The notes under the pieces: model-generated | Told to the model about the DNA's origin: nothing | Databases searched by the model: none | What the model saw: the letters and a program-made list of their open reading frames with translations, nothing else | Program-made: the position numbers and the translations under genes | Sequence record: KX397373.1 | Strand: one strand, 5' to 3' | Length of the DNA stretch: 64,000 nucleotides | In this document: one piece after another, positions 1 to 64,000 of the stretch | Layout: every line of letters starts with the position of its first letter | How positions within the stretch are numbered: the first letter of the stretch is position 1

Positions 1-113
1 GCTTCGACGGTATAGATAACGTCTTCGGCAATGGCGAACGGTTCCTTGACCTTGAACAGACCGGTAGTGTTAACGGTAACGACAACCGGTAATAACGTGG
101 CCATTTAATCTCC

Positions 114-1481
114 TTACGGTGTTGTGTCTTCCCACACCGCTTTACGGGCAAGCACACGGTACTCAACGTTGTCGTACTCGAACACGTAGAAGTAAATCTC
201 CGGGTTCGCATCATCGACCAGTTTCACGATGTCCAAATCTGTCTGATACGGATGGTACTCTTCGGCCGCGATTAACGCTTTGAAGAACAACTCGTACCAT
301 TCGGTGGTTGCTTTTGACATCCGGGCAATGTCCGGGTTGGTCGTGGCAATCAACGCATAGTCAGGAATGGTTTCGTGCAACGTGGCTTTGCGTGTGTCGT
401 TTTCAGGGCCAGAAATAACCACACCATTTAACGACTTATAGATGCTCGGCAAGTCCGTCACGTCAGTAGTGGGTTTCGGAATCACACCACTATTTTTGTC
501 GGAAACCGTCAGTGCCTCCCACTCCCCAAACTTGCTGATTGCTTTGACCCAGAAATCATATGGGAGGATGGGGGAGTATTGCGCTGCGATATCTTCCTCG
601 TTCGGGATACCGCGGATTTTCCAGCCCGGCACGATAGTGAATTTCGTGGTGGTGAAAATCTCGGGAAACACTTTAACGCCGAGTGGCACTGTAAAACTGG
701 AGTTCGCTAAAATGTAATCACGTAACGCTTGTTTAATGCGGCTAGGGTTCTTCCCAGCGCGACCATAGATGATGACCGACATCGGAATAATCAGTGTCGC
801 TTCATAATCTTCCTGGTCATGCCACGTATAATAATTCGTCTGAATATTGGTATACGGGAAGCCGTCCATAAGCTCATTAATCTTCTTATGGTGATCGGAA
901 AGGTTAAAACTTTCCATCGCTTTTTCGACTACTGACTTCACAGCTAAAAACGTATCGACCGGTAAAATCGGCATTTGGACTTCAATCTCAAAGCCGGTAT
1001 AGTTCTGATCGAAATCTTCATCAGCAAACCAAACAATGATTTGGTTACTAACGTCGGTTGGGTCTTGCAGTTTACCTGCCGTCGTTTCCAGTTTCCAACT
1101 GACCCAGCGTGGGAACCAGTTGCTATTCGTCTGGACCATCGCCCCAGACTGAACACCGCTGATGGTGTTTTGGAACTGTCCAACCAGCAGTCGCTGGAAT
1201 TCGATTTCATCGTTCTTCAAATTACCCAGGATGGCTTGATTGTAAATCCACTGGGTAACAGTAAGAATGTGGTCGGAAAACTCGGACGGCACCACAACCG
1301 TCGCTTCATCTCGCTTAGAAGTAAACGTGACCAACTCCACCTGCAAATTGGATTTCGCAAACGTTTGTTTACTCTTAGCGTAGGATTTTGTCAGTTCGGA
1401 CAGCTCACCCACCGGAGCGGTGACGCCGTCCACGTTGTCAAACAGAGCCGGTATCTGAATAAAGCCTTGTAAATCTAACAT
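114..1481 (-). CDS. Putative virion structural protein (phiKZ-like conserved)
   Basis: Long ORF; GGAG RBS before ATG at 1481 (track start 1493 overshoots). Structural role is inferred from context only. Confidence 0.5.
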   Translation of the reverse strand: MLDLQGFIQIPALFDNVDGVTAPVGELSELTKSYAKSKQTFAKSNLQVELVTFTSKRDEATVVVPSEFSDHILTVTQWIYNQAILGNLKNDEIEFQRLLVGQFQNTISGVQSGAMVQTNSNWFPRWVSWKLETTAGKLQDPTDVSNQIIVWFADEDFDQNYTGFEIEVQMPILPVDTFLAVKSVVEKAMESFNLSDHHKKINELMDGFPYTNIQTNYYTWHDQEDYEATLIIPMSVIIYGRAGKNPSRIKQALRDYILANSSFTVPLGVKVFPEIFTTTKFTIVPGWKIRGIPNEEDIAAQYSPILPYDFWVKAISKFGEWEALTVSDKNSGVIPKPTTDVTDLPSIYKSLNGVVISGPENDTRKATLHETIPDYALIATTNPDIARMSKATTEWYELFFKALIAAEEYHPYQTDLDIVKLVDDANPEIYFYVFEYDNVEYRVLARKAVWEDTTP

Positions 1482-1505
1482 AATTAAAAACACTCCGAGG
1501 TGAGC

Positions 1506-2003
1506 ATGATAGCATCGTTTATCAAACTGCTTCCATTCTTGCAGATGCTATTGGAAGCTTTTAAACCGGGAGAAGGAGAGCAGGTCACCCGAGCTGGCAA
1601 AATTCTGACACTTGTTATCGTGGCACTTATTGCTTTTTCAGGCTTTGTCTCCTATGCCTATGTGGTTCAGTACCATGCACTAATCAGTGTGCAATCACAT
1701 GATCAATACCTGGATTTGTCGTACAAAGAGTTAAAAGAGAAAGCGGACAAGCTCGGTGAGGAAAATGCCAAGCTGTACGACAGACTCTTTACCTGTCTTG
1801 GGCAAAGGCCGCCATATGAAGGCGACCATGCCAAGGATGAACCTGAGAAAAAACCAGAAGTGCCCGTAGCACCGACGGTTCCGGAAACGCCGGTCCACGC
1901 GGCTACACCTCCGGTTAAGAAGCAACAGGCGGCACAGCGTCCCGTGGGAGTACAAGACGCGAACGAGTTCCGCCAAGAGATTCTTAGAACCCTCAATCAG
2001 TAG
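1506..2003 (+). CDS. Putative i-spanin (inner-membrane anchor plus periplasmic coiled coil)
   Basis: One TM helix (ILTLVIVALIAFSGFVSYAYVV), coiled coil (YKELKEKADKLGEENAKLYDRL), single Cys, Pro-rich tail; directly upstream of a lipoprotein gene. Confidence 0.55.
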   Translation: MIASFIKLLPFLQMLLEAFKPGEGEQVTRAGKILTLVIVALIAFSGFVSYAYVVQYHALISVQSHDQYLDLSYKELKEKADKLGEENAKLYDRLFTCLGQRPPYEGDHAKDEPEKKPEVPVAPTVPETPVHAATPPVKKQQAAQRPVGVQDANEFRQEILRTLNQ

Positions 2004-2012
2004 GAGTCAACG

Positions 2013-2483
2013 ATGAAAGTTTTGCTGTTGGTTGGTGTGATGTTGCTTGTTGGGTGTAACATCGCACAACGTAACAGCGCTACGGTGCAAACCTCAACCG
2101 GCTGGCCTTTCCGGCAGCTGGATGAGCCACCTAAAGCACCGACGAATGTGTCTGGGGCAGCGGGGGATTTGGCCAAGAAACTTTATGTGGCCGATGTAAA
2201 CGCGTACGCTTATTACGTTTACTTATATGCTAAGTCCTTGAACAACTACGCGGAGACCCAAGGATGGCACCCGCCGATGGTTGCGCCTTTGTGCGAAGAG
2301 TTTATTTATCCCGAGGTACACGATATTCCGATGTCCATTGTTTTGGACGAACGTGCACGTACGCCTCAAGCCATCAGCCGTGATTTGTCACGTCAGCTGA
2401 AGGTGTTGCTGATTAATTACCGTAACGATCGTAAAGCGGTTAAAGAAGCAGCATTGGCCCATAAAGCCACCTGTCTGAACTGA
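2013..2483 (+). CDS. Lipoprotein, putative o-spanin
   Basis: Signal peptide II with lipobox (MKVLLLVGVMLLVG-C15), Pro-rich mature N-terminus, AGGAG RBS. Confidence 0.6.
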   Translation: MKVLLLVGVMLLVGCNIAQRNSATVQTSTGWPFRQLDEPPKAPTNVSGAAGDLAKKLYVADVNAYAYYVYLYAKSLNNYAETQGWHPPMVAPLCEEFIYPEVHDIPMSIVLDERARTPQAISRDLSRQLKVLLINYRNDRKAVKEAALAHKATCLN

Positions 2484-2487
2484 GTCA

Positions 2488-2527
2488 GTCCTCCTATGCC
2501 TTCGGGTGTAGGAGGACGCTCTTTTTT
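2488..2527 (+). terminator. Intrinsic terminator
   Basis: GTCCTCCTATGCC-TTCG-GGTGTAGGAGGAC hairpin followed by T6. Confidence 0.85.
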
Positions 2528-2575
2528 AACGTTTTTAGCCATCCTAATGTAACCCCTTATAAGGAATTGAAAATC

Positions 2576-3313
2576 ATGCTGCCAATCTATCCCAAGCCAT
2601 ATATGCCGACCATGCCCTCGATTGTTGTGGGGGCGGATGTTGAAACCCAATCCTTGCGTGACGATGCGTATATCATCGCCATGGGCCTTGTAGGCTTTGA
2701 TATCCCCACCATGAAAATGGTAGGGTCGTTCTACAAGACGATTGACCCGAAAGATCCAAAGGCGATGGAAATCTTTCACATCGACCCATCAACGTTAGGT
2801 TGGTGGGAAGGTAAAGACAACCCGGATTACGCCCCGACTGAGCAGGCCCGTATTGAAGCCTTCTCGGGTACGGAAAAAATCGACCAGGTATTGTGGGAAG
2901 CGAAAAAGTGGCTGGACACCATTTCGGCCAACCACGAAATCGTCATTACCATGCGCGGGCCGGAATTCGACAGCCCGAAAATCATGAACGCGTTCCAGCA
3001 GTGCGATGTGCCTGCGGGCAAGTTCCGGAAGTTCTCTATTCTGGATTCTGACCGTACCACTGAGCGACTGGCTCACGCGTTTGGCCTGGTGCCGAATCAC
3101 ACCGCAGAAGCCCATCACTGGACACGCGGTAAAGACGCCTACGAACACAATGCCGGTTTCGATGCAGCAAAAGAAGCGTACTGTACCGCTCGCATGTATC
3201 ACCTCGCGCTCGTGGCGAAAACTTACGGCTTCGAAAGAATGCTGGAATGCCACAACGAGATGTGCAGCGGCGAATACGTTGCTCCGCAGTTGAGAAACCA
3301 GTTACAAGCTTAA
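2576..3313 (+). CDS. DEDD/DnaQ-like 3'-5' exonuclease
   Basis: Exo motifs ADVET, GPEFDSP and HNAGFDA. Confidence 0.75.
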   Translation: MLPIYPKPYMPTMPSIVVGADVETQSLRDDAYIIAMGLVGFDIPTMKMVGSFYKTIDPKDPKAMEIFHIDPSTLGWWEGKDNPDYAPTEQARIEAFSGTEKIDQVLWEAKKWLDTISANHEIVITMRGPEFDSPKIMNAFQQCDVPAGKFRKFSILDSDRTTERLAHAFGLVPNHTAEAHHWTRGKDAYEHNAGFDAAKEAYCTARMYHLALVAKTYGFERMLECHNEMCSGEYVAPQLRNQLQA

Positions 3314-3323
3314 GAGAATAAGA

Positions 3324-4835
3324 ATGAGAGACGTCGATGTAGCTGTTATCTACACAGACGGTAGCCACACATCTGCCCCGGTTGGTACCGGGGCAGGTAT
3401 TCACGGTTACCTGTTTAACCACGGAGACTTGGAGCCGGATCACGGTTATCGTCATCCAAGTATCTCGGAAGCCATCACAACAGGAGGTTATAAGCAAGTT
3501 CCGAAAGACACCAAACTTCCGGACGTGCCTGAGTCTGTACAGTTCGTCGACGCTGTGGTACCGGTACCCAAAGAATTCTATTCTGACGTGGGTGAGTTAA
3601 TTGCTTTCCTGACGCTGTTCGAAAGCGCACCGTTTCAGGCGCGCAATTACGTCATCTTCGTGGATGCCACGTATGTCCTCAATACGTACAACGATTGGAT
3701 TGACGGGTGGGCCAGGAACGGTTGGCGTCGTGCAGACGGCACCCCGATTGCTAACGTCGAGCTTATCAAACGTATCTGGGAAGTGAAGCAACGCCTTAAA
3801 AAGGAAGGTCGTGGTGTTAAGCTTCTTAAAATCAAAGGTCACTCTGGACGATACGGGAATGACCGTGCTGATGAAATGGCGCGTAAAGGCTCTGCAATCT
3901 CTGCAACCGGTGAAGGGGTCATGTACCAAGCCTATTGGTCACAAGACGAACTGCCGCAGTGTGCGGAACCGGAAGTCATAGGCGCGGGTAACAACATGGC
4001 AGCCTATTCGCCGATTTGCACCATGAAGTATTGCTATCCGGTTGTTGAGGAAACCCCACCGACGGCAGAGATCAAAGGTGAAACGTTCCACTACATGTTC
4101 GGGGGCAACCACGCAAAGAACAAAGACGACTTGGTGTTTATTGGGAAGATGATTCCCGAAGCCCACTTCGCGGTGCTCTTTACGAAAGAACCCTGGGACA
4201 ACGTCTATACCATTGTGAATGCACACAATCAGGAAGCGTGGGACAACGTGCCGGTACAACGACGTTATCAACCGGTGGCGGTACTGAACAACGAATTCGT
4301 CAAGCGTAAGAAGTTTGCCGAAGCGGCGAAGGATGGTATTCCGGTGTTGCAAATGCGGTTCAGTGAAGACAAGAATGTGTGGTTCTTTGATGACCTGGCC
4401 ATTTCGCGAATGCTACGTCCGCCGTTGTTGTCGTATCGGGCGTTGAAGATTCGTGACGAGTTGGCGGGGTGGTTAAACGACTGTCTGACCGAGCAGCCAC
4501 GGGTGGTGATGAACGACATTACCGATATGCTGTATGACGAAAACGGCAAGCCACGCAAAGACTTCTACCGCTCGGTTGACCGTAGTTTCGACGTGCAGTT
4601 GAAAATCCCAGCGGGCAAAGTTGAGATTCCGATTATCCTCACGCGTTCAATCGACATCCCTTCGCGTACGGAGCTGAACCGTATCAAAGAACCGGAAGGG
4701 CGTTTCTACGTGGCCGTAACGCGTCCACAGGAACGCTACATCGAGTATGCGATTGTGTATGTTGGGAAAGAGTATCATGGGTTGTGGTGTGCGTACTACG
4801 CCAACAAACGCATCCTGAACGACAAAGAGGTGTAA
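3324..4835 (+). CDS. rnhA: Ribonuclease HI with long C-terminal extension (phiKZ-type)
   Basis: YTDGS, GELIAF, FVDATYV, KIKGHSG, GNDRADEMA: full RNase HI catalytic set. Confidence 0.9.
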   Translation: MRDVDVAVIYTDGSHTSAPVGTGAGIHGYLFNHGDLEPDHGYRHPSISEAITTGGYKQVPKDTKLPDVPESVQFVDAVVPVPKEFYSDVGELIAFLTLFESAPFQARNYVIFVDATYVLNTYNDWIDGWARNGWRRADGTPIANVELIKRIWEVKQRLKKEGRGVKLLKIKGHSGRYGNDRADEMARKGSAISATGEGVMYQAYWSQDELPQCAEPEVIGAGNNMAAYSPICTMKYCYPVVEETPPTAEIKGETFHYMFGGNHAKNKDDLVFIGKMIPEAHFAVLFTKEPWDNVYTIVNAHNQEAWDNVPVQRRYQPVAVLNNEFVKRKKFAEAAKDGIPVLQMRFSEDKNVWFFDDLAISRMLRPPLLSYRALKIRDELAGWLNDCLTEQPRVVMNDITDMLYDENGKPRKDFYRSVDRSFDVQLKIPAGKVEIPIILTRSIDIPSRTELNRIKEPEGRFYVAVTRPQERYIEYAIVYVGKEYHGLWCAYYANKRILNDKEV

Positions 4836-4836
4836 G

Positions 4837-5571
4837 ATGAAGCGAGTCGTGAGTGAGTCACTCACGCTCCACGCACAGAGCCTGATTAAGTGTGTGGAGA
4901 AGTATGGGTGGGATTCATGGTTAAGCCATTTACGCCTGATGGACGATACCGTCGAGCGTGATTGGGACAAACTGGAAGCAGTGGGTGCTGAGGCTGCTCG
5001 CGACGTTGTGGCTGAACTGGTAACGGATACCATTGCTCGATACAACGCCCGTTGCGATGAACCCATTCCCAAAACTGTACCGCCCCAGATTCCGGCATTG
5101 CCAACCGTTGACCGGCAAGCGTGCCGTATCTGGACGATGGAGGAGTTGTACGACGAACACATCCGGATGCTTAAGCCGGACGTGTTAATCACCGGAGCAT
5201 TGAACTGGTACCTCACCCGTTTCTGGTCTGAACTGTGCAATATCGGCAACGACTGGGACAACGACCCGCAGCTTATCTGGTACGATCGCCAGCATTTCCA
5301 TGAATCACTGAAAAGCGGCACAATTTGCCCGCTGTACGTCATTACCAGCCCGCAACAGCTGCACTTCATTACCGAGGCGGATACCTACGGTGGGTTGGTT
5401 GAGGCGGTTGCTGAGAAACCGATGGGGTTCTTTAAGCAGGGTGAAGCGTGGGTACTGACGGATGACATGGCCGGGTATCTGATTGACCCGGATGATTTGC
5501 ATTCTGATGACGATGACTTTATCGAATATTGGGTGTTAACACCGGAAGCCCTTCAAAAAACTTTCAAATAG
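4837..5571 (+). CDS. Hypothetical protein
   Basis: 244-aa ORF tightly coupled to the RNase H gene. Confidence 0.75.
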   Translation: MKRVVSESLTLHAQSLIKCVEKYGWDSWLSHLRLMDDTVERDWDKLEAVGAEAARDVVAELVTDTIARYNARCDEPIPKTVPPQIPALPTVDRQACRIWTMEELYDEHIRMLKPDVLITGALNWYLTRFWSELCNIGNDWDNDPQLIWYDRQHFHESLKSGTICPLYVITSPQQLHFITEADTYGGLVEAVAEKPMGFFKQGEAWVLTDDMAGYLIDPDDLHSDDDDFIEYWVLTPEALQKTFK

Positions 5572-5580
5572 ATATTATCT
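5555..5580 (+). promoter_or_regulatory. Putative phage early promoter (A-tract then AYAGATATTATC)
   Basis: Same motif recurs at 14250-14275 and 60165-60189, each upstream of a non-structural gene block; resembles phiKZ early consensus TATATTAC. Confidence 0.55.
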
Positions 5581-5611
5581 GTACGACCAGCACCACCTTA
5601 AGGAGTATGTA

Positions 5612-6346
5612 ATGCTAAAGGTACAGGTGCCACAATTGCAGAAAATCAACCCCTCGTTATTCGAGGGGCTTTTCTTTAAATTTTGGCCTCACTATTTCCG
5701 TAATGAATTGCAGGGCAATCTGAACTGGGGACTGCTGCAAAGCGAGTTCTTTTATACCGGTCAGAGTATTGCCATCGCGGTCTATTCCGGAATGCTGCGT
5801 GAGCTGTTCGACGCAGTTAATCTTGGACGGTCGCCTAACTTCCAGCGTCTGGATGTCGATTTAGCGATGCATTTCGACGCCTATGAAGCGGATGATGTCG
5901 GTACGCCATACGGGTTTGAAAACGATGTTGTAGAAAGTCAAATCTACGGGTGGTTAGACAGCTATTCCACCTGGCTGATGTCAAATGAGATGTTAGTGAA
6001 TGTCACGCAGGTTTTCGAGGCAGTGTATAACGACTTGAAAATCATCAAAGAGCAACACGGTCTCCTCGGCTACTGGTACGAGTTTTATACCACGGAATCT
6101 AAACTATGGGAATCCAACTCGTTTGCGATTGGGATTCAAGAAGGGGACTTTGAGGCTATCTATTACGGTCCGTGGCAAGGTCACGCCGGTGATGAGTTCT
6201 ATAACCGGATGGATGTCCATTCGTGGGAGTTCTTTTTATCCGACGGTAAGTTGTATTTGGAAGACGGGGCAACCCAGATTCCGGTCGGTCAGATGACGAC
6301 AATGTGTCGACTGAATGACCTTGTAGGTAAGATGATAAACTTTTAA
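5612..6346 (+). CDS. Hypothetical protein
   Basis: 244-aa ORF with AAGGAG RBS. Confidence 0.75.
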   Translation: MLKVQVPQLQKINPSLFEGLFFKFWPHYFRNELQGNLNWGLLQSEFFYTGQSIAIAVYSGMLRELFDAVNLGRSPNFQRLDVDLAMHFDAYEADDVGTPYGFENDVVESQIYGWLDSYSTWLMSNEMLVNVTQVFEAVYNDLKIIKEQHGLLGYWYEFYTTESKLWESNSFAIGIQEGDFEAIYYGPWQGHAGDEFYNRMDVHSWEFFLSDGKLYLEDGATQIPVGQMTTMCRLNDLVGKMINF

Positions 6347-6362
6347 CCCATTAGGAGCATGT

Positions 6363-6740
6363 ATGATTCACGCAGAAATGAAAGAACTGATTCAGAACAA
6401 CCTGGACGCTGGCCTGGTACTCTACGTTGTTCATCCTGAACTGAAACAAGAATGGTTGCAGGGTCAAATGACTGACCTGCGTTGGGCCGTACTGGACACC
6501 GATGGTCGCACTTCCATTACCGACATGGGGCGGATGCTACGCCAAACCGCACTTGAAGCAAATAAGTTGGTACAAGTGCGCACCACACAAAACGAACCAC
6601 ATATCCGCTTTGCCAATGAAGCCGATGTAGTGGTATTAGTTGGCTTCGCGGAAGAGAACGTACCGTTCTTCGGTGAGAACGTCATTATCTCGAAGTTCCG
6701 TACTGTTCAAGAAATTCCCCGTAAAGTGTTCCCGATTTGA
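6363..6740 (+). CDS. Hypothetical protein
   Basis: 125-aa ORF with AGGAG RBS. Confidence 0.75.
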   Translation: MIHAEMKELIQNNLDAGLVLYVVHPELKQEWLQGQMTDLRWAVLDTDGRTSITDMGRMLRQTALEANKLVQVRTTQNEPHIRFANEADVVVLVGFAEENVPFFGENVIISKFRTVQEIPRKVFPI

Positions 6741-7558
6741 AACGGGTCAAGATGTACGCGTTGTTGATGCTGGATGATTGGTTCCAGCACCAAACGACGA
6801 ACAAGAAAGCGGCGAAAATCGCGTACTTCGTCATGGGCAAAGTTATTAGTGAACTGCGTTGGGATCACTCGTCTTTCTTCGAGCAGTTACTGCGGGGATT
6901 GTGCCACGATTTCGACAACTGGGACTACAGCATTAAACGTAGCCTGTTGTTTGATGCTTGGTGGGAGGTCTCCGAAGAAAACGAATCGTGGTTTAAGCGC
7001 GATACCGAAGAAGCGAGTCGCATTATCACCAAAATGTTGTTCGACCCGTCTGACCCTCGGCAGTTGCGGATTCATAACCGCATGTACCAGATGGGTGAGA
7101 ACTGGTTGTGGGCCACGCAGGAAGTCGCTGCGGCTTTAGACAGTCCGGTTTCGCTTGCCTCCTACGAAGACCTACAAGCACACAACTTGTGGTTCGGAGG
7201 GGAGGAAGAAGAGTACGGCGATGCTGTTGTGGAGCTGTATCTCTATCCTGAGGATGAAGATTGGCCTGCACTCATTGCCAAGTACCCCACCGAAGACTAC
7301 GTCTGGTTGGTACGGGGCGTATTCTGGGAACCGGTGCTCGATGTGGTGTGCCACAAAGGGGTGACGATTCTCGACCGGTCAGTGATAGTGCAGCAGATGA
7401 TTAGGGATATCGGTTATGATGACGGTTTACAGTCAGTCTTTGCTCGAAGTTCAGAAATGGTTCGAGACCTGCGAGACAACATCGAGACGGGGAACTCTCT
7501 ATCTCCTGATAGCGGAACTGATGATCAACAGCACGCTGACGATAATCAGCAAAGTTGA
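6737..7558 (+). CDS. Hypothetical protein
   Basis: Acidic, Trp-rich ORF overlapping the previous stop (TTGA); ATG at 6752 is an alternative start. Confidence 0.7.
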   Translation: MKRVKMYALLMLDDWFQHQTTNKKAAKIAYFVMGKVISELRWDHSSFFEQLLRGLCHDFDNWDYSIKRSLLFDAWWEVSEENESWFKRDTEEASRIITKMLFDPSDPRQLRIHNRMYQMGENWLWATQEVAAALDSPVSLASYEDLQAHNLWFGGEEEEYGDAVVELYLYPEDEDWPALIAKYPTEDYVWLVRGVFWEPVLDVVCHKGVTILDRSVIVQQMIRDIGYDDGLQSVFARSSEMVRDLRDNIETGNSLSPDSGTDDQQHADDNQQS

Positions 7559-7847
7559 TAAGCAGGTCGACTTCACGCCGGGCGAATACCGTGAGGTATT
7601 AGAGGCGTTGAAAGAGAAGTATCGGGGAATGGCAGACGCGGATATGTGGCGGGAGGCGGATAAGCATTTTACTAACCTGCTCTCCGCCCAGCCCCGTATA
7701 ATCGAGCAGTTTCTGAAAGAGCTGATTAGCACTAACCATCACGGTGTTGGCATGGTGTACAATGCTAAAGACCTGGTGAGTTGTTGTTATCGGCTGCGGC
7801 AACCGGCGGATGTTGTAATTGATAACTTGGCCTTAAGGAGTATGTAA
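7521..7847 (+). CDS. Hypothetical protein
   Basis: Start set at ATG 7521 because the track start (7416) overlaps the upstream gene heavily. Confidence 0.65.
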   Translation: MINSTLTIISKVDKQVDFTPGEYREVLEALKEKYRGMADADMWREADKHFTNLLSAQPRIIEQFLKELISTNHHGVGMVYNAKDLVSCCYRLRQPADVVIDNLALRSM

Positions 7848-8383
7848 TGCGCCTGATAGTTGACTTTGCGTTAAGCGCCTCGCGGAATAATTTAAACATT
7901 GCTCTAACCGCTCTGCGTAAAGAAGTTCAATTTGAGCTGCATGATAAACTGGCGGAGTATGAAAATAAGTATTCCGAGGAACAGGGCGGTGAAGAGGTTG
8001 CTATTCTTGATGTGGACGCAATGGTTAACTCATTGATCGGACAGATGGAAGACGCACTGATGTCGGTTGTCCACTATCCGCACATCCTTCGCGTCAATGA
8101 AGCACAGTCCGAAATCGAAACGGTAATGAACGAGGCTTTTCGTCGCGCCGTTGAAACGATTACACGTATACGTAAAACCGACGTGAAAGAACTTTACGTT
8201 TCTATTATTCGTAAAGATGGAAACACGGTAATCAACGATACTGTAACGTGGCCAGACGTATTAGATGATGAAGTGATTCTCCGTCTGAATAACATATTCA
8301 GGCAGGCACAGACGAAAGTTATCGACATTTGCCAAAGCGAACTACATTACTTAGCGGTTATGTATGATAAGGAGTTGGAATGA
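7847..8383 (+). CDS. Hypothetical helical protein
   Basis: 178 aa, TAATG coupling, AAGGAG RBS. Confidence 0.75.
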   Translation: MRLIVDFALSASRNNLNIALTALRKEVQFELHDKLAEYENKYSEEQGGEEVAILDVDAMVNSLIGQMEDALMSVVHYPHILRVNEAQSEIETVMNEAFRRAVETITRIRKTDVKELYVSIIRKDGNTVINDTVTWPDVLDDEVILRLNNIFRQAQTKVIDICQSELHYLAVMYDKELE

Positions 8384-8898
8384 AAATTTACTTTAACCTG
8401 ACGGACGACAGTCTGAGAGAGCTGTGGCCTAAAGCCATGAATAACTTGCGTAATGTTGTTCATGACATGGTCAAAGCCCACATGGAGCCGGAGCTGGAAT
8501 ACTACAGCATGACGGTCACCAATACCGTGTTGGGTGAAGTCTACTGGCGGGCGGGTGAGCTGTCGCGTAACATCGGCATGTTCGAATACGACAGTTCCGA
8601 TTTGGTTGACGGGAACATGGAGAAGCAGATCAGCCGATTTACCATGGAGCTGAAAGTCGATGAAGTAATCGATAACATCGGTAAACACTTCAATGACAAA
8701 GAGGCGCGGGAGAAGTGGCTCAATGAGCAGACTTCCGAAGACCGTTCTATCGAAGCGCTGCGTACCTTTAAGTGGGATGAATTCTACCCGCTGTATATCG
8801 GTGCGGTGTCCAGCGCGTTACGCAGTATCGAAGAGGAAATCTGGAAGAGTATCGTGGATACGGTCAATCGCCTGGTTATCCAAATCGAGAAAAAGTAA
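8380..8898 (+). CDS. Hypothetical helical protein
   Basis: 172 aa, ATGA overlap, AAGGAG RBS. Confidence 0.75.
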   Translation: MKIYFNLTDDSLRELWPKAMNNLRNVVHDMVKAHMEPELEYYSMTVTNTVLGEVYWRAGELSRNIGMFEYDSSDLVDGNMEKQISRFTMELKVDEVIDNIGKHFNDKEAREKWLNEQTSEDRSIEALRTFKWDEFYPLYIGAVSSALRSIEEEIWKSIVDTVNRLVIQIEKK

Positions 8899-9392
8899 TG
8901 CGTATTTTCGTGGACATCAACACGACCAATGTTTACGATGCGTTCTCGCTGGGGTTCGAAGGTATATTAGAGCGAACCCTGGCACACCATCGTACATTAG
9001 TTGCTAACCACCACAACGAACGCGTGAGGGTAAACGCAGAGTATTACCGCTCGGTTGTGTACGAGAATCATCTGTCCTCGATTCTCTACAAAGCCTTTGG
9101 TAATTTTAATTCTCTCATCTCCTATCAACTACTCTGCATCAATACCGAACAACAGATGGTGAAAGACGATGACATTGTTGAACGTTTAACAAACATGGCG
9201 CTGTCTGATACTGTCCGGGAACTGGTGAAGTTCGATGAGCAGGATAAGCTGGAGTATCATCTGTTTGATGAGGACGTCATGGATTTACTTTATGGCGAAC
9301 TCGACGAATTCCGTGATGAGTTAATTCGTGTTATTCGTGCAGAGGTCAATGACGCTCTGACCGCCGCGATTGTCTGGGTGAAAAATAAATAA
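8898..9392 (+). CDS. Hypothetical helical protein
   Basis: 164 aa, TAATG coupling. Confidence 0.75.
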   Translation: MRIFVDINTTNVYDAFSLGFEGILERTLAHHRTLVANHHNERVRVNAEYYRSVVYENHLSSILYKAFGNFNSLISYQLLCINTEQQMVKDDDIVERLTNMALSDTVRELVKFDEQDKLEYHLFDEDVMDLLYGELDEFRDELIRVIRAEVNDALTAAIVWVKNK

Positions 9393-9395
9393 AGG

Positions 9396-9435
9396 CTACC
9401 CACTCCGCAGGGAGTGGGTAGTACCTTTCTTTTTT
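9396..9435. terminator. Terminator between convergent genes
   Basis: CTACCCACTCC-GCAG-GGAGTGGGTAG stem with T-rich tail and A-rich left flank. Confidence 0.8.
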
Positions 9436-9438
9436 TGT

Positions 9439-10194
9439 TTATTTTTTGTTTGATTTCAGCTCTTTCAAGCGCTCACCGGTGGTGTTCAAACATTCAATCA
9501 TTTCGTTAACCTGTTTCATGAACAGGCCAAACAGTTCAACCCAGTCGCTACCACAGTCAACCATCAGCACCAACTCTTTCGCGACGTTCGGGTGCACCGT
9601 TGCATTTGCAATGATGTCCACAGAAGCGTGGATAGATTCGATGGTGTTATCGACGTTGGTGCGCAGCTTTTTAGTCAGTTCCAGGTTCAGGGCTTTCGCG
9701 CGGTTAAACGCAATGTCAATTTCGCCTGCACTGTGGAACGTCTTTTCAATCGCCCGTTGGTCGATGACGTTATTGGTATAGGACTTGGAAAGCTTTTCGA
9801 CCAGGTCTTTGGGGTTGATGTTTTTCAGTGGGAACTTCACGTCTTTATAACGGAAACCCACAGGTAAAGACAACATTCCCACTTCGTGTGTAAGGGCCGA
9901 TAATTGTTTGTCGATAGGACGCAGAACGCCGTCATGGATTTTCTGCAATGTGTCCCAGACGGATTCCAGTCTTTCAATATGATCCATGGCGTACGTATTG
10001 AAGCCTGGTGGTACAGAGACCAACATGCCGGTGAAGTTCAGGAACTTCTCTTGCTGCATCCACTTGGAGACATCAGACATGTCGTCATACGTGGTCAGTG
10101 CCAGTTCCTGTTGCGGGCCGGTAAAGCCTTTCGGCAGAATCGCTGCGGCTTTGGAGACAAAGCCTGACAACGCCTCAAGTGGATTAACATTCAT
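9439..10194 (-). CDS. Putative virion (head) protein
   Basis: 251-aa helical ORF with GAGG RBS, preceded by a TTAGTATG late-type motif; virion role is inference. Confidence 0.5.
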   Translation of the reverse strand: MNVNPLEALSGFVSKAAAILPKGFTGPQQELALTTYDDMSDVSKWMQQEKFLNFTGMLVSVPPGFNTYAMDHIERLESVWDTLQKIHDGVLRPIDKQLSALTHEVGMLSLPVGFRYKDVKFPLKNINPKDLVEKLSKSYTNNVIDQRAIEKTFHSAGEIDIAFNRAKALNLELTKKLRTNVDNTIESIHASVDIIANATVHPNVAKELVLMVDCGSDWVELFGLFMKQVNEMIECLNTTGERLKELKSNKK

Positions 10195-10226
10195 ACTCTT
10201 AACCTCGGAAATAGGGGATTGGGCTA

Positions 10227-10234
10227 CATACTAA
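10227..10234 (-). promoter_or_regulatory. Putative late promoter TTAGTATG
   Basis: Identical 8-mer lies upstream of the tail sheath gene (51218-51225); the phiKZ late promoter core is TATG. Confidence 0.5.
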
Positions 10235-10294
10235 AGTCTTTTTACGTATTACCCAAACCTTATGAACGAGCCTAACCTATAAGGTAACAACTCG

Positions 10295-10594
10295 ATGAAA
10301 ATCAAATTACTGACTCGTGAACTCGGCACCAAAGTTGATCTGGAAATCTATTTGACTCCGGCCAAGCTGGACGAGAACAAGAAACCGACCACGGTAGGTA
10401 AAATCCTCAGCATCACGTCGTTGCCGTCAGGTAAGCGCGTTGTTGAGATTGAAATCGATGACCGGAACAAAAACCGTTTCAAAGATGTCAAGAACCCGAA
10501 TCCTAAAGATTTGGACGAGGTTACCGACTGGGTAGAAACTTACTTTGAAGTCTGGCACAAACGTCGTCTGCTTCTTTCGACTAAAAAACGCTAA
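10295..10594 (+). CDS. Hypothetical protein
   Basis: 99-aa basic ORF with AAGG RBS. Confidence 0.7.
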   Translation: MKIKLLTRELGTKVDLEIYLTPAKLDENKKPTTVGKILSITSLPSGKRVVEIEIDDRNKNRFKDVKNPNPKDLDEVTDWVETYFEVWHKRRLLLSTKKR

Positions 10595-10609
10595 TTGACG
10601 GAGCGCTAA

Positions 10610-12094
10610 ATGGCAGGTCCAGCTAAACAAGTCATGGGTGAAGTGATTCGCCCTCGTTTTAACGTCTATACCATCATGGACCACGCTCTCGGTAACTACG
10701 AGAAGGGGGAAGATGGTTTATACTACCTCAACGGTGGTTTTGCCCACATCATGGGTTTCGCAGGTCGTGGTAATACCTTTAAGTCCACACTGATGGACTT
10801 TTGTATCTTCATGATTCTGCAACGTTACGCGGCTGCCTGGGGGTCGAAGTATGACACCGAAGTTACAGCTGCTTTGAACCGACTCGAAACTGGATTTATC
10901 TCTGCCGCGAAAGCGAACGGGATTGAAGGTGGCAGTGTGTTGGATATGATCCATGAAGGCAAGTACAACATGGTCGGCTCTGACATCATGCCGGGTGAAG
11001 AATATTACTCTTCTTACATTCGTGACGAAATTGAAAACCGTTTCAAAGAGTACATGAAAGGTAAGACGCGTGAGACTCCGTTCCTCGATCCTGTTCGTCG
11101 CGCTGCCAAGCGTCTCCTCGATCCGTGGTTGTACTCGATTGACTCCCTGTCTGAGTGGCACTCGTCGAAGATTGAAGACAAGCACGCTGAAACCAACGTC
11201 GGTGACTCCGAGCAGAACGCCTTAAACATGCGTGACTCGCTGGAGAAATCCAACATGATGAGTCGTTGGCCGTCTGCCTTTGCTCGTGGTGGTTTCTACA
11301 TGGGCTTCGTGGCACAGCTGGCGGACGATTCTGGTAAAGCAATGTCGAGCGGTGGGCGTGGTGCTAAACCTGCTAACGCCAAACTGCTGGATGATGCAGG
11401 CGACGATCTGAAGTTTGCGGGTATCCCTCGTCGTCAGCTGTCGTTCCTGACCAACTCCCTGCTGGTTGCGACCAAGTCCGGTGAGCTGAAACACGACGGC
11501 AGCTACAACGCCAAGACCGGTGTGAACGAAGAGAAATACCCAACTGCACGTTCGAAGGCAATGAATGCTTCCGTGAACGATTTGAAAGAAATCGTCTTCA
11601 CGCAGTACCGTGCAAAAGGTGGTCACACTGGCGTTAAATTCCGTATGGTGTTCTCGCAAGAGATGGGTCTGCTGTATCACCTCTCTCTGTGGCATTACCT
11701 GGCGGAAGTGTTGAAAGACGAATGGGGTTATACCCGCAGCGGTGCAAACTATGAACTGCACCTCCTGCCGGGGACAAAGTTCATGCGTACCACCGTGCGT
11801 GATATGTGTGACGACGATCAACGTCTGCGCCGTGCACTGGAAATCACCGCAGCACTGGCGTACATGCAGAACAACTACCACCGTCTGGAAATGAAGTACC
11901 ACATCACACCGGAACAGCTGTGGAAGCTTATCGATGAGAAGTGGGACTGGAACGAGATTCTGGACAACACGGTTGAATACTGGATGTTCAAAGACCAGGA
12001 AGTCAAAGGGGGCAAACGTTGCTTGACCGCAATGTCGCTGCTTGCGATGGCTGTTGATGGTCTGGAACCGAAGTTCTTAACCAAAAAGAAATAA
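10610..12094 (+). CDS. uvsX: UvsX/RecA-like recombinase (phiKZ-type)
   Basis: Walker A GFAGRGNTFKST, YDTE motif, Walker B-like YSIDSLS; size and context typical of phiKZ-like UvsX. Confidence 0.8.
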   Translation: MAGPAKQVMGEVIRPRFNVYTIMDHALGNYEKGEDGLYYLNGGFAHIMGFAGRGNTFKSTLMDFCIFMILQRYAAAWGSKYDTEVTAALNRLETGFISAAKANGIEGGSVLDMIHEGKYNMVGSDIMPGEEYYSSYIRDEIENRFKEYMKGKTRETPFLDPVRRAAKRLLDPWLYSIDSLSEWHSSKIEDKHAETNVGDSEQNALNMRDSLEKSNMMSRWPSAFARGGFYMGFVAQLADDSGKAMSSGGRGAKPANAKLLDDAGDDLKFAGIPRRQLSFLTNSLLVATKSGELKHDGSYNAKTGVNEEKYPTARSKAMNASVNDLKEIVFTQYRAKGGHTGVKFRMVFSQEMGLLYHLSLWHYLAEVLKDEWGYTRSGANYELHLLPGTKFMRTTVRDMCDDDQRLRRALEITAALAYMQNNYHRLEMKYHITPEQLWKLIDEKWDWNEILDNTVEYWMFKDQEVKGGKRCLTAMSLLAMAVDGLEPKFLTKKK

Positions 12095-12100
12095 TGGCCT

Positions 12101-12123
12101 GGGCGGGGAAACTCGCCCTTTTT
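12101..12123 (+). terminator. Intrinsic terminator
   Basis: GGGCGGG-GAAA-CTCGCCC followed by T5. Confidence 0.8.
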
Positions 12124-12137
12124 ATTGTTGAGGAACG

Positions 12138-12425
12138 ATGATGCGTTATCAGAAAGATATTATCGAGCGTCTTTCTCAGGGGCTGGCCGGTGTCGACCAG
12201 AACCTTAGCGCTCAATTCAGTAATGCGTTCTCGGCAAGTCGTCCTGATTTGAAAACCTTCTGCAACGAGGTTAATGAGCATTATGCAAATTTGCTCTCAC
12301 CTGCCAGTAGCAGTAAAGTGATTCAAATCGGCGTACCCGAACGAGAGAGCGCGATACCATTCTGGATTGACGACCTGGAAGCCGCGGCACTACCCACGCT
12401 CCGCAAAGCGAGGACGGTACAATGA
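12138..12425 (+). CDS. Hypothetical protein
   Basis: 95-aa ORF with GAGGA RBS, coupled to the RNAP subunit gene. Confidence 0.7.
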   Translation: MMRYQKDIIERLSQGLAGVDQNLSAQFSNAFSASRPDLKTFCNEVNEHYANLLSPASSSKVIQIGVPERESAIPFWIDDLEAAALPTLRKARTVQ

Positions 12426-13090
12426 GACTAGACCCAGCACGACGTAAGAAGGCAGAAGCTTACGCACTTCAAGTCCTCCAGTTGGTCGACCCAACGGGGA
12501 TTAACGCAGAGGCCGCTAAACGCGCTTTTGCACGCATGAACGATGACGAGTTCAATCGTTTGCGCGACGGATTACCTATCTACAATCCGACTGCTGGGAA
12601 AGTACGCATTGACCACCTTCGTAACATCAAAATCTGTTCTGCAATGGGCGTCAGCCTGGAGCAGCGACTATGGTTAACTGAATCGAAGACCGGTATCCTT
12701 CAACGCACCCGCTATCCACACCTTGTCCTACGCCTCCCTGCTCGCCGTCAAACGCAGATGCAGGAAAAGAAAATGGCTGTAGCGAAGAACGACCGTGTCC
12801 GTGACAAACTCTCCGGGCAAGTCGTTGGGCCATCGAAAGCCTCAGGGGTATCCTTCCCAGAAGGGTATATCATGTACTCTGACGGTCACGACTGGTCCCT
12901 TAAAGAATTCCTGTGGGCGCGTGGTGGTAATGATGTCCTCCAACGCGCGTTCTATCAGTCGATCCGTAACACGGGTCAGGGGCGTATTGATTTAGAAGGG
13001 GCTGAGCGTACGAGTTCGAAAGCAACCCGTACCTGGTCATCGTATTTCAAAGCCATGCACATTGGCAACAACATAGGTCGACCGGAATGA
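12422..13090 (+). CDS. rpoB: Virion RNA polymerase beta subunit, C-terminal piece (phiKZ gp149-like)
   Basis: LSGQV...GVSFPEGYIMYSDG..SLKEFLWARGGND aligns with RpoB VTQQP...RFGEMEVWALEAYG..TLQEMLTVKSDD. Confidence 0.8.
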   Translation: MRLDPARRKKAEAYALQVLQLVDPTGINAEAAKRAFARMNDDEFNRLRDGLPIYNPTAGKVRIDHLRNIKICSAMGVSLEQRLWLTESKTGILQRTRYPHLVLRLPARRQTQMQEKKMAVAKNDRVRDKLSGQVVGPSKASGVSFPEGYIMYSDGHDWSLKEFLWARGGNDVLQRAFYQSIRNTGQGRIDLEGAERTSSKATRTWSSYFKAMHIGNNIGRPE

Positions 13091-13818
13091 GATTATCCCG
13101 ACGCTTCTTAGTGGATATTGATGCTTTGTTCGATACGCGTATCGGCTGGCTCAGAACCATTAAGCCCGAGGCCATGGAAAAGCTCGACTTGGAGGTTTAT
13201 CGCCGTCGAATCACTGACACTTGGGCAGATGTCGTCGGGATAAACAACTGGGCAGAGACTTACGCACAGCGAGATAAAAGGGCGCTGATGAACTCCGAAC
13301 CAACGGAGTTACTGATGACGCTTAAAAATGAGTTTCAGGCAATGCTGATGGAAATTGAGATGCATTCGCCAATTGAACGTCCGTCGGTTACGATCAATCT
13401 TTGGCCGTATACGGATTTGACGAGTAGTGAAGTGCAGGACTTTTTGAATATGTTCCGCTATCACTTTAGTGAAGTGAGGGCTGAGGTGGTGCATTGGTCT
13501 CACAAAGACCTGACACCAGGGAGGTTGGCTGCGGCGTGGGATGGGTGGATAATGTACGACTGGTATCCGTGGATTAAGCTACAGGCCACGAAACTGGCAA
13601 AACGGATTCCTGAGTTTACGATTACCCGCCCTAGTCTGCTGACGCCGGAGTTGACGTCAGAGACTATTGAGTACATGCAACGCGATGGGGTGAACCCGTT
13701 CAAGGAACACACCCGTTTCATGGCAGAGTACGTGACGGTCGACTGCAAAGATGCCGGACTGTTTAGTCTTCGGCGTCCTCCGAAGTCTGCTTCGCCCGAG
13801 AATACGCCGAAGCCATGA
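13087..13818 (+). CDS. Conserved hypothetical protein (HAD-like N-terminal strand LVDIDALFD)
   Basis: 243-aa ORF with ATGA overlap; fold call is weak. Confidence 0.6.
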   Translation: MRLSRRFLVDIDALFDTRIGWLRTIKPEAMEKLDLEVYRRRITDTWADVVGINNWAETYAQRDKRALMNSEPTELLMTLKNEFQAMLMEIEMHSPIERPSVTINLWPYTDLTSSEVQDFLNMFRYHFSEVRAEVVHWSHKDLTPGRLAAAWDGWIMYDWYPWIKLQATKLAKRIPEFTITRPSLLTPELTSETIEYMQRDGVNPFKEHTRFMAEYVTVDCKDAGLFSLRRPPKSASPENTPKP

Positions 13819-14233
13819 TGTTACCCACATCAATGGCGTCGCCAACAGGAGCCAACTGTCCCGGATTCATCTCGACGTCGTCGATTTGAGGAAGGGGTGG
13901 TTGGTACCCTGTATTTTCACTCGGTGGGGCGTCGTGACGTTTGATACCGACACCGGCACGTTGCATCAGGAAGCCATTAAGGGCGTTGGCCACATCTTGT
14001 GTTGCCTCTGCACCTTTCTCAGCTGCCTTAATCTTACGCTTCGACATAATCTGTTTGTCGACGCTGTTAAGGAGACGATCGATACGGTCAACGGCCTTGA
14101 GGTCAGTATGGACTTTGGGTTCAGCAGCCATATCGTTGGCGAGACGAATACGGAGTTGTTGCGTCTCGCGGAGAAGTGAATCTTCGTCATCCACATTCCC
14201 GTCGAAGGCTTGGTATTTCACTTCTTCGCTCAT
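13763..14233 (-). CDS. Hypothetical coiled-coil protein
   Basis: 156 aa, AGAGG RBS; converges on and overlaps the upstream gene by 56 bp. Confidence 0.65.
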   Translation of the reverse strand: MSEEVKYQAFDGNVDDEDSLLRETQQLRIRLANDMAAEPKVHTDLKAVDRIDRLLNSVDKQIMSKRKIKAAEKGAEATQDVANALNGFLMQRAGVGIKRHDAPPSENTGYQPPLPQIDDVEMNPGQLAPVGDAIDVGNIMASAYSRAKQTSEDAED

Positions 14234-14249
14234 GTTAAAACCTCTTCTT

Positions 14250-14275
14250 AAAAAGAACTCAGACAGATATTATCT
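14250..14275 (+). promoter_or_regulatory. Putative phage early promoter (A-tract then ACAGATATTATC)
   Basis: Second copy of the recurring intergenic motif. Confidence 0.55.
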
Positions 14276-14309
14276 AACTGAGACAATCTCTCACTTTAGG
14301 ATTAAGCTT

Positions 14310-14834
14310 ATGTTTAATTGGCTCAACACACGTTTAAAGCGATACGCCGTAAAGCAGCGTAGAAGCTTTCTGGAGGCGGAGTTCCATAAGAATACCCGTA
14401 ACCCTTTTCATCGGGTTATCGTAGGCTTAGAACTGCTTACAGAGCCTCTGGAATATAATGGTGAGCAGTACAAGCCATTATCCGTTCGTGGGAAGTTGGA
14501 GCTGCGGGTAGCGAACTTTGATATTCTCTACGAACGACTGGAGTTTTACATCCGTGAGTACACCCGAGTAGCCAACGGGAGTTCTCAGACGTGGTTAGCG
14601 TTACCGGATGAGTTGGACAAGAAAAAGGACGAACCTACGCTCCGTTGGATTGACCAATACTTCTCTACCACTAACCCGGAAGTAGTACGTGACAAACTGC
14701 GTAAAGCGTTTGCCTTGATTGATGTTTATCGTCCGGCTTTCACTGAACGCGATACGGCTGAACAAGATGCGCTGGCAAACATGACAGCTCACATCTTTCG
14801 CGAGTTAGAAACCGTAGTGGAACACTACCTCTAA
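14310..14834 (+). CDS. Hypothetical protein
   Basis: Start at ATG 14310 (AGGA RBS); the track extension to 13941 is antisense shadow. Confidence 0.7.
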   Translation: MFNWLNTRLKRYAVKQRRSFLEAEFHKNTRNPFHRVIVGLELLTEPLEYNGEQYKPLSVRGKLELRVANFDILYERLEFYIREYTRVANGSSQTWLALPDELDKKKDEPTLRWIDQYFSTTNPEVVRDKLRKAFALIDVYRPAFTERDTAEQDALANMTAHIFRELETVVEHYL

Positions 14835-14864
14835 CTTTATCCGCTCCTTGTAACAAGGTGGTTT

Positions 14865-15689
14865 ATGGATAACAAAAACGATATCATTAAGGATCAGATC
14901 CATCACGGATCTCCCCAAGATGATCCCGCGGGTAAACCGCTACAGGATGCCTACTGGAGACTGTGGAAACAGCAAAAGTATACCCGTGAGCAATGGACAA
15001 CCTTGCTTGGCGAGTATGTCAGGAATCCTAATTACGCGACCAAATCCAAAGCAACTGACAAAGACCGTGTCCAACGGTTAACGACAGCGCTGACGGGTGG
15101 GAACAGTCGCAACATCAAAGTCGACCTTACCTGGCGACGATTCATTGAAGGTTTGGTGGTCATGAAAGTCGATGTGCTCACTGTCACTGTGCAAGCAGTG
15201 AAAGGGAACTACGGCGACACGAAAGAGGTGAAGACCTCGACACGACCCAAAGAAGACCTTCTGAAAACGTTAAACGGGGAAGACCGGGAGAAGCCACGAT
15301 TGAGTGCAACAGAGGAATTGAATATCCTCTTTACCAATCAGCGTGGCACTGCTGGTCAGATGGAACACATCCTGGGCAGGTTACTCTGGCTGTTATTTGC
15401 CGAGTATCGGATTGACTCTGACTTTTGGGGACGTTTGTCTACCAACTATGTCAACAACCCGAACAACTGTCCCGCGATTGCTTCGCGACGTAATGACATG
15501 CGGCACAACATGCAGCAGAACATGCGGATGCGCAAGAAGCTTTCGTGGAAGCGTTTCTTGATGGTGCTCAAAGCCGTCGACATTCGCCAGCTGGAATGTA
15601 GTTTCACCATTACGAAGGAGAACTCCAACTTCGTTTATGAGTCGACGATTGTCATCGACCTCACGAAACTGAACTTCTGGAGACCGTGA
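14865..15689 (+). CDS. Hypothetical protein with internal two-fold domain repeat
   Basis: W..L...YV.NPN and L[TS]W[RK]RF...L each occur twice. Confidence 0.7.
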   Translation: MDNKNDIIKDQIHHGSPQDDPAGKPLQDAYWRLWKQQKYTREQWTTLLGEYVRNPNYATKSKATDKDRVQRLTTALTGGNSRNIKVDLTWRRFIEGLVVMKVDVLTVTVQAVKGNYGDTKEVKTSTRPKEDLLKTLNGEDREKPRLSATEELNILFTNQRGTAGQMEHILGRLLWLLFAEYRIDSDFWGRLSTNYVNNPNNCPAIASRRNDMRHNMQQNMRMRKKLSWKRFLMVLKAVDIRQLECSFTITKENSNFVYESTIVIDLTKLNFWRP

Positions 15690-17002
15690 TGAAACTGAAT
15701 AACATTGACGGCATCACTAGCCAAATCGGTAACAAGGTGAACGGTGTCCAGTCAGCGGTTGGCAATACGGTGCAACGCGGTACGGATGCAGTAAACCGCG
15801 TACAGTCTACGGTGGACAATGTCGGGAAGGGTATCGAGTCAGCTCAAAACCTGTACCAGAACACGTTCGATAAGGCGGGGGAAACCTACGATAAGGTCGT
15901 GAACGGTGCAGGGTCGCTGAAAGAAAAACTCGGTAACCTCTTTGGCGGCAGTGACACTTCTTCGGTAGGTGGAACCAAAGCAGCCGGGTCTGCGCCCTCA
16001 GGGGCCTCACCCGGTCAGAAGATGCCCACGTTTGCCACGGATACGAAAGCTGCGCTGCCGGTACTCGATCCGCAAAAGCGTGATGTGTCAGAACCGTTTA
16101 AGCCGGTCAACAAAGCGGGCCTGTCGGCACTCAGCTACCTCAGTCCCGGTGGGGCAGGGAGTCTGTTGTCTAAAGGTTGGTCTACCTTAACGAACCTGCG
16201 CGACCAAGCGCTGAGTGCGGTAGGGACTGATTACGCTTCGGTGAAGAATCGTCTGGAACAAACCATGAACATTGCCGGGCAACTGGCAAAGCTTCCGGGT
16301 GAGGTTCAGCGAGAAATCAGTGGCTACGTCAACGAGTTTAACTCGGCGAAATACCAAGTCACCGCCATGGTGGACGATGTAACCCACACCTTTGATTCGT
16401 TCAAAGACCTGGGGGACTACCTGGCGATTGATAACGTGTTGCAAAGTTTTGGGGTAGGGAGCAGCAGCAATGGTTACAGCAACTCTTTCTCAAACCTGGA
16501 CATCAATACGTCATCGGCACTGATTTACGGTATCTCGACCAAGCTCAACACTTACGGCTTACCTGCGAAGATTGACCCAATGGTACAGGCCATCACTGAC
16601 CCGGTTGCGCAAGAAGCGTTGTACGGTGAATTGATGGTGCAAGCCTCCGCCACGGGGAACTTGGATTCGGTAGAGTATTACCTGCCGAAACTGAAACCGG
16701 GCCAGGGGCAGCAGTTGGCAGAGGATGTCATTAAGAACCTCATGGCCAATCTGCGGGTTGAACCGGGTATTGGGTTCCGCAGTTACGGTGTGCGTTTGTT
16801 GGCGTTGTTCGAAGCGTTAGACCCGAATTGGGACAAGTCCAAGATCAATCCGGGAATGACCGAACTGCGTCTGTACACTTACGCAGGCTCTAATGCGATT
16901 CAGGCATTGCTGACCACTGACCGCCGCATCTATGTGATTGCCGGGGGTAGCGTGCAGTATCAAACTGCTGACTCTCTGGTGAATGCGTATTTCGCCGTCT
17001 AA
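15686..17002 (+). CDS. Putative virion/tail-associated protein
   Basis: 438 aa; N-terminal 11-residue-periodic amphipathic segment and Gly/Ser linker; structural role is inference. Confidence 0.5.
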   Translation: MMKLNNIDGITSQIGNKVNGVQSAVGNTVQRGTDAVNRVQSTVDNVGKGIESAQNLYQNTFDKAGETYDKVVNGAGSLKEKLGNLFGGSDTSSVGGTKAAGSAPSGASPGQKMPTFATDTKAALPVLDPQKRDVSEPFKPVNKAGLSALSYLSPGGAGSLLSKGWSTLTNLRDQALSAVGTDYASVKNRLEQTMNIAGQLAKLPGEVQREISGYVNEFNSAKYQVTAMVDDVTHTFDSFKDLGDYLAIDNVLQSFGVGSSSNGYSNSFSNLDINTSSALIYGISTKLNTYGLPAKIDPMVQAITDPVAQEALYGELMVQASATGNLDSVEYYLPKLKPGQGQQLAEDVIKNLMANLRVEPGIGFRSYGVRLLALFEALDPNWDKSKINPGMTELRLYTYAGSNAIQALLTTDRRIYVIAGGSVQYQTADSLVNAYFAV

Positions 17003-17014
17003 CAGGTACCGTTT

Positions 17015-17893
17015 ATGACCAATGATGATAATCCTATTTTGCGTGCCACGCTTGAAACTGTACGCAAAGCAGATGTGGGTGTTAACAATGTAGCGGCAAT
17101 GTTCGGCTTCTCCTTAGACGGGGTAGTGTCGAAGATTGCGCCAGTGAACCACATCGCGCTCTCGCCGGATGAGAAGGATGTGTTTATTCGCTACCTTCGC
17201 AGTCTCGGCTATCGTTGTCACCTGAAAGACTTTATCCCGTCTACGGATGGGTTGAACCACTATAACATCTATTCCCAGGCCAGAACGCAGCTGGGTAAGA
17301 TGGCGAGTAACTTTTACTCGCAACCGGAAGGGAAATACTTCGATACCACCGATGGCCGGTTTTTGACGTTAGAAGGGTACTATCATTACCTGCGCATCCT
17401 GGACTACGCGCTTCACACTTATTGCCGTGACGTTGAACCCACGAAGTTGTTGGATCGCAACGACATGGCACGGGTAGCGATGCAGGAAATGCTCAGGAAG
17501 TACCCGGACATCCGCAAACTGGCGAAGTACGAGGGTGCCGATTGTATCCGTATCGGTCGTAACCTGAAAGCAGCCATCTATGGTGGGACAGATTACCGTC
17601 CTGGCGCATTCAGTCCCCTGTCAGCTTACCGTTTTATGACAGCAATGGTATTTAAGTTGCACACTTTAACTATTGATGGCGTGAGTATCGGTAATATCCT
17701 GTCTGCGCAGGTTACACATGGCATTCCACTTCTTCACTATTACGTGATGAATGGTCGCCAGATAACCCCGCCGCATTCGGATTGGTTGCCAGGTGTGGTC
17801 GAACAAATTGTGCAGTGCATTGATCCGTACGGCACAACGTTCAACCCCCACGCCGTTATCAGCCAGATAGGGAACGACGATGGGTCTCTTTGA
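17015..17893 (+). CDS. NADAR-like (T4 gp30.3-like) protein
   Basis: NIYS..RTQLGKMASNFY...FDTTDGRFLTLEGYYHYLR resembles the NADAR LSNF...DG..F..LEG(F/Y) signature. Confidence 0.5.
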   Translation: MTNDDNPILRATLETVRKADVGVNNVAAMFGFSLDGVVSKIAPVNHIALSPDEKDVFIRYLRSLGYRCHLKDFIPSTDGLNHYNIYSQARTQLGKMASNFYSQPEGKYFDTTDGRFLTLEGYYHYLRILDYALHTYCRDVEPTKLLDRNDMARVAMQEMLRKYPDIRKLAKYEGADCIRIGRNLKAAIYGGTDYRPGAFSPLSAYRFMTAMVFKLHTLTIDGVSIGNILSAQVTHGIPLLHYYVMNGRQITPPHSDWLPGVVEQIVQCIDPYGTTFNPHAVISQIGNDDGSL

Positions 17894-18539
17894 CACCTTA
17901 GCGAAACTCGATCAGCAGCAAGAAGCCGACGTCTTAAAAGTCGCCGGTGAATCGGTGCGGGTCGAGACCGAAAAAGAATACGTGATGTGGGTGAAGCCAA
18001 CCGAAGAAGGCTGGGCGTGGTTATTCGAGCAGCAAGCACAGGTCTACATGGATGTGCTGATGCCGATTGCCCGTGGGCGTCGTCGGGTACGTTTGCAGAG
18101 TGGCGGTAAAGCCGAACTCACTGTGAAACGTATGGCGGGTGAAGGCAAGATTGAGGAGAACTCAGACATTGGGTTCGGTGCAGGCTTGTCATTCTACGAA
18201 GACGGTCACTTAGCGCACTTGGTTCGCCGTATCCACATGGATGCCGGGGAGCTGAAAGCGCAAGGGGCTAAGCACTGGGACATCGACCTGTTCTACACCG
18301 TCACGGGTCACCCGGTGCTGGAAACCCAGGAAGACTTTGACGCACTGGTCGCTGACTTGCAAACCGCAACGTCATTCGGTCGCTGGGTGAAGGTGGAACT
18401 GGAAGTCGAACGTTTTGAAATCAACACGATTAAAGACGTTATCCCGTTCGGTGTGGCAGAAGCGATTCCTGGTGGGCCGAAAGACCCCGAGACACAGGAA
18501 ATGCTTCGTCACTACTGGGACAATGAAACCCGTATCTAA
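17880..18539 (+). CDS. CYTH (triphosphate tunnel metalloenzyme) family protein
   Basis: N-terminal ETEKEY (ExE-type motif), RVRL, ELTVK, WDIDLF, VELEV. Confidence 0.7.
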   Translation: MGLFDTLAKLDQQQEADVLKVAGESVRVETEKEYVMWVKPTEEGWAWLFEQQAQVYMDVLMPIARGRRRVRLQSGGKAELTVKRMAGEGKIEENSDIGFGAGLSFYEDGHLAHLVRRIHMDAGELKAQGAKHWDIDLFYTVTGHPVLETQEDFDALVADLQTATSFGRWVKVELEVERFEINTIKDVIPFGVAEAIPGGPKDPETQEMLRHYWDNETRI

Positions 18540-18545
18540 GTGGTT

Positions 18546-18578
18546 CCCTCTCCTTCGGGGGAGGGCTACTTTATTTTT
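18546..18578 (+). terminator. Intrinsic terminator
   Basis: CCCTCTCC-TTCG-GGGGAGGG followed by a T-rich tail. Confidence 0.8.
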
Positions 18579-18596
18579 ATCCTAAAGGAGTACAAG

Positions 18597-18974
18597 ATGG
18601 TTGTCGGACACTTTTTTAATCGCCACGGTTTAGTGTTTGTATCGGGTATCGCTGTAGAAGGTCGTCGTGTTCACACCATGAACCTGACGGACGAAGAGAA
18701 AGCGCATTGGGCGGAGGTGTTAGCACCGTTCAAAGACAAGAAGCTGGCGCTGGGTCAACGCATCACCTACGGTTCCAGTCCACGGGTGGCTTTCCACGGT
18801 CACAATGACGAAGGGGGTCAGGATGACTTAGCCATTATGGCCGGGGAAGAGGGTCGACGGTTGTCAGAGGTGCTGCTACAGTTTAAACCACCGATGTGCA
18901 ACGGGCCATACATTAACCTCGAAGGACATCCGGACGCTACCAGCATCGCTCACCAGGTGATGGTACTTCTATAA
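18597..18974 (+). CDS. Hypothetical protein
   Basis: AAGGAG RBS before ATG 18597. Confidence 0.7.
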   Translation: MVVGHFFNRHGLVFVSGIAVEGRRVHTMNLTDEEKAHWAEVLAPFKDKKLALGQRITYGSSPRVAFHGHNDEGGQDDLAIMAGEEGRRLSEVLLQFKPPMCNGPYINLEGHPDATSIAHQVMVLL

Positions 18975-19021
18975 TTTACAAAAGCGGGTGTAGTTATGTA
19001 AACACCCGCAAGGATACCCGA

Positions 19022-19450
19022 ATGATGAATAAGATTGCTTTTGAGAAAGGCACTGGCCTGATTGTTAATGAAGTCATTATCCCGAATACGGACAACGCTG
19101 CCTGGGAACACCTGGCGCTGCGTTTAAACGGTAAGAAGGTCTCTGTTACCTTAACCAACGAACTCGCACTCAACGGCAATCTGGCTAACGCTGGGCCGGA
19201 GTTTGCGGCGTTCAACGTACCCCATTCGACCGGCGTTTGTTTTTTGAAGAACGCGTACTTCGCAAGTCGAGTTTACAGCTGGAAACTACTGGCTGAACTG
19301 AACAAATCCGTTGGCCTGAACGCGAAGCAGGGTGTGCCGAACGACCACATTGCTAACCACGGTATCGTTATCGTGGTCTCTCGCGTTGCCGGTGAAGAAC
19401 TGGCCTTCTCTTTCTGTTACGCGTACGGAGCACAGGATGCAGCTGCCTAA
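19022..19450 (+). CDS. Hypothetical protein
   Basis: 142-aa ORF with AAGGA RBS. Confidence 0.7.
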   Translation: MMNKIAFEKGTGLIVNEVIIPNTDNAAWEHLALRLNGKKVSVTLTNELALNGNLANAGPEFAAFNVPHSTGVCFLKNAYFASRVYSWKLLAELNKSVGLNAKQGVPNDHIANHGIVIVVSRVAGEELAFSFCYAYGAQDAAA

Positions 19451-20348
19451 TGCCGAGATTCAAATCCACGCCGTAGACAGCTGGTATACCGACACAAAGG
19501 TGTACCAGTTCGGCAGCTACGAACAACAGCGTAGCAAACTGTATCGTTGCCTCGGTGAAATTGCCGAGGGGGTACAGAAAGACGATACCTTAAAAGTGGC
19601 AGCCGGTATCGGTCGGGTGCTGTGGACGTTCATCGGCCTTGTGCATTTCTCCAAGCAAGCTCACGATGTTCCCCTGCACAGCCAACTCGACCACTATATT
19701 CAGTTGAAGCTGAAAGCCACCAACAAACACGCCCAGCTTCATGCGCTGATGCACAACACCCTGGATCTGGTCTGGCAGACACCCGAAGACGGTGACTTCT
19801 GTTTGCACAGTTTCCTGAAAGCGTTTGGTGATTTCATGATGGGACTGAATACGTTGTGTAAAGCCACAGGGCTAGAGTTTGACCGGGTGGTGTACAACGG
19901 CCATTACGCACTCATTCGCACTCAGGGTGAGATGAACGAGCTGGGGATGTTTATTCCTGCGCCAGGCGATCTGGATGGTGATGTAATGGGCCAACCTCTG
20001 GTTAATGAGAAACTTCCTTCTGGTCAGCTCACCCACTTTTATATCGAAAGTGGGCTGAACGCCGCGGCTGCTAAAGCGTTCGTGCCGTACGTTCACACCC
20101 CGTTTGCTTCTCACAAGGTCGATGAGGTCAGTGATAAACTGGCGGAGGCATTGGAAGAACTGTTGGAGCGGCACATCTACAGTGATGATAAATGGCGACA
20201 TCTGACTTTCGAGCGGACGCCAAAGATTAACATCATGTACGAAAACGGCACCGTGACAGCCACGTACAACGATGACCTCAAGTTTATCATGAATACCCTA
20301 AAACAGGATAATTTGCACCATGAAACAATATCTGGACTTACTGCGTGA
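19437..20348 (+). CDS. Degenerate MazG-like protein (metal-binding acidic residues lost)
   Basis: Gapless ~63-aa alignment to the MazG core of 22754..23659, with EEDGE replaced by RCLGE and DGLGD by AGIGR; distal [10 protein letters not shown] matches GLLNADGIFI. Confidence 0.7.
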
Positions 20349-21237
20349 CGTTCGTGACAACGGGCACGAAAAAGCAGACCGTACGGGCACGGGCACCCTG
20401 TCGTTATTCGGCGCACAAATGCGCTTTGACCTGCAAAAAGGTTTCCCGCTGGTCACGACCAAAAAGGTTCACCTCCGCTCCATCATCCATGAGCTTCTGT
20501 GGTTCCTCATGGGCGATACCAACATCCAGTATCTGAAAGACAACAACGTCAGTATCTGGGATGAATGGGCGGATGAAGATGGTAATCTCGGCCCGGTGTA
20601 TGGAATGCAGTGGCGGGCATGGATGGGACCGGGTTACGAAACCATTGACCAGATCAGCAAGGTCATGGATCAACTGAAAAATGACCCGGACAACCGCCGC
20701 ATTATCGTCAGCGCCTGGAATGTGGCAGAGCTGGACAAGATGGCATTAGCGCCATGCCATGCGTTCTTCCAGTTCTATACGCGTGAGCTGTCGCTGGCAG
20801 AGCGTATGCACGCCGTGCGTAATCACCCGGACTTCGGTAAACAGTGGTTAGAAGCTGACCTGCGTTTCTCTGAGAACGAAGCATGGCTGGACAAGCATAA
20901 CTTCCCAACGCGTGTTCTGTCCTGTCAGCTTTATCAAAGATCGGCGGACATGTTCCTGGGTGTCCCGTTCAACATCGCTTCCTACGCTTTACTGATGCAC
21001 ATGTTTGCACAGCAAGCGAATATGTTAGTGGGTGATTTTGTCTGGACGGGTGGGGACGTGCATCTGTACTCCAACCACCTGGAGCAGGCAGATTTGCAGT
21101 TAACTCGCGAACCTCATCCGTTACCACAACTGCGGATTAAACGTCGTCCGGATTCTATCTTCGACTATAAGTTTGAAGATTTCGAAGTGGTCGGATACGA
21201 ATCGCATGACGCTATTAAGGCACCGGTGGCGATATGA
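20320..21237 (+). CDS. thyA: Thymidylate synthase
   Basis: [47 protein letters not shown]; very close to enterobacterial ThyA. Confidence 0.97.
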
Positions 21238-22031
21238 AGAACAAGCTCTTTGTTTTCTCGGATGCCTTTTACACCACCAACTACGATCAGTACAACCACG
21301 GCGTTGTTGCCGCGATTAATGAAGAAGATGCCCAGCGCTTAGTACCGACGGGTATCGATTTGATCGAAGTCGGTGAGACCGATGCGTATGACGTGTTGCT
21401 GTTTGCGGAAGGTGTACGTAACTGGCCTGAGCGCCACCGTTACACCAACCACACCATCAACTGTCCTGGCTGGAAAGTCATTGAAGGGGCAGATATCTCG
21501 GACTACGAGAAGAAGCTTGTGGAGTTAATGCAACTCCCACCGGACATGGACATCGTGTTCAGTAACTGGGGGAAGGTGCCAGAAGACAGTGAGCACGGTA
21601 AACCGCCTGCGGCTGGGCAATGGACAATAACCGCAACCTCTGGTGAACTCGGGGGCTCTGCACAAGTTCACTTTAACGGCTTGCCTTCTCTGGACGCTCT
21701 GCTTGAGCCTGCGGAACACACGGTCAGTTATACCTGGCAGGATACCGAAACCTTGCCGGTGACGATTGAGCATGTTCTGGCAGACGTGTTGAAGGTGGTG
21801 GGGCGAGAGTCTGAGTACCACGACTGGGCAGGAATGGCACGACAGCACTTCTATTCAGAAACGGCAGTGCTCGGTTGGGAAGAACTGACTGAGGAAATCG
21901 GTCAGTACAAGAAAACATGGTACCGTCACCCGGACTGGCAAACGCTGGTTCCAGAGATGGTGCGTAAAGAAGCCTCCAAACTCACCGTTATCACTGATGA
22001 AAACGGCAGAATGCGGATGGCGCAATACTAA
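21234..22031 (+). CDS. Hypothetical protein
   Basis: 265 aa, ATGA overlap; N-terminal module shared with 23687..24514. Confidence 0.75.
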
Positions 22032-22047
22032 CGAAGAGGTAATCAAA

Positions 22048-22527
22048 GTGTCTATGACTCCAATTAACTATAACTTGGTAGTGAAAGAACTTTCGAACGG
22101 TCTGGTTGCATTGGACAGTGACGAAGCCCAGAGCTTGGTGTTGCTCCCGCATGTAGAGCTGAGCGAATTCCGTACTATCCGCTACGGTGCTGGCCGTCAG
22201 AAAGGGGTGACTGAACACGCCATCAACATGGCTGCGCACCACAAAGGGTCGGTGCTTATCCTTGTCCATCATGAAGCGTTACGCAATGAAGCGATGCGTA
22301 AGTTCCATGCGAAGGCGTCGGGTGATGGGTGGTTAACTGTGCATTGCAGTTACCTGCCTGAGAACTGGAAACAGGCTACCGGCTCTGGACTCTCTGGTTA
22401 TGAGAAGTTCAGTCTGGCCATAGTCGATGAAGCCGGGTTCTTCTTCAACAAATTTAGCTTTGACAAAATCTACCGCAGTCTGGTCGATGTTGTGACGCCG
22501 GACGTGGTTATCCATCTCATCAATTAA
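22048..22527 (+). CDS. Small degenerate P-loop NTPase-like protein
   Basis: GRQKGVT (compare GRQxGKT) and AIVDEAG (Walker B-like); GAGG RBS before GTG 22048. Confidence 0.5.
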   Translation: MSMTPINYNLVVKELSNGLVALDSDEAQSLVLLPHVELSEFRTIRYGAGRQKGVTEHAINMAAHHKGSVLILVHHEALRNEAMRKFHAKASGDGWLTVHCSYLPENWKQATGSGLSGYEKFSLAIVDEAGFFFNKFSFDKIYRSLVDVVTPDVVIHLIN

Positions 22528-22538
22528 GAGAATACGCA

Positions 22539-22694
22539 ATGAGCAATAAAGAGCAGGTACAGGAATCACAGCTGGCAGCTGACCCAATGGACTTTGGTGA
22601 CATCCCAGGTCTTGACCCGGATGCCGGTGTTGTCGGTGGTGTTGATGCAGCTATCGAAGACGATGGTTGTGCTGGCGGTGCCTGCAAAATTTAA
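22539..22694 (+). CDS. 51-aa acidic peptide ending in an NrdA-like redox tail (DDGCAGGACKI)
   Basis: Hand translation: MSNKEQVQESQLAADPMDFGDIPGLDPDAGVVGGVDAAIEDDGCAGGACKI*. It fills the intergenic gap and is followed by a terminator; below the ORF-track length cutoff. Confidence 0.8.
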   Translation: MSNKEQVQESQLAADPMDFGDIPGLDPDAGVVGGVDAAIEDDGCAGGACKI

Positions 22695-22700
22695 CAAATA

Positions 22701-22734
22701 GGTGTGTCCATATGGACACACCACTTTATTTTTT
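22701..22734 (+). terminator. Intrinsic terminator after the peptide gene
   Basis: Perfect GGTGTGTCCA/TGGACACACC inverted repeat followed by ACTTTATTTTTT. Confidence 0.8.
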
Positions 22735-22753
22735 ACCCAAAAGGAAAATTATC

Positions 22754-23659
22754 ATGGGCGATCGTTTTGTTATTCAGATTCCGTACAACGTTATTGTAAA
22801 CCCGAATGCGTATTTAGAGCAGATTAACACCCTGCTGGCAGGCTTCTGTCATCGCCAGCACGCGACCCCGTGGTCGTTTGAAGCGCTGTACTCACTGAGC
22901 GTTAACAGTGAGACCGGCAGTACCCGCGTTGAAGGGAAGGCGAAAACCGAAGACGGTCGTCTGGAAATCAACGATTTCGAAATGCCGTGGCAACTGAAAG
23001 ATGTTGAGTTCAACGGCAAAGTTAACCATCCGCGTTATATCCCACTCTTCTCTGTTGGCCAGTGTATTGACAATGTACTGGGCTGGTCTGCTGCGCGTGG
23101 TATTCTGGAAAACGGCAAATGGGACACCCAGGTGACCAAGCTGTATGAAGAAGACGGTGAAGCGGCGACCGGTATCAGCAAATCGAAAGAGCGCCTTATC
23201 ATGGACGGTCTGGGTGATGCTCTGGTGGTGCTGGTTAACGTGATGGAACTGTCGGGTATCGGTGCAGGTAAATTACGCGAGTGTTTTGTTGACGCCACGC
23301 TGGCACGCAACAACAGCAACAACAAAGTCAATAGCTACGGCCCACACCGCCTGTTCCACTGGATGCGTATGTGTCTGACTATCGGTAATCAGGTGCTGTA
23401 CACTGCGTACGATACCTACCTCGAGAACGACGAGAACCGTGGTAAGAAGTTCTCTATTGAGCTGGGTGAAACCAACGCTTCCCGTCACGCCGAATCATTC
23501 ATTGGTCACGCCACCCATGCGGTGCACGCGATGTTGCTGCTCGCCGATCACTACAACATGCCTATCGAACATTGCTTCTCCCTGGCGTGGGATGAAATCA
23601 AAGACCGTAAAGGGCTCTTGAACGCCGACGGCATCTTCATTAAAGAAGCTGACGCCTAA
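22754..23659 (+). CDS. mazG: MazG-like NTP pyrophosphohydrolase with extra N-terminal domain
   Basis: KLYEEDGE, DGLGDALVVL, CFSLAWDEIKDRKG...GIFIKE; AAGGA RBS before ATG 22754. Confidence 0.85.
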   Translation: MGDRFVIQIPYNVIVNPNAYLEQINTLLAGFCHRQHATPWSFEALYSLSVNSETGSTRVEGKAKTEDGRLEINDFEMPWQLKDVEFNGKVNHPRYIPLFSVGQCIDNVLGWSAARGILENGKWDTQVTKLYEEDGEAATGISKSKERLIMDGLGDALVVLVNVMELSGIGAGKLRECFVDATLARNNSNNKVNSYGPHRLFHWMRMCLTIGNQVLYTAYDTYLENDENRGKKFSIELGETNASRHAESFIGHATHAVHAMLLLADHYNMPIEHCFSLAWDEIKDRKGLLNADGIFIKEADA

Positions 23660-23686
23660 TATAAAAAAGACAGAGGTACTATTCGC

Positions 23687-24514
23687 ATGAAAATCTTCTT
23701 AGTCACTGATGAGTTCATTGCAGGAACGGTTAATCCGTCGTTTCGCGCGGTCGTTATTGCGGCGGATGAATCCGGTGCCCGTTGGGTGGTAGCCCGGCAG
23801 AAGGCGGGGCCGGGGATGGAAAATGTCCGTCAAGCCTGCGCCATCTCGTTAGGTGAAACCGAAGTCGGGGAAGAAACCGTTCTGTCCTACACCACCGGTA
23901 TCGGGACTGGGAGCATGGTGAAAACCCATCCCCCGATTCCACTGGAGGCAGACGAGTTTTACCGGGTGAGTGTAGAAACAGTACGTGACCCCTTAGCGCC
24001 ACTCCCTCAACACCCCGACCGTTTAGGCGATAATCAGGTCTCGTACTGGTTCTCTCAGCACACCGGAATTATGATGCGTTTAACCGAACGGGAAACTGTT
24101 CTGCCAAACCTGACCGGTGAAAAAGGCGTGTACTCTGAGAAAGAAAGTTACGCGCAATACTGGCGGCTGTCGCACAACGCAAAACGTCCCGAATTCTCAC
24201 CAACTGAATCGTTGAACGTTGAGCATTATTTGGCCCGCCCGGAATCCGCCAATATCTATACCTTGGCTGAAACACACAGCATCATCTCCCGGCTTTCTCA
24301 GGCACCGTATCATGCCGAAGCGCCAAGAGAGTTGTTGTCCTACCTGTGGGATAACTTCGTTTCCTACAAAGAGGTGGGGTCGGACACGCTGGTAAAAGAC
24401 CTGCTGTTGTTCAATGGGCAGCAACTATGGTTCCAGGCAGAGAAAGCGCGTGACTGGTTTATAACAGTACCGCAATGTATCACGCTGGTACGCAACCTTA
24501 ACACGGATGCTTAA
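23687..24514 (+). CDS. Hypothetical protein
   Basis: 275 aa, GAGG RBS; N-terminal VVIAADE..AR...LGET module as in 21234..22031. Confidence 0.75.
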   Translation: MKIFLVTDEFIAGTVNPSFRAVVIAADESGARWVVARQKAGPGMENVRQACAISLGETEVGEETVLSYTTGIGTGSMVKTHPPIPLEADEFYRVSVETVRDPLAPLPQHPDRLGDNQVSYWFSQHTGIMMRLTERETVLPNLTGEKGVYSEKESYAQYWRLSHNAKRPEFSPTESLNVEHYLARPESANIYTLAETHSIISRLSQAPYHAEAPRELLSYLWDNFVSYKEVGSDTLVKDLLLFNGQQLWFQAEKARDWFITVPQCITLVRNLNTDA

Positions 24515-24516
24515 CC

Positions 24517-24954
24517 ATGGAAAAACGACTGCACACTTTCGATTACAACGGACGTGAGCAGTTGTTTGTAAACGGTGAGCTGTGGGAAGACCACGGTCTC
24601 ACCCTGCAACAACTGTGGAAGTTAAAGTTACTGTCAAGTCGACACGGCGGGTTAGAGTTCGTCTTTACCGACCAACCTATTCCTGAGCAACTGTGGACTG
24701 ACCAACGTGACTTGCTGTTCTGGGAGGTTCGTGAGTCGTTCCTGAAGAAGGTGTTGTACACGCATAGTTGGCGTGGAGGATGCCATAGTCCAGCGAATGT
24801 ATTGAAACTCTCTGAACGGTACGGCACCGAGATGGCGTACATCCAGACATGGCCGAAGGAACTGGATGAAAACAGTTTGGTGGTCTGGTGGTCAGCCCCG
24901 CAAGGTAGCGATCGGGCTACCGTCCGAATCGTGTTCGAACACGACTACAAATAA
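24517..24954 (+). CDS. Hypothetical protein
   Basis: 145-aa ORF coupled to the upstream gene. Confidence 0.7.
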   Translation: MEKRLHTFDYNGREQLFVNGELWEDHGLTLQQLWKLKLLSSRHGGLEFVFTDQPIPEQLWTDQRDLLFWEVRESFLKKVLYTHSWRGGCHSPANVLKLSERYGTEMAYIQTWPKELDENSLVVWWSAPQGSDRATVRIVFEHDYK

Positions 24955-24963
24955 AATAAAAGT

Positions 24964-24998
24964 CGAGTAGCCCATTGGGCTACTCGCTTTCTTTTTTT
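24964..24998. terminator. Terminator between convergent units
   Basis: CGAGTAGCCC-ATT-GGGCTACTCG with T-tract on the right and A-tract on the left. Confidence 0.8.
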
Positions 24999-25001
24999 GT
25001 C

Positions 25002-25544
25002 TTAAGATGCAGACGTGTCGTAAACCAGGCCATCTAACTGGGTGTCAGTGACCAGTTTACTGATGTCCGAACCGTCGGCCGGTACTTCCGTGAGGTACAC
25101 TTCAAGCCTACCGATCCAGGCAAAGGATTTGCCGTTGAACCGTAAGCTGTGTTTGTCACCGGACACTGCTTCCGTGGGATAGATTTCATCCTCGGTGATG
25201 ATAAGGTTATACTTATCCCGAATCAACGGCAACAGTCCAGCAGCGGTAGTCACCCCCGTTCCGTCCACGGAGATAACAATGCCGTCAAACAAGTGATCCA
25301 TAAACAAACGACGATAAGTTACCGTGAACTTGCCGAACGTCCCTTTATCCAGGATACCGTTCACGTCCATCGTGGTGTTTAACCGCGTGTAGTACGTGGG
25401 GTCATCCTCACCGGGCCCAGCGAGATTAGAAGGGGTACCGAATGCCAGCATATCCGACGTAATCCCTTTTGTCGTAAAGCCGGGGTTCTTGGCCACGATT
25501 AATTCGTAGACCAACTCTTTTGCGCTTTTACCAAACAGACTCAT
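25002..25544 (-). CDS. Putative virion structural protein
   Basis: 180 aa, GAGG RBS, last gene of the tail-tip operon. Confidence 0.55.
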   Translation of the reverse strand: MSLFGKSAKELVYELIVAKNPGFTTKGITSDMLAFGTPSNLAGPGEDDPTYYTRLNTTMDVNGILDKGTFGKFTVTYRRLFMDHLFDGIVISVDGTGVTTAAGLLPLIRDKYNLIITEDEIYPTEAVSGDKHSLRFNGKSFAWIGRLEVYLTEVPADGSDISKLVTDTQLDGLVYDTSAS

Positions 25545-25575
25545 TCTGTTTTCCTCTCTGCGATGTAAATTACCC

Positions 25576-27786
25576 TTAACGGGCCTGCGTCAGGAATATG
25601 TTCGCAATTTGTCGGGCAGGTACAAGGTCAAATGCAGCGTTCATGATGTTACCTTGCGACCAAGCAGAGGCGGCGTTCTGTGCCCAGATGGACGCATTGA
25701 TTTTCGCCCGCTCAATCCCAACCACACGTTCGCGCAGGGTAGCAGCACCCAACACGGCCATGAACTCACTGAATTTATTATCGTCGTCCCACACGCCGGT
25801 ATCCGTAACGATAGGCATGTACATGACGCGCGACAAGTCGCGGATAGTCACCTGAATATCACACGACAACGGCACCCCATCACCACGCCACCCAAGACCC
25901 CCAGCACCGAACTGCAACGACAGGTTTGTTACCATGGCATTACGCATGGAGTAACGACCGCGTGAGTAGCACTCGAGATAGAACGGGTGTGTAAACGATT
26001 GTTTACCGGTAGCAATAGGACAAACGGCCGCTAACCAAAACGACATCGGTACGAGCAAATCCTGGAACACGTCCAAGTCATTACCTGACCAACAACGGAG
26101 TGGGATACTCATGGTGATATCGTCGCCTGACGTATCTGAGGAATCCCACACCTCGGGGAAGTCAATCACTGACGAGTTGTACAGTGACATAATCCCGGAC
26201 AGGTGTAACAAGTCCAGTGCGCCGGTGAATGCGGACTTCAAGCCAGTGACCAGACCGTCGATGGCATCAAAGCCGGTCTTGCCCCCTGACAGGTTTACTT
26301 CCAACGAACGGGCTTTCTGGGTGACGGAGTTCACGGTGCCGGAAATCTCCGGTTCTTTAGTGGTGTTCGAGAAGTTACGGGAGACGGTATCCCGCCCGTC
26401 AATCTTCCAGGTTACCCACTGCGAGCCGTTACGGATTTCGGAAGCCGCCTGTTCAGACACATTGTCCCAGGTACGCTCCATCATCCCGACCATGTCTTTA
26501 AAGAATGAACCCACGTTTTCTTTTTGCCCTTCTGCCATCCAGTTTTCAATCTTGCCGATGTCCAGGTTGTTCTCGTCCATCGCGGTGGCGGAGTTCTGCG
26601 CATTCGCGGCGTTTTCCTGGTTCTTTTTCATCTCGTCAAGTTGTGATTGGAGTTTCTGCTCTTTGGCCTTCGCCGAGTTCTCAAAGTCCTGGGCAGTGCC
26701 GCCGGACTGCTGGGCGTCAGTAATCCCGCCTTGCATTCCGTTGACCAACTCGTTTTCTTGCTGGGTGGCATCATTGAACCCGGCCGAATAGGCAGGGTCT
26801 TTGCGGGCTACCGTTTCCAACATCCCCAGCGTCACTTCAAACTGTGCCGCATCGGTTTGCACTTTGGTGGAATAGGTAGCTTCGTTGTAGAACGCTCTCA
26901 AACGTTCCGCAAAGTCTTCTTCGTTATCCCCGGCCTTCTTGCGAATCTCTTCGATGGTCTTCGCCTGGTAGTTCGCCAGGGTCTGATAACGGTTGATCAT
27001 GCGGTAGATGTCGAACTCACCGTTATCCTTCCAGATAGCCGGGAGCATCGAGTACCAGTCTTCACGTTCAGCGTTGTACTTGTTTTCCTTGTCGTTAACA
27101 TCGTAACCCAAGGCAAACGTACCGAGTACCCCGGTTGGGACTAAACGCCGGTAGACCAACTGTGTGTTGACCATGTTCTGCACCGCGCGCAGATACAGGT
27201 GCATCGTTGGCATCACGTAGTAGTAACGTGAGGTTTCTTTGTTCAGTACCACTTTCAGGATACGGGGAGTAATCAGGATGATGGCGAAGGCCACTGTCCC
27301 AACGGTCGCCCACAACGCAGCAGCAGCCACGTAGGTTCCGATAGAACGCAACATCCCCGGATAGTTACCGGTACGCGCCAGGTACGCCAGGTTGGAGTCG
27401 TACATGTTCGCAAAGAATGCGGCTACCCCAAGGTAACGCGGTTTACCAAAACGACAATGAAGATAGTACGCGTTCTGGTTAATCGATTCCCAGTAGAAGG
27501 TACCGAGCTTATAAGACCCGCGCGCATCCTGGCCAGAGATTTGGCCTTGTGCCGCGGAACTTGTGGAAGTTGGTTGTGCGAACGCTCCGGTGGAGGGAGG
27601 GTCTGCAAACAACGTGAACTGTGGGGGTGCATTGATAGCGCGAGAACCACCCATCGTGGTATCTTCAAACGACATCATCGCATTTGAGAAACGACGAAGA
27701 CCCATGAATCGTTCGTCGCGACGCTCCCCTGTCCCACCGAATAGCGTCTGAACCCAACTTGTGTCTTCTAACTTGCGTGCATCCAC
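25576..27786 (-). CDS. Putative baseplate hub/tail-tip protein (phiKZ gp182-like)
   Basis: 736 aa immediately downstream of the tape measure; tube-like C-terminal region (PFYLECYSRG...VTNLSLQFG...CDIQVTIRDL). Confidence 0.6.
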   Translation of the reverse strand: MDARKLEDTSWVQTLFGGTGERRDERFMGLRRFSNAMMSFEDTTMGGSRAINAPPQFTLFADPPSTGAFAQPTSTSSAAQGQISGQDARGSYKLGTFYWESINQNAYYLHCRFGKPRYLGVAAFFANMYDSNLAYLARTGNYPGMLRSIGTYVAAAALWATVGTVAFAIILITPRILKVVLNKETSRYYYVMPTMHLYLRAVQNMVNTQLVYRRLVPTGVLGTFALGYDVNDKENKYNAEREDWYSMLPAIWKDNGEFDIYRMINRYQTLANYQAKTIEEIRKKAGDNEEDFAERLRAFYNEATYSTKVQTDAAQFEVTLGMLETVARKDPAYSAGFNDATQQENELVNGMQGGITDAQQSGGTAQDFENSAKAKEQKLQSQLDEMKKNQENAANAQNSATAMDENNLDIGKIENWMAEGQKENVGSFFKDMVGMMERTWDNVSEQAASEIRNGSQWVTWKIDGRDTVSRNFSNTTKEPEISGTVNSVTQKARSLEVNLSGGKTGFDAIDGLVTGLKSAFTGALDLLHLSGIMSLYNSSVIDFPEVWDSSDTSGDDITMSIPLRCWSGNDLDVFQDLLVPMSFWLAAVCPIATGKQSFTHPFYLECYSRGRYSMRNAMVTNLSLQFGAGGLGWRGDGVPLSCDIQVTIRDLSRVMYMPIVTDTGVWDDDNKFSEFMAVLGAATLRERVVGIERAKINASIWAQNAASAWSQGNIMNAAFDLVPARQIANIFLTQAR

Positions 27787-27798
27787 GTTTCACCTCTT

Positions 27799-27824
27799 AA
27801 AGAAAAGGGGGCATTGCTGCCCCC
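27799..27824 (-). terminator. Terminator-like hairpin after the tape measure gene
   Basis: Minus strand GGGGGCA-GCAA-TGCCCCC-TTTTCTTT. Confidence 0.7.
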
Positions 27825-27828
27825 GTAT

Positions 27829-30800
27829 TTAACCGACCTTGCGTTGGACGTTCAGCGAAGGTGCGGGTTGTGTGATGGGTTGTTGGCGAGAAGCTGAGCC
27901 CGCGGGTGCTTGCCCTTGTGCTTGTGCCTGGTTCCCACCTGTCGATAAACCACGACCGGGGTTCGCCTTCATGTAGTCACGGATTTCTTTCAGATACCCG
28001 GCTGACTCTTTCAGGACATTCAGCTGTTGCACATCGACCGGCACGGTGTTCAGTGTCGGTGTTGTTGCTGTGGCGTCTGAACTGTTGGCCGCAGGTTGCT
28101 GCGCGGCTTTTTGCAGTTGCTTCTCAGCCCCTGCTTTGACCTTCGCAACATCCGTTGGTGACAGCCCGTCTGCTGCTGCGGCAGCTGCTACCCCATCCGC
28201 AGTGGTCGACGCATCACCCCCGCTGGTACCTGCCCCTGGAGACGGTACCGCAGGCCCTGCATTCCCTGACGCCGTGGCTTGTGCATCCGCGGCCGCTTGT
28301 GCCCCTTTTGCATCCAGTGCGTCATCACGACGAGCTGCGTTATCGGCAGGCAAGTCGTCTGCCGCCCCGGCAATCGACGGGTCATTAGCCGCACCGGCTG
28401 CCACCGCTGGGTTAGCCGGAGACAGGTTCTTCGTCAAATCAGCCGTCATTCCTGGCGCTGCACTCATCACGTTGGCCGAGACAGCACCCATGCGACGGTT
28501 CAACTCCTGAATCACTTCACCGATTGTCCGGTTGCGACCTTGTCCATCGTAGAACACCCCTTTGTTCCCTGAGAGAATCGCCGCGGTAATCCCTGGCGCA
28601 CGCGCCGATGGAGCCGTTGGGTTCTTCTGCCAGGCTTTGAGGAACAGTTTACCGCCACCGGCACCGAGGAAGTGGTACAGGTACGCCACCGCTGGCGGTG
28701 GTGCTGCGCCACCCAAGTCACGCTGCGCGGACGCGATGTTGTCACGGATAAACTGCATCCCCAGCAGGGTGTTCGCCCACGGGTCAAGTTGCCCGCCGTT
28801 ACGGTTCAGTTTGTTCGGAATACCAAACTTATTCCCGTGCCCTTTCATCATGTCGCCCCAGGTTCCGTTAATGAACTGGAACAACCCACCGGCTGACCCG
28901 GCACTGTTGGTCACGGTATAGTCGTAGCTTGATTCCGCTTTCGCCATTGCCAAGGCAACGGCTGGCGGAACCCCGAACATCTTCGCCGCATCCACAATCA
29001 TCGACTGGATGGCTTGGACATTCAATGCCCCACGACGACCCAATTTCTCTATCGGGTATTTCTCCGCTAGAGATTTGTAATCCCCGGCCTGGACTTCCCC
29101 AAGACTAATCCCGGATTGGCCAGTGGTCATCTTCGCGTAGTTCTCAATCCCCCCGACCGCATCGACCGATTGTGACAGGTCGTTCGGTGTCCCGTTAAAG
29201 CCCGGTACGGCCGCATAGCCGTTTGCACGGTTTGCCGCATCCGACCCTTTCCCGTAGGTTTCAAAGAACTTGCTTTGTGGGTCATCGCCCGAGGTCTGGA
29301 AGAAGTTGGTGTTCTTATCGCGGCGCTGCCACTGAGCACGTTTCCCGGCAGATTGCGTTTCCTTCAACAGGTTACGCACAGCCAGGTCAGCTTCCTTCGA
29401 CAGCACCCGCAAGGTTTCCAACTCTTTGTCGACCGTACGTGGGTCGGTGTTGGCTTCACCGCCCAATGGGTTGAATGGAATCTCCCACACTGACTGACGC
29501 ACACCCCCTTTCAGGTTGTACGCCCCACGCACCAACAAGGCGATTTCGTACAGGTAACCACCGGTCATTTTCAGGTTCAATGGATCACCGGCAGGCAGGT
29601 AGCGCTTCACCCCAACGAGGAACGTCATGAAAGCAGGTAAGAAGCGGCTAAAGAACCACAACTTGTACCGGTCTTCTTTCGGCCCCCCAATGGCGTCAGG
29701 CGCGAGCACTGCCACCGCTTTCTTCCAATCCCCTTTGTAACTGGCAGACTTCGTGTCGACATCTTTGACGACTTCCTTCTCGAAGAGGTTCAACTGCGTA
29801 CGGGCCGCAGAATCAATCGTCACCAAACCGTACGTTTTCCAACGCAGGGATTCGAGGGCATCCAAATCTTTCTTGTCAGCCACCGCATTCCAGTCGACCT
29901 GAATCTGTACCTGTTCGGTACCGTCTTCCCAACCCTGGGTTTTGATGGTGTTATCGTTACGCGCTTTATCCAGCGCGGCCAGTTTCTGGGTCGATTCCGC
30001 AACCGACGCTGACTTGACCCCATCCACCGCCTCACGCATCCCTTTCTTCTCAGCGATTTTATCATCAACCAGCCAATCAATCTCTTTCCCTACCCGGTCT
30101 TGCACTTTCATCACTTCATCCGCATCCAATAAGTCTGGTGAGGTGAAGGTGATAGCATCCCAGGCTTTCGAGAAGAAGCCCTGATTCACTTTACGTGGAT
30201 CAGTTAGGGCATGGAAAGCGTTGGCGTCTTTCGACATCTTCACTTTCGCCCAGAGGCGCTTCTGATCCGCTTTCGAGGTTTTCGATTGGTCAGCCACATC
30301 CGCTAACTGGATATCATTATCCATCGACTTCAAGGCGGTTACCCAGCGCAGATACACCGGTACGAAACGTTGCAGCATGAACGCCTGGAAGGCCAGCATT
30401 TCGCCTTTCTCTTCCAGATTCACCCCGTACCCTTCGGCGAGTTTCTCTACGTCTTTGGCAGCCATACCACGCAAGGTGGCTTGTCCTTTGTCATCGTAGC
30501 TGATGTATTGCTTGATGTTGTCTTCGAGGAAGCGGGCTTTTGCACCGTCATCGGATGACCAGGCATCGTTGTTGCGATAACCGTACTGGGCCAAACGCAT
30601 TTTGTCTAAACGCAATGCAGCCTTGTACGTGGCGATATGGTAAGCCAGCCAGGATGCACCGACGACAGCAGCCCCGATAGCAATGGCAGGCCAACCGACC
30701 GCAGCAACCACCGCAGAGGCGGCTGTGTACAGTCCGGTTGCCACCGCCGGGATAGCACGCGTTACTGCGAACTTCCCAACCTGCCAGGCGGCTTTCCCTA

Positions 30801-33800
30801 CCAGGGCAGCGGGTTTAAAGATACCCCACTTCGCCACGGTGCCGAGGATAGACCCGACGGTACCGAGAATACTGACAATCGGACCGATTAAAGGCAGACC
30901 TTTAAGCATGTCCATAATGCCACCCTTCTTCCCGCCACGTTTCGGTGGTGCAGCGGCTTCCTCTTCTTCCTTGGTACGCCGCCGACGACGGAAGAACGAG
31001 AAGTAATCACGTTTCTCATCGGACTCTTTCGGTTTGTTACGGCGACCAAACTTCGAGAACATGGTACGCAGTAACCCGTCTGACCCACCGGCTTTCTCTA
31101 CCGAGTCACGCATGGTGTTGAACCATGACATCTCTTGCAGATCAACCATACGAGACATACGGTCTAACAACCGACTGCCGAGCGAACGGGATTTGTCCGC
31201 AGCAGACCCAATCACATCGGCAGCTGCGCCCTTCACTTTATCCACATCGTCTTTGATGGCCGATTTGACTTTCTTACCCGAGATACCGCCGCGGGCATTC
31301 AGGTGGTCACGGTAGAAGTCTGCCACGTCATCATCACGTCCGGCTAAACGCCGCGCGACTTCGTAACGGGTAGCGATGTCATGACGTGACCCGCGGAACG
31401 AATCCACGATGTTGTTGCCACGCTCCACCACATTTCCGAACTCGTCACGCACGGTGTCCATCCCGTCACCGACACGACCACGGAATCGACCCCAGCGTTT
31501 ACCGAATCGACGACGAGCCATGACTTTGGCACGACGGAGCGCCTGGGCGGCTTGACCGCGTAACCCTTTACCACCCCCGACGTTCTTCTCCATCTGCTCA
31601 GTCCAACCTTCATCCTCCGCCTCACCGGCTAAGCGCTTGTTCAGCAACTTATAGATGCGAATTAAGATGTGGTTAGTCTTACGAGCATTGGACATCGAGA
31701 ACAGCGAGATACCGCCACCCCCACCTTCACGGTTTTGCCACCAACGGGTCAGTGGGTTGTTCTGGGCCATGTCTTTGAACTTGTCCCAGCCGTTCTTGGC
31801 GGCGTCCCACACTTTCTTCGGTAAACTGGTTACACGGGAGAAAGCAGCCTGAATGCGAGACTTCTCTTCGCCCTCAGGGATCTCATTCAGCCAGTCTTTG
31901 ACCTTGGTCATAAATGACCCGGCTTTCGGGGAGATAAAGTCCAGCAAGCGTTTTGGCAGCTTCACAATCTTGTTCAGACCGGTACCGGCCTTTTGAGCCA
32001 GTATCTGGAACAGGGCTTGTGCTTTACCGCCTTTGTAGTAACGCAGCTTTCCAGCTTTGGCCAAATCGGCCGCAGCCAGAATCAGGTTTCCGGCTTCATC
32101 AACAATGTCACGACCGAGGCGAATATCATCCAGCGATTTCAGCTGTTTCATTTTCGCACCTGAGCCACTGGAGACCTGGTAATATTCCCCGGCTTCCAGT
32201 TTCGCACCTTGCAGCACGACATTGCCTTTCTCATCAAAGATGTCACGGATACCCAAGGTACCTTTTACAAAGCCCGAGGCTGAATTCCACGCCCCTTCAA
32301 AGCCCCCGGTGACCAGACCCCGAATCTTCGACAGAATCCCTGGCCCTTCACCACCCCCAAACTTACCGCGGGCCCAAGAACCGAATTTACCCAGACGGTC
32401 TTTTGCCCCTTTGCCCAAACGACCGGCAAAGCGACCCATCCCGGCAGCAGAGTCAAACAGCACCCCACCCCAGCGGCGCAGTAACCCGTCTTCCCCAATG
32501 ATGATGCGACGACGGCGACCGCCGCCACCCGGACCACCCCGCGGAGGACGAGGTGGACCTTGGATATCATCCGACCCTTCACCCCCTGGACCGCCACCCC
32601 CAGCCAGTGACGCTAACAGCACACCCTCTTCATCCATGCTTTTCACATGCTCGAGGATTTTCTGTACCACGGACAGGTTGCTGGATTCACGGATAGCGGC
32701 TACGATACGGTCGGTTTGGCCGGACTGGTCTTGTGCCTGATTACGCTGGCTGAGGAGTTCCACAAAGTTCGTAGAGGTTTCCCCGTAAAGCACCGCGGCT
32801 AACTGGCGTGGGTTCAGTCCTTTGCCGCCCTTGCCTTTTCCTTTACCGCCTAATCCCGGTGGTAAGGAGGTATCATCGTCTGCCGGGCCACCGCTCCCCG
32901 CACCCATACGGCGCAGATAATCCCCGAGTGCTGAACCATTCTGCAACTTCTTGGCAATCTCCTGGTCACGCGTTAATGCACGACCAGTACGGGTTTTACC
33001 CATAGCCAAGTTATTGAAGAGGGTATAGGGATCGGACAGGTCTTTGTCCACGGCGAACACATCACTTTTCGCATCGTAGTTAAAGATACCTGCATCACGC
33101 AGCGCACGTTCACCGTAAATGTTCGCGGCTTCATCAATCATGCTCTGGCGGGCAGTAATTGACGATTGGATGGTAGCGATACGGGACGCCAGTTCGTTAC
33201 TCAGTTCCGCATGACCACCAGTAAGGCCCTCTGAGCGTCTCTGTAAGATGCCCTGGAGCTTCTCAGAGCCGTTGCCACCCATGTGTCGCATTAAGTGGCT
33301 AGAGTCTTTCAGGATGGCTCCTACGTCGAATGCGCGGCCTTGTGAGGCACGGGACTCAACATAGTCAGCCAGGTGTTGACGTTCTTTGGCGGAAAGTTCC
33401 CCTTTGTCGTCAATGAAGTCAACGGTTTTGTTGATTGACCCTTGCAGACGCAGACGCTGTTCATCGTTAGCCACTGCTTTACGGACACGGTTACCAATCA
33501 CCTTACGGTCAACGAATCCCCGACTGGTGATGTCGTATTCCATGTCTGCGTGTTCACCGTAACCCCGGCGAATCGATTTGTTGATTTCGGATAACCAGGC
33601 CGGGATAATCTCGGTCAAGGTTAAGTGGGCTTTACGGTCGAACTTGGCCGAACGTTGCATCGCTGCACCGTCACGTTCATCCAGGAACGCTTTCTCACGG
33701 TTCAGCGGTTGTACAATCCCCATCTCGTTGAGGAAACGGAAGATGTCAGCCAACGGGCCTTCGGATTCACCGGCGATGGCCGAGTTGGAAATCGACGACA

Positions 33801-34974
33801 GGTTCTGGAAATTGAATTTTCCCGCCTGTAGCCGTTTCATCACCTCGGGGTTCTTTTCCAGTTCCTCGCGTGACCACTTCTGCAATTTCTCGATTTGCGG
33901 GCCGAGCAATTTCTTCGCTAACCACCCGGAACCCCAGCCCACGGTTTTATCGCGGGCATTGGTTTTCCGTTTCTCGGCGGTCAGGGACGAACTGTCGTCC
34001 ATCCCAAAATCGTCTTCCACACCCATGCCGAGCAATTGCTCGAGCATCCCGCGGCCTTCACCGAAGGCATTGCTGATTTTCTTTTTGGCATTCTCACGGA
34101 TTTGGTCAATAAACCCATCAGCGTGCTTCAGTGGGTTTATCCACTCTGCGGCTTTACGTTTTACGTTTGCCCAGTGAACTTCCGAGAACTCCTCTTTCGC
34201 GTAATCGGGTAACGCGGTGTTCTTCTGGATAGCTTCGAGTGCCGGGGTGTTACGGTCAAACTCATCCTGTTTCAGTTTGGCCAAATCCTGCAAGGCGAAC
34301 AATGTCCGGTATTGCAGTTCCAGTTGTTTACGCTGGACGTTTAAGAACACCCCACGGTGCAGACTGGTGGTAAGACTGATGTCCTTGGCGATACCGATAA
34401 CGGTCTGGAACATCGCATCGGACTTCATCTGTTGGACGGAGTCACGGATACGGTCTTCGGTAGCGACTTCACGCATATCGCGTTGCTGTTCTTCCGTTGG
34501 GCCTCCGCCCCCGAACACTTCGCCCAGCTCCCTGTCCATCATCGCCTGTTTCGGGTCGTAGTTGTTGTATTCAACTTGATCCGATTTTGCCCACTTGTCA
34601 ATCTTGCGGGTCATGGCATCCGGCAGATACCGTTTGAGGGTTGGGCCTAACTGACGCGCTTGCTGCTTAATCATGCGCTCAGTCTTGACAAGCTCATCCT
34701 TCGTATGGGCAACTATATCCTTCCCCGCAGCTGCCACGTTCTGGTAGCCGTCGTAGGCATCTGCCGCAGGCTTTGGTAATCCTTTCAGGATGACCTGATC
34801 ACGTTTCCCTTTTGGCCAGATAGTTGAGAGGGCGGACTTACGCGCAACGCGCAAGGTGTCCATAATCGGGTTACGACTCTTGTCTGTATTTCGTGGTGGC
34901 TCGCCGAAGTCATCCCAGTCGTCCATCCTGTCGAGATCAAGATCGTCGAAGTCGTCTCTGCCTTTTTTAGCCAT
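27829..34974 (-). CDS. Tape measure protein with C-terminal lytic transglycosylase domain (phiKZ gp181-like)
   Basis: 2381 aa, helical and low-complexity; SLT motifs AMAKAESSY and GLFQF near 28870-28960. Confidence 0.9.
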   Translation of the reverse strand: MAKKGRDDFDDLDLDRMDDWDDFGEPPRNTDKSRNPIMDTLRVARKSALSTIWPKGKRDQVILKGLPKPAADAYDGYQNVAAAGKDIVAHTKDELVKTERMIKQQARQLGPTLKRYLPDAMTRKIDKWAKSDQVEYNNYDPKQAMMDRELGEVFGGGGPTEEQQRDMREVATEDRIRDSVQQMKSDAMFQTVIGIAKDISLTTSLHRGVFLNVQRKQLELQYRTLFALQDLAKLKQDEFDRNTPALEAIQKNTALPDYAKEEFSEVHWANVKRKAAEWINPLKHADGFIDQIRENAKKKISNAFGEGRGMLEQLLGMGVEDDFGMDDSSSLTAEKRKTNARDKTVGWGSGWLAKKLLGPQIEKLQKWSREELEKNPEVMKRLQAGKFNFQNLSSISNSAIAGESEGPLADIFRFLNEMGIVQPLNREKAFLDERDGAAMQRSAKFDRKAHLTLTEIIPAWLSEINKSIRRGYGEHADMEYDITSRGFVDRKVIGNRVRKAVANDEQRLRLQGSINKTVDFIDDKGELSAKERQHLADYVESRASQGRAFDVGAILKDSSHLMRHMGGNGSEKLQGILQRRSEGLTGGHAELSNELASRIATIQSSITARQSMIDEAANIYGERALRDAGIFNYDAKSDVFAVDKDLSDPYTLFNNLAMGKTRTGRALTRDQEIAKKLQNGSALGDYLRRMGAGSGGPADDDTSLPPGLGGKGKGKGGKGLNPRQLAAVLYGETSTNFVELLSQRNQAQDQSGQTDRIVAAIRESSNLSVVQKILEHVKSMDEEGVLLASLAGGGGPGGEGSDDIQGPPRPPRGGPGGGGRRRRIIIGEDGLLRRWGGVLFDSAAGMGRFAGRLGKGAKDRLGKFGSWARGKFGGGEGPGILSKIRGLVTGGFEGAWNSASGFVKGTLGIRDIFDEKGNVVLQGAKLEAGEYYQVSSGSGAKMKQLKSLDDIRLGRDIVDEAGNLILAAADLAKAGKLRYYKGGKAQALFQILAQKAGTGLNKIVKLPKRLLDFISPKAGSFMTKVKDWLNEIPEGEEKSRIQAAFSRVTSLPKKVWDAAKNGWDKFKDMAQNNPLTRWWQNREGGGGGISLFSMSNARKTNHILIRIYKLLNKRLAGEAEDEGWTEQMEKNVGGGKGLRGQAAQALRRAKVMARRRFGKRWGRFRGRVGDGMDTVRDEFGNVVERGNNIVDSFRGSRHDIATRYEVARRLAGRDDDVADFYRDHLNARGGISGKKVKSAIKDDVDKVKGAAADVIGSAADKSRSLGSRLLDRMSRMVDLQEMSWFNTMRDSVEKAGGSDGLLRTMFSKFGRRNKPKESDEKRDYFSFFRRRRRTKEEEEAAAPPKRGGKKGGIMDMLKGLPLIGPIVSILGTVGSILGTVAKWGIFKPAALVGKAAWQVGKFAVTRAIPAVATGLYTAASAVVAAVGWPAIAIGAAVVGASWLAYHIATYKAALRLDKMRLAQYGYRNNDAWSSDDGAKARFLEDNIKQYISYDDKGQATLRGMAAKDVEKLAEGYGVNLEEKGEMLAFQAFMLQRFVPVYLRWVTALKSMDNDIQLADVADQSKTSKADQKRLWAKVKMSKDANAFHALTDPRKVNQGFFSKAWDAITFTSPDLLDADEVMKVQDRVGKEIDWLVDDKIAEKKGMREAVDGVKSASVAESTQKLAALDKARNDNTIKTQGWEDGTEQVQIQVDWNAVADKKDLDALESLRWKTYGLVTIDSAARTQLNLFEKEVVKDVDTKSASYKGDWKKAVAVLAPDAIGGPKEDRYKLWFFSRFLPAFMTFLVGVKRYLPAGDPLNLKMTGGYLYEIALLVRGAYNLKGGVRQSVWEIPFNPLGGEANTDPRTVDKELETLRVLSKEADLAVRNLLKETQSAGKRAQWQRRDKNTNFFQTSGDDPQSKFFETYGKGSDAANRANGYAAVPGFNGTPNDLSQSVDAVGGIENYAKMTTGQSGISLGEVQAGDYKSLAEKYPIEKLGRRGALNVQAIQSMIVDAAKMFGVPPAVALAMAKAESSYDYTVTNSAGSAGGLFQFINGTWGDMMKGHGNKFGIPNKLNRNGGQLDPWANTLLGMQFIRDNIASAQRDLGGAAPPPAVAYLYHFLGAGGGKLFLKAWQKNPTAPSARAPGITAAILSGNKGVFYDGQGRNRTIGEVIQELNRRMGAVSANVMSAAPGMTADLTKNLSPANPAVAAGAANDPSIAGAADDLPADNAARRDDALDAKGAQAAADAQATASGNAGPAVPSPGAGTSGGDASTTADGVAAAAAADGLSPTDVAKVKAGAEKQLQKAAQQPAANSSDATATTPTLNTVPVDVQQLNVLKESAGYLKEIRDYMKANPGRGLSTGGNQAQAQGQAPAGSASRQQPITQPAPSLNVQRKVG

Positions 34975-35003
34975 GTTGATAATTCCAATTCAGGAGCTTA
35001 AAA

Positions 35004-36617
35004 GTGAAAAAGCTAAACTGGGTTGACTTTTATTTATTAAACGTCAACAAGTCCCTGGTGTCGCAACTCAAACCCGTAACATCGACAGACACCTTTCAGG
35101 GGTTGACGAAAAACTTTCACCCTGAGGGACTGTACTCAACCGACATCTTCGGTCTGACGGGAAGTGAAGCGCGCGACAGTACATTCTCGTACATCGATAT
35201 CAAACTGGATATCATTTCGCCCACCGTGTGTTTGGCCATGTTTCAGCTGAAACAGCTGTACGAAGAAATCTGTTCCGGGAAACGCTTTGCGACCTGGAAC
35301 GAGAAAGAAAAAGACTTTGAGCCAGCGCTGCCCAGTGAAAAAGGTGCAGACACCGGCTTTAACTTCTTCTTAAGTCACTACACCGAACTTGACCCGAGCC
35401 GGAACGATTCCCTGCGTCGTGATGAGTCCGTTGACTTCTTCAATAAATTCCGACCCGTCAGTTTGAGTCGTTACGTGTTAGTCCTGCCAGCCGGTCTGCG
35501 TGACTTGGTGGTACGCCCTGACGGTCGTGACCAAGAAGATGACATTGGTGGTTTGTACCGCCGTCTGGTCTCCCTGTCCCGTGCGATTCCTGACCGCAAT
35601 GCGCGTACCGAATTGACTGACCCCGTCCGCTGGAAACTCCAGCAAACCTTTAACGAGATTTGGATGTACTTCTTTAACATCCAGGACGGAAAGGGTGGTT
35701 TTGCTCGACGTAAGGTCACGTCCCGTAAACTGCTGAACGGTACCCGTAACGTACTGTCTTCGTTCTCAACCGGTTCTAAGGTAATGGGGCGTGAGGATGC
35801 GGTGCGTCCAACCGATACGCGTATCGGTTTGTACCAAACCTTGAAGGCACTCCTCCCGGTTGCCCAGTACAACATCCGCGAACGTTACCTCAGTAACATC
35901 CGTGCGGGTGACGGGAACCTTTACGGGGTGAACACCAAAACCCTCAAGCGGGAATTCTTAGAAGTGCCGGGGCGGGTCTATGACCTCTACGCCACCGACG
36001 ATGGTATTGAGTTACTCATCAACCGCATGGAAGCTCGCGAGCTTCGCCATCAGCCGATGATGATTGACAAAGACCATTACGTTGCTCTGATTTATCAGGA
36101 CAAGAAGCACTTCAAAGTCTTCTACGACATTGAAGAACTCCCTGAAGGATTCTCGCGCAAACTGGTACGCGGAATTTCATTAGCCGAACTGCTCTACCTT
36201 TCCGGATACGATCTCTGGAATGACTACTTCTCATTCATTACTCGTTACCCTGTAACGGGACGTGGATCGACTTACTCCTCGACCATAAGATTGGAGACCA
36301 CGACGTCATCGCTCTATTTAAAAGAGCTGGAGGACGACTGGGTGACCGTAAAAGCCAAGGGTGCTACGAGCTTCCCTGACCGTAACGTGCCAACCTTTGT
36401 GGAATCTATGGCTCCCCATCCGTCCCGATTGGGCGGGCTGGGTGGTGACTACGACGGCGATACTGGCTCAGCCAACAGCCCGATGTCACAAGAAGCCCTC
36501 GAGGAGAATAGAAAGTGGGTCAATTCAAAGAACTACTGGTTTGCGACTGACGGCAGTTTCAAAGTCCAACCTGTCAACAATGTGATTAAGCGTGCGACGC
36601 AAGCTCTGTTGAAATGA
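35004..36617 (+). CDS. rpoC: Virion RNA polymerase beta-prime N-terminal/catalytic piece (phiKZ gp180-like)
   Basis: Catalytic GGDYDGD motif; LYSTDIFG, VLVLPAGLRD and RYP motifs; GTG start with GGAG RBS. Confidence 0.9.
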   Translation: MKKLNWVDFYLLNVNKSLVSQLKPVTSTDTFQGLTKNFHPEGLYSTDIFGLTGSEARDSTFSYIDIKLDIISPTVCLAMFQLKQLYEEICSGKRFATWNEKEKDFEPALPSEKGADTGFNFFLSHYTELDPSRNDSLRRDESVDFFNKFRPVSLSRYVLVLPAGLRDLVVRPDGRDQEDDIGGLYRRLVSLSRAIPDRNARTELTDPVRWKLQQTFNEIWMYFFNIQDGKGGFARRKVTSRKLLNGTRNVLSSFSTGSKVMGREDAVRPTDTRIGLYQTLKALLPVAQYNIRERYLSNIRAGDGNLYGVNTKTLKREFLEVPGRVYDLYATDDGIELLINRMEARELRHQPMMIDKDHYVALIYQDKKHFKVFYDIEELPEGFSRKLVRGISLAELLYLSGYDLWNDYFSFITRYPVTGRGSTYSSTIRLETTTSSLYLKELEDDWVTVKAKGATSFPDRNVPTFVESMAPHPSRLGGLGGDYDGDTGSANSPMSQEALEENRKWVNSKNYWFATDGSFKVQPVNNVIKRATQALLK

Positions 36618-36632
36618 CCATAAGGCTCGACT

Positions 36633-39600
36633 ATGCTTCTCATTAAGCAGTTTAACCAACGCTTCTCTGTGCGTAAAACGGATGAGTTCGGGAAACCGCG
36701 TATCATCCCGCTGGAGAAGTTGCAGATTCCGCGCGGGGCCGTTTTCCACACCATCGACCTTGACCAGGTCGTACTGGCTCCACCGGTCAGTACCCCGATT
36801 CTCCAGGACTTGGAAAAGCCTGCGCAGATTCGCCACCACTTCAAACTGCCTGAAGAAGGTATCTCTGGCCACCCACGCAACAAACCGGTGCAGGGGCAAG
36901 AGAAAGCGATTTTCCAGTACCACCGTGTGAACCGTAGTTTCCGTCGCCTGTCGTCTGACGCCCTGGTGCGTAAAGACCTGAAAACCCTGCTGATTGAAAA
37001 CTACACCCCGATGCTGTCGCACTACATCTACCCGGACACGCAGCTGGCCTGGTATGACCGTCTGCGCAACATCATGGTCACCATGACCAACCAGTTCAAA
37101 TACGACACAGCAGAATACCTGCGACAGAACTACTTCGTGATTGAGCTGGGCTCGACCCTGCCTTCGTTCAACAAATTCCAGACCACGTTCAACGACCGTG
37201 TGAAAACCAAACTGGAAAAGTTCCACGACTTTAACCTGTTGTGGTTGTTGGAAATCTTTGCCTGGGCGTACGGTCATCAGAAAGACTCCCTGTTTGACGG
37301 CATGGACATTACCCAGCTGTCACGCATGAACTTCATCTTTACCCACAACAGCGGCTTTACGTCGATGAACATGGGTCTGGTTGAGAAAATGCGTAAGTCC
37401 TCAGGCGGGCGTCTGAGTGATGACCAGATGGGGCGTAACTTCTACAAGTCTCTGGTACAGGTGATGACCCAGGCACCGTCTGACGAGTACGAAGCCGAGT
37501 TCCTGACCCCAGAAGGTGAAGAACGTATCGTAACTCGTGACGAAGTCGAAGAAGACAACGTTGACCTGGTTGACGATAACGATGACGTGGATAATGAAGC
37601 GGACGTGCAGGACGATAACAGCTTCGATGAAAAAGAAGACCTGGTTATCGAAGCACCGAAAGAAGACATCAAAGCCACCACTATCGTTGTTGAGAAACAC
37701 ATTGCTCACGACGAAGTGATTAAGCAGGAAGTGAAGCGTCTGGCTGAGGCTGGACGCGTGACGTCGAAAGCGTACCAGTTCCTGTCTGATTCTTCGCAAC
37801 GTTTCGTCAATCTGCCGAACCCGTACAACCCGAAAGAAACCTACGGCCAGGCTTTGACCATCGACGTGAAAGACATCGAAGTCAAAGCCAAACCGAAAAA
37901 GATTGAGCGTCTGGTCACAGACGAGGCCTGGTTTGAAAACACCAACGACCAGGTTATCTCCCAGTATAACAAGACCATGCTGCCGAAAGACGTCTTGTCC
38001 GCCGTAGCATCAACCCAGCGCCTGGGCTTGGCGATTCACAACCACACGGTAGAGAAAGAAAACACCGTGACCGGTAAAGTGGAACACCACACCCTGCGCA
38101 TTCAACCTATCGGTGGCGAACCGACCACTATCCGTTTCTCTATCCCGTCGTTAACTGAAGACGGTACCTGGGTGGCGAACGGTGTGGAATACACCATGCG
38201 TAAGCAGCGTGTTGATTTGCCAATCCGTAAGGTTGCCCCGGATACGGTTGCCCTGACCACTGCGTACGGCAAGAACTTTGTACGCCGCAGTGATAAAGTG
38301 GTAAACGATTACGGACGTTGGTTGACGAATGCGATTATCACGCGTGCCGTTGACCCGAAAAACACCGAAGTGACTGATGCCAAACTGGCAAACGTGTTCG
38401 ACCCTCTTCTAACGCTGCCACGTCAATACACCGAAGTGGCACGGCGTGTAGCGACCTTCAATGCGATGGGCTACATGTGGAGTTTCGATTACAAAATGCG
38501 TGACACCTTCTTTGACAGTGATCAAATCGCTGACGCGGACCGCGCCAAACTGATCCCTGTTGCGAAGAAAGCGCGTAGCGAAATCATTCTCTGCATGGAC
38601 GACAAGTCGCAGATGTACAAGGTCAAAGAAGACCAGGTTGAACCGCTTGGCACCTTAGCTGAAATGCTGGGTGTTGATGAATCCAAAGCACCGCGTGAAA
38701 TGACCGAACTGTCGCTGATGGGCAAGTCTGTTTCGCTCGGCTTCATCTTCTCCTTCTACCTTGGGTTGCAGGGGGCGTTGAAACACTTTGGTATCCAGTA
38801 TGAACTCGTCCCGGCGGGTCAGCGTGTGGACAAGTCGCAGTACGACAGTATCATCCGTCTGCAAGATGCGAAGATTCTGGTCAACTGTGACAACGACCAA
38901 CAACGCATGATTCTCAACGGCCTTGACCGTTATTTGAAACACCTGACTGCCTACACCGAGTCAGAAGTCGAACGTGAAGACATTTACCTGAACCTGTTAC
39001 GTGATGCAGATGGCCTGACACCTCGGTACATCAAAGAGCTGAAACAAATGCGGACCGCCTTTGTTGACGACATGCACGCGCGTATCCTCAGGAAGATGGG
39101 TGAGCCGGAAACCTTTATCGGCTTGCTGGAACGTTCCAACGAAATGCTCCAGACTGACCAGACCTTGCCGGAAATCAACGGTGAGGAAATGATGTTCATC
39201 GGGAACCAGCGTATTGCGTACCACATCTATACCGCAATGGTGCGGGCGATGCGTAACTACAATAACGCACCGGGTGCGAACCGTAAGTTCGAACTGACGC
39301 AGGACATGATTTGGGGCGCTATTAACTCCGATCCGTCTGTGCTGTTGGCACCGGGGGCTAACCCGATTCAGAGCATCAAAGAGAAGGACGTGGTGACGAT
39401 GGGCGGTACCGGTGGTCGTAACCGTAAGACCATGGTGTACCACACCCGTGAGTTCCAGCCGTCTGACCTCGGTATCGTGTCGGGTAACACGGTCGATAAC
39501 GGGGACGTAGGTATCACCGCGTTCTTAACCAACAACCCGGCTTTCGACACCATCGATGGTACCACGTACAAACGTAAAGACGAGTTAAAACCCGGAGAGG

Positions 39601-40799
39601 CGCTGTCGTTTATCGACGGGCTGGTACCGGACACCCTGATGGATGACGCCAAGCGTCAGAACTTCGTCGGGATTCAGATGGGGTCAGCGACATCGTGCAT
39701 CGGTGCTACGACGACCCCGTACCGTACTGAACAGGAGAAGGCAGTCGCCCACCGTACGTCTGTGAAACACGCACGCGTGATTGACAAAGCAGGCAAAATC
39801 ACGGGCATCTCTGATGACCACATTGAAATCACCTATGAAGACGGTGAGAAAGAGGCATTCCCACTGGGTCGCTGGTTCGGCGCTCACGAAGGTACCTATT
39901 ATCCTCACACCCTGGTGACTCGCTGGAAAGCCGGAGACAAACTCCCGGCCGGTACAGTCATCACTTACAACGACCAACATTTCGAAGTCGATATTTACGA
40001 TCCGACGCAGGTATCCTGGAAGAACGGGATTCTGGCAACGGTAGCGTTACCCGAAGGGGAAGAAGTAATTGAAGACTCCAATGCGATTAGTGAGCGGTTC
40101 GCCTCGAAAGCACAGTCTGACGTTACCAAACTCAAAGAGGTGACGATTACCTTTACCCAGAACTTGCTCGAGATTGGTAAAGAAGGCGACCACGTCGACG
40201 TGGACTCAATTCTATGCACCTTTACCGACAACCTGACAGGCGATATGTCTGGGTTCAGTAAAGAAGCTGCGGCAACCTTGCAAGACTTGAGTTCGTTCGC
40301 CCCACGCGCTGGGGTACGTGGCCACATCGATAAGATTGAGGTGGTGTATCACGGCGAAACCGAAGACATGACACCGTCACTGGCTGAACTGGTGCGCAAA
40401 TACGACCGTATCCGTCGTAAGGCTGCGCTGGCTGTCAACCGCGACGACCCTACTGATGGGCGTGTTACCGGGGACTACCGTGTTGAAGGGGTGCCGCTGG
40501 CGTATAACTCACTGTGTGTTCGATTCTATATCACGCACCGTGTAGATATGGCAGCTGCGGATAAAATGGTTATCGCGAACCAGCTGAAAACCACTGTGCA
40601 GGAAGTGATGCGTGGCGTGAACCGGACAGAGTCTGGTGATGACATCGACATCCTCTTTGGTCGTGACTCAGTTGACGCCCGTATCGTTGGTTCGATTCAA
40701 CGTATCGGAACAGCGAATGCGGTTGGCGAACGTGCAGGTATTCTCATCGGGGATATTCTCGATGGTAAAGACGTACCGGTACTGCCGACGAAACTTTAG
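36633..40799 (+). CDS. rpoB: Virion RNA polymerase beta subunit, large N-terminal piece (phiKZ gp178-like)
   Basis: 1388 aa; NGVEY..RKQR, GGTGG, QMGSA, IEDSNAIS, DKMVIANQLK (RpoB GDK..GNKG region). Confidence 0.88.
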   Translation: MLLIKQFNQRFSVRKTDEFGKPRIIPLEKLQIPRGAVFHTIDLDQVVLAPPVSTPILQDLEKPAQIRHHFKLPEEGISGHPRNKPVQGQEKAIFQYHRVNRSFRRLSSDALVRKDLKTLLIENYTPMLSHYIYPDTQLAWYDRLRNIMVTMTNQFKYDTAEYLRQNYFVIELGSTLPSFNKFQTTFNDRVKTKLEKFHDFNLLWLLEIFAWAYGHQKDSLFDGMDITQLSRMNFIFTHNSGFTSMNMGLVEKMRKSSGGRLSDDQMGRNFYKSLVQVMTQAPSDEYEAEFLTPEGEERIVTRDEVEEDNVDLVDDNDDVDNEADVQDDNSFDEKEDLVIEAPKEDIKATTIVVEKHIAHDEVIKQEVKRLAEAGRVTSKAYQFLSDSSQRFVNLPNPYNPKETYGQALTIDVKDIEVKAKPKKIERLVTDEAWFENTNDQVISQYNKTMLPKDVLSAVASTQRLGLAIHNHTVEKENTVTGKVEHHTLRIQPIGGEPTTIRFSIPSLTEDGTWVANGVEYTMRKQRVDLPIRKVAPDTVALTTAYGKNFVRRSDKVVNDYGRWLTNAIITRAVDPKNTEVTDAKLANVFDPLLTLPRQYTEVARRVATFNAMGYMWSFDYKMRDTFFDSDQIADADRAKLIPVAKKARSEIILCMDDKSQMYKVKEDQVEPLGTLAEMLGVDESKAPREMTELSLMGKSVSLGFIFSFYLGLQGALKHFGIQYELVPAGQRVDKSQYDSIIRLQDAKILVNCDNDQQRMILNGLDRYLKHLTAYTESEVEREDIYLNLLRDADGLTPRYIKELKQMRTAFVDDMHARILRKMGEPETFIGLLERSNEMLQTDQTLPEINGEEMMFIGNQRIAYHIYTAMVRAMRNYNNAPGANRKFELTQDMIWGAINSDPSVLLAPGANPIQSIKEKDVVTMGGTGGRNRKTMVYHTREFQPSDLGIVSGNTVDNGDVGITAFLTNNPAFDTIDGTTYKRKDELKPGEALSFIDGLVPDTLMDDAKRQNFVGIQMGSATSCIGATTTPYRTEQEKAVAHRTSVKHARVIDKAGKITGISDDHIEITYEDGEKEAFPLGRWFGAHEGTYYPHTLVTRWKAGDKLPAGTVITYNDQHFEVDIYDPTQVSWKNGILATVALPEGEEVIEDSNAISERFASKAQSDVTKLKEVTITFTQNLLEIGKEGDHVDVDSILCTFTDNLTGDMSGFSKEAAATLQDLSSFAPRAGVRGHIDKIEVVYHGETEDMTPSLAELVRKYDRIRRKAALAVNRDDPTDGRVTGDYRVEGVPLAYNSLCVRFYITHRVDMAAADKMVIANQLKTTVQEVMRGVNRTESGDDIDILFGRDSVDARIVGSIQRIGTANAVGERAGILIGDILDGKDVPVLPTKL

Positions 40800-40848
40800 T
40801 CCTAAGGGTGGGTCGCTCCCACCCTCGTAAACAACTCCGGAGTTGAGA

Positions 40849-41142
40849 ATGAGTATTTTAGATTCTATCAAAATGCGTAACGGGATTCCGACTGGGAAAA
40901 ATATCACCCAGCAAGAGACCGAAGGTTATTCCCCGCAACAGCGTTTGAATTTCGTCACGCTGGGCAATGCCGTTGAACTGACCACGGAAATCCTCCACGG
41001 TCTGATGAAAGGCAACAGCGGTCTGACTGACCGTCAGGGCGATCAGCGTATGTTGAAACGCGACATCGCGGATTTAGTCGGTGCACGCATTACTGCGCGT
41101 ATCCAGGAAGCAGTTAGCACCGAGAACGGGGGTCAGGCATGA
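40849..41142 (+). CDS. Small putative head protein
   Basis: GGAG RBS before ATG 40849; within the vRNAP/head operon. Confidence 0.55.
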   Translation: MSILDSIKMRNGIPTGKNITQQETEGYSPQQRLNFVTLGNAVELTTEILHGLMKGNSGLTDRQGDQRMLKRDIADLVGARITARIQEAVSTENGGQA

Positions 41143-42614
41143 TCAGCTTATACTCACTTAACGCCGTCACCAACGCCATGAAGCTGTGTAAGCAGCACAA
41201 CGTGCGTTTGGATGCGGAAGAAGAAAGCCCGATTGGTCTGCTGAATAAAGCAACCGACCAGGCACCCATCTTCAACACCGCAATCACTGACGAGCAGTTC
41301 TTCCAGCAGCTGCCCGACATCACCAAAATCAAAACGCCTGCACACGGCACCGGTGAAGCGTCTGTGGTGGCTGATACAGCTGCCGGTGCAGAAATGCTGA
41401 ACGTGGAAGACCACGAACCGACGCTGTTCGAACTGAAGAACATGGCTATCCTACGTTGTAACGGGATGCTGGACTTTGCCCGTAACGTGATTCAGCCGTT
41501 CGTGCAAACTGTTATTCAGAACAACCAACCGGTTGACCAGCAGGAACTGTCGGAAGAGTGGAACCTGGTACCGGTCGGGATGGATGCTGCACTGGAAAGT
41601 CCGGTAGTGCAGGCGCTGATTGACGAAATCGAAAACCCGCTGGGCAACGGCACTACGCACGAAGCGGTCAATGCCAACGTACCGACTAACCTCGAAGTGC
41701 CGGAAACCGGTAACAAGATGTTTGACAGTCTGGTGGCCACCCTGTTGAACGAAACGGGCATGTCCATCGTTGAAGCAGTTCAGGGGATGCTCGAAGGGAA
41801 CATGCTGTCGCCGGTTTCTGACCAGGCTCCGCACAACCTGAAAAAGAACATCCTGTTCATGCTGCTGGCGTCGTACTACGTTGAACGTCCGTGGGAAAAC
41901 TCTAACCTGGGCAGTGGTGAGTGGCGTGCGAAGATGCTGCCGTTGTACTACTCCAACATTGGTTGGGTGTATGCCTACGCACAGGGTATCGTTGATCGCG
42001 TGACCACCGGTAACGTGGTTTACTCCTACGACGGTGCAGACAAGAAAGTCTACATCTGTCAGGAAGCGTTCAAAGACTACCTGGAAAAAGGTGGGGATGT
42101 GGAAGCGCTGTTGGGTGCTATCTACATGCTCGATGACGGCGACTCTTCTGTGTCAACCCGTGTACCGGGCCTGCTGGAAAAACAAAACGATTACCGTGCC
42201 GCATACGGTCGTCGTAGCGCTATCCAACGTGCGAAGAACGATACCGATTGGTTGACCCGTAACCGTGCATCGCTGAAAACGGCGTTTGCAGTGGCTATCG
42301 ATACCCTCGACCCGGAAATGCTGTCGCGTGACCATCAGGGTAACCTGTGCACGCCAGAGCAGTCGAAAACTGCGGTGTTCTCTGCTATCGACCATCTGTT
42401 CGGTAACAGCACCAAGGACATTACCGAGTTCGTGATTCGCACAGCATCGGCCGAAGTCTTCGGTGAGTACGACCTATGCAATCTGCTGCTGGATATTCAC
42501 CGCGGCATGATTGAAAACCGTCAGCCTGACGAAGTGGCTACCGACTGGATGATTAACTACGTCATCAACTGGGTTGGTGGTGCCATCTGTGTTGACATCC
42601 TGAAACGCGCTTAA
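41139..42614 (+). CDS. Putative virion head protein
   Basis: 491 aa located between vRNAP subunit genes; function inferred from synteny. Confidence 0.55.
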   Translation: MISLYSLNAVTNAMKLCKQHNVRLDAEEESPIGLLNKATDQAPIFNTAITDEQFFQQLPDITKIKTPAHGTGEASVVADTAAGAEMLNVEDHEPTLFELKNMAILRCNGMLDFARNVIQPFVQTVIQNNQPVDQQELSEEWNLVPVGMDAALESPVVQALIDEIENPLGNGTTHEAVNANVPTNLEVPETGNKMFDSLVATLLNETGMSIVEAVQGMLEGNMLSPVSDQAPHNLKKNILFMLLASYYVERPWENSNLGSGEWRAKMLPLYYSNIGWVYAYAQGIVDRVTTGNVVYSYDGADKKVYICQEAFKDYLEKGGDVEALLGAIYMLDDGDSSVSTRVPGLLEKQNDYRAAYGRRSAIQRAKNDTDWLTRNRASLKTAFAVAIDTLDPEMLSRDHQGNLCTPEQSKTAVFSAIDHLFGNSTKDITEFVIRTASAEVFGEYDLCNLLLDIHRGMIENRQPDEVATDWMINYVINWVGGAICVDILKRA

Positions 42615-42631
42615 CCCTGTAGGAGGTGATC

Positions 42632-43360
42632 GTGAGTGCAATTGAAACAGCCCGTCGTGACCCAACGAAAATCCATGCGGACTTGGTCAACAACGGCACG
42701 GTCACCACTACCAAAGGGGGATGTTACATTTACATCCCTGTTGGGTTTGTGGCGAAAGAGTTGGCGGTGGTGTCTTCGACGGTAACGATTATCGGCTTGT
42801 TTGCGATTTCGACCGACCGGAGAACCTACGGGGTATCGAGCGTTACGACGTTCATCGAGATTACCCCGTCGGCGTTTGAAGAAATCGATGTCCACGGTGT
42901 TCCGTATTACGAATTCCGTTTTGACCCTGGTACGGTTGTTTTCCCCAACCGCATGTTGCAGGTGCTGCCAAGCCCTGTGTATAACATCGCGTCGTACGAG
43001 TACGACTTTGGTAACCGTCCCTTCTGGACGACGTCTGATGACGATGCTGAGTTACTGGCACCGGATAAGACTAAGAAGTGGAACGGTTTTACCGTGTTCG
43101 CTGACCAAATCACAGCGGACTGTTATGCTGCGCACACACAGCGCAAAGTTGGCGACCCACGAACGTATTTCCGGGACACATTGAAAAAGGACAGCGATTT
43201 GAGTAACACGGTGCAGTTCATTCCATTGCGCAGTGGCTCACTCAACAAAACGTCGCGCTTGGCGAAACTGGCTGACGTGGAACTGAAACAAGGTATCCGT
43301 TCTGCGTTGCAAGTTGACCCGGTACGTGCCGAACCGCTCGAGGATTTGTTTATGCGTTAA
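42632..43360 (+). CDS. rpoC: Virion RNA polymerase beta-prime C-terminal piece (phiKZ gp176-like)
   Basis: SLNKTSRLAKLADVELKQGIRSALQVDPVRAEPLEDL resembles RpoC [24 protein letters not shown]...LRGLKEN; synteny before the protease. Confidence 0.65.
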   Translation: MSAIETARRDPTKIHADLVNNGTVTTTKGGCYIYIPVGFVAKELAVVSSTVTIIGLFAISTDRRTYGVSSVTTFIEITPSAFEEIDVHGVPYYEFRFDPGTVVFPNRMLQVLPSPVYNIASYEYDFGNRPFWTTSDDDAELLAPDKTKKWNGFTVFADQITADCYAAHTQRKVGDPRTYFRDTLKKDSDLSNTVQFIPLRSGSLNKTSRLAKLADVELKQGIRSALQVDPVRAEPLEDLFMR

Positions 43361-43415
43361 CTGGTGCTGCGCCTTCGGGCGCAGACTGGTCTGAAAAAAG
43401 AAACTGGGGAAAACA

Positions 43416-44219
43416 ATGGAAAACATGTCACTACGCTATAACTGCGTGGCGCTGGCTGGGGTCAATAAAGGGGCAACGCTCAAAAAAGATGCTGACGGTT
43501 ATTACTACGTCCTTTTAGGCGCACTGAATATTTTCAACTCTGAGAATATCTATTACGCTTACAACGAATCGAAGCATGTCTTCGAACGTTCCAACATCTT
43601 CATGCGCAAAGTGCAGGCGGGGAATCTCTTCGGTGAAGAAGACCACCCTCCGTACGAGCAGGGTATGTCCGAAGCCCAGTGGATTGAGCGCAACGAATGG
43701 ATTGAGACGAAAAACGTCTGTATGCACATTCGTGAAGTCGAAGTGAAACCAACAGACCAGGTATGTAACGGTCTGCCGGTAATGGAAATCTGGGGCTGGG
43801 TCAAGCCGAACCGTGAACGCGGTCCGCTGTTGGCAGAAGCGCTGGAGAATCCACATCAGAACGTGTGCTTCTCGCTGCGTGCTATCGTGCGTGAAGGCCG
43901 CATTGGTGGGCAAGTGGTACGCCGTATCGATAAGATGGTCACCTTTGACTGGGTTATCGAAGACGGTTTGCAGATCTGCAACAAATACTCCGCGATTCAG
44001 CGTGGCAGTAAAGTCGCGCAAGAATCTACCCGTACGTACGTTGACCGTCCGATCAGCATGGAAGTGCTGGAAGACATCATCTACAACCCGCAAGCGTCTT
44101 CTACGGTTGCTACGGAGTCTCGTCGTGGAGCACTGCGTGGTATTGCCCAGGAATATTTAGCGCTTAATCCTCGCCGGTCTAACCTGCGTGTGATGGGTAT
44201 GGGTAAAGGAAGCTGGTAA
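43416..44219 (+). CDS. Prohead (head maturation) serine protease (phiKZ gp175-like)
   Basis: GEEDHP (His), CFSLRA (Ser), TFDWV (Asp); C-terminal AQE/ATE self-cleavage-like sites. Confidence 0.85.
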   Translation: MENMSLRYNCVALAGVNKGATLKKDADGYYYVLLGALNIFNSENIYYAYNESKHVFERSNIFMRKVQAGNLFGEEDHPPYEQGMSEAQWIERNEWIETKNVCMHIREVEVKPTDQVCNGLPVMEIWGWVKPNRERGPLLAEALENPHQNVCFSLRAIVREGRIGGQVVRRIDKMVTFDWVIEDGLQICNKYSAIQRGSKVAQESTRTYVDRPISMEVLEDIIYNPQASSTVATESRRGALRGIAQEYLALNPRRSNLRVMGMGKGSW

Positions 44220-44220
44220 A

Positions 44221-44850
44221 ATGAGCGAAGCCATCGACCCCTCTTTAGAACGTTGGCGGGAACAACAAATGCCGAGCGTGGCCAAAAAGCTGACGCTTCG
44301 GCAATTGTCAAATCCGCCGTTACATCTAAGCAAGTGTAAGATTCCGGTGTTCTCACCGCGTATCCCACTTTCCGTTGCGCGTGATGAAGACATGACTGTG
44401 CCGCGTATTTGCTGCTCAGTTGATCTCAGTCGCTGTATTCACGGTGTGCGTCACATCTATTCCACAATAGAGATACCCACCCGTTTGTACTTGTACGGCT
44501 TCGAAGAACGCGCGGTCGCACAACCGTCCGTGGATTTGACTTGCGAGCCCAACCGGGCAGGCGAAGTGTGGATTGTTCCGCACCGCATGTCTAACTGGGA
44601 CATCAAACCGACTCTGCTCGGGGAGCTGCGCCTGTCAAGCCTCGGTGCCGGTGGGCATCAGTTCACGTACCAGATGTGTTTCGGACAGGATGTTCGTTTG
44701 TCGTCCGACCAACTCTTAAAGGCGGATACCTTCTATGAAGTCAAAGTAACCGTTAACTGGGAGAAGGAAACGATTAAGGTTAGTGACGCCAAACAAGTCG
44801 ATCGCAGTAAATTCGACATCGCCATCAACGAGTATTCTGTCACCCCGTGA
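44221..44850 (+). CDS. Putative head protein (phiKZ gp174-like), possible ART-like fold
   Basis: LHLS...FSPRIP...ED..VPRICCS...GEVWIV; follows the protease gene. Confidence 0.5.
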   Translation: MSEAIDPSLERWREQQMPSVAKKLTLRQLSNPPLHLSKCKIPVFSPRIPLSVARDEDMTVPRICCSVDLSRCIHGVRHIYSTIEIPTRLYLYGFEERAVAQPSVDLTCEPNRAGEVWIVPHRMSNWDIKPTLLGELRLSSLGAGGHQFTYQMCFGQDVRLSSDQLLKADTFYEVKVTVNWEKETIKVSDAKQVDRSKFDIAINEYSVTP

Positions 44851-44902
44851 TCCGGCAAGTTCGTGGTCTGCAACTACCACTTACCGTACCCAGGGGGAAC
44901 GC

Positions 44903-45202
44903 ATGAAAGTCGTTAACATCGCAATACCCTCGACGCTGCAAACGTTGACACCTGATGAGCTGAAGGCTCTGGCCATTTACGCTATTCAGGAACGCTGTGG
45001 TCGAGAAGTGTTAGCTGAGATTCTCAGTTCGCGCTTTGACACCAAACGTAAAATCAATAACATTGTCGCGGGCATTGCCCAACAAGACATCGCACAATTT
45101 TATTGCGATATTCGAGATACAGGGGTGACTATCGATTTTACCCGCACTTACTTTTTGCTCGCTGAACCTTACCGCACCAACGTGTCAATTAAGCAGTTGT
45201 AG
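44903..45202 (+). CDS. Hypothetical protein
   Basis: GGGGG RBS before ATG 44903. Confidence 0.6.
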   Translation: MKVVNIAIPSTLQTLTPDELKALAIYAIQERCGREVLAEILSSRFDTKRKINNIVAGIAQQDIAQFYCDIRDTGVTIDFTRTYFLLAEPYRTNVSIKQL

Positions 45203-45260
45203 TTTTTTTACGGATGCGGTAGTTCATGTGTTGGGGATACACTTTTAAAGGAAGAGAGCA

Positions 45261-45809
45261 ATGTTTTATTTGGATAGCGATGGGTTATTTGCGCGTTGGC
45301 GTACCTACGTATTATCCACACATTTTCCGGGAATGACGATTAAGGAGTTCAATGCTTTACCCGAACTGCGTCGTCGGAGTCTGACACGCGAGATGTATCA
45401 GCGTGACCCAGATTTGTTTTACAAGCTACCGCCGATTCCCGAAGCGGCAGGCATTCTTGAAACGCTGGAAAAGTTGTGTGATTCGTGGGCAATACTGACG
45501 TCTGGTTCGGAAGATCACTTTGATCACCGACTGGTTATTGAATCAAAACAGAGGTGGTTCTTAAAACACTTCGGGATTCCGTCAGATAAAGTCATCGTCA
45601 CTGAAAACTCTGGGCAGAAAGCAGCTTACGCCTCACGGGGGAATTTGCTTGTCGACGATTATGGTCGGAACTGTCGTGAATGGGTGTTGCAGGGTGGGGC
45701 CGCGATTTGGGTACGTACAGAACAGCCTAACATCAAGGGCATCTGTAATCAGTGCGAAGCGTTCTACGAAGACCCGGTTAATTTGTCGGGGACTCTGTTA
45801 CAAGTTTAA
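45261..45809 (+). CDS. HAD-superfamily 5'(3')-deoxyribonucleotidase-like protein
   Basis: YLDSDG (DxD), ILTS, QK, LLVDD motifs. Confidence 0.8.
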   Translation: MFYLDSDGLFARWRTYVLSTHFPGMTIKEFNALPELRRRSLTREMYQRDPDLFYKLPPIPEAAGILETLEKLCDSWAILTSGSEDHFDHRLVIESKQRWFLKHFGIPSDKVIVTENSGQKAAYASRGNLLVDDYGRNCREWVLQGGAAIWVRTEQPNIKGICNQCEAFYEDPVNLSGTLLQV

Positions 45810-45814
45810 TACTT

Positions 45815-45854
45815 AGGTAGTCCTTTCACCCGAGAGGACTACCTGTTTTATTTT
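45815..45854 (+). terminator. Intrinsic terminator
   Basis: AGGTAGTCCT...AGGACTACCT followed by GTTTTATTTT. Confidence 0.8.
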
Positions 45855-45943
45855 AAGTGCATTCGAAAAACTTATAGATATATTTTACTTAGGTGAGATT
45901 ACATTCCTAATCTTTTCGACCATTAACCTCAAGGAGCTTTATC

Positions 45944-46339
45944 ATGCAAGTCCACCCTAACATTGTTAAGCAGTGCGAAGACCCGTTTACCATGATGCTG
46001 GTTGCCAGCAAATGTCAGGATAAAAACTTCGAGGAGTTTATGAATAATCCTGCCGCCGTGCAAGCATCGGTACTGCACCATCTCGAGCGTATCGAAACCG
46101 GGAAGATGGTAAAAGACGTCGGTGAAGAACCGTTCGTCGTCAAAATGATTAACCACATCGCGTCGCCGGAGTTTCGGGCGATTCGATTAGAACGTGACGG
46201 TATGCCAAATAAGATTCGTGACCTGTTCACACGCATCCTTAACGACCGCCAGTTCAAACACGTTATGGACCGCGAGCCTGACGTTTACGAAGACATCAAA
46301 CGCCACATGGAAGAAACCATGTACGTCTTCACTCACTAA
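45944..46339 (+). CDS. Hypothetical protein
   Basis: 131 aa, AAGGAG RBS. Confidence 0.75.
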   Translation: MQVHPNIVKQCEDPFTMMLVASKCQDKNFEEFMNNPAAVQASVLHHLERIETGKMVKDVGEEPFVVKMINHIASPEFRAIRLERDGMPNKIRDLFTRILNDRQFKHVMDREPDVYEDIKRHMEETMYVFTH

Positions 46340-46378
46340 GCCATTCAATCCGACCATTACCTTTAGGAAATAGAAACT

Positions 46379-47050
46379 ATGCAAGGCGCAGAACTGAACA
46401 CCATGTGGGAAAAACTGTTACGTCAATTCCGTGACTTCTATCTGTACACTGATAGCGCTCACCGTATCGACCACATCCAGGCAGTGAAATCCAATGCTGT
46501 TCGTATCGCACACCTGTTAGGTGAAACTGAACATTTGAAGTTGGCGTTTATTGCGATTGCTGCACACGACATCTTCTCCACCAAAGATGACCGGGCTGCG
46601 CACCACATCAAAGGCTACAATTGGATACTGGACAACAAACCGGTACTCAAGCGCAAGTACAAGCTGAGCGATGACGATTGTCTGGTTATCGCCCACGCCG
46701 TGTTAGAACACCGTAGCTCCCACAAAGGGAACTACAACGGTATCGTTTCCGAGATTGTGGCCGCAGCTGACCGCGGCATTCCGTCGGTTGACGATGTCAC
46801 CAATTACGCTTACCGTTCTTACTTGTATGCACGCGACCACGGCAAAAGCGTCACGGATGCGAAGTTCCATGCGGTACGCCACATCAAAGAGAAGTTTGGT
46901 AAGGATGGCAAATCTAAAGTGCCGGAGTGGTACGGTACTCTGTTTGCAGAGAAACTGTTAATCCGGTTAGACTACGTAGAGCAACTCGACATCGATTGCT
47001 TTACACCTGAAATCACCGATGAGCTTGAAGCTCGTTTACAACCCAAGTAA
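46379..47050 (+). CDS. HD-domain phosphohydrolase
   Basis: AHRIDH, AAHDI, VLEHR, AAADR: H...HD...H...D pattern. Confidence 0.85.
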   Translation: MQGAELNTMWEKLLRQFRDFYLYTDSAHRIDHIQAVKSNAVRIAHLLGETEHLKLAFIAIAAHDIFSTKDDRAAHHIKGYNWILDNKPVLKRKYKLSDDDCLVIAHAVLEHRSSHKGNYNGIVSEIVAAADRGIPSVDDVTNYAYRSYLYARDHGKSVTDAKFHAVRHIKEKFGKDGKSKVPEWYGTLFAEKLLIRLDYVEQLDIDCFTPEITDELEARLQPK

Positions 47051-47066
47051 CCTGAAGGATAATGCA

Positions 47067-47552
47067 ATGACTGTTAAAGTAACCTCAATCAAAGAACTGA
47101 ACTCCATCATCGAAAGCATCGACGGCCCAACCGTGGTACTGAACGAAGACCTGTCGCTCAAAGCTGAGCCGCTCATGGACATCTACGTCGATACCCTCCC
47201 GGTAGTGAAGGTCGGTGAGATTGATTATCGCTTTACGCTGGACGACGCCAATGCGCTGCGTCAGCATGACGCAAACTTCCTCGAAGCGTTCGGCGGTATC
47301 GCCAGCGGTGTGATCGTTGACCGTGCGAAAGCCGACAGCGACATCGGCGCACTCGACCTGAAACTGGACATCGGTAACGCGTCCTTCTCAACCGTGTTCG
47401 CTCGCCCAACCGGTGATGAGCCAACCAAGAAAGAGTGGGAAGCCTCCATCGGCTTCGGCTATGGTGTGCCGAAGTCTAAAGCGCTGGAAGGCAAACTGCG
47501 TAAAGGCTTCGCGGCCGCCATGATGGCAAGCGATGAGGAAGACGAAGAGTAA
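47067..47552 (+). CDS. Hypothetical acidic protein
   Basis: AAGGA RBS before ATG 47067. Confidence 0.7.
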   Translation: MTVKVTSIKELNSIIESIDGPTVVLNEDLSLKAEPLMDIYVDTLPVVKVGEIDYRFTLDDANALRQHDANFLEAFGGIASGVIVDRAKADSDIGALDLKLDIGNASFSTVFARPTGDEPTKKEWEASIGFGYGVPKSKALEGKLRKGFAAAMMASDEEDEE

Positions 47553-47573
47553 TCTTCGTTTCCTTAACAAATT

Positions 47574-47604
47574 GAGATGGTCTTATGACCATCTCTTTTT
47601 TTTG
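47574..47604 (+). terminator. Intrinsic terminator
   Basis: GAGATGGTC-TTAT-GACCATCTC followed by a long T run. Confidence 0.9.
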
Positions 47605-47619
47605 ATCCTGGAGTAAAGA

Positions 47620-48207
47620 ATGCCTAGAGAAGAACTCTTTAGCGGCGGAGCACTCAGTGCACGGGAAGCCCCCGAGCGCACCACCATGCGCAGTGCCATG
47701 AACCGCGATGAGGTTATCCAGCGTCTGAACCAAATCGGTGACGTGTTTACCCTCTCCCTGCGTACCGTAACCGATGACACGGCGTTTGAGAATACCGCAG
47801 GGTTTGCTGCGGAGATGATTCCCCACACCGTCAACGGCTACCAACGTTTCTTAGACGACATCACTAAGTCTGCGGCAGGACGTGTGATTGCCGGTTTCGT
47901 GATTCGCTTTAAGCAGCTGTTGTTGATTGAGTTCGGCGAGTATGTGATTGCTTCGCTGGAAAATGAACTGGTGACGCTGTCGCCTAACGACATCATTGCT
48001 GCTGAGAAAGGCGAAGGCCACAACGAAACCACGCTGTGGAAAATCGCGCACCCAGACAATCCCGATCTCGCACCCCCGTCTGAATACGACCTGCTGACCT
48101 CTTTCCTGCTCCTGATGCAGATGAAGAACCTCATCATCCGGGCCGGTGCCCAACAGCAGATGCAGCAAGATGAAAAAGACGCTGCGCACCAAGGGCGAAA
48201 AAAATAA
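47620..48207 (+). CDS. Hypothetical protein
   Basis: 195 aa, GGAG RBS. Confidence 0.75.
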   Translation: MPREELFSGGALSAREAPERTTMRSAMNRDEVIQRLNQIGDVFTLSLRTVTDDTAFENTAGFAAEMIPHTVNGYQRFLDDITKSAAGRVIAGFVIRFKQLLLIEFGEYVIASLENELVTLSPNDIIAAEKGEGHNETTLWKIAHPDNPDLAPPSEYDLLTSFLLLMQMKNLIIRAGAQQQMQQDEKDAAHQGRKK

Positions 48208-48213
48208 AACGTA

Positions 48214-48253
48214 CCTCACTCCCGCAAAGGAGTGAGGCGCGCTTCTTTTTTTG
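48214..48253. terminator. Terminator between convergent genes
   Basis: CCTCACTCC-CGCAAA-GGAGTGAGG followed by a T-tract. Confidence 0.8.
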
Positions 48254-48254
48254 C

Positions 48255-49133
48255 TTAGCCGCGGAGCTGCTGAGCCATCTGCTCGTCAGAGACAGAACGG
48301 TAACCGCCCGCCGTCGCATCGACGTCAGGGTTGATACCATCAGTCTGCTGAGACGGAGTCAGCCACAGTTTACGCTCGTATGGACGCAGACCGTACAGCT
48401 TCATGCGTTCCAGTTCCTTCTGAGCTGCCTGCATCGGGCCCCAACCTGTCCATTGCTGGGAGGTAAAGGTGATGGACAGTTCGTTGGTCTGAGGGCCGGT
48501 GTTCGGATCACGTTCACCGATGTCCTGACCAGAAGTTTCTGGAGACATATTGGTCAGCCACCAGGCGTTCTGTGCTTTACGCTGATACGCATCTGGTTCG
48601 AAGTACAGCACAGTCATGCTGTACATGTCCGGCAGGTGGTCTGGCACGTTCGGGTTGATTGCCGCAAGACCTGGGTGACCAGTTTGCGGGTCACAGACCC
48701 CGTACACGAGCCACGCCCAAAGCATGTTCTGATACACCTTGCCGAGTTTATCCGGCGTAGTGTGCGTTACGGAAGACAGTGCTTCGGTAACCAGACCAGC
48801 TTCATACTGCACGCGGTTGTTACGACCCTGTTGGGTCTGCACGTACTCTGCGCTCAGGGTTTTATCCAAACCAGTAATCGTGGAGTGAACCTCGATGAAA
48901 GATTTGATAGCCTGACGCCACAGCTGCGGGTTCGGCATGTAATCCACCCAACGAGGGAATTCCATGACACGCGCAATGACGTTACGACGCAGACGACTGG
49001 CGTTCGTAACGAATTTACCAACCTGTCCAACCGGGCCTTGTTGGCCCGAGGAGAACGGATTGACCATGTCGTACGAACCACCGTCGACGTGCAGGCCCTG
49101 ATCAGGCAGAATCAAACGTTCTTTGATAGCCAT
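48255..49133 (-). CDS. Tail tube protein (phiKZ gp30-like)
   Basis: 292 aa directly downstream of the sheath; tube-type LYFEPD...AW.L.NM.P...G.....ELSITFT. Confidence 0.8.
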   Translation of the reverse strand: MAIKERLILPDQGLHVDGGSYDMVNPFSSGQQGPVGQVGKFVTNASRLRRNVIARVMEFPRWVDYMPNPQLWRQAIKSFIEVHSTITGLDKTLSAEYVQTQQGRNNRVQYEAGLVTEALSSVTHTTPDKLGKVYQNMLWAWLVYGVCDPQTGHPGLAAINPNVPDHLPDMYSMTVLYFEPDAYQRKAQNAWWLTNMSPETSGQDIGERDPNTGPQTNELSITFTSQQWTGWGPMQAAQKELERMKLYGLRPYERKLWLTPSQQTDGINPDVDATAGGYRSVSDEQMAQQLRG

Positions 49134-49136
49134 CTA

Positions 49137-51179
49137 TTAGCTCTCCCGACGGTAAACTTTGATAGTGGTGTTGAACTGAGTCAGCAACACACCGCCGTAA
49201 GCATTCAGATCCAGCGTCACGGAATAACCGTTAGCTTTATCGTCCGCAGTGAAGTAGGCGCTCGGAGTCACGTCTGCAATATTATCCAGACGACCTTCCA
49301 GTCGTTCGGTAATTTTGTTTTCGATCATCTTCGCACGCTCGTTGTCGGTCATGCGGTTTTCACCAGACATGTCCGCCCACACCCCATCAGACACACGGTA
49401 TACGTAGGTCATGATGAAGTTGAACAGTGCGTTGTTCAGCACCGAACGGTCTTCGCTGTAGATGGACTGAATCGCCGGAATGAACAGACGATAGTAGTCG
49501 CGGCTACGGGCAGTGATGAGCGACACATCCCAGTCGGACGCATACACTTCATTGCCTTTCCACGGCATACTCAGATCGTACAGATCCTCGATGATCGTTT
49601 CTTCACCGCGGCTAAAGCGGGCTGAAGGTTTCGCACGACCCTCGCCAGCACCGAGATACTTCGAGAAGAAGCTCGCGATACTGTAGTTCATCGGAACCGG
49701 CTTCTTGTAGGAAGAGTTACGGATGAACGCGGTCTGACCGGTCACCATCCCACGCGCCGCAGGCGTACCGTAGTACGAGCTTTCTGGCACAGAGGTGATG
49801 AGTTCAATCAGAGCAACTTTGGCACCCTCTTCGGTTTGCAGGTCATTACGACCCTGGTCGAAGACGTGGGTACACAGAGTCAAGAAGGTGTTACGCGACT
49901 TGCCGATGAAGTTCACGCAAGCTTCTTTGGTATCGAACGAGAAGCCCGAGTCCCAGAAGCAGCCGAGTGAATATTTCAGTTCGTTGTCGTAACGGACTTT
50001 CCCGTCTTCTGGGAACAGCAGCATTTCACGACGAACGAGTTCATCGTACGTGCTGTCGCCCATGGTACCATCGCTACCACCTTGCAGGTAGTGGATGTTA
50101 GACGCGGAGAAGACCATCTTGCCGGTTTCGGTCGCAGGGTTGACCTGCACACCGTCGTACGGCTGACCAATGAGGTCGAGACCGCCAAAGATGTCGACCA
50201 TGTACGGATCGGCAATATTGACGTTTTGCACAGCAGCCTGTGCCAGGCCCAGTACGGTTTCGAGGTTGTCACGGTAGATGTGGAACTCTTCGAAAGGACC
50301 GTAGTCTGGCAGCCCACCGACATCCGGCATCGTCTTACGGTAGCCATCAGGAATGATGACATCGAAGTCGAGCTGGGTGCGCATCGGCAGATAGTATGCA
50401 TCAGGCTTAAAGCTGAAGTTCATGCTGCTCAGACCGGTGAGGGTTTTCCACACCACTGGTGAAGTCACACCTTCCAGGGTTTCGAACCACTGGAGTTGGT
50501 ACATACGGCCACCGACGCTGTTCTGATAAGCAGACGCCATCGTTGGGCTGGACTTCTCATTGAGCGGAACCATCTTAAACCCAAAGCCATTGACATCTGC
50601 ACCCGCGTACGGGCCCTGGATGTCGAACAGTGGGTAAAGCTTGGATTTGGTACCGCCGTCGCCGGTCATGGTGCCATCGGTCACTACACCCGCTTTGAAA
50701 GCAGGGGTCGTGCTATCGATGATAACAGAACGGAACACAACGACGATACCGTCAACCTGCTCTTTGACCTTGGGCTTGCCAGTCGCATCATACTGGACAA
50801 TCCCGTTAATGCGTTCGTACGCCGGAACTTTCGTTTCGAGTACATCTGCAAACACACGGATCGCTGCGGTTTTCGCATCGTCCGGTACCAGACGCTGATA
50901 CATACACTCGTTGCCGTTGGCGTTAAACATTGCCTGATAAGGCGTGTTGAACGTCGCATACGGGCCACGCAGGTCAAAGATACTACGACCAAGCAGAGAC
51001 AGTGCATTATCCCCGGTTAACGGGAACGCCTCGTTGTCTACCCCGCGCGCGGCAAAGGTGAAGATCAGCGGCTTATGAATCGGATCGCCGGTGGCGGTCC
51101 GTACAAGCGGAAGAACAGAATTATCCTGCCAACCTTGCTTGTTATTCAACGGCGCGCCGTTTCGTGGAATAAAAGTCAT
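49137..51179 (-). CDS. Tail sheath protein (phiKZ gp29-like)
   Basis: 680 aa; YLQGGSDG, WDSGFS.DTK and sheath-type C-terminal domain; GGAG RBS. Confidence 0.85.
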   Translation of the reverse strand: MTFIPRNGAPLNNKQGWQDNSVLPLVRTATGDPIHKPLIFTFAARGVDNEAFPLTGDNALSLLGRSIFDLRGPYATFNTPYQAMFNANGNECMYQRLVPDDAKTAAIRVFADVLETKVPAYERINGIVQYDATGKPKVKEQVDGIVVVFRSVIIDSTTPAFKAGVVTDGTMTGDGGTKSKLYPLFDIQGPYAGADVNGFGFKMVPLNEKSSPTMASAYQNSVGGRMYQLQWFETLEGVTSPVVWKTLTGLSSMNFSFKPDAYYLPMRTQLDFDVIIPDGYRKTMPDVGGLPDYGPFEEFHIYRDNLETVLGLAQAAVQNVNIADPYMVDIFGGLDLIGQPYDGVQVNPATETGKMVFSASNIHYLQGGSDGTMGDSTYDELVRREMLLFPEDGKVRYDNELKYSLGCFWDSGFSFDTKEACVNFIGKSRNTFLTLCTHVFDQGRNDLQTEEGAKVALIELITSVPESSYYGTPAARGMVTGQTAFIRNSSYKKPVPMNYSIASFFSKYLGAGEGRAKPSARFSRGEETIIEDLYDLSMPWKGNEVYASDWDVSLITARSRDYYRLFIPAIQSIYSEDRSVLNNALFNFIMTYVYRVSDGVWADMSGENRMTDNERAKMIENKITERLEGRLDNIADVTPSAYFTADDKANGYSVTLDLNAYGGVLLTQFNTTIKVYRRES

Positions 51180-51217
51180 GGAACGTCTCCATAATTCGTC
51201 TTAAAAGACCTGTGGGT

Positions 51218-51225
51218 CATACTAA
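51218..51225 (-). promoter_or_regulatory. Putative late promoter TTAGTATG for the sheath-tube operon
   Basis: Located 39 nt upstream of the sheath start; same 8-mer as at 10227. Confidence 0.55.
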
Positions 51226-51237
51226 GGTATCAATCTC

Positions 51238-52146
51238 ATGGCACTCGAAAACGCTTACAGCGGCAATCCCTTTAGCAGCCTTGACCTGACACGCATCAAA
51301 GCTGACCTGGAACTGGCCCGTTCACTCAATCAAACCAGACCGCAGTCTGACGAAGTTCACTACGTTATTGAAACTGCCGATGTAAAACCGTTTCCTCTGC
51401 CGATTGTGATCGGCGACGACGTGTATGTTGACGCACGCACGTTTACCACGCTGGACAAATCCAACGAGCTAAAAATTCGTAACCTGACTGAGCACGCACT
51501 GCGACTCGACCAGGCACGTTGGGAATTAGTGTGGAAACGGAATGGCGGAAAGCTGGGTGCACTGATGTCCCAGATGTATTATCACCATGAGATTTTCAGT
51601 AAATGGGTGACCGATGCCATCGACCACGCAAATACACTCGCTCCATATCAAAGCGCACAAGTCAAAGCACTGGCCGCGCTTTTCTCTGTGGGGCAGTTCT
51701 ACAACAACTTCGAAGACGAAGTAAAAGCACTGCGGATGCAGCAAATGTTGGAGAACGAACTGGGTATTGCGAGTGAAGTGTTTGAATCGGTAACGGGACA
51801 TACTGATTACTTATTCCCCCGCAACATCAGCGAATTCGTTGAGATGGTGAAACAGGCTGACATCAGTTCCCGCCTGAAAGACCTGAGTGTGGTCAGCCTG
51901 CAAGCCATGCTCTCGGCAAGCTTTGGCCCGTTCGTCAGCTACGACCGCCAGTTGGCGACCAGCGCGATCGAATACCCGCCAACGCTGTTCTGCATGACCA
52001 AAGCGTGTCTGGACAACAACATGTTTAACCGTTTCCGTTTCGGTGGCATGGTGAAGAAAACCGACGCAGCGAAAAAGAAAGACAAGTTCGAAGGTACTTT
52101 CAACACGCTGATGAACCAGTACACTAAACCCCTGAACACAAAGTAA
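51238..52146 (+). CDS. Virion structural protein
   Basis: 302 aa, divergent from the sheath gene; conserved phiKZ-like order (three structural genes then terminase). Confidence 0.6.
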   Translation: MALENAYSGNPFSSLDLTRIKADLELARSLNQTRPQSDEVHYVIETADVKPFPLPIVIGDDVYVDARTFTTLDKSNELKIRNLTEHALRLDQARWELVWKRNGGKLGALMSQMYYHHEIFSKWVTDAIDHANTLAPYQSAQVKALAALFSVGQFYNNFEDEVKALRMQQMLENELGIASEVFESVTGHTDYLFPRNISEFVEMVKQADISSRLKDLSVVSLQAMLSASFGPFVSYDRQLATSAIEYPPTLFCMTKACLDNNMFNRFRFGGMVKKTDAAKKKDKFEGTFNTLMNQYTKPLNTK

Positions 52147-52156
52147 GAGGCCCACT

Positions 52157-54676
52157 ATGGAGAACTGGCTGGTCGCCCACGCCGTTAAGAATGCGTGGCA
52201 GCGTCCGTACCTCGACGGGGAGTTGAACATCGCTCCCTTCCGACTCTCTCCGCAAACCGGGGCGATCGGCTTTTTCAAACACGGTCGGCTTCCTGTCCCC
52301 CTCCCAAAAGAGGGGAGTTGGTGGCACGCGTATGTGATTGACAAACTGCACCTGAATTGGGGCAACCTGGCGATTCCGGTAAACCGCTGGAAGAAACTGT
52401 CGACCTGTGTAAACGGGTTCAGTACCTGGATGCAAGTATACAACGAAGACGGTACGATTATTCCAGCCGACTCGGTATACTTCTGGCGTACCATCGCCGG
52501 ACAGATTTACATGGCGATTCCCCAGACCGATCGCTATAAGTGGTTGGATACAGAACCGTGTTATCTGCGCATCTATGCTGGTTACAATGGTGGCAACAAT
52601 GCCCCGGTGATTAAACCCACTTTCACGGAGTATTACGCCCCGCCGAATCCGCAACAGATTCAGGTGGTGCTCGATCGCTACAACTTGCTGAAAACCCAAA
52701 ACGTGGGCTACGTTGACATGTGGGTTAACGGTAAGATGGTTCTGAACCCAACCACCTCGAGCATGAAGTCGTGGGACGATGTGGATGTGCGAGTTGATGG
52801 GCGCGCGCGCCGAGTGATTGATTACCGCTGTGGGGATTTGCCAACGTTTTATTCCGATTTGGATAAGACCCGTAAATACCTGCTGCACATCCCGAAGAAA
52901 GACGGTCAATGGATTTTCAACGATGACGTTGAGATTCAGTTGCTGTGGAAAGGGGAAGGGCGGTATTACCACCTGCACCGCCAGCAGGCAGTACGTCAGT
53001 TAACCTGGAACGATTTGGCGATTCCTACGGAGCGCATTTCGAAATACCGCAACACGTTCAGTAACCCGTTAAACGACATCGACGAATTAACCATTCGCTT
53101 GATTATCCGTGACGACTACCTGGACTTGGCCCCGCTGTATAACTCTTCCCACACGCATGACCTGTACCGTCTGTCCGATGAGTTAATCATCGATGCGATG
53201 GTCGGGGCCAATGCGAACGTGGTCGAATGGCAAGCCGCCAATTTGGAGAAGTCTGCGGCCAACCGTTTAGCGGCAGCGAAGTTACGGAACATTACCCGTG
53301 ACCTGGCGACGGATGCGTACGGGTATAATGCGGTGTCGTTGTATGCCGCGGATACGCCGCAGCGGTTAGTGGCGCAACCCGGTGGGTCATTACAGGGTGT
53401 TCTGCCCGACCACCTTGCAGCACTCTCAACCGTGTACGAGTATGACGCGGACGGTGTTCTGCTCGAGAAGCACGCGAACAAAGGGTACGACATTTACATT
53501 GCTCGTAACCCGCAAGCCCGTATCATCGAAGCCATTGCCTCGGATGCCTCGGATGCGGTACACATCGTTGACAATGCCCCAGACTTCGAAATCGAAGAGG
53601 GTATGAATGTGAATCTGTGGATTCGTATTCTGAAAAACGAAGTACCGACCGACGACTATTACCAGGCCGTGGAAGACGAAGATTACCAACGCAAAGACAA
53701 CCAGATTACCTGGACAGTCGATCGCACACGTCGTCATCCGACGGTGATTTACGATGACAAGCATCTCTTCTTTGAAGTTGATGTGAATGTCAGCGAAGGG
53801 CAGATTCGTGTGCCGATTGTGGCGCGTAACCAATCCGGGCAACAGCGTACTTTGTGGATTCCGATGGAATCGATTGAAGTGTGGCTGAACGGTCACCCGC
53901 TGGTGCACTCCATTGACTTTGTGGCTATTTGGCCTGAGGTCGTGGTGACGTGTAAAGCCTGGATGAGTGACACCGACACTAACCGCGTGGCAGTACGCTG
54001 TCGTGGTGTGACGGGATTAATGCGGGTGCCGAAGTGTGGGTTTGTCTCCAGTGGGTTACTGTCCAACAACAGCCAATACGACTGCCGTGATGACAAAGTG
54101 ATTCGCGTAATTGGGGGCGGGTCGCTGTTACTGCGGGACGAGGTTATCTTCCGCGAAGACAATGCCATTGGTACCGACATCGTGGCTGACGGGTTCCCGT
54201 ACTCTGTCGCTGACCCAACGATTCCCCTGCGCACGTTAATCAGCGGGGACTTGTACGCCCTGCGTGATGCTGCCCGTGACCTGGATGACCGTGTTGAAGC
54301 GTACCTGACCAACTGGTTCCCAACACCACCGCCGGTAAACCCGGTGCCGTTGCCTGGCCGGTATCATTTGTACTCGCCGACACTGAACAAAATCCTCTGG
54401 GATTACCTCAATGGGATTTTGATTCTGAAAGAGGACGACCCGGAATACCGTATCTCCACAACCCAACTTGACGACATCATGGAGCGTTACAAAGACCTCC
54501 TGAATTTCGACCCGGCGTATATCGGGTACGACAAAGCGTTTGTGAAACTGCATCCGCACGTTAAGTACGAAGTGGTGGAAGTGAACGAGTTAGGCTTTGC
54601 CTTCTTGGATCGCGTGAACCAACGCTATCTGAATGGCGAGGTGCAGCTTAACCAGTATCTGAAAATCAAGGGTTAA
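52157..54676 (+). CDS. Virion structural protein, probable baseplate component
   Basis: 839 aa, beta-rich; synteny. Confidence 0.6.
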   Translation: MENWLVAHAVKNAWQRPYLDGELNIAPFRLSPQTGAIGFFKHGRLPVPLPKEGSWWHAYVIDKLHLNWGNLAIPVNRWKKLSTCVNGFSTWMQVYNEDGTIIPADSVYFWRTIAGQIYMAIPQTDRYKWLDTEPCYLRIYAGYNGGNNAPVIKPTFTEYYAPPNPQQIQVVLDRYNLLKTQNVGYVDMWVNGKMVLNPTTSSMKSWDDVDVRVDGRARRVIDYRCGDLPTFYSDLDKTRKYLLHIPKKDGQWIFNDDVEIQLLWKGEGRYYHLHRQQAVRQLTWNDLAIPTERISKYRNTFSNPLNDIDELTIRLIIRDDYLDLAPLYNSSHTHDLYRLSDELIIDAMVGANANVVEWQAANLEKSAANRLAAAKLRNITRDLATDAYGYNAVSLYAADTPQRLVAQPGGSLQGVLPDHLAALSTVYEYDADGVLLEKHANKGYDIYIARNPQARIIEAIASDASDAVHIVDNAPDFEIEEGMNVNLWIRILKNEVPTDDYYQAVEDEDYQRKDNQITWTVDRTRRHPTVIYDDKHLFFEVDVNVSEGQIRVPIVARNQSGQQRTLWIPMESIEVWLNGHPLVHSIDFVAIWPEVVVTCKAWMSDTDTNRVAVRCRGVTGLMRVPKCGFVSSGLLSNNSQYDCRDDKVIRVIGGGSLLLRDEVIFREDNAIGTDIVADGFPYSVADPTIPLRTLISGDLYALRDAARDLDDRVEAYLTNWFPTPPPVNPVPLPGRYHLYSPTLNKILWDYLNGILILKEDDPEYRISTTQLDDIMERYKDLLNFDPAYIGYDKAFVKLHPHVKYEVVEVNELGFAFLDRVNQRYLNGEVQLNQYLKIKG

Positions 54677-54678
54677 TC

Positions 54679-56322
54679 ATGGCCAAGATTGCTACCAAAT
54701 TAATCGACAAGGATCGCGGGTTCGAAGTGTGGGACCCGAGTGAATTGTATCAAACGGGGAAACCCACGGGGTATGTGCCAAACCCGAAAGACCTTATCAT
54801 CAACGAAATCACCAGTGGTTTCGATCGGGTGGTCAGCACCAACTATGCCGTACCCAGTTGGGAAGTTGAACCGTTCGGGGGTGTGGGTGTGGCAAACCAG
54901 GATGGCCGGTTAAACGGCCACTATGCGCTGCGTTCTGACAAATACCGTGTGTACGTTGACAGCTCTAAGTTGCCTGCGACCATGGTAATTGACGATGCGG
55001 TGTCCTGGGATGGCCCAGACATCGATGGGGTACGTATCTTGCGTGGCTCCAGCGTGTCGGATGCCGCAGAGATTCTCTCGGGCTTCTACAAAGACGGTAA
55101 ACTGAAATACACCTACCTGCCAACCCAAACCATTTCGGTGGAAGGGGCGGACACGGTGGTGAAGAAAGCTTTACCGGGCAGTTGTCTGGCAGAAGTCAGC
55201 AACGGTGAAGAGTGCATGTTCATCGTGTATTCCGATGTCGGAAACGTGGTGCAGATTGCCCACGGTCATATCGTCAAAACCAATTTGGTGATGGCGCAGG
55301 AAACCCCGACGCGTACCGTCCTCGGTATCAAGTTGATTTCTCCGTTCCTGGTCGATGACGACGGTACCACCCTGACCCTGCCGATTAACATGCCACTGGA
55401 TTCGATTCCGCTGTGGTGTGATATTCAGTACAGTGACGGCACCAAACGTCTGCCGATTGACCAGGCGCGTGTGAAGTTTAACGGTCTGCGTAACTCCGGT
55501 TCGCAAGACACGTTCTACATCTCCTCGAATGCCGGGAACAAACTGCCGTGCGTGTTAAGTTACCAACTGGCCAAAGGGGAAACCTACGGCGGAACGGATG
55601 TGGTCGGTGACACCATTGTCAAGGACTACACCGCGGTAACTGAGCAAGTGGACGGGGCGTACTCCATGAAACTGTTCGTGATTCCGCGCTGGCTTGATGC
55701 TAACCGTGGCTACCGTCTGGACTTCATGTTGTATAACCTGACGCGTGGGAAAGTGTACGATGCGACCGCCGCCATCCAATACACCAGTGGGACAACCTTT
55801 GACCCGCTGCTGATGGGTGTGAAGCAACGTCTGAATGTGCAGGTCGATATCTCGAAAGTCGATGCGCAGTTCCGTGCGTTTATTCAGGCACAATCGTTCG
55901 CGATTACACTGGTGAACCCAGGTAACGAACTCAACACCAACTTCCTGCTGGAATACTTGCCAGATGGCTTGAAATACGGTCAGGAGATTTGGGCTGAGTT
56001 TAAATACTCCAACGTCAACTACTCTGAACTCGACGTCAGTGTGAAAGCTGCATCGAAAGCTGAATGGTTGAAAACGCTGTATGACCCGGTCTACCCGCTG
56101 TACGATCGTCGTAACGAATCAGGGCCATTGGAGCCGACCCACTTTGAAATCCACGTTGGCGGCAAGGTTTACACCTACACCGTTGATGAATGGATGACGA
56201 AGAAGGTTATCGACTACCGTGTGGCACTGGATGCTCCGCTGGTTATCCGTTGGATTCGTCGCACACCAACCGATACGTTAAACCTTGCGGCCACGCCAAT
56301 GTTGGCGCACCACATCGAGTAA
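54679..56322 (+). CDS. Virion structural protein, probable baseplate component
   Basis: 547 aa, beta-rich; synteny. Confidence 0.6.
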   Translation: MAKIATKLIDKDRGFEVWDPSELYQTGKPTGYVPNPKDLIINEITSGFDRVVSTNYAVPSWEVEPFGGVGVANQDGRLNGHYALRSDKYRVYVDSSKLPATMVIDDAVSWDGPDIDGVRILRGSSVSDAAEILSGFYKDGKLKYTYLPTQTISVEGADTVVKKALPGSCLAEVSNGEECMFIVYSDVGNVVQIAHGHIVKTNLVMAQETPTRTVLGIKLISPFLVDDDGTTLTLPINMPLDSIPLWCDIQYSDGTKRLPIDQARVKFNGLRNSGSQDTFYISSNAGNKLPCVLSYQLAKGETYGGTDVVGDTIVKDYTAVTEQVDGAYSMKLFVIPRWLDANRGYRLDFMLYNLTRGKVYDATAAIQYTSGTTFDPLLMGVKQRLNVQVDISKVDAQFRAFIQAQSFAITLVNPGNELNTNFLLEYLPDGLKYGQEIWAEFKYSNVNYSELDVSVKAASKAEWLKTLYDPVYPLYDRRNESGPLEPTHFEIHVGGKVYTYTVDEWMTKKVIDYRVALDAPLVIRWIRRTPTDTLNLAATPMLAHHIE

Positions 56323-56365
56323 AACCACTCCTCCTCTCCTTCGGGAGAGGAGGTGAGGAGATTGT

Positions 56366-58474
56366 ATGATACTGCGTGAATCTGATTGGGGATACTATCC
56401 GGGTTCGTTACCGGATGACACCACACCCAATAAGAGCTTTAAGAAATTTGCGAGTCTGCTTAACCAGTTAGGCGTGAAACATTACTACGTTCACCTCGCG
56501 CTGCACAACCGTGACCTGCTGGGTGTCGACCCGTTCTCACCAGACTTAACGCTGGAACAGAAAGCGGCAATCATTACCGAGTGTGCTGAGAACCCGTGGT
56601 ACTTCTTCCGCGAATGTGTGCGGGTACCTGCGGATGGTATGAAAAACGGTTTACCCTTTCGTATCGACCGCGGTAACTTTTCGATGTACTGGATTTTCTT
56701 CAACAACATCGATGCGGCAGTAGAGTTCCTCCGTCAGCACGGTAAGACAGTCGGGATGTCCGCGCTGCTGTTGTGGCTGATGCGCTTCCTGGAGAACTCC
56801 CGTACCATTCTCGTGACCAAAGGCCCGGCCCTGCGTGAAGAAACCATCAACAAGATGAAACAGCTTCGCAACGGATTACCGGATTACCTGTGGCCACACC
56901 ATCCGGATGACCCGGATAACCGTGAGACCTTTGCATGTCTCGCGCAGGGCAACAAACTGATTACCGGTATCGGTCAGAACGATGCAGAATCAGCAAACGG
57001 TGTGGGGCGTGGATTAACCGCCGGTCGTCTGTTCGGCGATGAAGGCCCCTTCACCAAAAACATCCACCACATCTTACCTGCGGCACTGGCATCGGGTACG
57101 GCTGCGCGTCGTATCAACGAAGCCGAAGGCGTCCCTTATGGAAACGTCTTCGCCACTACGCCAGGTGACCTCGCCACGGAAGAAGGCGCGTACATGTACG
57201 AGCTAATGACTTCCGGGATTATGTGGGATGAGCGTTACATTGACATTCCTTCGCGTACCCAGCTGATTGACATTATCCGCAAAGGGTCAACCGCGAAGAT
57301 TCCACGTATCATGTTCTACGTGAAGTACAACCACCGACAACTGGGCACCACCGATGAGGAGCTGGCAGACATGATCGCCAACGCCCCAGGTACCCCTGAC
57401 CAGATCCGCCGTGACTTCGGTGGGGAATGGACTACCGGTGGCTTTAACAAACCGTTCTCGGGTGATGACGCGCGTCGCATGAACGCCTCGAGAATGCGTG
57501 CCGTGTACAAGGACATTTCTCCGTCCAACTACGTGACCGACTGGTATTACACCGAAGAAGAGATGATCACCAAGTTACACGATCGCCACATCATCGGTCT
57601 GGATACCTCGGAAGCCGTAGGGCGAGATGCTATCGCAATGTCGATTGTCAACTCTATGAACGGGGAATACGCTGGGAAGCTCACAGTGAACGAAACCAAC
57701 GTCATCGGGTTTGCTATTCACCTGGCAGACTTCATGGTGCGGTATCCGAACACTGTCCTGATTCTGGAACGACGGTCAACGGGTTCTTCGGTCGCGGATG
57801 CTATCATCCTGCAATTGCAGTCGAAGGTACCTGACCTCCACCGTCGCTTGTATGTGAAAGTGACCCAGGATTATGCCCGTACTCATGAGCTCTACAAAGA
57901 GTACCACCGTGGTCCGGTGGGGAGTGCGGAACGCTTCTGGGACAAGTTCCGTAAATACATCGGTTTTTCAACCGACCAGGATAAACGCCGTAAGCTGTAC
58001 GGTGAAGTTTTCACCATGGCGTTACGCCTGACCGCGGACACTTTACGGTCTGGTGAATTAATCGACCAAATCCTTAGTCTGGTTGAACGTAACGGTCGTA
58101 TTGACCACAAAGCGTCCGGGCACGATGACTTGGTTGTCTCTTGGCTTCTGGCGATGTGGCTGATTCTGTTCGGTAATAACTTAGGCCATTACGGCATAAG
58201 CAACAGCCGACTGATGATGCGCAATCGTAATTTGTTGGAGAACAAGGGCGACTTTGACGAAGAGGAACAGGTCGAGGAGGAAGAAAAGCAACAAAAACTG
58301 ATGGGGGAAATCGAGGAGGCTATCCGTTACTCAGCCGGGTTATCCGATCCGGTTCAGCAAATGGCAAGTCGCAATCGGTTGCAATCTCTCATTGCCCAAC
58401 TCAACACTGATACGCGAAATGTCGCGTCGATGGAAAGCTTGAAAGAGCTTATCCAACGGCAGAGGATGAAGTGA
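56366..58474 (+). CDS. terL: Terminase large subunit
   Basis: ENPWYFFRE, Walker A LRQHGKT, Walker B FGDEG, ATTPG coupling motif, nuclease IGLDTSE, ILE, GHDDLV. Confidence 0.93.
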   Translation: MILRESDWGYYPGSLPDDTTPNKSFKKFASLLNQLGVKHYYVHLALHNRDLLGVDPFSPDLTLEQKAAIITECAENPWYFFRECVRVPADGMKNGLPFRIDRGNFSMYWIFFNNIDAAVEFLRQHGKTVGMSALLLWLMRFLENSRTILVTKGPALREETINKMKQLRNGLPDYLWPHHPDDPDNRETFACLAQGNKLITGIGQNDAESANGVGRGLTAGRLFGDEGPFTKNIHHILPAALASGTAARRINEAEGVPYGNVFATTPGDLATEEGAYMYELMTSGIMWDERYIDIPSRTQLIDIIRKGSTAKIPRIMFYVKYNHRQLGTTDEELADMIANAPGTPDQIRRDFGGEWTTGGFNKPFSGDDARRMNASRMRAVYKDISPSNYVTDWYYTEEEMITKLHDRHIIGLDTSEAVGRDAIAMSIVNSMNGEYAGKLTVNETNVIGFAIHLADFMVRYPNTVLILERRSTGSSVADAIILQLQSKVPDLHRRLYVKVTQDYARTHELYKEYHRGPVGSAERFWDKFRKYIGFSTDQDKRRKLYGEVFTMALRLTADTLRSGELIDQILSLVERNGRIDHKASGHDDLVVSWLLAMWLILFGNNLGHYGISNSRLMMRNRNLLENKGDFDEEEQVEEEEKQQKLMGEIEEAIRYSAGLSDPVQQMASRNRLQSLIAQLNTDTRNVASMESLKELIQRQRMK

Positions 58475-58710
58475 TGACTCTAACTTACTATATCGTAGTA
58501 GCCCTGATGTGGGTTTGTCTGTTTCTGATGGTAAGACATACCTGCACCGTGGTGAACAATTATGGTCGGCGTTGTGGTGCGTGTTCGCGCACGGTACGCA
58601 TGGCTCAGTTCACCGGGGTGTTTGGCTTGTTTGTCGTCGGTACAGGTGCAACCTACGCGGCGAGTGTGGTACTCGCTTTACACACACTTTCTGTCTCCGG
58701 AGTCCATTAA
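58471..58710 (+). CDS. Small membrane protein with two predicted TM helices
   Basis: Two hydrophobic stretches separated by RRCGAC; coupled to terL. Confidence 0.6.
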   Translation: MMTLTYYIVVALMWVCLFLMVRHTCTVVNNYGRRCGACSRTVRMAQFTGVFGLFVVGTGATYAASVVLALHTLSVSGVH

Positions 58711-58739
58711 ATCCAGAAACTCAAAAATAATTCGAGTTA

Positions 58740-58776
58740 GCCGCTACCCTTTCGTGGGGTAGCGGCCTTTTATTTT
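58740..58776. terminator. Terminator between convergent genes
   Basis: GCCGCTACCC...GGGTAGCGGC followed by CTTTTATTTT. Confidence 0.8.
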
Positions 58777-60151
58777 ATTTCTGTAATGAGCGAATCAGGA
58801 AATACAACAGCAACGCATTACGCAATGCAGCAAGCGCAGACTCGTGACGGATGTGAGTTTCCTTGGCAGCCAGTTTCTCAATCCGGGTACGCAACGACAA
58901 CACGTACGGGTTCGGGGATTTTGATGCCTGGTACAGGGAACGCATCCGCAGCAGTACCGTGCCTGCATCGTTGAAGTTCAAGCGACTGCTCACGACTTCG
59001 TCAAATGCATGGGACAGGGTGTCTTCCATGATGCTGTTAATCTCATCACGCTTCTTACCCAGGGGCAGTCCGGCGATGTAACTCAGCAGCTGCTTGAGGG
59101 CCGCAGGCGATGCCTTCGGAACCATCTCCAGCACCACGCGAGCCAACTCTTCCTTGTACAGGTTGTTGATGTCGTAAGAGGCATCGAACAGGTTCTGCTT
59201 GGCAATGTCCAGGGCACCGACTTTGTCACGGATAATGGATTCACCGTCCAACTCAATACGAGAGGACTGAATCACCATGCGGCTGTTTTCCCGACGTACC
59301 CGGTCTAACACGGCGTAGTAGTCTTTCACGGTCTGTTTGGTACGAGTGTTCAAGTCCGTGATAAACCGCAGCACCAAGTCCGGGGTGTCGTAGCGCTTGA
59401 CCGCATCGTAGTTCGGGTAGTCTGGTGAGCAGAAATACTCCGCACGCTCCTGCATGTGCAAGCCCCAGTTGCCCAGACGACGAATGTCAAACTTTAACGA
59501 CAGCATCGAGTAGGTCACCTCGGCCGCATTCATATCCACCGGTTTCGGGAAGAAGTGGTAGTAGATACTCGAGTAGAATTTGAACTGGAGAATCACCACC
59601 AGATCAACCGCCGCATTACGAATCTCTTTGTCGCTGAATTTCGGGAACATCAAATGCAGCAGATAAGTAATGGTCAGGTTGAAGGTGTCCCCGGCCACGT
59701 TCCAGTCGGTGTTGATGGCTTCGGCTTCTTTGATAAGCTCGGCCAAGAAGTCTTCGTCGACTTTCAACACTTCTTCGAACAGGCGGTTACGGTCGGAGTC
59801 GTAAAAACGAATCTGGTGCACGCCCAACAGGTTCGACCCACGCCACTCGACGTTGCCGTCACGGCCCAGAATCGATGCAACGTACATCCGCATCCGCTGC
59901 GCCATCTTACGGTCAATCACCACGCCCTTAAAGGCGTTGTCAAACGCTTTACGCAAGCGGTCATTCTTAAGGGCTTCGGTGGCAACCACCATCCCCATCG
60001 GAACATATCCGCCAAACCCGTAATCGTAGTACAATCCGGTGGCGAAAGAACCGTCGTCAAAGAAGGGGTCACGACCGTGTCTTTCACGGGCAACTTTTAC
60101 CTCGGGACTCGCGTAAAGTCCTGATGCAAAATCATAAACTAGATCGGACAT
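58775..60151 (-). CDS. Putative virion protein
   Basis: AGAGG RBS before ATG 60151 (track start 60376 overshoots); N-terminal ATE could be a protease site. Confidence 0.55.
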   Translation of the reverse strand: MSDLVYDFASGLYASPEVKVARERHGRDPFFDDGSFATGLYYDYGFGGYVPMGMVVATEALKNDRLRKAFDNAFKGVVIDRKMAQRMRMYVASILGRDGNVEWRGSNLLGVHQIRFYDSDRNRLFEEVLKVDEDFLAELIKEAEAINTDWNVAGDTFNLTITYLLHLMFPKFSDKEIRNAAVDLVVILQFKFYSSIYYHFFPKPVDMNAAEVTYSMLSLKFDIRRLGNWGLHMQERAEYFCSPDYPNYDAVKRYDTPDLVLRFITDLNTRTKQTVKDYYAVLDRVRRENSRMVIQSSRIELDGESIIRDKVGALDIAKQNLFDASYDINNLYKEELARVVLEMVPKASPAALKQLLSYIAGLPLGKKRDEINSIMEDTLSHAFDEVVSSRLNFNDAGTVLLRMRSLYQASKSPNPYVLSLRTRIEKLAAKETHIRHESALAALRNALLLYFLIRSLQK

Positions 60152-60164
60152 GGCATGAACCTCT

Positions 60165-60189
60165 AAAAAATTACGGATAGATATTATCC
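60165..60189 (+). promoter_or_regulatory. Putative phage early promoter (A-tract then ATAGATATTATC)
   Basis: Third copy of the recurring intergenic motif. Confidence 0.55.
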
Positions 60190-60224
60190 TTTTGATAGTA
60201 GTATACCTAAAGGAGATTTTTCCC

Positions 60225-61358
60225 ATGAAGAAATATGAACGCAAAGCAACGTGGCACAAAGCGCTACGTTCCGGTACGATATCAAAAGACCAGGATGTAA
60301 AGATGTGGGTATTGCCACACGGGGTTATCTGTGAGTTAGCCCGTGTTGGGGGTATGCCGATTCTACGCAACGGCAACTATGACGCCGTCAATTCTTTCCT
60401 GGCGAAAACACTGTCTGATGCGGGCATTGAAAACGAGGTGCTGTTTTATACCACCCGTGTTATCCCGCAGACGTTATCGCGTTGGCTTACACACTGGTTG
60501 TCGACAGACCCCGGTGAAAACGATCCAGAGCTGAGTTCCGTTACCGTTACCACAATGGGACAATATCCGCAGAAACCTTTACCCTTTCAGGTTAACGTGG
60601 TGGAGCCAGTTCTGGTGAAAGCAGGGGCTGTGTTTGAGAACATCAAACAGAAATCCCGTAATAACGCCGTCTCTCAATTTATCGTTGAGGCGAACGGTGT
60701 GCAATACCGACTAGAACCGGTGCGTAACACCACCGGGAAAATCATTGACTGCACAGAGTACGGCTACGTGGTCCGCACACCCACAGGTCACACTTTCCTG
60801 GCAACTATGATCTCTCGTCGCATCCAGTCGCAGCTAAAACATTACAATGTGCGGCCGGACGATCTTATCGGTACCGAAGTTAAGATCGAATATACGATGT
60901 TTACCGAAGGGACTCGACTGTGCAACTTCAAGTCTTCGATAATTTATCGAAGCATTGCCCTGGATAACATGGGCGACTCTTACCCTGCCACATACGATGG
61001 CCCGAACCTCTTTAAGCAATTACCAGGCGGTAGCAATCCAGCGCTCTTGACTGTAACGCGTTGCGGCCGTGCGGATATTGCGCTAAGAGAAGGGACAATT
61101 TATGGCATTGAGCGGGAGTCCGGTGAGACCCTCTTTAGATTTGAACCTGGCGTATCGCATGGTTTGTATGCGGCGCAGTTCGAACACAAAGGGGTGACCG
61201 AAACCTGGCGTTTCGTATCTGAGTTTGCTGTGGATGTTATAGACCCGACCGCATTCGTGGAGAGTGTGGCTACCCAAATCTTTGGGGCAACGGGCTATAG
61301 TCTACAAAGGCTTGGACTGTGTTACGCTGAAACCGAACCACAGTCAATGGAAACTTAA
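60225..61358 (+). CDS. Hypothetical protein, possible degenerate ATP-dependent DNA ligase fold
   Basis: AAGGAG RBS; OB-fold-like segment LIGTEVKIEYTMFTEGTRL; no KxDG motif. Confidence 0.5.
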   Translation: MKKYERKATWHKALRSGTISKDQDVKMWVLPHGVICELARVGGMPILRNGNYDAVNSFLAKTLSDAGIENEVLFYTTRVIPQTLSRWLTHWLSTDPGENDPELSSVTVTTMGQYPQKPLPFQVNVVEPVLVKAGAVFENIKQKSRNNAVSQFIVEANGVQYRLEPVRNTTGKIIDCTEYGYVVRTPTGHTFLATMISRRIQSQLKHYNVRPDDLIGTEVKIEYTMFTEGTRLCNFKSSIIYRSIALDNMGDSYPATYDGPNLFKQLPGGSNPALLTVTRCGRADIALREGTIYGIERESGETLFRFEPGVSHGLYAAQFEHKGVTETWRFVSEFAVDVIDPTAFVESVATQIFGATGYSLQRLGLCYAETEPQSMET

Positions 61359-61368
61359 GGAGCACCCT

Positions 61369-61878
61369 ATGTTTACTGCGCCAACCATGCTCTCTGGTAG
61401 CAGCCTGCGAGTAGCGTGCCAAGATGCACGCCTCATGGAACTCTGCGATCAGAGCATACTTACTGCGATGATGACCCACAACCCTTTAGGTGACTACGGA
61501 AATACCAGCGAGATATTGGCCGTTGCTGCCGTGCTCCGTCGTATTTACGGTCATTTCACAATCGTGGATCTGTGTGACTTTATTGACAACCATACCGATT
61601 TAGCGAAAGGGTTGGTGGCGTTAACACAAGACGGTGTATCAAGCTTTGATAGCGGCATCGGCAACTTTTTGGATATTGGCTCGGGCTTTGACTCGGGGAT
61701 GATGTTTATCACCCGTGAACGCTATGTGGCCGTTTGGGAATTCATGGCGAAGATGGGCGTGAACGTGCCGTCTAAGATCATGTACTACCCGACTCACGAT
61801 TTGAATATCTTCGGTGAGCCAGGACTCTGGGTAAAACCCGTGCACCTGGGACTTGACGGACTGACCGTCAAGTGTTAA
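61369..61878 (+). CDS. Hypothetical protein
   Basis: AAGGAG RBS before ATG 61369. Confidence 0.7.
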   Translation: MFTAPTMLSGSSLRVACQDARLMELCDQSILTAMMTHNPLGDYGNTSEILAVAAVLRRIYGHFTIVDLCDFIDNHTDLAKGLVALTQDGVSSFDSGIGNFLDIGSGFDSGMMFITRERYVAVWEFMAKMGVNVPSKIMYYPTHDLNIFGEPGLWVKPVHLGLDGLTVKC

Positions 61879-61888
61879 GTATCCAACG

Positions 61889-61926
61889 CGCACTCTCTTC
61901 GGGGGGTGCGCAACACTTTTTTATTT
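61889..61926 (+). terminator. Intrinsic terminator
   Basis: CGCACTCTC-TTCG-GGGGGTGCG followed by a T-rich tail. Confidence 0.75.
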
Positions 61927-61943
61927 CCTAAAGGATAACGAGT

Positions 61944-62492
61944 ATGTTCCAATTGTTTAAAGACGTGTTCTCCCTGACCTCGACCCCGCACATCTCCCTG
62001 GCAGAGAACTGGCAGGAGGACATCGCCAACCAAATGCGTGACCTGGTACGTACTGACCGCATGGAGAATCGTTACGTGGTGTGGTACAAGGACGACAAGC
62101 CGTATTTCATCTTTGTGGTCGCGCCTGCCGAGGATCGCCATTACCTCTACGTCAAAGAGCACCTCAGTGACGAAATCGTCAACGGGCTACGCGGTGCATT
62201 AAGCGAAGAGGGGGATGTGAGCAAATACATCCTGTGCAGCGATTTAAGGACACCAATCGAATTAGCGGCGGCAACGTTCCAGGGAGTGGCTATCGACATC
62301 CCAGGGAGCGTTACAGACGACGTAATCGTGCAATTCATCGGAAGCGCCGGGGAGGAGGTTGTCCGTCATCGGAAAACGCTGGCCCCTGGTCTGTCACCGG
62401 TGTTGTTCCTGTCGGGTAATTTCACTGTCGAGGACATTGCCGAACTTGAACAAGCGGGTTTCAAGTTGGGTAATCTTCTGTACAAATTTTAA
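61944..62492 (+). CDS. Hypothetical protein
   Basis: 182 aa, AAGGA RBS. Confidence 0.75.
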   Translation: MFQLFKDVFSLTSTPHISLAENWQEDIANQMRDLVRTDRMENRYVVWYKDDKPYFIFVVAPAEDRHYLYVKEHLSDEIVNGLRGALSEEGDVSKYILCSDLRTPIELAAATFQGVAIDIPGSVTDDVIVQFIGSAGEEVVRHRKTLAPGLSPVLFLSGNFTVEDIAELEQAGFKLGNLLYKF

Positions 62493-62498
62493 CCAATT

Positions 62499-62528
62499 GG
62501 GTGCCTTCGGGTGCCCTTTTATTTTTTT
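62499..62528 (+). terminator. Intrinsic terminator
   Basis: GGGTGCC-TTCG-GGTGCCC followed by a T-rich tail. Confidence 0.85.
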
Positions 62529-62536
62529 GCCCTGCT

Positions 62537-62571
62537 CACTTTTTAACCAATGTTTGTACACTTTTTAACCA
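62537..62571 (+). repeat. 13-bp direct repeat CACTTTTTAACCA, two copies, 22-bp period
   Basis: Copies at 62537-62549 and 62559-62571; partial TTTTAACCAA at 62487. Confidence 0.8.
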
Positions 62572-62771
62572 GCGCCAAAAAGCCCCCTGAAAAGCTCTCT
62601 GAGGAGATTTACTCTGACCCGGTACGTTTGGGTGCCTGCCCCCCTTTCGTCGCCGTGACGTGGCTTACAGGACGCGTGCGCCCCATCCCCGGTTCGCCGA
62701 GCCGACCGCCGCGACGATCAAAATATCATGTACGCTTCGCGTTGGAATGGATTGGGAGACTGGATCGATTT

Positions 62772-63107
62772 GTAATTCGCATCTCTGCGAATTACCTTCG
62801 AGTGCTTTTCCTGGCTTACTGCCTATCCGGCCCTTAAGGCCGGGATTATTTAAAAATTTCCTTTTTAAATTAGTGACTTACGTCACTCACTGATTTCAGG
62901 TTTTGATCTTCGTCGGATCTCTTTCATTATACGCGCGTACGCGCACACCCGTATCCTCCAGGATCTTTTAATATATATTTATTATTAATATTATTAATAT
63001 CTTTAGATATTATTAAATATATTAAAATATATTAATATCTTTAGATATATTTAAAAGATCTTAAAACGCGTGGGTGTGCGCGTGATCCTTATTACGAGAT
63101 CGTGATC
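62772..63107. other. Origin-like element: palindrome series, ~94% AT core, inverted repeats, GATC cluster
   Basis: 62966-63066 has 6 G/C in 101 nt; flanked by ACGCGCACACCC/GGGTGTGCGCGT and GATCTTTTAA/TTAAAAGATC inverted repeats; 19-bp direct repeat inside. Confidence 0.55.
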
Positions 63108-63159
63108 GGGGGGAGGGGAGGAATTATTTTTTACAAGACTTCCCAGTAGTGTGACAAGT

Positions 63160-64000
63160 TGACCCCGATGGCATTACGGGAAAGCCACTCTCGACCGAGG
63201 ATGAGTCTCAGTGTAGCGTGTGTGCGAAATGGGAGTGGCGCTTTTTCAACGAACGAATCTTACAGGCTGGTAGGATGGAAGGGGAAACCTAGCGACCCTC
63301 AGAGTCGCAAACTGCTGTGTGTTGGCTCCGCCCCTGGGGTAAAACCTCGGGGCGATTTTTTTTCTCCCGAAATCGAATTACGAGTTTGTTTAGTTATATG
63401 CGAATAGTTTCCTCGAACGTCACTGCTTGGGGATAGCTGATTTTCTGCGGATGCAGAGCTCCACCCTGGTCTTCACCAGCCAGGGTGCTTTTTCGAGAAT
63501 TCCTATCGTGGGAGCCCTCGAGAAAGCAAATCGCTCAGCCTAACACTGTTGGTTTGTTTAGTATGTTCGGCAAAAAGTGTTTCGCGACACTTCGAACGGG
63601 TGGTTCCGAGCGGGGAAACTTTGAACCACCCACCCATTCAGGTATCGGCTTTTTGCAATCGGCCTTTGGTCGTGATGCATGACGCTTTCACCGTCACACA
63701 TGTGCCGGTACCGTGGCAGCTCCAGATGCGGGACTTCGAGTATACGCCGTTGAACTTACCTCCGGTAGTCCTCGTCGTTCCCGCCCTGGGGTGCGGCCAA
63801 TCCGAATTCGGCGTTGCGTCGATAGGGGTCTGCGTGTAGAACCGCAGGCTTGGGGTTACTCCCGAAGGAGAGTGGTCCATATCTTGGCGGCTCGGGAAGA
63901 CGAGAGGGGTGGATGTCCTCGTTGGGAAACGACGATGTCTGGCTGAATAAAATTTACAGGTTAGCCGTTGGGTATGTTAAACAACCCACGGAGAACTGCA
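63160..64000 (+). ncRNA. Candidate structured non-coding RNA region, family unidentified, runs to the window edge
   Basis: No RBS-supported ORF; more than 10 stems, several with G-U pairs or GAAA-type loops; TTAGTATG motif at 63558. Confidence 0.4.

Follow-up and report, generated by a model that had tools for sequence, protein, structure and literature searches.

The window that we analysed is a 64,000-nucleotide stretch of DNA from sequence record KX397373.1. Over bases 19000-24000 it shows 100% identity to Erwinia phage vB_EamM_Stratton (KX397373.1; 243,953 bp), an Erskinevirus and jumbo phage of the SPN3US/phiEaH2 group. At the locus of interest, a gene that GenBank labels "hypothetical protein" (gp251) is followed directly by the thymidylate synthase gene thyA, and a gene labelled 'putative mazG nucleotide pyrophosphohydrolase' (gp256) lies 2.4 kb away from gp251 as a separate gene. 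The genes and signals at the locus are as follows:

18546..18565, + strand: terminator-like hairpin upstream of the gp249-gp255 block (consensus scan only)
19025..19450, + strand: gp250, conserved upstream neighbour (phrog_9744), whose end overlaps the gp251 start
19427..19430, + strand: GGAG ribosome-binding site of gp251, 6 nt before the ATG
19437..20348, + strand: gp251 CDS (STRATTON_251), 303 aa plus stop, degenerate MazG-like protein (phrog_10269)
20320..21237, + strand: thyA (thymidylate synthase), whose first 29 nt lie within the end of gp251
22701..22722, + strand: terminator-like hairpin between gp255 and gp256, 9-bp stem and T-run (consensus scan only)
22754..23659, + strand: gp256 (STRATTON_256), intact MazG paralog (phrog_7855), with metal-ligand codons at 23147-23161 (E132-E136) and 23204-23218 (D151-D155)

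We found that gp251 is an intact open reading frame with a ribosome-binding site, as an earlier note on this DNA had read it. Its first 14 nt are shared with the end of gp250, and the aligned N-termini of 17 homologs support this start; the full-length protein matches the phrog_10269 profile with an E-value of 6.1e-133 (residues 4-292 against positions 2-298 of 299). The gene order gp250 - gp251 - thyA ... MazG is the same in all 15 relatives that we fetched, and in each of them gp251 lies directly upstream of thyA, either overlapping or abutting it. The two hairpins are predicted to split the gp249-gp255 block, which holds gp251 and thyA, from gp256-gp258 as transcription units. In ThyA, the catalytic Cys-His and the dUMP-specifying Asn are present, as read from the alignment.

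gp251 is a two-domain protein with a MazG/HisE-fold N-terminal domain of 177 residues and a C-terminal domain:

19437..19967, + strand: N-terminal MazG-like domain (residues 1-177), all-alpha NTP-PPase fold with seven helices and a C-terminal beta-hairpin
19968..20015, + strand: low-confidence linker (residues 178-193), pLDDT < 50 in the full-length model, predicted disordered
20016..20312, + strand: C-terminal domain (about residues 194-292), predicted to contain a pair of long helices, then a beta-hairpin and one further helix, pLDDT about 80

By BLASTP, residues 10-72 of gp251 align without gaps to residues 105-167 of gp256 (27% identity, E 8e-6), which reproduces the alignment from which the earlier note had proposed that gp251 is a paralog of an intact MazG copy nearby; gp256 is indeed intact and retains the motif. 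The note had also proposed a profile search as a check on the MazG fold. When we aligned family profiles built from 17 gp251 homologs and 15 gp256 homologs with hhalign, the match extended over 178 columns (gp251 2-181 against gp256 97-300) with 97.4% probability and an E-value of 1.6e-11, and it includes the distal segment that had been noticed before (gp251 132-177 aligned with gp256 255-300). gp251 matches the MazG PHROGs 7855, 715 and 1992 as well (4.5e-8 to 2.8e-4). The profile search also returned P0093, a 178-aa intact MazG that retains EE.GE and ED..GD and matches both MazG phrog_1992 (1.5e-35) and, over its whole length, phrog_10269 (5.6e-12); P0093 therefore bridges the MazG and gp251 families. 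For Pfam MazG (PF03819), gp251 had no match that reached the gathering threshold, the sole match among 25 family members was the intact P0093-type sequence (1.4e-4), and gp256 itself is sub-threshold (14.6 bits, cut-off 22). NCBIfam gave zero matches for gp250, gp251, gp253, gp256 and gp257, and sequence profiles of gp251, its N-domain, its C-domain and gp256 found no meaningful match in the PDB.

The AF2 model of full-length gp251 has a mean pLDDT of 81, and the N-domain modelled alone (residues 1-177, 25-sequence alignment) reaches a pLDDT of 95.4 and a pTM of 0.90; the alignments for structure prediction and for the representative search were made up of window and database proteins only. 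In a Foldseek search of BFVD, the best match after the gp251 orthologs is the Wellington gp256 ortholog (E 4.3e-8, TM 0.79, rmsd 3.3 Å over 188 columns), and several 'NTP-PPase-like' phage proteins come next (E about 1e-5, TM about 0.7). Against the PDB, nothing was significant with either the full-length or the N-domain model (best E 0.09-0.23); the highest probabilities, without significant E-values, belong to the MazG entries 5ie9, 2yxh, 3cra and 2q5z. By fold and by sequence homology, the N-domain of gp251 very probably belongs to the all-alpha NTP pyrophosphatase (MazG/HisE) superfamily. The GenBank record of phage pSal-SNUABM-04 already flags an 'NTP-PPase_SsMazG domain' in its gp251 ortholog, and the assignment of the fold is therefore not entirely new. 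In the literature we found no description of catalytic-residue loss, family-wide conservation or domain architecture for the gp251 family, nor any publication that deals with SPN3US gp228 or with MazG proteins of phages that are inactive.

gp251 and gp256, the latter together with its orthologs in SPN3US-like jumbo phages, share a 'long' MazG architecture: a Trp helix at the N-terminus comes first, then the two motif helices and an inserted stretch of helices, and after these the last helix and a G-x-x-N-x-x-G-x-F beta-hairpin. They differ in what surrounds it: an extension of roughly 100 aa precedes it in gp256, and a C-terminal domain of roughly 110 aa follows it in gp251. Identities between gp251 and gp256 are below 20%, and tree-based dating of the duplication is therefore without support. 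We considered a segmental duplication of a MazG-like gene together with its downstream gene, giving gp251/gp253 and gp256/gp257, and rejected it: there is weak N-terminal similarity only (52% probability, E 1.4e-4), and gp254 and gp258 show no similarity.

In the MazZ protein of cyanophage S-2L, three catalytic Mn ions are bound by E34, E35, E38, E50 and D53, W15 and K31 are among the ligand contacts, and R83 lies near the beta-phosphate; the canonical MazG pocket, as described for MazZ, is completed by a second chain (PMC8342488). The equivalent positions in the two phage proteins are as follows:

MazZ metal ligand E34: E132 in gp256, R37 in gp251; R in at least 80% of the gp251 family
MazZ metal ligand E35: E133 in gp256, C38 in gp251; C/Y/H/T in the gp251 family
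MazZ metal ligand E38: E136 in gp256, E41 in gp251; variable in the gp251 family (E/D/T/R/K/Q/M)
MazZ metal ligand E50: D151 in gp256, A56 in gp251; A/S in the gp251 family (K or R in few)
MazZ metal ligand D53: D155 in gp256, R60 in gp251; R/N/K in the gp251 family
MazZ ligand contact W15: W111 in gp256, W16 in gp251; conserved in the gp251 family
MazZ ligand contact K31: K129 in gp256, K34 in gp251; conserved in the gp251 family
MazZ R83, near the beta-phosphate: R285 in gp256, T162 in gp251; K or T in the gp251 family

The five MazZ ligands thus read R, C, E, A and R in gp251, and the count given in the earlier note, four of five acidic motif residues replaced, is exact (R37, C38, A56 and R60, with E41 staying). 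In contrast, E132, E133, E136, D151 and D155 of gp256 are invariant in 15/15 sequences. Altogether gp256 has nine invariant acidic residues, whereas gp251 has at most one of them, the variable E41; the gp256 invariants D134, D280, E281 and D284 correspond to L39, Y157, A158 and R161. The segments concerned are:

19536..19580, + strand: degenerate motif 1 (residues 34-48), K-L-Y-R-C-L-G-E...G-V-Q-K against K-L-Y-E-E-D-G-E...K in gp256, with R37 and C38 in place of two Glu ligands
19602..19616, + strand: degenerate motif 2 (residues 56-60), A-G-I-G-R against D-G-L-G-D in gp256
19881..19952, + strand: last helix and beta-hairpin (residues 149-172), with the family invariants R150 and N154 and the shared G164/N167/G170/F172

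The loss of metal ligands is family-wide (17 + 24 sequences): the ligand positions are almost never acidic in the gp251 family, which has therefore lost the canonical metal site throughout while the framework of the pocket stays. A set of non-acidic framework and contact residues is conserved in both the gp251 and gp256 families (W16, G26, Q31, K34, Y36, G40, G45, K48, G59, G164, N167, G170 and F172), and the C-terminal G-x-x-N-x-x-G-x-F hairpin is common to both. The gp251 family also has residues of its own that are absent from gp256, namely the invariant R150 and N154 (100%) and the near-invariant E44 (about 85%) and D149 (about 90%), and the replacement residues R37 and L39 are conserved across the family, as are R150 and N154. 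We infer from these substitutions that gp251 is catalytically dead, having lost the metal-binding carboxylates and with them NTP hydrolysis. Since gp251 fails the EExxE...(E/D)xx(x)D motif test, it should not be classed among the nucleotide pyrophosphohydrolases.

To place gp251 among other phages, we searched by tblastn and found matches in 53 phage records, all from SPN3US-like jumbo phages (of Erwinia, Salmonella, Escherichia and Proteus), with at least 80% of gp251 covered in 43 of them. When 1.84 billion representatives were searched exhaustively with the profile, only 24 gp251-family clusters came back, and the family is restricted to one phage clade. A search of IMG/VR for related loci returned phiEaH2-like and Asesino-like contigs only. 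The orthologs are intact in all 15 fetched relatives, which span four genera and go down to 23% identity. In SEGD1, the tblastn match spans only 61% of gp251 and runs across two annotated genes; in some SPFM records the matches are fragmented. In pairwise comparisons, dN/dS over the whole gene is 0.06-0.31, with 0.02-0.13 for the MazG-like N-domain and 0.03-0.32 for the C-domain. The N-domain is under strong purifying selection. The earlier note had argued against simple decay and had suggested dN/dS across relatives as a check; the values lie far below 1, not at neutrality, and together with the intact orthologs they bear that argument out. As far as the sequences can tell, gp251 fits the operational definition of a pseudoenzyme, that is, an enzyme homolog that lacks catalytic residues and is under purifying selection. 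The core of the earlier reading, a maintained MazG-fold paralog without its Mg-binding carboxylates, holds on several counts: profile homology, the P0093 bridge, structure comparison, family-wide ligand loss, purifying selection and orthologs in four genera.

The C-terminal domain, which had been described as a new addition, is a real domain; it is also separable and variable. It is absent from the Kwan and Wellington gp251 homologs (191 aa), the Caitlin homolog (224 aa) has a different short tail in its place, and in one metagenomic SPN3US-like lineage a 181-aa N-domain gene is followed by a separate 102-aa C-domain gene, both upstream of thyA. Allele replacement is a further source of its divergence: between Huxley and Machina, identity is 97-100% over 13.8 kb but about 50% across the gp251 C-domain. 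Between EC001 and SPN3US, nucleotide identity is 38-59% over the whole gp251 gene, whereas the flanking genes are 95-100% identical. Its own PHROG aside, the C-domain matched no Pfam, PDB or PHROG family. Two candidate identities were rejected: Rep3_N WH1, a weak match below threshold (E 0.003-0.013), and FD15, which gave the only low E-value in the PDB profile search and had no matched stretch above threshold.

Selection keeps gp251 despite the loss of its metal ligands. The protein therefore probably serves as a helper that binds nucleotide, and is probably neither an enzyme nor the product of a gene in decay. On balance, we favour the reading that gp251 is a non-catalytic nucleotide-binding adaptor or regulator with a MazG-fold N-domain. 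The N-domain has lost the carboxylates for catalytic Mg/Mn and has kept the framework and the nucleotide-contact positions, and NTPs would no longer be hydrolysed. That nucleotide may still be bound is suggested by one thing only, the positional equivalence of W16 and K34 to the MazZ contacts W15 and K31. Arg or Lys at the former metal sites (R37; R/K/N at 60) could touch phosphates directly, and the variable C-domain would supply a protein-protein contact as a partner-binding module. The protein would then act as a non-catalytic adaptor or regulator of a cytoplasmic dNTP/thymidylate module of the phage.

We hold the thymidylate part of this proposal only tentatively, as a role of gp251 in such a module is more doubtful than not. 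The whole region is syntenic in SPN3US-like phages, so the position of gp251 next to thyA says little about a functional link. We also considered co-variation between the C-domain and the variable ThyA insertions, which would have pointed to a physical partnership. Two near-isogenic pairs were suggestive, but in the full pairwise table the Spearman coefficient is 0.07 and the idea was dropped; between Huxley and pSal-SNUABM-04, for instance, the C-domain is 98% identical and the ThyA insertions are 56% identical. The link to ThyA is weak because of this region-wide synteny and because the C-domain does not co-vary with the ThyA insertions.

S-2L MazZ (PDB 7ODY) resembles gp251 in its fold, a helical bundle to which two C-terminal beta-strands are added. 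The MazZ gene adjoins the gene for the enzyme that uses the MazZ product, and gp251 adjoins thyA. In contrast to gp251, with its inserted helical segment, MazZ is about 100 aa long and tetrameric, and the Foldseek match of gp251 to 7ody is weak (E 2.6, target-normalised TM 0.54). Herpesvirus dUTPase-related proteins are dUTPase-derived pseudoenzymes with a trimeric beta fold that is unrelated to gp251. As a concept, such viral dUTPase-derived proteins are like gp251 in that a nucleotide hydrolase fold is reused in a non-catalytic or signalling role, and the likeness is an analogy only. The signalling Duts of staphylococcal phages (5MYD) are dimeric and all-alpha, and 5myd is among the weak structural matches of gp251 (query-normalised TM 0.28, target-normalised TM 0.46); however, they are still active enzymes.

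gp251 could instead act in counter-defence as a sponge, a role that the earlier note had raised, or decoy, with the dead MazG domain sequestering an alarmone or signal nucleotide, such as (p)ppGpp or a cyclic oligonucleotide, and an exchangeable C-domain that fits different hosts. We consider this unlikely. Phage nucleotide sponges are known, and Atd1, an active phage MazG-like pyrophosphatase, counters TIR-based abortive infection by depleting (p)ppGpp (bioRxiv 10.1101/2022.06.09.495361). Like gp251, Atd1 is a phage-encoded MazG-family protein, and its role goes beyond house-cleaning, but, going by its published description, it is active and has twin catalytic motifs that gp251 lacks. The pattern of divergence would fit a sponge, since gp251 forms a sharply bounded island between phages that are otherwise 97-100% identical, the island spans either the whole gene (EC001 and SPN3US) or the C-domain only (Huxley and Machina), and the domains occur in changing arrangements (N-only, split or fused). 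However, selection on the N-domain is purifying and not diversifying (omega 0.02-0.13), and the family is confined to one clade, as its 24 clusters attest. Mosaicism, moreover, is not specific to gp251: gp256 and the ThyA insertions are likewise swapped between close relatives.

We think it quite unlikely that gp251 is a pseudo-subunit that joins gp256 in a hetero-oligomer, by way of the helical-bundle interface common to both, and modulates how active or how specific gp256 is. Homology between the two runs across the whole domain, they occur together in 15/15 genomes examined, canonical MazG pockets are built at a dimer interface, and enzyme-pseudoenzyme pairs are common. E. coli MazG (PDB 3CRA) is a precedent for a degenerate MazG-like domain beside an active one, as it is said, in work by Lee et al. 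from 2008, to have tandem MazG domains that are not equivalent; 3CRA is among the best-ranked PDB matches and has the top E-value for the gp251 N-domain model (prob 0.75-0.82; not significant). In E. coli MazG, however, the two domains are fused in one chain, whereas gp251 and gp256 are separate genes in different predicted transcription units, with a strong hairpin between them. The evolutionary histories of gp251 and gp256 are also uncoupled: between EC001 and SPN3US, gp256 is 98% identical and the gp251 N-domain 48%, and between ChrisDB and SNU9 the reverse holds (gp256 52%, gp251 N-domain 89%). This uncoupling weakens the idea of a hetero-oligomer, which the earlier note had put forward with either the active copy or a host enzyme as partner, and the monomeric N-domain model, a confident self-contained bundle (pTM 0.90), also speaks against it.

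An enzyme with a different catalytic arrangement on the MazG scaffold, built for example from E44, D149, R150 and N154 and possibly acting on a non-NTP substrate, is very unlikely. These polar residues are specific to the gp251 family, near-invariant in it and absent from gp256, but at most two acidic residues are left near the former site, as compared to nine invariant ones in gp256. To our knowledge, every characterised member of the superfamily uses the EExxE...ExxD metal site. A decaying functionless duplicate or an annotation artefact, to which the bare hypothetical annotation, the 61% coverage over two annotated genes in SEGD1 and the fragmented SPFM matches might have pointed, is refuted by the conservation data, with intact genes in every fetched genome, dN/dS far below 1, conserved residues at the substituted positions and a confident fold prediction.

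The reading that we favour thus remains the non-catalytic adaptor or regulator. A farther-reaching idea, to which we give little credence at present, is that gp251 founds a family of MazG-derived, metal-free nucleotide receptors, in which the former Mg site, turned into a phosphate pocket lined by Arg/Lys, would capture one specific nucleotide without hydrolysis and the interchangeable C-module would relay or target this binding, making the protein a sponge or sensor that protects or regulates the supply of nucleotides in nucleus-forming jumbo phages. The ligand of such a receptor could be a signal of the dNTP pool, (p)ppGpp or an immune messenger of the host.

Phage MazG-like enzymes are increasingly recognised as a means of reshaping host nucleotide pools and of counter-defence. 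Both MazG-type genes of SPN3US-like phages, gp251 and gp256, are missed by standard Pfam annotation, and among the phages that carry gp251 are the genetic model SPN3US and phages of Erwinia amylovora that are considered for the biocontrol of fire blight. With this analysis, a hypothetical protein of more than 50 phage genomes gains a name and a hypothesis, nucleotide binding without hydrolysis. If it is non-catalytic, gp251 would offer a clear case of the MazG fold turned into a viral pseudoenzyme and kept by selection across a jumbo-phage clade.

In the gp251 orthologs, a MazG-type domain was already on record from the depositors of Salmonella phage pSal-SNUABM-04, whose note on the ortholog (L012:6459-7343) gives "NTP-PPase_SsMazG domain (cd11535)"; in every other record the orthologs are named hypothetical. 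In one metagenomic lineage, we found that the two gp251 domains are encoded by two adjoining genes (181 aa and 102 aa), as at these loci from related contigs:

L019:4454-5309, split gp251 domain genes
L021:5001-5856, split gp251 domain genes

The split recurs in different samples, on five contigs or more, and is therefore real and not a sequencing error.

The thyA gene directly downstream varies in its own ways. In the SPN3US-like phage contig L021 (NCBI GCA_020289985.1, contig ABCXJB010000007.1), thyA lies in two ORFs (L021:5856-7163) with a group I intron between them, an arrangement that resembles T4 td, which is likewise interrupted by a group I intron:

L021:6584-6816, group I intron in thyA (Rfam RF00028, 64.8 bits, E 1e-15)

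In Stratton, window 17000-25500 had no Rfam match at gathering score. When we compared ThyA of Stratton (window 20320-21237) with its orthologs in loci L002-L015, we found lineage-dependent insertions at three sites, after the WADE, QWRxW and FQFYTRE protein motifs; the proteins are from 305 to 407 aa long. Even near-identical phages differ in these insertions, which vary independently of gp251.

Sequence comparison indicates that the gp256 gene, the intact MazG paralog (window 22754-23659, + strand, and orthologs), is a mosaic in its own right. The ChrisDB and pEa_SNUABM_9 orthologs share 52% identity as compared to 89-96% in adjoining genes, and the Kwan/Wellington ortholog is 460 aa long with a C-terminal extension of ~160 aa. 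Against Pfam MazG, gp256 scores 14.6 bits, under the threshold of 22.

L010:8943-10322, gp256 ortholog

Three strong terminator-like hairpins, each with a stem in the 8-10 bp range followed by a T-run, suggest that gp249-gp255 and gp256-gp258 form two transcription units:

window 18546-18565, hairpin
window 22701-22722, hairpin
window 24964-24986, bidirectional hairpin, between converging gene blocks

Each MazG-like gene is followed by one member of a weakly similar pair:

window 21234-22031, gp253, downstream of gp251 with thyA between
window 23687-24514, gp257, downstream of gp256

The similarity is N-terminal and spans ~60 residues, with E 0.049 by BLASTP and, when the two family profiles are compared, a probability of 52% (E 1.4e-4). 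It may be the trace of an old segmental duplication.

What the first reader, a model, noticed from the sequence alone, without database searches (positions are those of the whole stretch)
22539..22694. Unannotated 51-aa gene encoding a free-standing mimic of the ribonucleotide reductase (NrdA) redox tail
Seen: ORF MSNKEQVQESQLAADPMDFGDIPGLDPDAGVVGGVDAAIEDDGCAGGACKI*, with the same TAAGAGAAT upstream context as the RNase H gene and a terminator right after it. Known: E. coli NrdA ends in DDGCESGACKI, whose Cys754/Cys759 pair carries electrons from thioredoxin/glutaredoxin to the active-site disulfide on a flexible acidic tail. The peptide matches 9 of the last 11 residues, including CxxxxC and the terminal KI. 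The rest is an acidic Gly/Pro linker with no NrdA catalytic sequence (no LYY motif), so it does not look like a gene remnant. No nrdA is in this window. Inference: it could be a trans-acting shuttle that speeds re-reduction of host RNR, a decoy or inhibitor of Trx/Grx or the RNR active site, or the detached tail of a split phage RNR. It sits among thyA and mazG genes.
Basis: partly seen in the sequence, partly recalled or inferred. Interest (0 to 1): 0.88.

Follow-up and report, generated by a model that had tools for sequence, protein, structure and literature searches.

The report
Free-standing copy of RNR's redox tail
A 51-residue giant-phage protein ends in an exact copy of the flexible two-cysteine tail that recharges ribonucleotide reductase (the enzyme that makes DNA precursors), and it belongs to a large, undescribed family found in many phages and some bacteria, which suggests an unknown way of acting on that enzyme from outside.

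Summary
The ORF is real (window 22539-22694, +), but it is not unannotated. It is STRATTON_255 (gp255, "hypothetical protein") of Erwinia jumbo phage vB_EamM_Stratton. Its last 12 residues are identical to the C-terminal end of class Ia NrdA from N. gonorrhoeae (PDB 7MDI), Rheinheimera, Methylophilus and others, and 9 of 12 match E. coli. Identity falls to background immediately upstream.

It is neither a remnant nor a split RNR. The complete Stratton and SPN3US genomes encode no RNR alpha or beta. The ORF is under purifying selection (dN/dS 0.2).

It belongs to a family of at least 129 short, very acidic proteins (76 clusters at 50% identity). Of the 120 listed, 116 keep both cysteines and the same ending. 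Members occur in at least five jumbo-phage genera, other phages, and Neisseria and Moraxella chromosomes. In phages the gene sits in deoxynucleotide-metabolism clusters. Twice the module is fused to a deoxyribonucleotidase or a MazG-like enzyme. The peptide is predicted to be disordered. No Pfam or NCBIfam model and no paper describes it.

Best reading (about 0.4): a tail acting in trans on the host class Ia RNR and thioredoxin/glutaredoxin relay, most likely as an extra electron shuttle. An inhibitor or decoy role and a docking-tag role remain open. Function is untested.

The parts
22525..22533 (+). Purine-rich nonamer upstream of the start. It overlaps the gp254 stop codon and is a likely Shine-Dalgarno-like context. 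The same nonamer precedes the RNase H gene at 3311.
   Evidence: 2 copies in the window, 0.21 expected by chance (weak)
22539..22694 (+). CDS gp255 (STRATTON_255), 51 aa plus stop. It has 11 acidic and 2 basic residues and 2 Cys, and is predicted to be disordered.
   Evidence: phrog_14561, E 6e-31; dN/dS 0.2; pLDDT 59, no secondary structure
22539..22580 (+). Variable N-terminal segment (codons 1-14). Its length and sequence differ between relatives, whose total length ranges from 36 to 120 aa.
22581..22646 (+). Second conserved block (residues 15-36), acidic and hydrophobic, ending in the G-G-V-D stretch. It is absent from NrdA. D26, G34 and D36 are invariant in the 15-sequence alignment.
22656..22691 (+). 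NrdA-tail copy (residues 40-51) with the two Cys spaced by four residues and the terminal Lys-Ile. C44, G47, A48, C49 and K50 are invariant.
22701..22734 (+). Intrinsic-terminator-like hairpin (22701-22722; 9 pairs, 6 of them G-C) plus a T-run. It closes the gp253-gp254-gp255 transcription unit.
22048..22527 (+). gp254, the immediate upstream gene. It is syntenic in Erskine-, Machina-, Seoul- and Alexandravirus. It has a weak RecA-like (SF2 helicase domain 1 / RadD-like) fold and is not a redoxin.
   Evidence: best E 3.4e-4, TM 0.46-0.5; model pLDDT 65
21234..22031 (+). gp253, a syntenic upstream gene of unknown function (phrog_10453).
20320..21237 (+). Thymidylate synthase ThyA (gp252).
   Evidence: PF00303, E 1e-119
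22754..23659 (+). MazG-like nucleotide pyrophosphohydrolase (gp256), immediately downstream.
   Evidence: phrog_7855, E 2e-128

Best explanation
gp255 is a free-standing, intrinsically disordered surrogate of the C-terminal redox tail of class Ia ribonucleotide reductase alpha (NrdA). It is made by a phage that has no RNR of its own.

Proposed mechanism (inferred):
1. The last 12 residues, with two cysteines spaced by four residues and a terminal Lys-Ile, are recognised by the same partners as the host enzyme's own tail.
2. Host thioredoxin or glutaredoxin reduces the peptide's disulfide.
3. The dithiol end then enters the NrdA active-site pocket and re-reduces the catalytic disulfide.
4. The conserved acidic and hydrophobic block upstream (residues 15-36) supplies docking that replaces the covalent tether.
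5. The net effect is an extra electron conduit for the re-reduction half-cycle of the host enzyme, which raises deoxynucleotide supply for a 244-kb genome.

Shown: the sequence identity with the tail, its sharp boundary, conservation of both Cys, predicted disorder, absence of a phage RNR, and the nucleotide-metabolism context.

Inferred: every binding and electron-transfer step, and the direction of the effect.
For: 1. Tail identity. The last 12 residues are identical to many NrdA C-termini, and both proteins end at the same residue. The only PDB hit is NrdA 7mdi_A.

2. The C-x4-C type is a minority tail type characteristic of E. coli-like class Ia enzymes (PMC9669993). The phage hosts (Enterobacterales) and Neisseria have exactly this type.

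3. Both Cys, their spacing and the G-A-C-K end are kept in 116 of 120 family members. Different synonymous codons encode them in different genera. dN/dS is 0.2, with 0 non-synonymous and 2 synonymous changes in the tail. Strict retention of both Cys is what redox chemistry would need, and more than a passive plug would need.

4. Complete Stratton and SPN3US genomes lack RNR alpha and beta, whereas phiKZ has them. These phages therefore depend on the host enzyme (PMC12571901).

5. The gene lies in dNTP-synthesis clusters in unrelated phages: thyA, dCMP deaminase, dNMP kinase, ThyX, dUTPase, MazG.

6. It is predicted to be disordered, like the natural tail.

7. Published background: the alpha tail shuttles between thioredoxin and the active site, and it competes with substrate for the same pocket (PMC11903788).

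8. From my own knowledge, not checked here: re-reduction limits steady-state turnover of the E. coli enzyme, and an isolated NrdA C-terminal peptide is a glutaredoxin substrate.
Against: - There is no experimental evidence of any interaction. No expression data were found.
- A peptide in trans must compete with a tethered tail of high local concentration, so a net gain is not obvious.
- Mimicry is imperfect in a verified phage-host pair: E. coli phage EC001 versus E. coli NrdA share 8 of the last 11 residues.
- Phages infecting the same Erwinia host carry five different variants at the two residues after the first Cys.
- The two fusions are to catabolic enzymes (a deoxyribonucleotidase and a MazG-like enzyme), which fits a docking or pool-lowering role at least as well.
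- The docking role of the upstream block is pure inference. It resembles neither NrdB tails nor a significant amphipathic helix.
- Bacterial copies have no constant redox partner gene. The Moraxella thioredoxin-family neighbour is probably a separate transcript.
Confidence: 0.4

Rival explanations
1. Competitive inhibitor or decoy, a throttle with Sml1-like logic. The free tail occupies the NrdA active-site pocket, or titrates thioredoxin/glutaredoxin, in competition with the enzyme's own tail. This slows re-reduction and lowers host dNTP synthesis. Possible purposes are shutting off host replication, excluding competitors, or regulating RNR in bacteria.
For: - Tail and substrate binding are mutually exclusive in the active site (PMC11903788), so a bound free tail would block substrate.
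- The precedent of a small disordered protein interfering with the R1 C-terminus is yeast Sml1 (Zhang et al. 2007, pmid 17277086, seen only as a reference in PMC4078304).
- The two fusions are to enzymes that lower deoxynucleotide pools (5'-3' deoxyribonucleotidase and a MazG-like pyrophosphohydrolase), and one bacterial copy is adjacent to a YfbR-like deoxynucleotidase. This gives a coherent pool-lowering theme.
- Molecular mimics made by phages are usually inhibitors (general knowledge).
Against: - Stratton and SPN3US have no RNR of their own, so inhibiting the host enzyme would starve their own replication unless host-DNA recycling suffices.
- A passive plug would not need both Cys and their spacing conserved in 116 of 120 members.
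- The phage neighbours are mostly biosynthetic: ThyA, ThyX, dNMP kinase, dCMP deaminase.
Confidence: 0.25
2. Portable docking tag or adaptor. The roughly 40-residue module (acidic block plus tail) is a targeting device that binds NrdA or a redoxin. It brings cargo, either fused enzymes or proteins bound by the variable N-terminus, to the site of deoxynucleotide synthesis, as in a dNTP-synthetase-type complex.
For: - The whole module, not only the tail, is appended to the C-terminus of two enzymes with unrelated folds: a HAD-type deoxyribonucleotidase (P0137, identical sequence on 5 contigs) and a MazG-like pyrophosphohydrolase (P0145).
- In Stratton and relatives the free gene lies next to or near mazG.
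- N-terminal extensions vary from about 0 to 70 residues between relatives.
Against: - Most members are only 40-50 aa with nothing to deliver.
- The MazG fusion rests on one 1.2-kb contig.
- Only 2 of 76 clusters are fusions.
- A pure binding tag would not need both Cys.
Confidence: 0.15
3. The function is unrelated to RNR. The Cys pair could serve another purpose: metal binding, a redox switch acting on the neighbouring MazG-type enzyme, or a ribosomally made peptide precursor modified by radical-SAM enzymes. The likeness to the NrdA end would then be convergent.
For: - The single-sequence match to NrdA is short (E 0.49 against PDB).
- Stratton and SPN3US both carry a pair of radical-SAM genes.
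- Acidic small Cys-containing peptides are typical precursor peptides (general knowledge).
- The Neisseria copy follows a Cys-rich DUF3079 protein.
Against: - Twelve consecutive identical residues ending at the same C-terminus, with a specific minority tail type, are far beyond chance.
- All 20 verified bacterial occurrences of the tail pattern in 185,579 genomes are NrdA ends.
- The radical-SAM genes are about 60 kb away, and none is adjacent in any of the 9 other contexts sampled.
- There is no NCBIfam or Pfam precursor-peptide hit.
Confidence: 0.12
4. Remnant or detached exon of a phage nrdA: a decaying gene or a split RNR.
For: - Some viral contigs encode full NrdA with the identical end (L031/L032, L039). 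Others encode only a 341-342-aa C-terminal part (L037, L043, L044).
- Split class II RNRs exist (PMC9669993).
Against: - There is no RNR body anywhere in Stratton or SPN3US.
- Likeness stops abruptly 12 residues from the end.
- A second conserved block is foreign to NrdA.
- The ORF is under purifying selection.
- No full-length NrdA matches the family profile at E<=1e-3 among 1.84 billion representatives.
- The family co-exists with intact NrdA in Neisseria.
Confidence: 0.03

Closest known systems
C-terminal redox tail of class Ia RNR alpha (NrdA; E. coli Cys754/Cys759 type)
   Same: The last 12 residues are identical to many NrdA ends (9 of 12 for E. coli). The Cys-x4-Cys spacing is the same, the terminal Lys-Ile is the same, and both are disordered and acidic.
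   Different: The peptide is not attached to any catalytic barrel. The 25-30 residues upstream are unrelated to NrdA and carry their own conserved block. It is encoded as a separate gene in genomes without RNR.
Sml1 / Spd1 / Hug1 / Dif1 (small disordered RNR regulators of yeasts)
   Same: These are small, disordered, free-standing proteins that act on the large subunit. Sml1 is reported to interfere with the R1 C-terminal tail's regeneration role (reference seen).
   Different: No sequence relationship was found (no Pfam hit). Those proteins do not copy the tail and have no conserved Cys pair. They are eukaryotic only, and they are inhibitors, whereas the direction of effect here is unknown.
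Dedicated RNR redoxins (NrdH; phage T4 NrdC thioredoxin)
   Same: They are small accessory proteins, also phage-encoded, that feed electrons to RNR through the tail (general knowledge).
   Different: Those are folded thioredoxin-fold proteins with CxxC. gp255 has no fold, no redoxin domain, and mimics the substrate side of the exchange.
Split RNRs (for example NrdJa/NrdJb)
   Same: Part of an RNR polypeptide is encoded as a separate gene (PMC9669993).
   Different: In split RNRs the other half is present in the same genome. Here there is no catalytic half at all.
PHROG families 14561, 24014, 38753 (unknown function)
   Same: gp255 is a member (E 6e-31, 7e-14, 3e-12).
   Different: These are unannotated clusters of phage proteins only. 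Neither the link to the NrdA tail, nor the bacterial members, nor the fusions are recorded there.

Membership tests
Class I RNR alpha subunit (NrdA), whole or split | Ribonucleotide reductase barrel domain (PF02867) with catalytic cysteines | tested here: not met
   There is no Pfam hit for the 51-aa protein. There is no NrdA body anywhere in the Stratton or SPN3US genomes by tblastn with five NrdA queries. No RNR domain occurs in the 20 largest unassigned Stratton proteins.
Class I RNR alpha subunit (NrdA), whole or split | C-terminal Cys pair on a disordered tail (C-x4-C in the E. coli type) | tested here: met
   The end is identical to NrdA ends. It is predicted to be disordered.
Free-standing NrdA-tail-like peptides (PHROG 14561/24014/38753 plus bacterial relatives) | Full-length match to the family profile | tested here: met
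   phrog_14561 gives E 6e-31 over residues 1-51. The peptide is a member of alignments A2 and A5.
Free-standing NrdA-tail-like peptides (PHROG 14561/24014/38753 plus bacterial relatives) | Short protein ending in two Cys spaced by four residues, then Lys and Ile or Leu; a strongly acidic body; a conserved Gly-Gly-[Val/Phe]-Asp stretch about 16-19 residues from the end | tested here: met
   116 of 120 members share the ending. Column shares are Cys 100%, Gly -5 100%, Ala -4 100%, Lys -2 100%, Ile -1 93%, and Gly -19/-18 77-82%. The family median is 51 aa with net charge -11.
Sml1-type RNR inhibitors | Sequence membership in the Sml1 family | tested here: not met
   No Pfam or NCBIfam family is matched.
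Sml1-type RNR inhibitors | Binds the large subunit and blocks tail-mediated regeneration | not testable with these tools
Thioredoxin-fold redoxins for RNR (NrdH, Grx, Trx) | Thioredoxin fold with a CxxC active site | tested here: not met
   There is no Pfam hit. The AlphaFold2 model has no secondary structure. The Cys spacing is four residues, not two.
Radical-SAM-modified peptide precursors (SCIFF/ranthipeptide-like) | Adjacent maturase gene and a recognised precursor family model | tested here: not met
   There is no NCBIfam or Pfam hit. The radical-SAM genes gp180/181 are about 60 kb away. None is adjacent in 9 other contexts.

The most novel reading that the evidence does not exclude
A widespread, so far undescribed class of RNR tails acting in trans. 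Bacteria such as Neisseria and Moraxella, and many phages, encode a roughly 40-residue portable module that plugs into the re-reduction step of class Ia RNR. RNR-less giant phages would use it to take control of, and probably accelerate, the host's dNTP factory with a 51-residue peptide instead of encoding their own reductase. Evolution has also bolted the same module onto dNTP-catabolic enzymes.
Probability: 0.35. Interest if true: 0.9.

Novelty: new variant of a known kind. Interest (0 to 1): 0.78.

Why it matters
RNR is the sole de novo source of DNA precursors and one of the most studied enzymes. Its C-terminal cysteine tail has always been regarded as an integral part of the large subunit. 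A conserved gene family that encodes the tail alone, in phages that lack RNR and in bacteria that have it, would add a new kind of accessory factor to a textbook pathway. It would also show how giant phages without their own reductase secure or manipulate nucleotide supply. The hypothesis is sharp and testable: the partners, residues and chemistry are all specified by the mimicry. The presence of the family in Neisseria and Moraxella makes it relevant to bacterial physiology as well. Finally, it gives a functional lead for three PHROG families that are currently of unknown function.

Tried and rejected
1. NrdB-tail idea. A profile of the upstream block found nothing in 21 nrdAB loci (20 bacterial plus E. 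coli), which include E. coli NrdB. Rejected.

2. Amphipathic-helix idea for that block. The hydrophobic moment is not above shuffles (median z 0.6), and the jumbo-phage subfamily is Pro/Gly-rich there. Rejected.

3. gp253 and gp254 as a conserved redox partner.
- gp254 has a weak RecA-like fold and is not a redoxin.
- gp253 is unidentified.
- Neither is detectably conserved next to the peptide in the metagenomic phage, and the Derbicusvirus neighbour is only 11-14% identical.

4. Recent capture from host nrdA at the DNA level. There is no blastn similarity to any E. coli nrdA.

5. Pfam and NCBIfam give no family for the peptide or its bacterial relatives.

6. The Moraxella thioredoxin-family neighbour looked like an operon partner, but a terminator-like hairpin separates the two genes.

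7. P0186 (375 aa, in the peptide's cluster) is a mis-clustered thiolase.

8. Literature. No paper holds the tail's letters, and no paper links SPN3US-like phages to RNR. The Thomas 2016 paper (PMC5105663) does not mention gp234. Zhang 2007 on Sml1 could not be read.

Bacterial free-standing copies were found only by the protein search.

10. I could not obtain the Erwinia amylovora NrdA tail. The verified host comparison is therefore E. coli phage EC001 versus E. coli.

11. RNR absence was tested on complete genomes for two genera only. Classes II and III were excluded only through annotation and Pfam scans of large ORFs.

I stopped doing so. The HAD and MazG readings were then tested with PHROGs.
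Full report
WHAT THE WINDOW IS

The window is the last 64 kb of Erwinia phage vB_EamM_Stratton (KX397373.1; Erskinevirus; 243,953 bp). This is an SPN3US-like jumbo phage of Erwinia amylovora. The match is 100% identical, and window position equals record position minus 179,953.

THE OBSERVATION

- It is preceded by a purine-rich nonamer that overlaps the stop codon of the upstream gene. The same nonamer recurs once in the window, 5 nt before the RNase H start. The chance expectation is 0.21 copies and 2 of 100 shuffles reach two, so this is a weak signal.
- A strong terminator-like hairpin at 22701-22722 with a T-run follows the stop.
- The title word 'unannotated' is wrong. The ORF is STRATTON_255 (gp255), 'hypothetical protein'. 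Orthologues are annotated in phiEaH2 (100% identical), Asesino (82%), SPN3US (SPN3US_0234) and many others.

THE LIKENESS TO THE NrdA TAIL

I used no remembered sequence and let the peptide find its own relatives.

- Against all PDB chain sequences the only hit is an RNR alpha subunit, 7mdi_A. It matches at that chain's extreme C-terminus, with the last 11 residues identical. 7MDI is the N. gonorrhoeae NrdA (PMC11226230).
- A pattern scan of 185,579 bacterial genomes gave 20 tblastn-confirmed loci. All are the ends of 756-803-aa ORFs (or of ORFs cut by contig ends). The two I scanned carry the Pfam RNR barrel, the all-alpha domain and the ATP-cone.
- Right-anchored identity is 12/12 (median) for the last 12 residues, then about 1/12 for the next 24, so the boundary is sharp. 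Most of those loci were retrieved with part of the tail as the pattern. E. coli, at 9/12, is the unbiased case.
- A profile of the family's last 45 residues hits all 21 bacterial NrdA ORFs in that test (20 loci plus E. coli), only at their last ~15-20 residues, at E 1e-6 to 5e-5 in that small ORF set.
- According to PMC9669993, most class I RNRs end in CXXC. The CXXXXC type of E. coli is a minority, so this ending is diagnostic of one NrdA clade.

NOT A REMNANT, NOT A SPLIT RNR

- tblastn with E. coli NrdA, NrdB and YfaE, two further bacterial NrdA and two viral NrdA finds no RNR body in the complete Stratton genome. In each search the best NrdA match is gp255's own tail, C-end aligned to C-end.
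- The complete SPN3US genome also has none.
- Neither annotation lists an RNR of any class.
- Pfam finds no RNR domain in the 20 largest unassigned Stratton proteins.
- phiKZ, by contrast, encodes an RNR (PMC12571901).
- The ORF is under purifying selection. dN/dS between Stratton and Asesino is 0.2, and the tail has 0 non-synonymous and 2 synonymous changes. Across genera the invariant tail residues use different synonymous codons.

THE FAMILY

- tblastn finds the peptide in 70 phage records from Erwinia, Salmonella, Cronobacter, Escherichia and Proteus phages.
- It matches three PHROGs of unknown function.
- A profile search of 5.8 billion proteins returned 129 short proteins at E<=0.01, of which 120 were listed. 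All 120 are free-standing: each starts with Met and none has NrdA body sequence. Of these, 116 end in the same way. The median is 51 aa, net charge -11 and two Cys.
- Column shares from the C-terminus are Ile 93%, Lys 100%, Cys 100%, Ala 100%, Gly 100%, Gly 92%, Ala 73% and Cys 100%. The three residues from -10 to -12 are Asp or Glu in 79-97% of members, and a Gly-Gly pair at -19/-18 is present in 77-82%.
- The commonest observed 8-residue ending is the Stratton one (81 of 116). Eleven other variants differ only at the two residues after the first Cys and at the last residue.
- An exhaustive profile search of 1.84 billion representatives, with no length filter, gives 76 clusters at E<=1e-3. 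All are short apart from the two fusions described below and one low-complexity 506-aa protein (P0176) that matches weakly at the cut-off. No full-length NrdA appears.
- A few genuine variants have Cys-x2-Cys endings. From my general knowledge that resembles the commoner class I tail type, but I did not test it.
- AlphaFold2 with a 59-sequence alignment gives pLDDT 59, pTM 0.18 and no secondary structure, so the peptide is predicted to be disordered.

CONTEXT IN PHAGES

- In five jumbo-phage genera the gene sits between thyA (or dCMP deaminase) and mazG. Usually it follows a ~250-290-aa gene and a ~150-175-aa gene.
- In an unrelated metagenomic phage it lies between a dCMP-deaminase-like gene, an RdgC-like gene and a 280-aa unknown on one side, and dNMP kinase, ThyX and dUTPase on the other. 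The upstream genes there are not detectably related to gp253 or gp254.
- It also occurs in an SU10-like phage.
- The feature that stays constant across phages is the deoxynucleotide-metabolism neighbourhood.
- gp254 models as a weak RecA-like domain and is not a redoxin.

CONTEXT IN BACTERIA

The family is also chromosomal.
- Neisseria: among housekeeping genes, after a Cys-rich DUF3079 gene.
- Moraxella bovoculi: 70 bp upstream of a thioredoxin-family gene, but with a terminator-like hairpin in between.
- Unnamed bacterial contigs: beside a YfbR-like deoxynucleotidase, 2.3 kb from a TrxB-like reductase, 2.4 kb from nrdDG, or after a LysR regulator.

No partner gene is constant. The genus Neisseria thus has both an intact NrdA with this end (shown for N. 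gonorrhoeae) and a free-standing near-copy (found in other Neisseria species, including N. arctica).

FUSIONS

- P0137 is a 5'-3' deoxyribonucleotidase (phrog_2643, E 3e-15) with the whole module at its C-terminus. The identical sequence occurs on 5 contigs.
- P0145 is a MazG-like pyrophosphohydrolase (phrog_671, E 2e-30) with the module at its C-terminus. It is known from one 1.2-kb contig.

MECHANISM

Shown:
- an exact, end-anchored copy of a specific NrdA tail type;
- strict conservation of both Cys and of their spacing;
- predicted disorder;
- absence of a phage RNR in two complete genomes;
- a nucleotide-metabolism context, and fusions to nucleotide enzymes.

Published background: the alpha tail moves between thioredoxin and the active site, and it competes with substrate for the pocket (PMC11903788).

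Inferred: the peptide engages the same partners in trans.

I favour an extra electron shuttle for the host enzyme (0.4), for three reasons. These phages depend on host RNR. Both Cys are conserved as redox chemistry would require. And, from my own knowledge, re-reduction limits steady-state turnover of the E. coli enzyme.

Other readings:
- A competitive inhibitor or decoy with Sml1-like logic is the main rival (0.25). It gains from the catabolic fusion partners.
- A portable docking tag is third (0.15).
- A function unrelated to RNR is at 0.12.
- A remnant or split RNR is at 0.03.

Mimicry is imperfect in a verified phage-host pair, with 8 of the last 11 residues shared. Erwinia phages carry five variants at the two residues after the first Cys. 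Only the invariant positions can therefore be essential.

COMPARISON WITH KNOWN SYSTEMS AND NOVELTY

- It works like the NrdA tail but is not an NrdA, because it has no barrel.
- It resembles Sml1-type regulators only in being small and disordered.
- It is not a redoxin.
- It is not a split RNR, because there is no partner half.
- No Pfam or NCBIfam model exists, and no paper I could find describes it.

I rate it a new variant of a known kind: the known cysteine-tail relay, detached into its own gene and made portable.

LIMITS

- There is no expression or interaction evidence.
- RNR absence was tested on complete genomes for two genera only.
- The Erwinia NrdA tail was not obtained.
- Structure prediction of complexes was not available.

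SLIP

Noticed in passing
KX397373.1 12195-14480 (L004:12195-14480), outside the window: STRATTON gp33, annotated as hypothetical, is a divergent family B DNA polymerase (PF20286, E 4e-283).
   Followed up: partly
window 19437-20348 (+): gp251 (phrog_10269) has weak MazG-like similarity (E 4.5e-8 to phrog_7855). Two MazG-like genes therefore bracket the thyA-gp255 cluster.
   Followed up: no
KX397373.1 140393-142634 (L006:40393-42634, minus strand); SPN3US gp102/gp103: A conserved pair of radical-SAM proteins with a Fer4_12 domain (446 and 300 aa). No NrdD-like partner or adjacent substrate gene was found, and their role is unknown.
   Followed up: partly
L083 (NZ_CP173450.1 187739-194795): A 221,873-bp circular 'plasmid' of a clinical E. 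coli isolate shows jumbo-phage synteny (thyA ... 47-aa family member). It is probably a jumbo-phage genome deposited as a plasmid.
   Followed up: partly
L037, L043, L044 (viral contigs): ORFs of 341-342 aa correspond only to the C-terminal part of NrdA, including the same tail. They are possibly split or interrupted phage nrdA genes.
   Followed up: no
window 22048-22527 (+): gp254 has an invariant Asp-Glu after a hydrophobic strand and a Gly-rich loop. It models as a lone RecA-like domain (best PDB matches are RadD and DEAD-box domain 1; E 3e-4, TM about 0.5; pLDDT 65). Its function is unknown.
   Followed up: partly
L055:5585-5869 (Neisseria chromosome): The DUF3079 protein just upstream of the Neisseria family member is small and Cys-rich, with several closely spaced Cys pairs. 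The same pairing occurs on three contigs.
   Followed up: no
window 24964-24986: A second strong, bidirectional terminator-like hairpin lies between the convergent genes gp258 and gp259.
   Followed up: no

Follow-up and report, generated by a model that had tools for sequence, protein, structure and literature searches.

Setting of the element in the Stratton genome

The window analysed here (the whole stretch of 64,000 nucleotides) is the last 64 kb of the genome of Erwinia phage vB_EamM_Stratton, with which it is identical by sequence comparison (KX397373.1; adding 179,953 to a window position gives the record position). Stratton is an SPN3US-like, nucleus-forming jumbo phage of the genus Erskinevirus, and its whole genome of 243,953 bp was rebuilt from the public record to judge chance. 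The element described below lies within a gene-free gap, the largest of this genome, which opens after the terminator of gp285 and extends beyond the window end (Table 1). The gap measures approximately 1.5 kb in Stratton and 1.8 kb in SaP7; in relatives in which the region is internal, it spans approximately 1.8 kb and is followed by a gene for an HslV-like peptidase and a tRNA cluster. The gene for the large terminase lies 4.4 kb upstream of the element, and the intervening early operon gp283–gp285 is driven by its own early-type promoter.

Three small open reading frames, gp286, gp287 and gp288, are annotated within the gap, and none of them has a codon-position bias. Substitutions between Stratton and Asesino fall evenly on the first, second and third codon positions in each of the three frames (17/12/14, 14/13/18 and 5/10/9). 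All three frames contain in-frame stops in SaP7 (eight of them in the gp286 frame), and two are also interrupted in Asesino. These annotations look spurious, and the three frames are not coding. Every feature that a preliminary description of this DNA had listed here, from the direct and inverted repeats to the AT-rich core and the GATC cluster, was recovered by inspection of the sequence, repeat and GATC searches and a script, and exceeds chance.

Table 1 Features of the Stratton control region and its surroundings, in window coordinates
Feature	Position	Strand	Details
Large terminase gene	56366–58474		
Class-A (early-type) promoter	60179		drives gp283–gp285
gp283	60225–61358	+	phrog_8136
TTTTAACCA, three copies	62487–62571	+	start-to-start distances 54 and 22 bp; last copy preceded by TGTACAC
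Intrinsic terminator	62499–62530	+	GC hairpin, then T run; closes early operon gp283–gp285; left border of control region
13-bp direct repeat	62537–62549 and 62559–62571		22 bp apart
gp286 (annotated)	62550–62837		
Candidate left non-coding RNA, conserved structured segment	62572–62846	+	hairpins 62617–62633, H1 and terminator-like H2
Inverted repeat H1	62772–62795		
Inverted repeat H2	62827–62843		
Palindrome ladder, H3 and H4	62848–62887		H3 AT-only; H4 a different GC-rich stem in each genus
Inverted repeat H3	62848–62870		
Inverted repeat H4	62872–62887		
Left GATC pair	62905–62919		sites 11 bp apart
GATC sites	62905, 62916, 62962, 63057, 63084, 63098, 63104		
Left box	62920–62975		alternating purine–pyrimidine tract, then CAGGATCTTTT block
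Alternating purine–pyrimidine tract	62928–62948		21 nt, GC-rich
Perfect palindrome	62930–62939		10 bp
Outer inverted pair	62939–62950 with 63072–63083		
Inner inverted pair	62962–62971 with 63051–63060		
AT core, candidate DNA-unwinding element	62966–63066		101 nt with 6 G/C
19-bp repeat in core	starts 62992 and 63030		
Small hairpins in core	62997–63010 and 63035–63048		G/C at stem
Right box	63066–63107		GC-rich tract complementary to left box, then block with GATC 63084, 63098 and 63104
G-run	63108–63121	+	between right box and promoter
Class-B phage promoter	63124–63153	+	fires rightward, away from core; 45 bp right of right box
Candidate right non-coding RNA	63153–63368	+	approximately 215 nt; strong intrinsic terminator 63332–63368
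gp287 (annotated)	63222–63407		
gp288 (annotated)	63549–63839		

Anatomy of the element

The body of the element is made up of an AT core held between a left and a right box. No other 100 bp in the 244-kb genome is as rich in AT as the core, which reaches 94% (next-ranking segment, 75%). Two nested inverted pairs share a common centre near 63011. Folded as single-stranded DNA, the segment 62925–63095 gives a 145-nt hairpin (62939–63083) of −30.4 kcal/mol, against −9.7 ± 2.5 kcal/mol for shuffled sequences (z = −8.2), and the ladder to its left (62760–62900), folded in the same form, gives four stem-loops (z = −7.9). The alternating purine–pyrimidine tract of the left box is prone to form Z-DNA and is the longest in the genome; because simulated genomes reach runs of 16–21 nt, only its conservation counts as evidence.

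GATC is depleted approximately threefold in the Stratton genome, with 349 sites against 950–1,180 expected. The seven sites of the element lie within 203 bp, against 0.29 expected (Poisson probability 3e-8, approximately 1e-5 after scanning), and constitute the densest GATC cluster of the genome; the next best elsewhere has 4 per 203 bp (5 per 250 bp).

At the left margin, the central 9-mer of the 13-bp direct repeat has three copies in the genome, all confined to the 85 bp of 62487–62571. The TTTTAACCA repeats are candidate protein-binding repeats or a candidate promoter for the left RNA. Iteron-type origins have several direct repeats in helical phase beside an AT-rich region; the three copies here are unique to this locus in Stratton and lie 400 nt from the core. 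Relatives carry one or two copies, with further ones elsewhere in the SPN3US and Machina genomes, and the motif with a TGTACAC-like prefix (TGTAYRY) is found 400–630 nt left of the core in six of nine genomes.

Conservation across relatives

The preliminary description had named conservation among relatives as a check, and the element is indeed kept in four genera as a single-copy, non-coding feature. It occurs once per genome in Erskinevirus, Seoulvirus, Machinavirus and Wellingtonvirus, as well as in one metagenomic phage, and the hosts of the phages carrying it are Erwinia, Salmonella, Escherichia and Proteus. The left-box core around CAGGATCTTTT is invariant in all ten relatives examined; the surrounding block (62953–62969) has a single variable base and carries the sole GATC present in every relative. 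The right-box block, with two or three GATC, is kept in nine of the ten and lost in pEa_SNUABM_4. Between the boxes lies a stretch of 76–120 nt that is variable in sequence and has an AT content of approximately 80% or more.

Secondary structure is kept where sequence is not. The stems of the core hairpins and of the four ladder hairpins differ by genus, and pairing is always maintained through compensatory changes; hairpins of the ladder and left segment, with differing stems, were found in nine genomes. An alternating tract of 15–23 nt, GC-rich and of differing sequence, directly adjoins the left box on its left side in nine of ten relatives. Long-range dyad symmetry was found to be restricted to Erskinevirus and SPN3US-type phages. 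The G-run beyond the right box is present in Asesino, in Machina and in a metagenomic locus from IMG/VR (L020, 11 G), and is weak in SPN3US-type phages.

Whole genomes were compared for Stratton, SPN3US, Machina and pEa_SNUABM_11, representing the four genera. The left-box anchor is unique in each of them, GATC is depleted 2.5–3.8 fold genome-wide, and nowhere in the four is GATC clustered as densely as at the element. By AT content, the core takes first place among 100-bp segments in three of the genomes (Stratton, SPN3US and Machina); in pEa_SNUABM_11 it is third. The GATC layout is also conserved: counted from the anchor, two sites lie at about −200 to −270, one invariant site lies at the anchor itself and three or four lie on the right at +95 to +150, with one to three more at about −55 to −90 in 8/10 relatives. 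On this evidence selection clearly acts on the element as a cis-acting, single-copy stretch of DNA, which has candidate RNA units on its flanks.

The long hairpin and its neighbourhood could instead mark a structural DNA site, either a cruciform and recombination hotspot that would seed recombination-dependent replication or a tether in the early vesicle or phage nucleus. The 145-nt imperfect palindrome (z = −8.2), the adjoining Z-prone tract and the uniqueness of the element in the genome would suit such a site; the palindrome, however, is not kept beyond two genera, and alternating runs of the observed length arise in simulated genomes. We know of no binding partner or precedent for such a site, and consider this explanation very improbable.

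More distantly, Pseudomonas phage EL retains the gene order terminase, gap, HslV-like gene. Within the 12-kb locus, AT content peaks in its syntenic gap (locus 5350–6001), in a stretch with 68 A/T in 80 bp, a modest value. There is no GATC cluster, the gap itself contains no GATC, and GATC is not depleted in EL. If the element is an origin, its GATC layer would be specific to the clade.

In the public records of SPFM10 and SPFM12 the region is present as 60-nt blocks in reversed order. Two-piece matches to these records had suggested that the core might be a flip-flop segment; this was rejected, as the reversed blocks are a file-handling artefact. None of the public sequencing runs searched contains this genome, the best sharing about a tenth or less of the sampled words; approximately 20 unrelated runs (wetland, phyllosphere and several organisms) each share about a tenth of the words sampled from window positions 61000–64000.

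Flanking transcription signals and candidate RNAs

Two strand-specific promoter-like families are found in the genome. Class A has the AT-rich consensus GATAGATATTATC followed by G approximately 5 nt later. Its 8-mer core, AGATATTA, is matched 15 times on the plus strand of Stratton, and in nine of these cases the 12-nt consensus is complete; a search of the minus strand of the genome for the full consensus gave none. A 10-nt core of the motif has approximately ten matches in each of three relatives, all on the plus strand, and the motif is found upstream of RNA-polymerase subunit genes. Class A agrees with what has been published on the early promoters of the virion polymerase in this phage family (PMC5312081). 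Class B has the form TTTAC-N15-T(A/G)TG and resembles the TATG promoters of the non-virion polymerase. Its loose pattern has 25 matches on the plus strand against 6 on the minus strand, of which approximately 12–15 are clearly intergenic, often directly after terminators; examples are the promoter beside the core and another at 63953.

The class-B promoter beside the core occupies the same place in eight of nine relatives, with altered spacing in the ninth. It precedes the candidate right RNA, and a T run follows approximately 200 nt past the predicted start in five of eight relatives. On the other side, the conserved motif at 62555–62571 precedes a structured non-coding stretch of approximately 270 nt that ends at a terminator-like hairpin. 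In a seven-genome alignment of this left segment, 12 of 31 predicted pairs keep their pairing via changes on both sides, and two GATC sites, at 62716 and 62763, are conserved. With candidate RNA units on both flanks, the core lies in a spacer of approximately 300 nt between them. A search of the region against Rfam gave no family at gathering score; the sub-threshold matches were to microRNA precursors only, because of the long hairpin on both strands. Further to the right (63380–64000), more promoter-like TATG motifs and terminators extend up to the first gene, with no Rfam match.

The Stratton core itself includes a 10-nt partial class-A match (63004, plus strand). The core as an early promoter for the virion polymerase was considered and rejected: neither the conserved C nor the start G is present in the match, and its sequence differs in phages of the SPN3US and Machina types. 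Since the match is partial and not conserved, the core is not read as a promoter.

This arrangement could also be explained by methylation-sensitive control of transcription between two non-coding RNA genes, with a regulator at the boxes whose access would depend on GATC methylation, as at Mu mom or at pap; the AT core would then be an upstream or insulating element, and the output the timing of the flanking RNAs. The conserved promoter 45 bp right of the right box would fit such a switch, as would the terminator-like hairpin and conserved structured segment on the left, the conserved GATC in boxes adjoining the promoter and, in Stratton, the early-promoter-core match inside the core, although the last of these is the non-conserved match rejected above. 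Other listed class-B promoter contexts in Stratton, however, have no such upstream element, and a regulator site leaves a 100-bp core of genome-extreme AT content in three genera unexplained. We regard a transcription switch as unlikely.

Dam methylase, neighbouring proteins and packaging

Stratton encodes a Dam-family methylase, gp123 (record positions 100263–101081; TIGR00571, 257 bits), and a member of this family is encoded in all four relatives checked. The methylase has been kept in four genera while GATC was shed genome-wide.

Searches of Pfam, PHROGs, Atlas and PDB sequences found no function for gp282–gp285. The structure model of gp283, a conserved early-operon protein, has a mean pLDDT of 86 and an ATP-dependent DNA-ligase fold with nucleotidyltransferase and OB domains. 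In Foldseek, its matches include the ligases of Chlorella virus, T4 and ASFV (E = 2e-6) as well as the ligase-like domain of the poxvirus polymerase cofactors (A20/A22). The KxDG active-site motif of ligases is absent from gp283, and K7 and K236 are its only invariant lysines, for which reason gp283 may be a non-catalytic part of the replisome. The model of gp285 gave no structural match and no small-terminase-like fold.

The element could alternatively be a P1-type pac site, at which the terminase or a partner would bind methylated GATC boxes, the first headful cut would fall in the AT core and Dam would set the timing. The P1 pac site spans 161 bp and has 4 + 3 GATC hexamers around the cleavage site, regulated by methylation (PMC10028697). 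Its layout is paralleled here by seven GATC within approximately 200 bp, split three and four between the left and right sides of a core of approximately 95 bp, by a phage-encoded Dam and by the terminase neighbourhood, where the order terminase, gap, HslV is kept even in EL. The element differs from P1 pac in lying outside the terminase gene and in having a longer and far more AT-rich core. The P1 hexamer TGATCA/G is fitted by one of the seven sites, that at 63103, and the IHF site WATCAANNNNTTR has no match in 62900–63110, even with one mismatch. In addition, the terminase resembles that of T4, and packaging is assumed in the field to proceed by headfuls without regard to sequence (PMC5694885; PMC6256631); gp285 has no fold like that of a small terminase, and packaging has no need for a 100-bp stretch of 94% AT.

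Several deposited genomes begin inside or beside the core, which would fit a pac site. Record starts were, however, rejected as physical ends: base 1 of the Erwinia phage records was set by alignment to the family, and the SPN3US start is an assembly break. Compared with SaP7, the SPN3US record is missing approximately 65 nt at its end/start junction (hairpin H2 and part of H3), and its base 1 is thus read as an assembly break inside the control region. AT-rich hairpins often break short-read assemblies. We regard a pac site as an unlikely explanation.

Strand asymmetry

Raw cumulative GC skew follows gene orientation and was discarded as a test of the origin. Skew was instead modelled per gene as the sum of a gene-strand term and a two-replichore term, and the switch point was scanned. 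Stratton has its switch at a distance of 4.9 kb (whole genes, p = 0.045; third positions, 0.2), and in SPN3US it lies 3.3–6.9 kb from the element, with 0 of 200 permutations reaching the fit (p < 0.005 by both measures); in both genomes the fitted switch near the element is the one to a G-rich leading strand. The switch lies 87 kb from the element in Machina (p = 0.035 for whole genes and 0.46 for third positions) and 71–85 kb from it in pEa_SNUABM_11, where it is not significant. Because gene order is shared between Stratton and SPN3US, the composition of gene classes could mimic their agreement. The skew that the preliminary description had put forward as a check points to the neighbourhood of the element in Stratton and SPN3US, the signal being absent in Machina and pEa_SNUABM_11, and its backing for an origin is weak and mixed.

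A candidate replication origin

We tentatively read 62920–63107, together with its flanks (62487–63368), as the origin from which SPN3US-like, nucleus-forming jumbo phages replicate, or as the main one that they use early, an assignment that is possible rather than probable. The preliminary description had offered an origin, a packaging site or an anchor to the phage nucleus; a selected cis element in which GATC is kept was borne out, but the data do not single out one of the three. Judged from sequence, an origin to which Dam control is coupled requires the fewest assumptions, and the anatomy fits an origin best. Several features count for it: the extreme AT content, the GATC density, the phage Dam, the pattern of conserved boxes and variable core, the single-copy non-coding locus, the promoter firing away from the core and the DNA-ligase-fold protein in the adjacent early operon. 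The literature searched also holds no competing claim of an origin for the phage family. Counted against it are the skew signal missing in Machina and pEa_SNUABM_11 and not significant at third positions in Stratton, and the lack of an initiator among gp285 (no structural match) and gp283 (no ligase active-site motif). The dyad in two groups only and the TTTTAACCA repeats, which are not exclusive to the locus in SPN3US and Machina, also weigh against an origin, and jumbo phages may rely largely on recombination-dependent replication.

From this arrangement we infer a possible course of initiation comprising initiator binding, unwinding, methylation control and priming. A phage-encoded initiator would bind the left box and the near-invariant right box, and the core of approximately 100 bp and 94% AT between them would melt. 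Negative supercoiling would aid the melting: the class-B promoter fires away from the core, and would therefore leave negative supercoiling behind it, to which both the alternating purine–pyrimidine tract and the AT-rich palindrome may respond. The core hairpins would form upon strand separation and may mark the loading point of primase or helicase. The GATC cluster and the phage Dam would couple firing to the methylation state, as at oriC and P1 oriR; since host proteins are presumably kept out of the phage nucleus, this coupling would require a Dam encoded by the phage itself. The fuller proposal of a self-contained, methylation-clocked origin, combining an initiator of the phage, an unwinding core of 100 bp and flanks that sense supercoiling with a phage Dam in place of the excluded host enzyme, is more doubtful than the assignment as an origin.

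The nucleus, spindle and RNA polymerases of phiKZ-like phages have been studied intensively. In the literature searched we found no origin or packaging signal defined for any phiKZ-like nucleus-forming phage, in agreement with the preliminary description, which knew of no defined origin for this group, and no origin, pac-site or methylation data for SPN3US-like phages. A single, sharply delimited and conserved cis element offers a concrete target. If it is an origin, it would be the first defined for the phage family and would reveal the way in which replication begins where host initiators have no access. The retention of Dam despite the purge of GATC elsewhere would then be explained, and the element could serve as a starting point for vectors that can replicate or be packaged inside the phage nucleus. 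If it is instead a pac site, the assumption of sequence-independent packaging in the family would be overturned.

Comparison with known replication origins

By analogy only, the candidate origin recalls herpesvirus origins of the oriL/oriS type, which, as is well established, are dyad-symmetric and non-coding, with an AT-rich centre, inverted GC-containing boxes and a cruciform-prone palindrome. The Stratton dyad differs in being imperfect and limited to two genera, its flanking units are co-directional rather than divergent, and there is no homologous origin-binding protein.

Origins composed of a promoter and an unwinding element are established for T4 (oriF/oriG) and T7. Stratton shares with these phages its own RNA polymerases and phage promoters combined with an AT-rich tract in a non-coding region, and the G-run beyond the core could stabilize an RNA–DNA hybrid. 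In contrast to these systems, transcription from the clear promoter of the Stratton element would start downstream of the core and lead away from it, and the candidate upstream promoter at 62555–62571 is 400 nt off, with a terminator-like hairpin between.

The likeness to enterobacterial oriC drawn in the preliminary description extends to the AT-rich core and the GATC density but not to DnaA boxes, which are absent: a search of 62480–63200 for TTWTNCACA gave no cluster and one match with one mismatch, inside the promoter T-run. Matches to the oriC 13-mer (GATCTnTTnTTTT) with two mismatches start with GATC at 62916 and 62962, and a further one, without GATC, lies in the upstream terminator at 62513; there are 69 such matches genome-wide. 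The flanks of the element (62880–63006 and 63043–63160) have no sequence similarity to E. coli genomes and plasmids. The host initiator presumably has no access to the phage nucleus, so that initiation would have to rely on a phage protein. The oriC-type combination of an AT-rich unwinding element and a dense GATC cluster is replicated in four genomes. As at oriC and P1 oriR, an AT-rich region that would unwind lies beside conserved boxes with dense, conserved GATC and a Dam methylase available, and, as with gidA at oriC, the neighbouring promoter fires away from it.

Follow-up and report, generated by a model that had tools for sequence, protein, structure and literature searches.

What is encoded at the 3' end of the genome record of the Erwinia jumbo phage vB_EamM_Stratton (Erskinevirus; a relative of SPN3US), where we found no convincing reading frame across positions ~62500-64000 of the stretch analysed? 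This stretch, hereafter the window, comprises 64,000 nucleotides and forms the 3' end of record KX397373.1; its positions 62500-64000 are the last 1.5 kb of the record (100% identity, blastn), with window position 64000 corresponding to record base 243953. The same DNA occurs at 99% identity (blastn) in phiEaH2, where it is internal to the record. Since the genome is permuted, the window runs on into the start of the Stratton record, which holds gp1 (bases 1-510; PHROG 1040, HslV-family peptidases), another small frame, tRNA-Trp and a dozen clustered tRNA genes. The small 'hypothetical proteins' annotated within 62500-64000 differ among Stratton, phiEaH2 and Asesino.

The initial annotation had proposed an undescribed structured jumbo-phage RNA starting at a TTAGTATG motif, and this proposal is supported here by covariation on the + strand, the lack of a conserved reading frame, the absence of a match in Rfam 15 and the lack of any mention in the papers searched. 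Positions 63565-63945 (+ strand) almost certainly represent a genuine functional structured RNA that founds a new family. We put at roughly 0.55 the probability that they are the gene for an undescribed structured non-coding RNA of SPN3US-like phages that would act late and as a free-standing molecule.

Distribution and conservation

Sensitive blastn detected the element in 61-63 phage records, and its carriers belong to four genera:

Erskinevirus: Stratton, phiEaH2 and Asesino
Seoulvirus: SPN3US, together with many Salmonella, E. coli and Proteus phages, SPAsTU and pEa_SNUABM_29
Machinavirus: Huxley, Machina, Caitlin, ChrisDB and others
Wellingtonvirus: Kwan, Wellington and pEa_SNUABM_11

Scanning metagenomes for the invariant motif yielded 9 true jumbo-phage matches and 7 chance matches, and IMG/VR and metagenome contigs of ~240 kb were found by the same scan to carry the element. 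The same motif in 185,579 prokaryote species genomes gave 2 chance matches and no real one. The element is single-copy, with one match of our covariance model (R1, see below) in the 243-kb phiEaH2 genome, and the model matched none of phiKZ, Cronobacter phage CR5 and Erwinia phage Ea35-70. It spans ~381 nt in Stratton (63565-63945, + strand) and ~290-360 nt in relatives.

Conservation at this locus is concentrated in DNA without reading frames. Between Stratton and SPN3US, nucleotide matches over a 2.6-kb stretch fall on non-coding blocks and tRNA-Trp alone, and the core of the element retains ~78% nucleotide identity compared with 42% identity for the gp1 proteins, so that a family-specific structured RNA in 'empty' DNA has a core better conserved than the neighbouring proteins. 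The matching blocks are:

62921-63109: AT-rich palindrome
two short promoter-proximal boxes
63710-64027: core

The element is also syntenic, having the AT-rich, origin-like palindrome and two small terminator-ended units (terminators predicted at 63332-52 and 63462-87) upstream, and gp1 and the tRNA cluster downstream.

We found no mention of this RNA in the literature searched on SPN3US, phiEaH2 and jumbo phages. The cmscan search called for by the initial annotation returned no family match in Rfam 15, either for window positions 60000-64000 (E ≤ 1) or for 63560-63960 alone (E ≤ 10), and five divergent homologues searched at E ≤ 5 gave noise, with noise matches scoring 13-27 bits against gathering scores of 39-140. 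The families covered included tRNA, tmRNA, RNase P, 6S, SRP, group I and II introns, small ribozymes and riboswitches, as well as GOLLD, ROOL and HEARO, and ARAGORN found no tRNA or tmRNA within the element; the earlier failure to recognise tRNA, tmRNA, RNase P, 6S, hammerhead or intron signatures therefore holds. The RNA matches no described family and is specific to SPN3US-like jumbo phages.

Compensatory changes on the + strand

The initial annotation had suggested comparing the stability of the stems with that of dinucleotide-shuffled controls. For 63565-64000, the + strand folds at -172 kcal/mol against -156.7±6.2 in shuffles (z = -2.5; 1/100 as good) and the - strand reaches z = -1.9. 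As stability by itself gives modest support, the case for a folded RNA rests on covariation across relatives. Eighteen non-redundant copies of the 3' half were aligned with helices assigned by eye (alignment A1), the covariance model R1 was built from A1, and 23 copies were realigned with R1 (alignment A2). The 5' domain was assessed on a further alignment (A3). The features of the Stratton RNA are:

63565-97 and 63598-631, + strand: two 5' hairpins, in Erskine- and Seoulvirus versions only
63632..63644, + strand: conserved unpaired box CACCCAUUCAGGUA, with its UUCAGGU core in all genera
63645..63710, + strand: variable linker hairpins, differing by clade in length and sequence and nearly missing in Caitlin-type phages
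63711..63798, + strand: branched 5' domain, with covariation on A3
63711-14, + strand: CCGU, whose tentative long-range partner is GCGG 63887-90; the pairing varies on one side only and is unproven
63715-17 / 63796-98, + strand: helix P2 (GGC / GCC), covarying
63719-25 / 63786-92, + strand: helix P3, covarying
63747-65, + strand: inner-arm hairpin with the invariant 7-nt loop AACUUAC (63753-59)
63808-12 / 63818-22, + strand: helix H4, within 63804..63849
63828-34 / 63843-49, + strand: helix H5, covarying, with loop UGUAGAAC
63852-55, + strand: G-run, a possible competitor for CUCC
63859-62 / 63867-70, + strand: helix H6 (CUCC / GGAG), covarying
63866-78, + strand: complement of the 16S rRNA 3' tail, 12-13 nt, a predicted duplex
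63874-83, + strand: mini-hairpin H7
63881..63909, + strand: 29-nt near-invariant block across the four genera (A1, A2), ending in AGGGG
63891-94 / 63901-04, + strand: possible helix H8 (CUCG / CGAG), inside the invariant block and hence without covariation signal
63910-41, + strand: hairpin H9, 13 bp with one internal mismatch and a GNRA loop (63924-27)
63942-45, + strand: invariant GCUG, the 3' limit of conservation

In the 3' half (A2), 22 of 36 pairs have changed on both sides, compared with 12.9±1.6 in shuffles (0/500), and 91% of cells pair, against 2-7 pairs in controls with slid partners; because A2 is a fit to the model and because all the sequences stem from about five clades, such pair counts overstate the independent events, which are few. 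For the 5' domain (A3) the corresponding figure is 12 of 21 pairs, against 5.9±1.4 in shuffles (0/500) and 1-4 pairs in slid-partner controls, and among the pairs of the two 5' hairpins 7 of 20 were compensated on both sides in an alignment of Erskine- and Seoulviruses. H9 contributes 10 of its 13 pairs to the A2 count, and H6 contributes four pairs. H5 has been rebuilt with other letters in three clades (GUCUGCG, CCCAGCG and GUACACGG), P2 alternates between GGC/GCC and GGU/ACC, and the letters of P3 have been replaced in Wellingtonvirus and Caitlin-type phages. Compensatory changes have preserved at least eight helices. G·U pairs are common (for example, in 14 of 22 rows at one H9 pair), and as these become C·A on the opposite strand, the RNA is assigned to the + strand.

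The stems listed in the initial annotation, together with TTAGTATG at 63558-63565, are all in the sequence at the places given. They include GTTCG 63565-69 / CGAAC 63593-97 with the inner AAGTGT / ACACTT; GGGTGGTTC 63598-606 / GAACCACCC 63623-31; GTCGTG / CATGAC; CTGCG / CGCAG (63830-34 / 63843-47); CTCG / CGAG (63891-94 / 63901-04); and the GNRA-capped CGTTG...CGACG hairpin, which is nested in the longer 13-bp hairpin at 63910-63941. Three others need revision. The letters of TGCC / GGCA are present, but this stem is unconserved and competes with the covarying helix GGC/GCC; those of ACTC / GAGT are likewise present, but the supported register is CUCC/GGAG; and CCG.TGGGT / ACCCA.CGG (63965-91) exists, but outside the conserved RNA, in the gp1 leader after AAAATTTAC.

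Two further explanations of the conserved sequence are that it is coding, through the annotated small genes or a 20-codon frame opening at UUG 63884, or that it acts as DNA alone, as a promoter or homing-endonuclease target. The records do annotate hypothetical proteins here (Stratton gp288 is window 63549-63839), the 20-codon frame ends at an invariant UGA in 14 of 21 homologues, and the invariant block abuts the insertion point of an endonuclease (see below). Against coding, the annotated frames differ between near-identical genomes, with phiEaH2 and Asesino calling other frames. Coding had been named at the outset as an outcome that would overturn the RNA reading, and pairwise comparisons point the other way: indels are nearly all of lengths other than multiples of three and break the frames, and mismatches lack codon phase. 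A DNA-only element is unlikely since paired columns change together and G·U pairs are confined to one strand. Taken together, coding or DNA-only function is the least probable of the alternatives considered.

A replication-linked RNA, that is, a primer or R-loop transcript resembling ColE1 RNA II or those of T4 origins, is also very unlikely. It would draw on the position of the element, ~450 nt from the deeply conserved AT-rich palindrome (62917-63111), and on the G-rich invariant runs in the RNA. However, the transcript heads away from the AT-rich core, two terminator-ended units intervene, and the breadth of covariation together with the GNRA hairpin is more in keeping with folding of the RNA than with an RNA-DNA hybrid.

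Start and end of the RNA

The 5' end of the conserved region is preceded by two elements:

63539..63547, + strand: conserved box CCTAACACT, ~20 nt 5' of TATG and kept in Huxley-type phages without TATG (alignments)
63552..63565, + strand: late-promoter-like motif TTTGTTTAGTATG, with G 63565 as the proposed start, equivalent to about base 704 of the SPN3US record

The whole of TTTGTTTAGTATG-TTC (-14 to +4) is conserved among Erskine-, Seoul- and Caitlin-type Machinavirus phages, and the first covarying helix opens at the G of the conserved TATG. The late promoter of phiKZ is TATG with G as +1, and the non-virion polymerase needs this motif in order to transcribe (PMC4666361). Initiation at the same G in Stratton would agree with the conservation of the motif, the beginning of helix 1 at this base and the phiKZ precedent (PMC4666361); the phage non-virion RNA polymerase would then transcribe the RNA from the conserved motif, taking G 63565 as +1. 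Two further copies of TTAGTATG occur in the window, each 30-40 nt upstream of a gene start. The CCTAACACT box is a candidate promoter-proximal element or, alternatively, the 3' part of an upstream small RNA.

The RNA had been expected to continue to the window edge. It does not: conservation ends at the invariant GCUG (63942-45), beyond which Stratton carries:

63949-57, + strand: promoter-like AAAATTTAC, resembling the phiKZ middle-promoter box; outside the conserved RNA
63965-91, + strand: gp1 leader hairpin; outside the conserved RNA
63990-93, + strand: ribosome-binding site GGAG for gp1, whose ATG starts at base 1 of the record, immediately beyond the window

Many phages have, after GCUG, a T-rich TTTAC box similar to the phiKZ middle-promoter element (AAanTTACc; PMC4666361), then ~35-45 nt and a ribosome-binding site, whereas others pass straight from GCUG to the ribosome-binding site and ATG. 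The terminator scan found no intrinsic terminator (GC-rich hairpin with an immediate U-run) after H9, the U-runs beyond H9 lying 5-20 nt from the stem.

The flanks bear on the principal alternative, which is that the element is a cis-acting 5' leader, riboswitch-like or a translational operator, of a message running into ORF X, gp1 or the tRNAs. The 5' domain of such a leader would sense a ligand, a protein or temperature, the CUCC/GGAG helix would hide a strong Shine-Dalgarno-like site, and this masked site would load ribosomes at UUG 63884 or serve as a standby site for the next frame. We consider this possible, although a free-standing RNA is the likelier of the two. A frame on the same strand always begins 20-100 nt downstream of the element, there is no clear terminator past H9, and ORF X comes straight after the RNA, no promoter box intervening, in phages of the Huxley, SNUABM9 and SNUABM4 types (21 nt past GCUG in the Huxley type). 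Huxley-type Machinaviruses have, in addition, lost the TATG motif while keeping the CCTAACACT box and the RNA, which must in those phages stem from an upstream start, favouring a leader or read-through. A leader would also have precedent in phiKZ, which is rich in 5'UTR-derived RNA candidates (PMC10914365).

On the other hand, the downstream frame is not the same gene across phages, being ORF X (the Huxley gp279 family), an unrelated 191-aa frame, a SPAsTU-type frame that is weakly ORF X-like, or gp1. This variation argues against a gene-specific riboswitch, for which functionally consistent downstream genes would be expected, and is compatible with a free-standing RNA or with a generic 5' module. 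Moreover, the promoter-like TTTAC box separates RNA and frame in Stratton, SPN3US, Caitlin, Kwan and others, and ~60 nt, made up of the invariant block and a hairpin, stand after the Shine-Dalgarno-like site, where a regulated gene would normally begin.

A conserved 3' module complementary to the 16S rRNA tail

The most conserved part of the RNA is its 3' module, made up of the 16S-tail complement, the 29-nt block, the GNRA hairpin and GCUG. The 29-nt block differs among homologues by one variable base and a 1-nt insertion in the SPN3US group. The predicted duplex of 63866-78 with the 16S tail (sequence checked on E. coli rrsH) has an energy of -17 to -25 kcal/mol and occupies the same aligned place in every homologue; it lies ~3 sd beyond the best site in shuffled copies, a figure to be read with the interrelatedness of the homologues in mind. 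Along the + strand of the 64-kb window, this site is among the three strongest for the 16S tail, and A/G differences among phages within it retain the pairing as wobbles. The GGAG (5') half of the complement is paired with CUCC in the covarying H6, leaving the site half-masked.

This arrangement recalls riboswitches and RNA thermometers, in that a multi-helix 5' domain is followed by a GGAG masked by CUCC, with a G-run that could compete for CUCC. For the leader reading, the masked Shine-Dalgarno-like site with a possible G-run competitor in every homologue is thus a point in favour, as is the UUG 10-12 nt past the site. Of the two features of an expression platform, the masking of GGAG by H6 covaries and the competitor helix, though possible everywhere, does not; as a switch helix the latter does no better than 211/500 shuffles. 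Unlike riboswitches, the Stratton RNA also has no regulated gene directly after the site, has a downstream gene that varies and matches no known aptamer. The frame that opens at UUG 63884 is 13-53 codons long and shifts in the SPN3US group, and its invariant part shows solely non-synonymous or frameshifting differences. With the frame unstable and synonymous changes absent, the constraint acts on the RNA and not on a peptide; accordingly, the 20-codon version was rejected as a gene, neither its length nor its frame being conserved. A separate 12-nt complement of 16S positions 961-972 in H4 was discarded, since it is lost in Huxley-type phages and lies within the noise of such matches.

The invariant block and H9 might instead constitute a new self-cleaving ribozyme, or an RNase site that splits the late RNA from the gp1/tRNA transcript, so that the RNA would be self-processing or act as a guide. 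Catalytic or tightly bound cores typically look like this, with covarying helices and a GNRA hairpin bordering a long invariant junction, and the element adjoins a tRNA cluster that requires processing. Nevertheless, no Rfam ribozyme matched even at E ≤ 10, and the consensus features of hammerhead, HDV-like, RNase P and group II domain V RNAs were not found by eye. Compared by eye, the RNA does not fit the hammerhead consensus, as CUGA is present and GA is not next; we likewise saw no fit to HDV-like ribozymes, RNase P CR-I, group II domain V, SRP domain IV or the 11-nt tetraloop receptor, nor to the sarcin-ricin loop, with which the RNA has ACGAGAGG alone in common. We regard a self-processing or guide function as quite unlikely.

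A natural split allele in Kwan and Wellington

These two phages have the gene interrupted, directly 5' of the invariant block, by a 615-bp cassette. The insert comprises a hairpin with a T-run, then a ribosome-binding site and the 510-bp frame of an HNH endonuclease of 169 aa, and its content fits a free-standing endonuclease cassette. A group I intron carrying an HNH gene was rejected, there being no exon context and no Intron_gpI match, and the insert being too small. The gene is thereby split, with the 5' domain persisting upstream of the cassette; other Wellingtonviruses are unsplit. Mobile endonucleases usually target highly conserved DNA, and the HNH insertion marks this site as one of their targets.

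The viability of Kwan and Wellington with a split RNA indicates that the intact molecule is dispensable for laboratory growth. In Kwan, the 3' module is intact and still joined to the ORF X homologue despite the insertion, which counts in favour of a leader; its intactness in the split gene would suit a ribozyme as well.

Proposed role

Our preferred reading remains a free-standing late RNA. It would act as a folded molecule rather than as a gene-specific leader, given that the next ORF differs among phages and that a separate promoter-like box often stands between. Late in infection, the translation machinery may be engaged by the 3' module, whose target would be the 30S subunit (via the 16S tail) or else a factor recognising the invariant block; how accessible this module is may be set by the 5' domain. 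We offer this role, with the 5' domain gating access, tentatively. More speculative, and rather improbable, is a large RNA class that would dock on the 30S subunit through the 16S-tail complement and the 29-nt core and so gate late translation in nucleus-forming jumbo phages, or a core that would be a self-cleaving ribozyme freeing the tRNA-operon transcript.

SPN3US is the genetic model for enterobacterial relatives of phiKZ, and its first kilobase is annotated as empty. The coordinates, covariance model, helix map and the split allele of Kwan and Wellington are now available for this tractable system. Should the proposed connection with the ribosome or with RNA processing be true, the RNA would be a player in late expression, in a setting where transcription and translation are separated. 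If it is false, a new family of large RNA would still stand, and several GenBank 'hypothetical protein' calls would be spurious and should be removed.

Relationship to known phage RNAs

GOLLD and ROOL resemble the Stratton RNA in being large, frame-free, multi-helix and phage-borne, and in lying beside tRNA genes. They are longer, however (~580-800 nt compared with ~290-380 nt), their helix layout differs and their covariance models give no match; unlike them, the Stratton RNA is confined to four genera of enterobacterial jumbo phages.

phiKZ is a phage of related kind that has RNA polymerases of its own and starts late transcripts at TATG. Its non-coding RNA candidates (PMC10914365; Gerovac 2021 as cited in that paper) are short to medium in length, often located at the 5' ends of operons and conserved within a genus. 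They were defined from transcripts and mostly without structural evidence, whereas the Stratton RNA is defined by covariation.

A last comparison is with phage T4. Its stable RNAs species 1 and 2 (rnaC/rnaD) measure ~120-140 nt, lie inside a tRNA cluster and are matured together with the tRNAs. Like these, the Stratton RNA is phage-encoded and linked to a tRNA cluster, but it is three times longer, precedes a protein gene and carries a promoter-like start of its own.

Annotated small genes and candidate upstream units

Small "hypothetical protein" genes have been annotated over the RNA gene and its upstream flank, at window 63549-63839 (Stratton gp288) and at the equivalents of 63175-63360, including in the records of the relatives phiEaH2 and Asesino. 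These annotations are discordant among near-identical genomes, and the annotated genes of the region overlap covarying helices of the RNA; they are most likely annotation artefacts. Upstream of the RNA, the following elements were recognized:

Window 63127-34: TTTTTTAC, similar to the phiKZ middle-promoter box, directly past an AT-rich palindrome
Window 63332-52: strong terminator with a T-run behind it
Window 63392-63495: candidate unit opening with a second TATG-type start, the sequence motif TTATATG, G at 63398
Window 63462-87: conserved GC-rich hairpin followed by a T5 run (terminator)

Between them, the TTATATG start and the terminator at 63462-87 would define a small RNA of approximately 95 nt. 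In SPN3US-, SPAsTU-, and Caitlin-type phages, letters in the stem of the 63462-87 terminator are replaced and the pairing is rebuilt; Huxley-type phages carry a shorter form. Window 63127-63362 is possibly another non-coding unit of roughly 200 nt, as suggested by its promoter-like box and terminator. The palindrome preceding it (62917-63111) comprises a palindromic AT-rich core between clamping GC-rich inverted boxes and is conserved at the nucleotide level across all four genera. An additional terminator-like hairpin is located at window 62826-44.

Genes downstream of the RNA

L005 (Stratton record start, just beyond the window) 1-510: gp1, N-terminus MTTIAYDG, PHROG 1040, HslV-family peptidase; no Pfam match and no PDB sequence match
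L011 (Huxley) 1694-2074: gp279, PHROG 20200

Homologues of gp1 lie 3' of the RNA in Seoul-, Erskine-, and Machinavirus, either adjoining it or separated by one to two small frames, and are followed by tRNA-Trp. The uncharacterized gp279 family (125-245 aa) adjoins the RNA 3' end in Machina- and Wellingtonvirus. Neither Stratton nor SPN3US has a member, and in Proteus phage 7 and phage 1252 its position is occupied by an unrelated frame of 191 aa.

Homing-endonuclease cassette within the RNA gene

L015 (Kwan) 886-1500: free-standing HNH homing-endonuclease cassette, 615 bp, within the RNA gene

The same 615-bp cassette was found in Wellington. Its insertion point is immediately 5' of the 29-nt invariant block, and the hairpin region adjoining the cassette junction is partially duplicated.
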